From: an uncultured Nitrososphaeria archaeon
GTDB lineage: Archaea > Thermoproteota > Nitrososphaeria > Geothermarchaeales > JDFR-13
Direction: 5' to 3'
Assembly (NCBI GenBank): GCA_964530465.1
Contig: CAZHBK010000001.1
Coordinates: 1 to 28,028, forward strand
Length of the DNA stretch: 28,028 nt
Of this stretch, positions 1 to 28,028 are shown piece after piece. The stretch's first letter is position 1. The number at the start of each line of letters is the position of its first letter. Position numbers and translations under genes: made by a program. The notes beneath the pieces were generated by a model. That model saw only the letters and a program-made list of their open reading frames with translations. It searched no databases and had not been told where the DNA came from.

Positions 1-25
1 ATTTTAGAGTGAAGACGGTGATTAC

Positions 26-355
26 ATGACGTACGAACATGATAGAGAGTCTGGATATAATGGTCTTGGGTTTACATTAATAGTATTAGGTATTATAGTG
101 GTATTCATTGGTTTTATTCTTATTGCATTTTCATCCATATTACCAGCTTACACTCAAGTTACACAGCCACAGCAAACCCCACAGGGTCAGCCTGGTGGAG
201 GAGTTGTCATAATTGCCCCTATCCCAATAGTACTAACTGGTAGATACGCTGAGATAGCTACTATAGCATTTATAGTCTTTACATTCTTGATATTCCTAGC
301 GATATTCTATTGGTTCCTTAGGATGTCAAGAGCTCCAGTTGAAGTTGTAACTTAA
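26..355 (+). CDS. Small membrane protein, DUF131/TIGR00304-like
   Basis: Two hydrophobic helices flank the motif GGGVVIIAPIPIVL, which resembles the DUF131 signature GGVILIGPIPIVFG. Confidence 0.7.
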   Translation: MTYEHDRESGYNGLGFTLIVLGIIVVFIGFILIAFSSILPAYTQVTQPQQTPQGQPGGGVVIIAPIPIVLTGRYAEIATIAFIVFTFLIFLAIFYWFLRMSRAPVEVVT

Positions 356-360
356 GCTAG

Positions 361-1305
361 TTAGATCTTTAATTTCAATCCTATAGGTCCTCTATAAATT
401 AACTTAGTTGGAGCAATACCTTTATCCTTAAATTCAAGTGCATATGCTGTAAGTCCTACAGCTCTAGCTATATATAGTACTCTGTAGAACTCGCTTAAGT
501 TAAATCCTAAATCTAATAGGGCTAGACCAGTATAGAAGTCTAAATTTAATCCTCTACAATTATAATACTTCCTAACATATTTCTCTAATTTAACTGCATA
601 ATCATATAACTCTATTAAATCATTTGATTTAAGGATTTGGCGAGAGATCTTCTTTAAATCTTCGATGTATCCAACCTTATACTCACTTCTATGAGATAGT
701 ATAAATTCCTTTACATCGTTATCTAACTCATTCCATATTTCATCGATGTTCTTACCTATATCTGACATCTTAAGTAGTATTTCAAGAGGTGATATTATAC
801 AATCACTTACAAAGTTAGCATAACTATTAACTGCAAGGTTTAAAGCTTCAAATAATGTTAGGCCTGACGTAATATACCTAATTACGCTGTAAACGCTGTT
901 ATCAACCATATAGTCTAAGTGAAGGATGAATAAGTTTTGAATATCCCTATATACTCCATCTTTAAATGTATACAATTTAGCTAATAGATCTTGAATCTTC
1001 CCAGACTTGGAAATATACCTTTGCTGTAGTAGGGGTATTGAAGCTACTAGCCCTATTTTCTCATTCAATCTTCTAACTTCAATAATTGTATCTATATTCA
1101 ATCCATACTTACTCACTAAGTTAAATACCTTATGAATTATATCTCTGTTTGGGAATTCACCATATACTAGTAAGTATGCTGTCTCTAAGAATGATAGATT
1201 ACTGTTTATAATGTCAGATGTATCATAACCCCTATAATAGATCTTACCTAATTTATCATGGTGGTATGCTACTTCAGTCTCAGCTTCTCCATACTCTTCA
1301 TTCAT
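361..1305 (-). CDS. Citrate synthase-like protein with degenerate active site
   Basis: Fold motifs GKIYYRGYD, FLETAYLLVYGEFP, LSHR, NLDFYTG, ARAVG and IYRGP are present. The GPLHGGA motif is absent and DHE is changed to DYM. Confidence 0.75.
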   Translation of the reverse strand: MNEEYGEAETEVAYHHDKLGKIYYRGYDTSDIINSNLSFLETAYLLVYGEFPNRDIIHKVFNLVSKYGLNIDTIIEVRRLNEKIGLVASIPLLQQRYISKSGKIQDLLAKLYTFKDGVYRDIQNLFILHLDYMVDNSVYSVIRYITSGLTLFEALNLAVNSYANFVSDCIISPLEILLKMSDIGKNIDEIWNELDNDVKEFILSHRSEYKVGYIEDLKKISRQILKSNDLIELYDYAVKLEKYVRKYYNCRGLNLDFYTGLALLDLGFNLSEFYRVLYIARAVGLTAYALEFKDKGIAPTKLIYRGPIGLKLKI

Positions 1306-1354
1306 ACTTCATCAATAACATAAATAAATCTTGATACTGCTATATTACCTATTC

Positions 1355-2569
1355 TTATCTAACCTTTAATAATTCATCAATACTAGGGTATCTCTCACCT
1401 GCTAATCCATGTAGGAATGATCCACCACTCACGCATAGCATTCCACCCATACTCATTATTATATCACTTAATCCATACATTGCAATTTCCGCTGTTGTAT
1501 CACCACCTAGGAATATTAATCCATTACCGGCAATCATCTTAGTTAATTTAACTCCATTATCAAATCCCTTCTCGAAAACACCTAATGGTCCAGCTCTTAT
1601 TCTAATTCTCTTATTTTCAATCTCTCTCGCATACCATTCTACAGTCTCAGGCCCTATATCATATATGTAGCCTTTAGTTTTACTAATTTCCTTAATAGAT
1701 ACCTCTTTCTTCTCTCCATTCTCTAATATTATGAAGTCTCTCGGATATCTAACATTATACTTCTTAAGAAGTAATCTTGCAGCTTCGAATTCTTCAGGCT
1801 TAAACTTCTTCTTTAAAAACTCATTATTTAATGGATTTAAATCATTTCCATCAACATATGCGAGTAACTGTCCTGGGAGCCCACCCGTATATCCATCCAT
1901 CTTCTCAAGGATTTTAACTAGGTAATTAATCTTCTGTAGTTTAGCACCACCCATTATTATAGCTGCATCATCCTTATCAACTGCTAAGGCCTCACTCAAT
2001 GCCTTCAATTCATATAGCGATCTAACGCCAATGTACGTCTTAGCAATATGTGGGAGTGCCATAACGCTCGTATGAGCTCTGTGCCATACTGGCATTGCAT
2101 CATTTACAGCTGACTTAATAAGACCTTTAAAGAATTCAATAAACATACTCCTATTAGGGTTAAAGTTAGTTTCTTCATCCATCATCCTAATATTATCGAA
2201 TAGTAGTATCTGTCCTCTCTCTAACTTTCCAATCTTCTCTTTAGTCTCCCTACTAAACATCTCATTATATGGTATGTACTCGATATCTACATCACTTGGG
2301 AGCAGCTTTCTAAGAACTATCCAATGCTGTTTAAGTGGAATGAAATCTTTCTGACCCTTCCTCCCCTGATGAGCGATAACCACTAACCCAGTGTACTCAG
2401 ATAGTAGTTGTAAAACGTATGAGTATACCGTAAGCCTATAGCTATTTTCAACAATTCTACCATCTACAACAGGTACATTAATATCAATTCTAATTAATGT
2501 TGGATTCTTAAGTTGACTCGCTAGATTTATCAACCAATAATCTCTAGTTAGATTGTAGTAATCTGGCAT
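1355..2569 (-). CDS. pgk: Phosphoglycerate kinase (divergent)
   Basis: Motifs RIDINVP, AHQGR, DNIRM, NDA...HRAHTS, GGAK, DIGPET, GPLGVFE and GGDT occur in the canonical PGK order. Confidence 0.85.
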   Translation of the reverse strand: MPDYYNLTRDYWLINLASQLKNPTLIRIDINVPVVDGRIVENSYRLTVYSYVLQLLSEYTGLVVIAHQGRKGQKDFIPLKQHWIVLRKLLPSDVDIEYIPYNEMFSRETKEKIGKLERGQILLFDNIRMMDEETNFNPNRSMFIEFFKGLIKSAVNDAMPVWHRAHTSVMALPHIAKTYIGVRSLYELKALSEALAVDKDDAAIIMGGAKLQKINYLVKILEKMDGYTGGLPGQLLAYVDGNDLNPLNNEFLKKKFKPEEFEAARLLLKKYNVRYPRDFIILENGEKKEVSIKEISKTKGYIYDIGPETVEWYAREIENKRIRIRAGPLGVFEKGFDNGVKLTKMIAGNGLIFLGGDTTAEIAMYGLSDIIMSMGGMLCVSGGSFLHGLAGERYPSIDELLKVR

Positions 2570-2800
2570 ATCTAAACACCCAGTACTTTATAACTTCTTA
2601 GAAGACTAAAAATAATACATTACGACCCTAGAGTTAACGTTATATATAAATCTGAATAAAACAATAAGCTTCATTCAATGATAAGATATTAAGACCTTAT
2701 AAGAGTATATATCGTTATTGATATGTCCTATTAAATAGATGCATCGATAATAATCAATATAAAATAGGCCTTTATAACTAGTTAATTTACTAATCCTATC

Positions 2801-3283
2801 TTGATGAGTAAAATTCTAAACAGATATATATTCATGAAGCCTGATATAAGAGGTATAATTGAATGGGCGATTTTAATTACATTAGCTATACTATCAGATC
2901 TTTTATCTATCCTGATGATTATATCTAATATAGTGATACATCTAATTGGCTATACTTTGTTTGGAATAGGATTAATAATACATGCGATATCTCATATTCA
3001 CCATAAGCAAGCACATAGTAAGGCAGGTGAGATAAAGTATATTGTTACCCATGGAATATACTCGAAGATTAGACATCCGGGTTATCTAGGTATAATTCTA
3101 GCATACATTGGTTTTTCACTATGGTGGAATAGTATAGTACCATTGATTATAGCACTAATTCTATCGATATTATTAGTTGTAACTGCCTTAGAGGAGGAGA
3201 AGTTCTTACTTAAAAAGTTTGGTAGAGTGTATGAGGAGTATATGAGGAAGGTTAAATGGAGATTTATACCTGGTTTATTTTAG
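2801..3283 (+). CDS. Isoprenylcysteine carboxylmethyltransferase / phospholipid methyltransferase family membrane protein
   Basis: Motifs VTHGIYSKIRHPGYLG and EEEKFLLKKFGRVYEEY..KV..RFIP, plus several TM helices. The true start may be the ATG at 2804 or 2834. Confidence 0.85.
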   Translation: MMSKILNRYIFMKPDIRGIIEWAILITLAILSDLLSILMIISNIVIHLIGYTLFGIGLIIHAISHIHHKQAHSKAGEIKYIVTHGIYSKIRHPGYLGIILAYIGFSLWWNSIVPLIIALILSILLVVTALEEEKFLLKKFGRVYEEYMRKVKWRFIPGLF

Positions 3284-3300
3284 GCTTTAAGAATTGACTT

Positions 3301-3855
3301 TCATTTAGTGTAAGCAAGTATATAATCATTGTAAACAGCATTAGAGTATATCCTACTAAAACCTTTAGTATAGAGTAATTTATCAATAGCATTAGTAATA
3401 CTCTTATAATCTACACCTTTCATTAATATGGATACCACAATCCCTCTCCTAACATTTGAATATACTTCAAATGTTCTTACAATATCTTGAAAGTGATGTA
3501 TGACAGTATATAGTAAGATCCAGTCTAATGCATTAATTCTAACTGGTGGCTTTTCACCATTACATAGTATAAAATCACATATCTTATCCTTACATCTAGA
3601 GACGGCTTTCTTTAGAGCTTTAAAAGAGATATCTAAGCCAATCAAATATGCATTATTAGAGATATATCTACATAGAAAGCCAGTACCACATCCCACATCC
3701 ATGCAATTTGAACTCTCACATCGATTATATAGATCTAATGTTGAGGCATACTTAATAACTTGTTCCGAAAAATATAGTTCATCATAGGCATCTACAGATA
3801 GATTATAAAGTAGTGCTAACCTCTTAACTCTATTAATTACAGCCTCTCGAGTCAT
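3301..3855 (-). CDS. Class I SAM-dependent methyltransferase
   Basis: Motif I MDVGCGTGF, post-I LIGLDIS and a motif II-like DFILCNGEKPP. Confidence 0.85.
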   Translation of the reverse strand: MTREAVINRVKRLALLYNLSVDAYDELYFSEQVIKYASTLDLYNRCESSNCMDVGCGTGFLCRYISNNAYLIGLDISFKALKKAVSRCKDKICDFILCNGEKPPVRINALDWILLYTVIHHFQDIVRTFEVYSNVRRGIVVSILMKGVDYKSITNAIDKLLYTKGFSRIYSNAVYNDYILAYTK

Positions 3856-3952
3856 CTAGAATTAAATCTAAATTTTAAAATAATTTAATAATCTTCTATT
3901 AGATTGCATTATATACGATAATAGGTGATTCAATCTGATAGATCAATTTTAC

Positions 3953-4417
3953 TTGAAACCGTCTAGACCTTTAGGTATTTCAATAATAGCGGTTTTAGAT
4001 ATCCTAGGTGGTATAATAGCGTTATTCCTGGGATTTATAACCATTATATTAAGTAGTCTTCTATCATTAGTGCCGTATTATGAGATGGTATCTAATTACT
4101 CAGTTAACCCATCGATATTAATAATTTTCTCAGGATTTCCAACAGTGGTACTTGGGGGTTTATTAATTGCTTCGGGATATATGTTGTGGAGAGGTTGGGA
4201 ATTCGCCAGAATCCTTCATATCATTTTGTCAGTTATATCTATACCATGGGGTATATTAACTTTAATTCTAGGATCTAATACATTGATCAGCTTCATAATA
4301 GGTAGCTTTAATATACTTATAAGCTTAATCCTCATATGGTATTTAACAAGATCTCATGTTAAAGCTTTCTTCAAGTATTATACTAGTGGGTATACTGAAG
4401 AAACCTCCATTACTTAA
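3953..4417 (+). CDS. Hypothetical multi-pass membrane protein (RPLG-start archaeal type)
   Basis: RPLGISIIAVL N-terminus, about 4 hydrophobic segments, the G..LW.G..WAR-like motif GYMLWRGWEFAR and a C-terminal VKAFF. TTG start. Confidence 0.65.
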   Translation: MKPSRPLGISIIAVLDILGGIIALFLGFITIILSSLLSLVPYYEMVSNYSVNPSILIIFSGFPTVVLGGLLIASGYMLWRGWEFARILHIILSVISIPWGILTLILGSNTLISFIIGSFNILISLILIWYLTRSHVKAFFKYYTSGYTEETSIT

Positions 4418-5360
4418 CTACTAGTATCCTATCTAGCGGGATCCTATCTATCTTTAAATCCTCACCAGCGAGCCTCCTTCTTCTTACATATTCTTCCGCT
4501 ATTAACTTCTCAATACCATCAGTATCATATCCTAAGTTCATCAATCTCTTAATACCCTCTCTAATTAATTTTAGATATCTAATCTTATTAAATTCCTTAA
4601 CCTCGCTTAGAATCTCCCATATTTGAACTATCCTCTCAGCTAGATATAGATGTATATATTTAATACTATTTGTAAAATCTCCAACTACACATAATTTTTC
4701 AGCTAGGGGTTTTCCGAGTTTTAAATATACATAATCTCGTACATCCTTAGGTATATAGTTTGGTTTATCACCTAATGTCATATCTGTTAAGTTTCTTCCC
4801 AAACCTAATAAGCCACCATATGCAATAAGTCTATATCTAAATCCTAGTGGATCTAGTAGATTCCTTACTCTATTAAGACCGTTATAAGTTGAAAAACCCA
4901 TAATTAGGAATAATGAATCCCTTTTAATACAATTAATTAGTTTCTCTAAGACTGTAGTCATAGTCTTACCGCTAGCTATAGTATCACCAATGATAATAAC
5001 TTCCACGTCTTTAGCCATATCGCATAATCCATAATCCTTAACTACCTTAACTACTATGTCATTAGGCTTATAGTAAATTCTACTCTTAACATCAATATCT
5101 CCAATTTTAAAATCAAGCTTATACTTTCTTAATGCATAATCTAACCCGTAGTATAACCCTCCCTCTAAGATCCTAACTAAGAGAATCCTATGTCTTATGA
5201 GATCTTTAATGAAGTATCTAATTAAATCACATGCTGTATTATTAAGGATTCTTCTTAGTTCATCCCCATATATGTATGGGTTTGAGAACTTCTCTTTAAT
5301 ACCATTACTAATGTAAATGTATGTATTTGGCCATTCAGGATAATTTAAAACCTCCATCAT
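4410..5360 (-). CDS. Type I phosphoribosyltransferase-like protein (UPRTase-like fold), function unknown
   Basis: PRPP-loop-like VIIIGDTIASGKTM, plus ILEGGL, which resembles the ILRAG motif of UPRTases. Confidence 0.55.
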   Translation of the reverse strand: MMEVLNYPEWPNTYIYISNGIKEKFSNPYIYGDELRRILNNTACDLIRYFIKDLIRHRILLVRILEGGLYYGLDYALRKYKLDFKIGDIDVKSRIYYKPNDIVVKVVKDYGLCDMAKDVEVIIIGDTIASGKTMTTVLEKLINCIKRDSLFLIMGFSTYNGLNRVRNLLDPLGFRYRLIAYGGLLGLGRNLTDMTLGDKPNYIPKDVRDYVYLKLGKPLAEKLCVVGDFTNSIKYIHLYLAERIVQIWEILSEVKEFNKIRYLKLIREGIKRLMNLGYDTDGIEKLIAEEYVRRRRLAGEDLKIDRIPLDRILVVK

Positions 5361-5369
5361 TATTTTTAC

Positions 5370-5891
5370 TCAATAGAATTCAATTCGTGTTATTTTAGTA
5401 ATCTCGATTAATATTCTGAAATCGATTAAATATGATAGTATTTTTAACATTAGGGATAGAAGTCTTTCTTTAATAGTATTAAGCGCGGTAATTTTATCAA
5501 TATCTCTAGACGTAGCTATAGCAATATTGAATTCTCCATGATTAAATACAATCCTCAATATAGCTTTAACTCTCTCCATATGGAAATCTGATGTCACTAT
5601 TACTAGATTTCTAATATTCAATTTTAATGCTATATACCTTAAATATATTATATTTCCGAGTGTAGTTCTAGAATGCCATTCGGTAAGATATCTTTTAACC
5701 TTATATCTATATAATAGTCTTCTCATTGCTTCTGCCTCAAGTTTATTACCTAATGTAATGAAGTATTTGAAATCTCCATTTCTATATATCTTGAGTGCTT
5801 TAATAAATCTAGATATAGTTATTAAACTCGGTCTATGATATCTATCTGCTCCTGAAGCTAATAATGCTATTAAGGATTGACTATCTGCCAT
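5370..5891 (-). CDS. YdcF/ElyC/SanA-like (DUF218) protein
   Basis: Motifs SRTTLGN (S.nT.eN-like) and LVIVTSDFHMERVKAI. Confidence 0.8.
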   Translation of the reverse strand: MADSQSLIALLASGADRYHRPSLITISRFIKALKIYRNGDFKYFITLGNKLEAEAMRRLLYRYKVKRYLTEWHSRTTLGNIIYLRYIALKLNIRNLVIVTSDFHMERVKAILRIVFNHGEFNIAIATSRDIDKITALNTIKERLLSLMLKILSYLIDFRILIEITKITRIEFY

Positions 5892-5967
5892 ATACTACTC
5901 ATGAAAAATATATCTTTGTGATTATGTATATTTAAGATATACTTGCTATCTTAGAGCATCTCTTCGG

Positions 5968-8475
5968 GTGTTTAAAATGTTTGTTGCCGCATATTCAAAG
6001 GTCGGCAGAGACTTTACATTTTCAGATTATAAACCGCAGTATCCTAGAGATTTAGAATACTTAATAAAACATTATACGTATGAAATATGGATCGATTTAA
6101 ACTCTAAGTCTATATGGGGTAAGATTTCATTAGACGTAGTTAAGTATAAGGAGCCCACAGATTACATTAGACTTGATGCAGTAGCAATGAATATTAAAAG
6201 AGTATATGATGATTCTGGCGACTTAAATTACGATTATGACGGTAGTATTCTAACGATATATCTTAGAAATCCACTATCCGAATCTCCCACTAGAGTATAT
6301 ATTGAATATAGCACTAAAGAGCCACAGTATGGATTATACTTCATCGAGTCAGGTAATGGAGAGGTAGAGTTAGTATATAGTCAGGGTGAGACCGAATGGC
6401 ATAGATATTGGCTTCCAATATACGATTATCCAAATATGAAGTTTACATCTGAAGCAATAATACATGTTAAAAGAGGATATACCGCTATTTCAAATGGTAG
6501 GCTAGTAGAGCATAAATTCGATGGTGATTGGGAGGTATGGCATTATAAATGTGATTATCCACATAGTAGCTATCTAATAGCTATAGCAGTAGGTAAGTTT
6601 AAAATATTCCGCGATGAGGTTGATGGTATAAAATTAGAGTATATAGTACCTGAAGATCTAGCTGAGTATGTTGATAATACATTTCAGAATACTAAAGATG
6701 CAATTAAATTCTTCAGTGAGTGGCTTGGTGTTAAATACCCATACGATGTATATAGGCAGGTTGTAGTTAAGAGATTTGTAGTTGGTGGTATGGAGAATAT
6801 AACAACTACAATACTAACCGAGCATGTAATGCTTGATAAACATGCTAGGCTAGATTTTGAAAGTGAAGGTCTTATAAGCCATGAATTATCACACCAATGG
6901 TTTGGAGATTTAGTGACTTGCAGAGATTGGTCTCATATATGGATTAATGAGAGTTTCGCCACCTTCCTAGATTCATTATATTACAGGCATTGGAAGGGTA
7001 TGGATGAATTCATATATAGAATGTATCAAAATCTGCAAGCATATCTAAAGGAGTATAAAGATTATTATAGTAGACCGATTGTGTACAGAGTTTATAAGTA
7101 TCCTGAGGAAATGTTTGATCGTCATTCATATCCTAAAGGCGCGTTAGTAATTAATACACTCTTAAATCTATTAGGCGAGGATTTATTTAGGAGTATTGTT
7201 AGGGAGTTTCTAACTAGGTATAAATTTAGAAATGCTGATACCGAGGACTTTAGGAAAGTCGCAGAAGAAGTTTCTGGTAGAAATTTAGAGTGGTTCTTTG
7301 ACCAATATCTATATAATGCTGGGCATCCAGTAGTTAAAGTATCTAAATCATATGATCCTAAGGAGAAACTCCTTAAGATAAGCCTTAAGCAGATGCAGGG
7401 AGATGATTCACCTGAGGTATACAAGCTACCTATAGAGATCGTTATATTAAGGGAGGATGGTACTGAGGTTAAATATAATATCTGGCTTGATGAAAGGGAG
7501 AAGACAATAATAATACCTATGGATTCGAAGCCTAAACACGTCTATATAGATCCATTGTTTAAAGTCTTCATGGTTTTAGACGTAGATTATCCACTCGAAG
7601 ATAAAATCAGCATCCTTAAAGAATCAAAATATGTATACTGGCGTATTTTAATGGCATCATCACTAGGTAGGGAGGTTAGCACTAAAGCTGCAGATGCACT
7701 AGCTAAAGCCGTTGAGAAGGATTCATTTTATGGCGTTTCAATTGAGGCTGCTAAAAGTTTAGGTGGTATGAAGATAGAATATGCTAAGAGGAAGCTTTTA
7801 GAACTTCTTGATAAAGTTAAAGAGCCTAGGGTTAAGAGAGAGGTCATTAATGCATTAGGTAATTATAAAGGATCTGATATAGGAGATAAATTAATTAAGA
7901 TACTATCAGATGATGCTGAGGCATATAGTGTTAGAGCAGCCGCTGCAACTATATTAGGTAAGATTAAGGATAAGAGAGCACTTAAGGTTCTCAAGAAGTA
8001 CATAGATGTTAAAAGCCATGCATACATTATAACTAGAGGTGTATTAAGTGGTCTAGCCGAATATGGTAGTGATGAGGCATTCGAGATAATAAAGAAATAC
8101 CTAGATATAAGAAAACCTGACGTAGTTAGAATAGCGGCTACATCACTATTAGGTAAATTCCCTGAGAAGAAGGAAGTATATAAGTTATTATCGGAACTTG
8201 CGGCTGATAAGGAAGTTAAAGTTAGGAATGCAGTAGTTCTAGCATGTAGAGAGCTTATGAGTTCCGAAGCCATACCAATACTAGAATCCATAATTTCAAG
8301 AGAGAGAATGGGCTGGGGATATAAGGGAGCTAGATTAACAGTTAAGAAGATTAGAGAGCATATGGAGAGAGGCGTTGAATATAAGAAGTTAAGAGAGGAG
8401 ATAGAGAAAGCAGTTGAAGAAACTAGGAGAATTGTCGAGCGTGTTGAGAAACTTGAAGCCAAAGGTTTGGCATAA
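5968..8475 (+). CDS. pepN: M1 family zinc aminopeptidase (aminopeptidase N-like) with C-terminal HEAT repeats and coiled-coil tail
   Basis: GGMEN exopeptidase motif, HELSH-x18-E (WINESF) zinc motif, Y in SYPKG, and HEAT-like repeats (e.g. VRAAAATILGK). The start may be the ATG at 5977. Confidence 0.92.
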   Translation: MFKMFVAAYSKVGRDFTFSDYKPQYPRDLEYLIKHYTYEIWIDLNSKSIWGKISLDVVKYKEPTDYIRLDAVAMNIKRVYDDSGDLNYDYDGSILTIYLRNPLSESPTRVYIEYSTKEPQYGLYFIESGNGEVELVYSQGETEWHRYWLPIYDYPNMKFTSEAIIHVKRGYTAISNGRLVEHKFDGDWEVWHYKCDYPHSSYLIAIAVGKFKIFRDEVDGIKLEYIVPEDLAEYVDNTFQNTKDAIKFFSEWLGVKYPYDVYRQVVVKRFVVGGMENITTTILTEHVMLDKHARLDFESEGLISHELSHQWFGDLVTCRDWSHIWINESFATFLDSLYYRHWKGMDEFIYRMYQNLQAYLKEYKDYYSRPIVYRVYKYPEEMFDRHSYPKGALVINTLLNLLGEDLFRSIVREFLTRYKFRNADTEDFRKVAEEVSGRNLEWFFDQYLYNAGHPVVKVSKSYDPKEKLLKISLKQMQGDDSPEVYKLPIEIVILREDGTEVKYNIWLDEREKTIIIPMDSKPKHVYIDPLFKVFMVLDVDYPLEDKISILKESKYVYWRILMASSLGREVSTKAADALAKAVEKDSFYGVSIEAAKSLGGMKIEYAKRKLLELLDKVKEPRVKREVINALGNYKGSDIGDKLIKILSDDAEAYSVRAAAATILGKIKDKRALKVLKKYIDVKSHAYIITRGVLSGLAEYGSDEAFEIIKKYLDIRKPDVVRIAATSLLGKFPEKKEVYKLLSELAADKEVKVRNAVVLACRELMSSEAIPILESIISRERMGWGYKGARLTVKKIREHMERGVEYKKLREEIEKAVEETRRIVERVEKLEAKGLA

Positions 8476-8589
8476 TACGAGTTAAATTCCCTATCTTATT
8501 TATTTTGAATAGATGATGCTTTAAATAGAAGTAGACCATTTAATGTTCTAGTTAAGCTTTAATTAGTTCGAATTAATTTTATATATTTT

Positions 8590-9288
8590 TTGAATATAAT
8601 GAAGAAGATAAATGAAGAACGTAAAATTAGTATTGCAGAGGCAGTTAGAATAGTTGTATCTAGGCATCCATCGATTTTAGACTGTCTAAGGTTAAATATT
8701 GGTAATTACTCATCAATCGGTAGAAAGATATACGATGAGGTTGTTGAAGCGTTAGGTGGTAGATATCCATCATTATATGCTATTAAGATAGCTCTTAAGA
8801 GATATGCTGAATATCTAAATAGGAATATTTCATCATATGAGGGTAGAATTAAGGATATACTTAGGAATAGCCAGCTTGAAATGATTAATGACGTCACGGT
8901 ATATACGCTTAGGAGTAAGGAATTCTTTAGAAAGATGGGTACAATTCTTGAGAAGATCAGTGAGGGGCATTTTATTCAAGTAACTCAAGGTAGGAGATCT
9001 ATAACTATAGTTGCAGATAGAATTGCATCATCTGAGATCAGCAAGTATATTAATGAGTCTGATATCTTAGATGTTATGAATAATCAATCAGCTATTATAA
9101 TTGTAAGTCCTAAAGATATAATTGAAGTTCCTGGAGTAGTAAATTATATAACGTCACTACTATTCTATGAGGGTATTAATATTACTCAAATTATAAGTAG
9201 CTATATAGATACAATAGTTATAGTTGATAGGAGAGATAGTTTAAGAACATACCAAGTCCTCGAGAAGGAGATTAGAGGGTGTAGATAA
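8590..9288 (+). CDS. Archaeal ACT-domain protein, putative amino-acid-responsive regulator
   Basis: N-terminal SIAEAVR..V..HPSILDCL...IGNYS helical region and C-terminal ACT-like PGVVNYITSLLFYEGINITQIISSY.DTIVIV. The start is probably the ATG at 8599. Confidence 0.75.
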   Translation: MNIMKKINEERKISIAEAVRIVVSRHPSILDCLRLNIGNYSSIGRKIYDEVVEALGGRYPSLYAIKIALKRYAEYLNRNISSYEGRIKDILRNSQLEMINDVTVYTLRSKEFFRKMGTILEKISEGHFIQVTQGRRSITIVADRIASSEISKYINESDILDVMNNQSAIIIVSPKDIIEVPGVVNYITSLLFYEGINITQIISSYIDTIVIVDRRDSLRTYQVLEKEIRGCR

Positions 9289-9291
9289 ATA

Positions 9292-9999
9292 CTACTTACA
9301 TGCCACTATCATTATTAACGAGCCTTTAAATAAGCTATATAAATATGTAGTCCTGAAGATCTTTGAGAATATTTTGAATAATATCTTATTTTCAGGTATT
9401 CTAGTAATTGTATCTGCCAATTTAACCCATGGATTCTTAGCACTACCTGTATGTATTGATGATATTATTGGTACTGCATATTTAATGTAAAGTTTGAGGA
9501 GGAGTTGAATTACGGGATTATCGGGCTTACCTATATCTATATCAATGAAACAACCTCCTTTTCTAATTAATCTACTAAGCATGTATACTGCTTTAAGAAG
9601 GTTTATCGAATCTCTAATACTATATGAGGAATATATTGAATCTATAGAGCTAACCCTAATTGGCGGATTTTCAAATAATCCAACTACAATATCAAATCTA
9701 TTGCTTAGCTCCTTAAGTTTTGTAATGCATCTTAAACTAAGTATGAAGCTTGCATCTAGACATATCACATAGCTCCTACTTATGCTTAGTAGTATCTTAG
9801 CTGTTGAATCTCCAGGCCCAGATCCAGCATCTAATATATTTACGCCTATAATATACTTTACCCCAATCTCTCTAAGTTTATCTGCTAATCCGAGACTTAC
9901 AAGATTATTAACCTTACTATATAATTCTCCAGTTCTTATTATAGAGTTTATGATATCTATCCAATCTTCAAAATTCCTACACTTTCTCTGATTCGGCAA
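9292..9999 (-). CDS. UbiE/MenG-like class I SAM-dependent methyltransferase
   Basis: Motifs LYSKVNNLVSLG, ILDAGSGPG, YSIRD (f.lRd-like) and DIGKPDNP. The TTG start overlaps the htpX stop. Confidence 0.75.
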   Translation of the reverse strand: MPNQRKCRNFEDWIDIINSIIRTGELYSKVNNLVSLGLADKLREIGVKYIIGVNILDAGSGPGDSTAKILLSISRSYVICLDASFILSLRCITKLKELSNRFDIVVGLFENPPIRVSSIDSIYSSYSIRDSINLLKAVYMLSRLIRKGGCFIDIDIGKPDNPVIQLLLKLYIKYAVPIISSIHTGSAKNPWVKLADTITRIPENKILFKIFSKIFRTTYLYSLFKGSLIMIVACK

Positions 10000-10966
10000 T
10001 TTCTCTAAGCCTCTCTAATCTCTTAACGATATTCGGATGAGTGCTTAATAACTCCATTACCCTATCCCATAGAGTAATTCTTCTTTTAGATATGATTTCC
10101 TCAGCTAATTTATAGTCATTTCTAAATGATGCAATTAATCCTGTATCTTTTAACGCTACGTCGGGATCAGCAATGAGTAATGCTTTGAAAGCACCAATAC
10201 TACCTAGGTCGCCTCGCCTAATAATCCTACTAGTTGAGTATGTTATTCTCGCTAATGCCGCCATTAATTTCCTGGCTCCATTATCAACATTACATGCTGA
10301 TTCGTAATCGGCATAATACTCTCTCAATCTACTGAATGCAAGTAGTATTAACTGTAATATGAAGTATATTATTAGCGATATGAAACCTATTGCTGCAGCT
10401 ACTGTAGCTGGATTTTCTTCATCACTACTCTCTATGAATGGGCTAAAGTATAACTGGTATAATGCTATTCTACTAATTATGTAAAATACTGATGGTAATA
10501 CGGACATAAACATCAATGCTTGTACATCCCTATGTTTAATATGACCTAATTCATGTCCTAATACAGCTTCAATCTCATCTAGATTTAGGGTATATAGTAA
10601 TCCTCTTGTAATAGCTACCTTCTTCTTACCAAATATACTTCCATATGCAAATGCATTAGGGATGTCTACTTCGGCGAGCATAACTTCAGGTTTTTTAATA
10701 CCTAGCTTACTACTTAATTTAGAAACGATATCATGTATTTCAGGTGCTTCACGATATGATAGAGGTCTAACCTTATATACTGCTTCAATAATCTTAGGTG
10801 CTGTAATCCACTGGATTAAATTGAATACTAATGCTATTGCTAATCCAATATATAGGTTTAAACCGAAGAAGTCTGTCACCAGTATTATCGCTAGTGTAGA
10901 TATAGCAATGAATATAGCTAGTGTAGTGATCATTGAAAGATATAACTTAAATCTATATAAGCTCAT
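9977..10966 (-). CDS. htpX: Zinc metalloprotease HtpX (peptidase M48)
   Basis: Motifs PNAFA, AVLGHELGHIKHRD (HExxH), SRLREYYAD and STHP...R, with N-terminal TM helices. Confidence 0.93.
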   Translation of the reverse strand: MSLYRFKLYLSMITTLAIFIAISTLAIILVTDFFGLNLYIGLAIALVFNLIQWITAPKIIEAVYKVRPLSYREAPEIHDIVSKLSSKLGIKKPEVMLAEVDIPNAFAYGSIFGKKKVAITRGLLYTLNLDEIEAVLGHELGHIKHRDVQALMFMSVLPSVFYIISRIALYQLYFSPFIESSDEENPATVAAAIGFISLIIYFILQLILLAFSRLREYYADYESACNVDNGARKLMAALARITYSTSRIIRRGDLGSIGAFKALLIADPDVALKDTGLIASFRNDYKLAEEIISKRRITLWDRVMELLSTHPNIVKRLERLREIAESEKV

Positions 10967-11128
10967 ATCCTAATCCATAAAAAACTACTATAGCATACAT
11001 TTAAGTTTAAATCGATTTAAGAATTAATGACGTGTAATACGATATTAGTTTCCTCTGTTCATTTATTGGCTATGTATGCCTATATTAGATTATATACATG
11101 CCTAATAGTATTACCTATGTAGATAGCT

Positions 11129-12124
11129 ATGAGTAATTACTGTATAAAGTCTATAAATTTAACTAAGATATATCCAGGTGGTATTAAAGCAGTTAATGGC
11201 GTTAGCTTTAAAGTTGATTATGGAGAGATATATGGATTTTTAGGTCCTAATGGTGCCGGTAAGACAACTACATTAGGTATGTTAATTACGGTTATAAAAC
11301 CTACTAGCGGAGATGCATATATAGCAGGATATAATATTCATAGAGATGCCAGTAAGATTAGGGAGAAGATTGGAGTTATGTTTCAAGACCCAACTATCGA
11401 TAGAGATCTAACTGGTTGGGAGAACCTATACGTACATGGGTTGGCATATGGAATTAATAGGAATACTTTAATTAAGAGAATTGATGAATTACTCGAGTTT
11501 GTCGGATTATCTGAATTTGCAAATACTCAAGTTAGAAGGTATAGTGGCGGTATGATTAGAAGGCTCGAGATCGCTAGAGCCCTCCTACATAAACCTGAAG
11601 TATTATTCTTAGATGAACCTACATTAGGATTAGATCCTCAGAGTAGAGCTAAGATGTGGGATGTTATAAGAGACTTAAATAAAGAGGGTGTTACAATATT
11701 CCTAACGACACATTATCTTGAGGAAGCCGATAGATTATGTGATAGAATTGCAATTATAGACTACGGTAGGATCGTATGTGAGGGTAAACCTAGTGAGCTT
11801 AAGAATATGATTGGAGGCGATGTAATCTACGTAAAGATATCTAAGTCAGATAGCAATACAAATGAATTTATCAATACTCTTAGTAGGATTGGTAAGGTTA
11901 AATTAATCGGAGATCAAGTTTCCATCGTAGTTAAGAATGCACCTAAGACATTACCTAAGATCTTCGAGTTAGCAGAAGAATACAGCATAAGAATTAGCGA
12001 GATTAGATATACGCAGCCCTCATTAGATGATGTCTTCTTATATGTAACTGGAAGGAGGCTTAGAGATACTGAGGTTTCGTCCCTCGAATTTATTAGAATG
12101 AGGAGGATTAGAAGGATGAGGTGA
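11129..12124 (+). CDS. ABC-2 type exporter ATP-binding subunit (DrrA-like)
   Basis: Walker A GPNGAGKTT, signature YSGGM, Walker B LFLDEPT and H-loop TTHY. Confidence 0.95.
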   Translation: MSNYCIKSINLTKIYPGGIKAVNGVSFKVDYGEIYGFLGPNGAGKTTTLGMLITVIKPTSGDAYIAGYNIHRDASKIREKIGVMFQDPTIDRDLTGWENLYVHGLAYGINRNTLIKRIDELLEFVGLSEFANTQVRRYSGGMIRRLEIARALLHKPEVLFLDEPTLGLDPQSRAKMWDVIRDLNKEGVTIFLTTHYLEEADRLCDRIAIIDYGRIVCEGKPSELKNMIGGDVIYVKISKSDSNTNEFINTLSRIGKVKLIGDQVSIVVKNAPKTLPKIFELAEEYSIRISEIRYTQPSLDDVFLYVTGRRLRDTEVSSLEFIRMRRIRRMR

Positions 12125-12130
12125 TTTAAT

Positions 12131-12916
12131 ATGAGTAATAGAGATCTACTCGCATTTTATGCACTAGTATATAGGCATATTAAAAGGTTTATAAGGTATA
12201 AATCGAGAATAGTTACAAGCTTCATACAGCCAATATTATGGTTTGTATTCTTTGGTATTGGATGGAGTTATGCATTTAATATAAGAGGTTTAAATCTTAA
12301 ATTCCTATTCGGTGGTGTAGACTATCTTAAATTCTTACTTCCAGGCGTTGTTATGATGACTGTATTTACGTCTAGCTTTATGAGTGGCTTAAGTGTACTA
12401 TGGGATAGAGAATTTGGATTTCTAAAGGAGTTGCTAGTTTCTCCAGCTAGTAGAATCGCTATACTATGCGGTAGGGTTTTAGGTGATTCGATAATTGTAA
12501 CTCTCCAAGGCGTTATAATGCTAGCAATACTGTCAGTATTCGTAGGTAGTATAAATCTATATGGTATTATAATAACGGTGTTAATATCATTCATAACAGC
12601 ACTAATATTCGTAGCATTAGGTATTACAATAGCATCATATATCAAGAGTATGGAAGCATTCCATATGATTACAGGATTTATAACACTTCCAATGCTCTTC
12701 TTAAGCGGTGCATTCTATCCAATAGATCCATTACCTGAATGGATGAAGATACTTGCATTAATAGACCCACTTACATATTCAGTAGACTTAGCTAGAAACG
12801 TGCTAATAGGAGTATCATCATTAAACTACATGATCGACTGCATAGGGATTATAATCTCACTAGTAGTATTCATATCACTCTCAGTATTCTCATTCAAGAG
12901 GACTTATATTGCATAG
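12131..12916 (+). CDS. ABC-2 type exporter permease (DrrB-like)
   Basis: Six TM segments with WDREFGFLKELLVSPASR, FLSGAFYPI..LP.W and DPLTY.VD; RBS GGTGA upstream. Confidence 0.93.
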   Translation: MSNRDLLAFYALVYRHIKRFIRYKSRIVTSFIQPILWFVFFGIGWSYAFNIRGLNLKFLFGGVDYLKFLLPGVVMMTVFTSSFMSGLSVLWDREFGFLKELLVSPASRIAILCGRVLGDSIIVTLQGVIMLAILSVFVGSINLYGIIITVLISFITALIFVALGITIASYIKSMEAFHMITGFITLPMLFLSGAFYPIDPLPEWMKILALIDPLTYSVDLARNVLIGVSSLNYMIDCIGIIISLVVFISLSVFSFKRTYIA

Positions 12917-12917
12917 T

Positions 12918-12995
12918 GAGAGGCCGGGCGAGAAGAACGCCGCACCACAGCACTTATCCCAAATCGGGATATCCTATAGTCTCACCCGGCCCCTC
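12918..12995 (-). ncRNA. Unassigned GC-rich structured small RNA
   Basis: A 16-bp terminal stem (GAGGGGCCGGGUGAGA/UCUCGCCCGGCCUCUC) whose two imperfections are G-U pairs on the minus strand only. It also has an inner hairpin UAUCCC-GAUUU-GGGAUA and a TATA box 23-30 nt upstream. Confidence 0.65.
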
Positions 12996-13017
12996 AAGCA
13001 AATTAAATTATTTAAGA

Positions 13018-13025
13018 TATTTAAA
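13018..13025 (-). promoter_or_regulatory. TATA box (TTTAAATA) for the putative small RNA
   Basis: Consensus archaeal TATA at -30..-23 from the first G of the RNA stem, with a purine run (GGAAA) upstream. Confidence 0.5.
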
Positions 13026-13170
13026 TAAATTTCCAAAGCATTACAGTAGTTATATTCAATATTCTATAGTAAATTCAAGAAATCTCAATATAGGGTCAAA
13101 TATAATAGATGCATGCTACTATGTATTTACTATGTTTTTTTCACCACTCTAGTATAAAATATATTATTAC

Positions 13171-13920
13171 ATGATTAGAATCGTCAGCTTCGACTTTTGG
13201 TTTACATTAGTCTGGGAGGATTTAGAAGGATTAAAATATTACCAAGATAGAAGAATTGAGGTATTATATAATGCCTTACGCAATTATACAGATGTATCCC
13301 TTGATGAAGTTAGAGTATTCTATAAAAGTACAGGAGGCATTAGAATGCTGGTCTCGAATAAAGAGCTAATTAAATTTATCTTTAGAATGGCTGGTTTAAC
13401 ACCTACTGATGATATATTAGATGACATTGTTAAAGAGTATGAGGAAGTTGTAGATAACTGGAAACCACATGTCAATGAAGAAGCATATGGTGTATTAGAA
13501 GGGCTTAAGAAATTAGGTTATAAAATTGCTATAATCTCGAATACATCGTTCTCAGAGAGAAGTCTATGGTTTATCATTAGGAATGTTGGATTTGATAAGT
13601 ATATTGATGGGGTAATTGCATCTTCTGAAGTTGGCTATATAAAGCCGATGAGGGAAATCTTCAGAGAGTTATTTAATAAATTTAACGTAAGTCCTAAAGA
13701 GGTTATCCATATTGGTGATTCATACTTCTCAGACGTTATAGGTGCATTTAATGCAGGAGCATACGGGGTGTTATATAATGGATTGTGGAGATATTATATT
13801 GATGAAGAAGACTATAAAAATGCTATATCAGTAAATTACAATAATAGATGCATCGTATTAAGCAATTTAAATGACATATTTAACGTACTAGATAGGATAG
13901 AGAGTAAGGGTAAGCTTTAA
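13171..13920 (+). CDS. HAD-superfamily hydrolase
   Basis: Motif I SFDFWFTL, motif II IISNT, motif III KP and motif IV HIGDSYFSDVIGA. Confidence 0.9.
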   Translation: MIRIVSFDFWFTLVWEDLEGLKYYQDRRIEVLYNALRNYTDVSLDEVRVFYKSTGGIRMLVSNKELIKFIFRMAGLTPTDDILDDIVKEYEEVVDNWKPHVNEEAYGVLEGLKKLGYKIAIISNTSFSERSLWFIIRNVGFDKYIDGVIASSEVGYIKPMREIFRELFNKFNVSPKEVIHIGDSYFSDVIGAFNAGAYGVLYNGLWRYYIDEEDYKNAISVNYNNRCIVLSNLNDIFNVLDRIESKGKL

Positions 13921-14031
13921 TAATATGAAGTGGGTACGTGGTATGCATGATCAAACAACATCTTAGAACAGCGTATGAAATAATATCACTATAATAAAAA
14001 TTAATCTACTGTTAACTCTATCTATTCTATA

Positions 14032-17000
14032 ATGGATCTTTCTAGGAAGTTATTAATACCAACTTTAATACTGTTATTAATATTTGAATCTCTAACTCCT
14101 ATTAATGTAATAGCTACTTTAAATCATGCCTCAAATATAAGCTTTAAGGTTAATTCAACAATTAAAAATTTCTTATCAGCTATTGATAGAAGTAGTTTAG
14201 TTCCTAATGCTGTAGTTGTATCTATTGATAATAAACCATATCTATACCTAGGTCATGGTTTGAAATATCCTCTTGATGGAGGTTCTAAGATATTTAAGAT
14301 AGTTAGGCTTCCGAATGGTAAGAAGGTATACGTCTTATATAAGAATTGGACTAAATACATGCTTAAGTTAATAATAGTATACCATGGTATGTCTGAATAT
14401 AAAAGTAGACTAATTAACTTAATTCATAGATTTGGAGGTTTTGTAAATTATTCGTATACTCTATTTCCAATGATTTCAGCTACTATACCTGCAGGGAATG
14501 TAAGCAGGCTTTTAGATTATAGTATTAGGATCGATATATGTGCAGATTATAAGGTATATGTTAAGCTGAATGAATCAGTACCTATTATTAAGCCTCCTGA
14601 TAAGTGGAAGGATATTGAGAAGTTATACGGGAGGGGGTTGAATGGATCAGGTATTATAATTGGAATCCTCGATACTGGTGTGGATATTAAACATCCTGAC
14701 TTCTTCTTCCCGAATGGTACTTCCAAATGTATCTATAGCATTAGCTTCGTACCACATGAGAATGCTAGTGATGGATTTGGTCATGGTACTCATGTAGCAG
14801 GCATTGCATTAGGTACTGGACTAGCGAGTAATGGTAAGTTTAAAGGTGTTGCTCCAGGAGCACTACTGGCTAATATTAAAGTATTATCTAATGAGGGTTA
14901 TGGATATATCAGCTGGATTATTAAAGGCATTGAATATGCAATCAATAAGAGTATTAATGTAATTAATTTAAGTCTTGGAGGTGGTTTTAATGGTGACGGC
15001 TCTGATCCATTAAGTATAGCTGTAGATACAGCTGTAAAACATGGTATTGTAGTAGTTGTCGCAGCAGGTAATTCAGGACCTTATTACTACTCCCTATCAT
15101 CCCCTGGTGTTGCTAAAGGTGTTATAACTGTAGGTGCGATTGCTAAAAACCTAACAGTCGCAGATTTTAGTAGTAGAGGGCCTACAGGTGATTTAAGGAT
15201 TAAACCTGATGTTCTAGCTCCCGGCGTAAATATCATAGCTCCAGTAGCTAGAGGATCATACTTAGAGAAGCTATTTATGAAGCGATATCCTAGGGAGTTT
15301 ATAAGAGGTAAGGGAGGCAATTATATTATATTAAGCGGTACTAGTATGGCTACTCCACATGTAAGTGGATTAGCTGCATTAATACTCCAAGCACATCCAG
15401 ACTATACCCCAGAATTAGTTAAATCAGTAATTACCTCTACATCTAGAGATTTAGGCTATAATCCATTTATTGAAGGTGCCGGATTGATAAACGCATGTAA
15501 TGCAGTACTAACACCTGTAATTCCAGATAAAGCTGTCAAGACATTAGGCTTATTATATAATGGATCTGGATCTTTAAAGTATGTAATTAAGAATTTAAGT
15601 GATAAAAGAGTCAAACTTAAATCAATTAAGGTTATCTCCAGAGATATACATGATCGCTGGGATAACTCAAAGAACATAATAATTAAGTTTTCTAAAGAAG
15701 TATTAGATCCATATAGCTATATAAGTTTACAACTATACATATCGGGAATCGTACATCCATCAGTATATTACTTAAAGCTTATACTAGAATTCAATAACTC
15801 TATAAGACTTACTCTGTTAGCTTCATATGCATATCTAGCGAGGATAAACCTGAATACGACGTACAATGGTATTCCATGTGACGTACTATATGTAATATAT
15901 AGAGTTAGTGAACCTGATAGATTGATCCTACCTTCTGGATATAAATACGATAATGTATCTAACTTTGCATGGTTCTATTTAGAACCTGGCCAGTATAATT
16001 TATTCGTAGTAACGCTGAACTATCCATCAGAGAATGAATCGTTTATCAAAGGTCCATTCTATATATCTACTAGAAGCATATACGTACCTGATATAGGTAA
16101 TTACTCATATAGCATTAAAATTGAATCTGGATATAAAGCAATACCACCACGTGAATCTCCAGCTGGATTAACACTATATCCATACTATTATATAGTTGCG
16201 CTTTATACTCCTGCTAATAAATCAATTGGTGTATTCATAAGTGGTCTATGGAATATATCTAACTTCATACTCTATAATGATCTAACGACTAATGATAAAG
16301 TATTCTTACATTTAGAATATATTGAAGAACCAGTTTATACTATAAGGGGTAATTTAAGTGAGAGATTAAGATGTTATAATACGCTTTATATGGGGTCTTG
16401 GATTTTAACTAAAAGCATTAGGGGTAGTCTTGAGTTTAACACTCTTAGAAGATATAGACTTATACTATCATCTCAGATCGATAATGATATTGCATACTTG
16501 AGTTTAATTGATACACCTCCCAAATATAGATATACATATATTGCGGTAATACCATGCTATCAAGGAGGGTTGTATTATGTGGAGCTATCTAAGCCATTGT
16601 ACGATGAATCTCAAGGTTTTCTAACATTTGATAAAGGCATGATATTAATTAGGAATATATGTCTATTTAGTCCTAGATATGATATAAGTAGGATTGTTAG
16701 AGCTTTATCACCACCATACTTTCCATTTATAGACGTATCTAGATACATTAAGAATAACAATACATTATATAACATTACCGTCGGATTAACAACCAGTATA
16801 CTACCATTTAACGTTGTAGGTGATGGTAATAGTAGTATCGAACTCTATAGAAATGGTATGTTGATCTATAGAGATTATGAAGTAGGAGATATAGATTACT
16901 TTGGGTTGAGGAATAGAATACTAGATTTTGGAAATTATAGAGTACTTACGCGCTTCGATCTAAACTATCCACTCTACTATAAGGTACATCTAGATGCTGG

Positions 17001-18558
17001 ATTTAAGATACCTAATCCTGATATATCACCGCCATTGATACTATCGGTTAACGTACCATATGTAACTGAGAGGTCTAATACTGGTAGCATACTACTTCTA
17101 GATTTATCTGGTTTAGATCATGCTAGAGTGAGAATGAGTTTAGACGGTGGTATTACGTGGTTCGTTGTTAAAAGTTCTATAAAATCTAGTAGATACGGAT
17201 TGTATAGAAGGTATAATGTAACGTTTAATATCCCAAGATTTAAAAGAGGACTCTGTATAGAATTTTATGCGTCAGACATATATGGAAATTACATATTCTT
17301 CAAGATGTATAATATTACTATATCTAAACTATTGACTTATAATAGAATACCTGAAGTAGTAGTTAAACCAGGACATTACATTATGCCTAATAAATCAGCT
17401 AATATATCTATATCATACAGCTATAATGATCAATATGCTATACGATTATATGTTGATGGTTCGTTTAAAGCTAACATACCTATAGACGGTAGTAATACTA
17501 GTTTGATATTGCCTGATGTTATAAGGTCAGGTAAGATTGGATCTCACATAGTAGAGCTTAAGTTAGATTATAACATATTAAGGAAGGCTTACACTATCAT
17601 GGAACGTATACATGTAACTAAGTTGATCGTTAATTCATACGCTATATGTATTAATGGTTCTATTAAGAATACCTTGGATAATAGGTATCATATAGATGTA
17701 GGTTCTGAATTGATAGTAGGGTTCCATATAGTCTGGAAGCATGATAATTCAAGTGTAGATAATGCAAGAGTATATCTGAGTAATGGGCTTGTATTAAATA
17801 CATCTAAGGGATATGTTTTGATTAGACTCAAATCTAATAAGGTTAAAATGGAGAATATATCGATTTCAAAAATAATATATGATTATGATGGTTATGTAGA
17901 TATATTTGAAGCTAGAATAAAACCCAATATTCAAGTCATTTGGGATACAGTTATAATTGAATCATTAAATAAGACTATAGCTAGATTTGAAAATGGTAGT
18001 CATATTAAGATATGTTTTAAAGCATATTATGCATTCAATAAGAAGCCGTTTAAAGGAGTAATCGTTATAAACAATACATTAGCTGTTAATGGTACTGGGA
18101 TATTTAAAGTATTAATTTCTGAGGATAAAGTGGGCGAGTATAGATATATTGTTACTGGGATTAGAGATGATTTATACAATCTAACTACTTTCAAGCAGGC
18201 ATATGTAGACGTAATCTTCGATCATTTAAAAGTAGATGTTAAATACTCTACTAGTTTTATGTATGTAAGTATCACTATATATGTTAGATGGATGAGTGAT
18301 TTAAAGCCTGTTAGAGATGCTAGTGTGTTAATTAACAATGTTCATTCTATAATGGTTGAACCAGGTTTATATAAGTATAGTGAATTCACGATTATGCCAT
18401 TCTCAGAATATAATATCAGTATCTATAAAAGTGGTTTTAAGATGCATTCTATAAAGCTCGAAGTTACAAATATAGATAATATAACTGCATTTTCTATAAT
18501 AATTATCCTCTTATGCATCATTATAACATATATTATTAAAAGACTTATTAAGAAGTAG
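14032..18558 (+). CDS. Large secreted, membrane-anchored subtilisin-like (S8) serine protease
   Basis: Signal peptide, I9-like propeptide, catalytic triad ILDTG / HGTHVAG / GTSMATPHVSG, oxyanion AAGNSG, about 1000 aa of beta-rich C-terminus, and a terminal TM helix followed by KRLIKK. Confidence 0.93.
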   Translation: MDLSRKLLIPTLILLLIFESLTPINVIATLNHASNISFKVNSTIKNFLSAIDRSSLVPNAVVVSIDNKPYLYLGHGLKYPLDGGSKIFKIVRLPNGKKVYVLYKNWTKYMLKLIIVYHGMSEYKSRLINLIHRFGGFVNYSYTLFPMISATIPAGNVSRLLDYSIRIDICADYKVYVKLNESVPIIKPPDKWKDIEKLYGRGLNGSGIIIGILDTGVDIKHPDFFFPNGTSKCIYSISFVPHENASDGFGHGTHVAGIALGTGLASNGKFKGVAPGALLANIKVLSNEGYGYISWIIKGIEYAINKSINVINLSLGGGFNGDGSDPLSIAVDTAVKHGIVVVVAAGNSGPYYYSLSSPGVAKGVITVGAIAKNLTVADFSSRGPTGDLRIKPDVLAPGVNIIAPVARGSYLEKLFMKRYPREFIRGKGGNYIILSGTSMATPHVSGLAALILQAHPDYTPELVKSVITSTSRDLGYNPFIEGAGLINACNAVLTPVIPDKAVKTLGLLYNGSGSLKYVIKNLSDKRVKLKSIKVISRDIHDRWDNSKNIIIKFSKEVLDPYSYISLQLYISGIVHPSVYYLKLILEFNNSIRLTLLASYAYLARINLNTTYNGIPCDVLYVIYRVSEPDRLILPSGYKYDNVSNFAWFYLEPGQYNLFVVTLNYPSENESFIKGPFYISTRSIYVPDIGNYSYSIKIESGYKAIPPRESPAGLTLYPYYYIVALYTPANKSIGVFISGLWNISNFILYNDLTTNDKVFLHLEYIEEPVYTIRGNLSERLRCYNTLYMGSWILTKSIRGSLEFNTLRRYRLILSSQIDNDIAYLSLIDTPPKYRYTYIAVIPCYQGGLYYVELSKPLYDESQGFLTFDKGMILIRNICLFSPRYDISRIVRALSPPYFPFIDVSRYIKNNNTLYNITVGLTTSILPFNVVGDGNSSIELYRNGMLIYRDYEVGDIDYFGLRNRILDFGNYRVLTRFDLNYPLYYKVHLDAGFKIPNPDISPPLILSVNVPYVTERSNTGSILLLDLSGLDHARVRMSLDGGITWFVVKSSIKSSRYGLYRRYNVTFNIPRFKRGLCIEFYASDIYGNYIFFKMYNITISKLLTYNRIPEVVVKPGHYIMPNKSANISISYSYNDQYAIRLYVDGSFKANIPIDGSNTSLILPDVIRSGKIGSHIVELKLDYNILRKAYTIMERIHVTKLIVNSYAICINGSIKNTLDNRYHIDVGSELIVGFHIVWKHDNSSVDNARVYLSNGLVLNTSKGYVLIRLKSNKVKMENISISKIIYDYDGYVDIFEARIKPNIQVIWDTVIIESLNKTIARFENGSHIKICFKAYYAFNKKPFKGVIVINNTLAVNGTGIFKVLISEDKVGEYRYIVTGIRDDLYNLTTFKQAYVDVIFDHLKVDVKYSTSFMYVSITIYVRWMSDLKPVRDASVLINNVHSIMVEPGLYKYSEFTIMPFSEYNISIYKSGFKMHSIKLEVTNIDNITAFSIIIILLCIIITYIIKRLIKK

Positions 18559-18583
18559 TCTTATACTACGGATCAGGCATTAA

Positions 18584-18595
18584 TCTCTCTTTTTT
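18584..18595 (+). terminator. Pyrimidine/oligo-T tract, putative archaeal terminator
   Basis: TCTCTCTTTTTT lies 26 nt after the subtilase stop. Confidence 0.4.
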
Positions 18596-18688
18596 GAAAA
18601 ATCATCTGAGGTATTTACATCGTAAAACAATATTATATAGTATATTCTTTCATATAATGCTTATCTAGGCTGATAATATATTAGTGGG

Positions 18689-18696
18689 TTTAAATA
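18689..18696 (+). promoter_or_regulatory. TATA box of the por operon
   Basis: TTTAAATA ends 22 nt before the GTG start at 18718. Confidence 0.5.
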
Positions 18697-18717
18697 CCTT
18701 AGAGATGGTGGTACTCC

Positions 18718-19269
18718 GTGATTGAAGTCAGATGGCATGGTCGTGGAGGTCAAGGTGTTGTCACCAGCTCTCAACTACTTGCATTTGCAGCTATTCAAGA
18801 AGGTAAGTATGCTATTCACATACCTCAATTTGGTCCTGAGAGGAGGGGGGCTCCAGTACAAGCATTTACAAGAATTAGTGATGATATAATACAAGTTAGA
18901 TGTGGTGTTTTAAACCCGGATATCGTAGTAGTTATCGATCCGAGCTTACTTCAGCCTCAATTCAGAAGTCTAATACTATCTGGTGTTAAAGATACAACTA
19001 AGATTATATATAATACTCCAAATCCAGATGCCGCAAAGCCTATTGATAATCTAGAGACTTATGTTGTCGATGCTTTCCATATTGCACTTGAGGTGATAGG
19101 TAGGCCTATTTATAATACTGCTATGTTAGGTGCTTTAGTAGGTGTTACTAAACTAGTGGAGTTAGAGAGTGTACTTGATGCTGTTAAGAGGAGGTTTTCA
19201 GGTAAGATTGCTGAGGTGAATGTTAAGGCTGTTGAGAGAGGTTTTAAGGAGGTGAGGAAGATTGAGTAG
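18718..19269 (+). CDS. porC: Pyruvate/2-oxoacid:ferredoxin oxidoreductase gamma subunit
   Basis: Motifs EVRWHGRGGQGVVT, FGPERRGAPV..F.RIS and NTAMLGAL. Confidence 0.93.
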   Translation: MIEVRWHGRGGQGVVTSSQLLAFAAIQEGKYAIHIPQFGPERRGAPVQAFTRISDDIIQVRCGVLNPDIVVVIDPSLLQPQFRSLILSGVKDTTKIIYNTPNPDAAKPIDNLETYVVDAFHIALEVIGRPIYNTAMLGALVGVTKLVELESVLDAVKRRFSGKIAEVNVKAVERGFKEVRKIE

Positions 19270-19558
19270 TTGGCCATCTAAATGGATGGATCTACCTATG
19301 GCTGGGATTATAAATAAACCTGGTAATAGTTTAGAGGTTAAAACTGGTACTTGGAGGGCTTTAAGACCAGTTATAAATCATGAGAAGTGTACTAAATGCC
19401 TCCTATGCTGGATATACTGCCCCGATAATGCAATTATAAGGCATGAAGATAACTCAGTAGATATTAACTATGATTATTGTAAGGGATGTGGTATATGTGC
19501 ACGGGAGTGTCCTGTTAAAGCTATAGAGATGGTTGAGGAGGGAGGTGGTATGGAGTGA
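19262..19558 (+). CDS. porD: Pyruvate/2-oxoacid:ferredoxin oxidoreductase delta subunit (2x[4Fe-4S])
   Basis: TGTWR..RPVI, CTKCLLCWIYCP and CKGCGICARECP; RBS GGAGGTGA precedes the TTG start. Confidence 0.95.
   Translation: MSSWPSKWMDLPMAGIINKPGNSLEVKTGTWRALRPVINHEKCTKCLLCWIYCPDNAIIRHEDNSVDINYDYCKGCGICARECPVKAIEMVEEGGGME

Positions 19559-28028: not shown

What the first reader, a model, noticed from the sequence alone, without database searches (positions are those of the whole stretch)
12918..13025. Orphan GC-rich structured RNA with its own promoter, convergent on the ABC exporter
A 78-nt GC island starts 2 nt after the permease stop. Its terminal stem has two mismatches that become G-U pairs only on the minus strand, a sign of selection at the RNA level. 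A TTTAAATA box sits at the expected distance. Inside are a 6-bp hairpin, a possible ACUAUAG/CUGUGGU helix with an imperfect K-turn-like GA junction, and a one-sided bulge of about 10 nt (GCGGCGUUCU) that could act as a guide. It is not a tRNA cloverleaf and has no C/D boxes or 3' ACA. Candidates are a non-canonical pseudouridylation guide, an orphan guide RNA, or a new sRNA class.
Basis: partly seen in the sequence, partly recalled or inferred. Interest (0 to 1): 0.6.

Follow-up and report, generated by a model that had tools for sequence, protein, structure and literature searches.

The report
Orphan heat-stable hairpin RNA candidate
An 80-base GC-rich hairpin that pairs perfectly only on the minus strand and sits behind an archaeal promoter box is real, but it occurs in only this one vent archaeon, at the edge of a newly acquired exporter operon, so it is most likely a species-specific antisense small RNA and not a pseudouridylation guide.

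Summary
Window 12918-12995 is a 78-nt island of 60% GC between flanks of 35% and 21% GC, starting 2 nt after the permease stop. On the minus strand it folds into 29 uninterrupted pairs (17 + 6 + 6 bp) with four G-U pairs. On the plus strand these become A-C mismatches (-47.2 versus -35.1 kcal/mol at 37 C; -13.2 versus -5.4 at 85 C). A palindromic TATA box, like those of this genome's tRNA genes, predicts a start at the stem base.

The guide-RNA reading is not supported. The element fails every H/ACA criterion, has no C/D boxes, is not a tRNA and matches nothing in Rfam, and its bulge has no significant target.

It is single-copy and identical in five vent or sediment assemblies. It was not found in 150 genomes of its class or in the metagenome, viral, plasmid and phage collections searched.

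New context: in four relatives from two genera, HtpX and HAD are adjacent. Here the ABC exporter operon plus the hairpin form a roughly 2-kb lineage-specific insertion, with the hairpin at its 3' edge.

Best reading (about 0.4): a species-specific small RNA transcribed convergently, antisense to the exporter's 3' end. Rivals are a cassette-boundary relic, a 3'-UTR hairpin and a trans-acting RNA. No expression data exist. Interest is modest.

The parts
12916..12997 (-). Whole hairpin RNA candidate (82 nt including the closing U-A pair)
   Evidence: MFE -47.2 kcal/mol, z -5.4. Plus strand -35.1. Still -13.2 at 85 C, against -5.4 for the plus strand. Single copy in the genome.
12980..12995 (-). 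5' strand of the lower stem (RNA 1-16)
   Evidence: Pairs with 12918-12933. Contains G4 and U12 of two G-U pairs.
12918..12933 (-). 3' strand of the lower stem (RNA 63-78). It ends 2 nt from the permease stop codon.
12934..12944 (-). One-sided 11-nt 3' bulge UGCGGCGUUCU, the proposed 'guide'
   Evidence: Unpaired in the 37 C fold and partly paired in a second hairpin at 75 C and above. No perfect complement in the genome. Best tRNA duplex is not significant, p about 0.07.
12945..12979 (-). Upper part: 6-bp helix CUAUAG/CUGUGG with two G-U pairs, GA/AGUG internal loop, and 6-bp apical hairpin with loop GAUUU
   Evidence: A low-depth strain variant at 12973 (RNA G23 to A) lies in the internal loop.
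13018..13027 (.). Palindromic TATA box TATTTAAATA. Read on the minus strand as TTTAAATA it spans 13025-13018.
   Evidence: The box starts 30 nt upstream of G1, which predicts a start at about 12994-12997 if TATA boxes are centred near -27 (established knowledge). The same NTTAAAWN box type lies upstream of 18 of 28 tRNA genes in this genome.
13030..13034 (-). Purine-rich BRE-like GGAAA upstream of the box on the minus strand
   Evidence: Read from the sequence. Weak evidence only, because the plus-strand side also has a purine-rich stretch.
13009..13016 (-). Second TATA-like box CTTAAATA, 9 nt downstream of the first
   Evidence: If this box were used, the start would fall about 10 nt inside the 5' stem strand.
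11129..12916 (+). DrrA/DrrB-type ABC-2 exporter operon (ATPase 11129-12124, permease 12131-12916). Together with the hairpin it forms the lineage-specific inserted block.
   Evidence: TIGR01188 368.6 bits and TIGR01247 268.7 bits. Absent between HtpX and HAD in four relatives.
9977..10966 (-). HtpX protease gene, left neighbour of the inserted block
   Evidence: Adjacent to HAD in relatives.
13171..13920 (+). HAD-family hydrolase gene, right neighbour, transcribed divergently from the hairpin

Best explanation
The element is a small, very heat-stable hairpin RNA gene on the minus strand that is specific to this species. It is probably transcribed from the palindromic TATA box 22 nt upstream of the stem, convergently with the DrrAB-type ABC exporter operon.

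No T-tract follows it, so transcription would either run on antisense into the permease gene or be trimmed back to the hairpin. The whole RNA is complementary to the exporter mRNA's 3' UTR. The most likely action is therefore in cis:
- pairing with, or colliding with, exporter transcripts to control their level;
- stopping read-through from the newly inserted operon into the HAD gene downstream.

Shown here: the structure, its strand asymmetry and heat stability, the promoter-like box, single copy, and the position at the 3' edge of a lineage-specific 2-kb insertion.

Inferred, not shown: that it is transcribed, where the RNA ends, and what it does.
For: - Strand: all four wobble pairs are G-U on the minus strand and A-C on the plus strand, and the minus strand has no mismatch in 29 pairs. 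At 85 C the minus-strand fold keeps -13.2 kcal/mol and the plus-strand fold -5.4. The rRNA-bearing contigs are 60-66% GC in a 35% GC genome, which points to a thermophile.
- Promoter: the TTTAAATA box starts at -30 from the stem base. The same box type lies upstream of 18 of 28 tRNA genes.
- Composition: GC-rich islands outside genes in this AT-rich genome are mostly RNA genes. 40 of 90 such islands are ARAGORN tRNAs, and others are 5S, RNase P, rRNA ends and C/D-like RNAs.
- Rarity: very few hairpins in the genome have stems this long.
- No terminator: there is no A5 run on the plus strand in 12600-12916, hence no T-tract for the minus transcript. This fits an antisense transcript better than a discrete gene.
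- Context: the exporter operon plus hairpin is inserted between HtpX and HAD, which are adjacent in four relatives of two genera.
- Precedent: RNA-257 of Sulfolobus solfataricus pairs with the 3' UTR of a transporter mRNA (PMC3674436).
Against: - No RNA evidence of any kind.
- No relative of the element exists, so there is no covariation test. The strain copies are identical.
- The TATA box is a perfect palindrome and could fire towards HAD instead.
- A second box 9 nt further on would start transcription inside the stem.
- Four G-U pairs on one strand is only about 1 in 8 under neutral decay of a palindrome.
- A simple antisense RNA does not obviously need a nested 29-bp fold.
- Homologous exporter operons elsewhere carry no such hairpin.
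Confidence: 0.4

Rival explanations
1. Relic or recombination site at the boundary of an acquired gene cassette. The hairpin would be a strand-specific folded DNA site, or a stranded guide hairpin of a decayed mobile element, that came in with the exporter operon. It need not be a working RNA gene.
For: - It lies exactly at the 3' edge of a roughly 2-kb lineage-specific insertion, 2 nt after the last stop codon.
- Its size of 78-80 nt and its imperfect palindrome, which folds better on the strand opposite the gene, recall integron attC sites (established knowledge).
- G-T wobble also favours one strand in single-stranded DNA.
- The same genome carries TasR/IS110-like elements whose guide hairpins have 17-21-bp GC-rich lower stems. 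These are the only other stems this long in the genome.
- The exporter is rare in the family, so it was probably acquired.
Against: - No RYYYAAC/GTTRRRY core at the stem base on either strand.
- No recombinase or integrase in the window.
- No second copy in the genome and no copy in the metagenome, viral, plasmid or phage searches.
- No direct or inverted repeat of 9 nt or more joins the two junctions. The weak inverted matches are at chance level.
- No sequence similarity to the Tas-type hairpins, and their shared AGGUU and GGUUU motifs are absent here.
- Another insertion in the window, the radical SAM gene at 25054-26013, has no hairpin.
Confidence: 0.2
2. Plus-strand 3'-UTR hairpin of the exporter mRNA, acting as a 3'-end stabiliser or a barrier to read-through into HAD. 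On this view the G-U asymmetry is chance.
For: - It starts 2 nt after the operon's last stop.
- The plus strand still folds at -35.1 kcal/mol, z -5.0.
- The next gene is co-oriented, so a barrier would be useful.
Against: - Four A-C mismatches and no G-U pair on this strand.
- Only -5.4 kcal/mol at 85 C.
- No U-tract directly after the stem. Archaeal termination relies on U-tracts rather than hairpins (established knowledge).
- Such hairpins are not a general feature of gene ends in this genome, nor of homologous operons.
Confidence: 0.12
3. Trans-acting small RNA or RNP component, for example an atypical modification guide that uses the 11-nt bulge.
For: - A stable minus-strand fold with a promoter-like box.
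- A single-stranded 11-nt segment presented on a rigid stem.
- Atypical H/ACA-like guides exist in Crenarchaea (PMC4652768).
Against: [quoted passage not shown]
- The bulge has no perfect complement in the genome, and its best tRNA duplex is reached by 7% of shuffles.
- It was not found in any of 13 family and 150 class genomes, whereas guides for rRNA or tRNA modification are usually conserved.
- The bulge may be paired at growth temperature.
Confidence: 0.1
4. A chance palindrome or a decaying insertion with no function.
For: - Species-restricted, with no covariation data.
- No known family.
Against: - z -5.4, with none of 200 shuffles as stable.
- 29 pairs without a mismatch on one strand.
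- 60% GC inside 21-35% GC flanks.
- Unchanged in assemblies from five samples.
Confidence: 0.08

Closest known systems
RNA-257 antisense RNAs of Sulfolobus solfataricus (Maertens et al. 2013, PMC3674436)
   Same: [quoted passage not shown] Here the candidate RNA is fully complementary to the exporter's 3' UTR.
   Different: RNA-257 is transposon-derived, occurs as four paralogues and is shown to be expressed. This element is single-copy, encoded in cis, a nested GC-rich hairpin, and its expression is untested.
GC-island non-coding RNA genes of AT-rich hyperthermophiles (Hgc RNAs; Klein, Misulovin and Eddy 2002; cited from my own knowledge)
   Same: A GC-rich island outside genes in an AT-rich thermophile genome, with its own promoter-like box and a stable fold.
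   Different: The Hgc RNAs were confirmed by Northern blot and are conserved among relatives, and several turned out to be H/ACA guides. This one has no relative and no known motif.
Archaeal H/ACA and Pyrobaculum H/ACA-like guide RNAs (PMC4652768)
   Same: A hairpin of about 70-80 nt with an unpaired stretch between a lower and an upper helix.
   Different: The lower stem is 17 bp rather than 0-9. There is no ACA. The unpaired stretch is on one side only. There is no K-turn or K-loop, no significant target and no conservation.
Integron attC recombination sites, including integrons reported in Archaea (Ghaly et al. 2022; cited from my own knowledge)
   Same: An imperfect palindrome of 57-141 nt directly after the stop codon of an acquired gene block, folding better on the strand opposite the gene, with unpaired bases on one side.
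   Different: No R''/R' core sequence, no integrase, no cassette array, no other copy, and a two-gene block rather than a single promoterless ORF.
Guide hairpins of the TasR/IS110-like elements in the same genome (window 22634-22737; contigs C51 and C82)
   Same: A 17-21-bp GC-rich closing stem, unpaired internal segments of about 10 nt, and a small apical hairpin with a 5-nt loop. These and the present element have the longest stems in the genome.
   Different: No adjacent Tas-like gene. None of the motifs those three RNAs share. Only one unpaired segment rather than two. No sequence similarity.

Membership tests
Archaeal H/ACA guide RNA | Lower stem of 7-9 bp (5-6 bp in the Pyrobaculum canonical ones) | tested here: not met
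   The lower stem is 16-17 bp. Criterion from PMC4652768.
Archaeal H/ACA guide RNA | ACA box 14-16 nt 3' of the pair that closes the pocket | tested here: not met
   No ACA follows the stem; the 3' tail reads ACUAUGC. The 3' pocket strand plus the lower stem is 28 nt.
Archaeal H/ACA guide RNA | Two-sided pseudouridylation pocket | tested here: not met
   The 5' strand has no unpaired nucleotide between the lower and second helices. Only the 3' strand bulges, by 11 nt.
Archaeal H/ACA guide RNA | K-turn or K-loop (tandem G-A/A-G) 8-11 bp above the pocket | tested here: not met
   The GA/AGUG loop allows one G-A pair (A24 with G45), but the second position would be G-C. There is no GA...GA in the apical loop (by inspection).
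Archaeal H/ACA guide RNA | Guide complementary to an rRNA or tRNA site | tested here: inconclusive
   The best tRNA duplex, -18.4 kcal/mol to tRNA-Val, is reached by 7% of shuffled bulges. The rRNA is fragmentary in this assembly.
C/D box sRNA | C (RUGAUGA) and D (CUGA) boxes near the ends | tested here: not met
   Neither motif is present on either strand of 12916-12997. No Rfam C/D hit over the element.
tRNA (including intron-bearing or split forms) | Cloverleaf with a T-loop, or a BHB splice motif | tested here: not met
   ARAGORN finds none, and the Rfam tRNA model finds none even at E up to 10. The two bulges lie at the same junction, not 4 bp apart as in a BHB motif.
Any Rfam 15 family | Score at or above the family's gathering threshold | tested here: not met
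   No hit at gathering. At E up to 10 there are only generic miRNA-precursor hairpins, 11-15 bits, all on the minus strand.
MITE or other repeated palindromic element | Several copies per genome, with terminal inverted repeats and a target-site duplication | tested here: not met
   One copy in the 1.61-Mb assembly, which is 87.9% complete. Contigs of four runs assemble through it. No flanking duplication.
Integron attC site | R''/R' core (RYYYAAC ... GTTRRRY) at the stem base, and an integrase or cassette array nearby | tested here: not met
   The stem base reads GAGGGG.../...CCUCUC on the minus strand. No tyrosine recombinase in the window. The attC covariance model itself was not available.
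Guide hairpin of TasR/IS110-like elements | Lies directly 3' of a Tas-like gene, with shared AGGUU and GGUUU motifs and two unpaired guide segments | tested here: not met
   No such gene next to it. The motifs are absent and there is only one unpaired segment.
Cis-antisense small RNA | Transcribed from the strand opposite a gene's 3' end, overlapping its transcript | not testable with these tools
   The promoter-like box and strand asymmetry fit, but no RNA run holds the locus.
GC-island ncRNA gene of AT-rich thermophiles | GC-rich, non-coding, stably folded island, conserved in relatives and expressed | tested here: inconclusive
   Composition and fold are met. Conservation was not found. Expression is not testable.

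The most novel reading that the evidence does not exclude
The hairpin could be a new kind of strand-specific folded site or stand-alone guide RNA that marks, or mediated, the capture of a gene cassette (the exporter operon) in an archaeal chromosome. That would be an archaeal counterpart of attC-type or RNA-guided insertion that owes nothing to the known families.
Probability: 0.08. Interest if true: 0.65.

Novelty: new member of a known kind. Interest (0 to 1): 0.3.

Why it matters
If it is transcribed, this would be one more lineage-specific small RNA of a barely sampled hydrothermal-vent archaeon. It would also be a neat case of a convergent antisense RNA arising at the edge of a freshly acquired operon, which bears on how foreign operons are insulated from their new neighbours. 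It does not open a long-standing question. With no relatives and no RNA data, nothing beyond its existence and context can be established. The practical lesson is that a GC island, a TATA box and G-U asymmetry are enough to call a candidate RNA, but not to call it a guide RNA.

Tried and rejected
- **tRNA, split tRNA or BHB substrate:** rejected (and inspection).
- **H/ACA, H/ACA-like and C/D RNAs:** rejected on structure.
- **Hammerhead or other small ribozyme:** considered because of the three-way junction predicted at high temperature. The junction strands do not fit the hammerhead core, and no Rfam ribozyme hits.
- **MITE:** single copy.
- **Homologues by BLAST:** in 60 relatives there were only short chance matches. 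One of them (86% over 29 nt, E 0.026) falls in the intron of a tRNA-Leu(UAA) gene of a same-family genome (L006). The paired regions do not correspond, and that E-value is expected by chance over 60 genomes.
- **Single-sequence covariance model R1:** nothing in 13 family or 150 class genomes.
- **A 20-nt degenerate pattern:** 7 metagenome and 5 genome hits were all unrelated, and there were none in viral contigs.
- **Plasmid and phage collections:** no match.
- **Synteny through the permease:** the nearest homologue is 57% identical. The operons looked at have 59-68-nt spacers or a convergent gene downstream and no such hairpin.
- **Synteny through HAD:** gave the insertion result.
- **Strain variation:** the locus is identical in L053 and in runs X1-X4, apart from one depth-2 change in the internal loop. 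No covariation test is therefore possible.
- **Sequencing runs:** no RNA holder was listed for this locus, so expression could not be examined.
- **Bulge targets:** no perfect complement in the genome. rRNA and tRNA matches are at chance level.
- **Paralogous hairpins in the genome:** C14:2962-3037, C29:4995-5077, C35 and C186 are unrelated in sequence and context.
- **Repeats joining the two insertion junctions:** none of 9 nt or more. The 12-nt and 29-nt inverted matches are at chance level for AT-rich DNA.
- **Plus-strand ORF 12916-13152 (78 aa):** no Pfam hit, and TAG is followed in frame by TGA, so there is no read-through extension.
- **Earlier notes of this scan:** no look-alike sequence.

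Full report
**What is there**

Window 12918-12995 is a 78-nt island of 60.3% GC. Its flanks are 35.3% GC (the 3' end of the permease gene) and 21.1% GC (the spacer before the HAD gene). It begins 2 nt after the TAG stop of a DrrB-type ABC-2 permease.

Folded as RNA, the minus strand gives -47.2 kcal/mol, with z = -5.4 and none of 200 dinucleotide shuffles as stable. The plus strand gives -35.1.

The minus-strand fold, numbered so that RNA position n is window 12996-n, has these parts:
- A 16-17-bp lower stem.
- A 6-bp helix, CUAUAG/CUGUGG.
- A GA/AGUG internal loop.
- A 6-bp apical hairpin with loop GAUUU.
- A one-sided 11-nt 3' bulge, UGCGGCGUUCU.

None of the 29 pairs is a mismatch. Four are G-U (G4-U75, U12-G67, U18-G50, U20-G48), and all four become A-C on the plus strand.

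Two qualifications apply. First, the GA junction does not fit a K-turn: only one sheared G-A pair can be drawn. Second, at 75 C and above the predicted fold becomes a three-way junction in which GCGGCG of the 'bulge' pairs with UGCUGU. At 85 C the minus strand keeps -13.2 kcal/mol and the plus strand only -5.4.

**The organism**

The window belongs to a 1.61-Mb, 35% GC, 87.9%-complete assembly from a hydrothermal-vent metagenome.
- It is an archaeon: it has PorA_Arch and many intron-bearing tRNA genes.
- Its rRNA-bearing contigs are 60-66% GC, as expected for a thermophile.
- The best named PorA relatives are 'Geothermarchaeota' and Thermoprotei MAGs.
- The lineage is thinly sampled. The nearest homologue of the permease among 5.8 billion proteins is 57% identical. 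The HAD search found only one hit, a 98%-identical protein from another assembly of the same species.

**Promoter**

On the minus strand TTTAAATA lies at 13025-13018, leaving 22 nt before G1. It is part of the perfect palindrome TATTTAAATA (13018-13027).
- Boxes of the same type (NTTAAAWN, often preceded by AAA) lie upstream of 18 of 28 tRNA genes of this genome.
- TATA boxes are centred near -27 (established knowledge), so the predicted start is the base of the stem.
- Because the box is palindromic, it gives no direction by itself. GGAAA upstream on the minus side is BRE-like, but weakly so.
- A second box, CTTAAATA at 13016-13009, would place the start inside the stem.
- No T-tract follows the hairpin on the minus strand for at least 300 nt.

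**What it is not**

- ARAGORN finds no tRNA in the window.
- Rfam 15 has no hit at gathering thresholds. At E up to 10 only generic miRNA-precursor hairpins appear, all on the minus strand.
- It fails the published H/ACA criteria (PMC4652768): the lower stem is too long, there is no ACA, the pocket is one-sided and there is no K-turn. It has no C/D boxes.
- The bulge has no perfect complement anywhere in the assembly. Its best tRNA duplex, 10 bp with tRNA-Val, is matched or beaten by 7% of shuffled bulges.
- It is not a MITE. There is one copy in the genome, and contigs from several runs assemble straight through it.

**Conservation**

I found none outside the species.
- BLAST in 60 relatives gave only short chance matches.
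- A covariance model built from the sequence and its fold found only the element itself in 13 same-family and 150 same-class genomes.
- A degenerate 20-mer returned only unrelated GC-rich DNA from the metagenome and genome collections, and nothing from viral contigs.
- The plasmid and phage collections gave nothing.
- Within the species, the locus is identical in a further assembly and in contigs of four runs from four studies. The one exception is a depth-2 change in the internal loop.

No covariation test is therefore possible, and no RNA run holds the locus.

**New context: an insertion**

In a 1.58-Mb genome of the same family (GCA_002011085.2, L095) the gene order matches the window, running ACT-domain gene, UbiE-type methyltransferase, HtpX, HAD, 1509-aa S8 protease, por operon, nitroreductase and GGR. 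The difference is that HtpX and HAD are direct, divergent neighbours there.

The same holds in three more genomes, so four genomes of two genera in all. Their HtpX-HAD spacers are 101-176 nt, AT-rich and contain no GC hairpin.

No family member has the exporter next to HAD. Only one has an orthologue-level permease at all, at 47% identity. Homologous exporter operons elsewhere carry no comparable hairpin downstream.

The exporter operon plus the hairpin (about 11129-12996) is therefore most simply a gain in this lineage, with the hairpin forming its 3' edge. I found no repeats linking the two junctions and no recombinase in the window.

**How unusual the hairpin is within the genome**

Only about nine loci in the AT-rich contigs have a contiguous GC-rich stem of at least 13 bp enclosing at most 80 nt. 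The longest belong to the guide hairpins of the TasR/IS110-like elements (window 22634-22737; C82:198-299) and to this element.

Those guide hairpins share motifs and an adjacent gene that this element lacks, and there is no sequence similarity between them. The other long-stem hairpins (C14, C29) are unrelated to it.

**Weighing the readings**

The strand asymmetry, the stability at high temperature and the well-placed box favour a minus-strand RNA. The missing terminator, and the full complementarity to the exporter's 3' UTR, make a cis-antisense or insulating role the most economical function. A hyperthermophile precedent exists in RNA-257 of Sulfolobus (PMC3674436). I give this about 0.4.

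The position at the edge of an acquired block keeps a cassette-boundary site or mobile-element relic alive at about 0.2. Strand-specific G-T pairing would also be expected in a site that folds as single-stranded DNA.

The remaining readings get the rest:
- plus-strand 3'-UTR hairpin, 0.12;
- trans-acting RNA or guide, 0.1;
- chance, 0.08.

**Verdict**

This is a real, well-described and unusual hairpin, probably an RNA on the minus strand. It is an orphan without relatives, expression data or a recognisable motif. The guide-RNA interpretation should be dropped. Interest is modest (0.3).

Noticed in passing
genome contigs C51:531-962 with hairpin about 966-1065; C82:1-186 with hairpin 198-299; window 22634-22737: The TasR/IS110-like gene of window 22740-23177 has two more copies in the genome, 65% and 71% identical. 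Each is followed by a hairpin with a 17-21-bp lower stem of different sequence and the shared motifs AGGUU and GGUUU. The stems thus show compensatory variation within one genome.
   Followed up: partly
genome contigs C51:17-154 and C7:22361-22448: A GC-rich structured element occurs twice. It contains GCUACCCCUAAGGGGUAGC-type palindromes around a long CCCCC...GGGGG hairpin, and about -69 kcal/mol is predicted for the C51 copy. One copy lies upstream of the Tas-like gene on C51. No Rfam hit at E up to 0.01.
   Followed up: no
genome contig C29:4995-5077: An 83-nt hairpin with a 14-bp GC-rich stem. Its 5' strand contains a GGAGG Shine-Dalgarno-like sequence 8 nt before an ATG, and its 3' strand lies inside the coding region of a 400-aa ORF. 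This looks like a translation-control structure that hides the ribosome-binding site.
   Followed up: no
genome contig C14:2962-3037: Another orphan 76-nt GC-rich hairpin with a 13-bp closing stem, more stable on the plus strand. It lies in a 339-nt spacer between divergent genes. No Rfam hit.
   Followed up: no
genome contig C22:about 7000-7400: About 400 nt of very stable GC-rich structure (segments of -55 to -81 kcal/mol) outside long ORFs, with no Rfam match at E up to 0.01. It could be a divergent SRP RNA or an unknown large RNA.
   Followed up: no
genome contig C59:4755-4944 (locus L072): An intron-bearing tRNA gene that ARAGORN missed but the Rfam tRNA model finds (43 bits). The tRNA count of 31 for this assembly is therefore an underestimate.
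   Followed up: partly
window 25054-26013: A radical-SAM gene lies between the geranylgeranyl reductase and the S9-type peptidase genes. These two are adjacent in the relative GCA_002011085.2 (L095), so this is a second small lineage-specific insertion in the window. It has no flanking hairpin.
   Followed up: partly
locus L006:about 1465-1580 (genome G013, same family): The intron of a tRNA-Leu(UAA) gene resembles the apical part of the hairpin (86% over 29 nt, E 0.026). I judged this to be chance, because the paired regions do not correspond.
   Followed up: partly
window 12916-12997, minus strand: At 75 C and above, the predicted fold switches from a bulged hairpin to a three-way junction with a second small hairpin, UGCUGU/GCGGCG. 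The single-stranded 'guide' may therefore not exist at growth temperature.
   Followed up: partly
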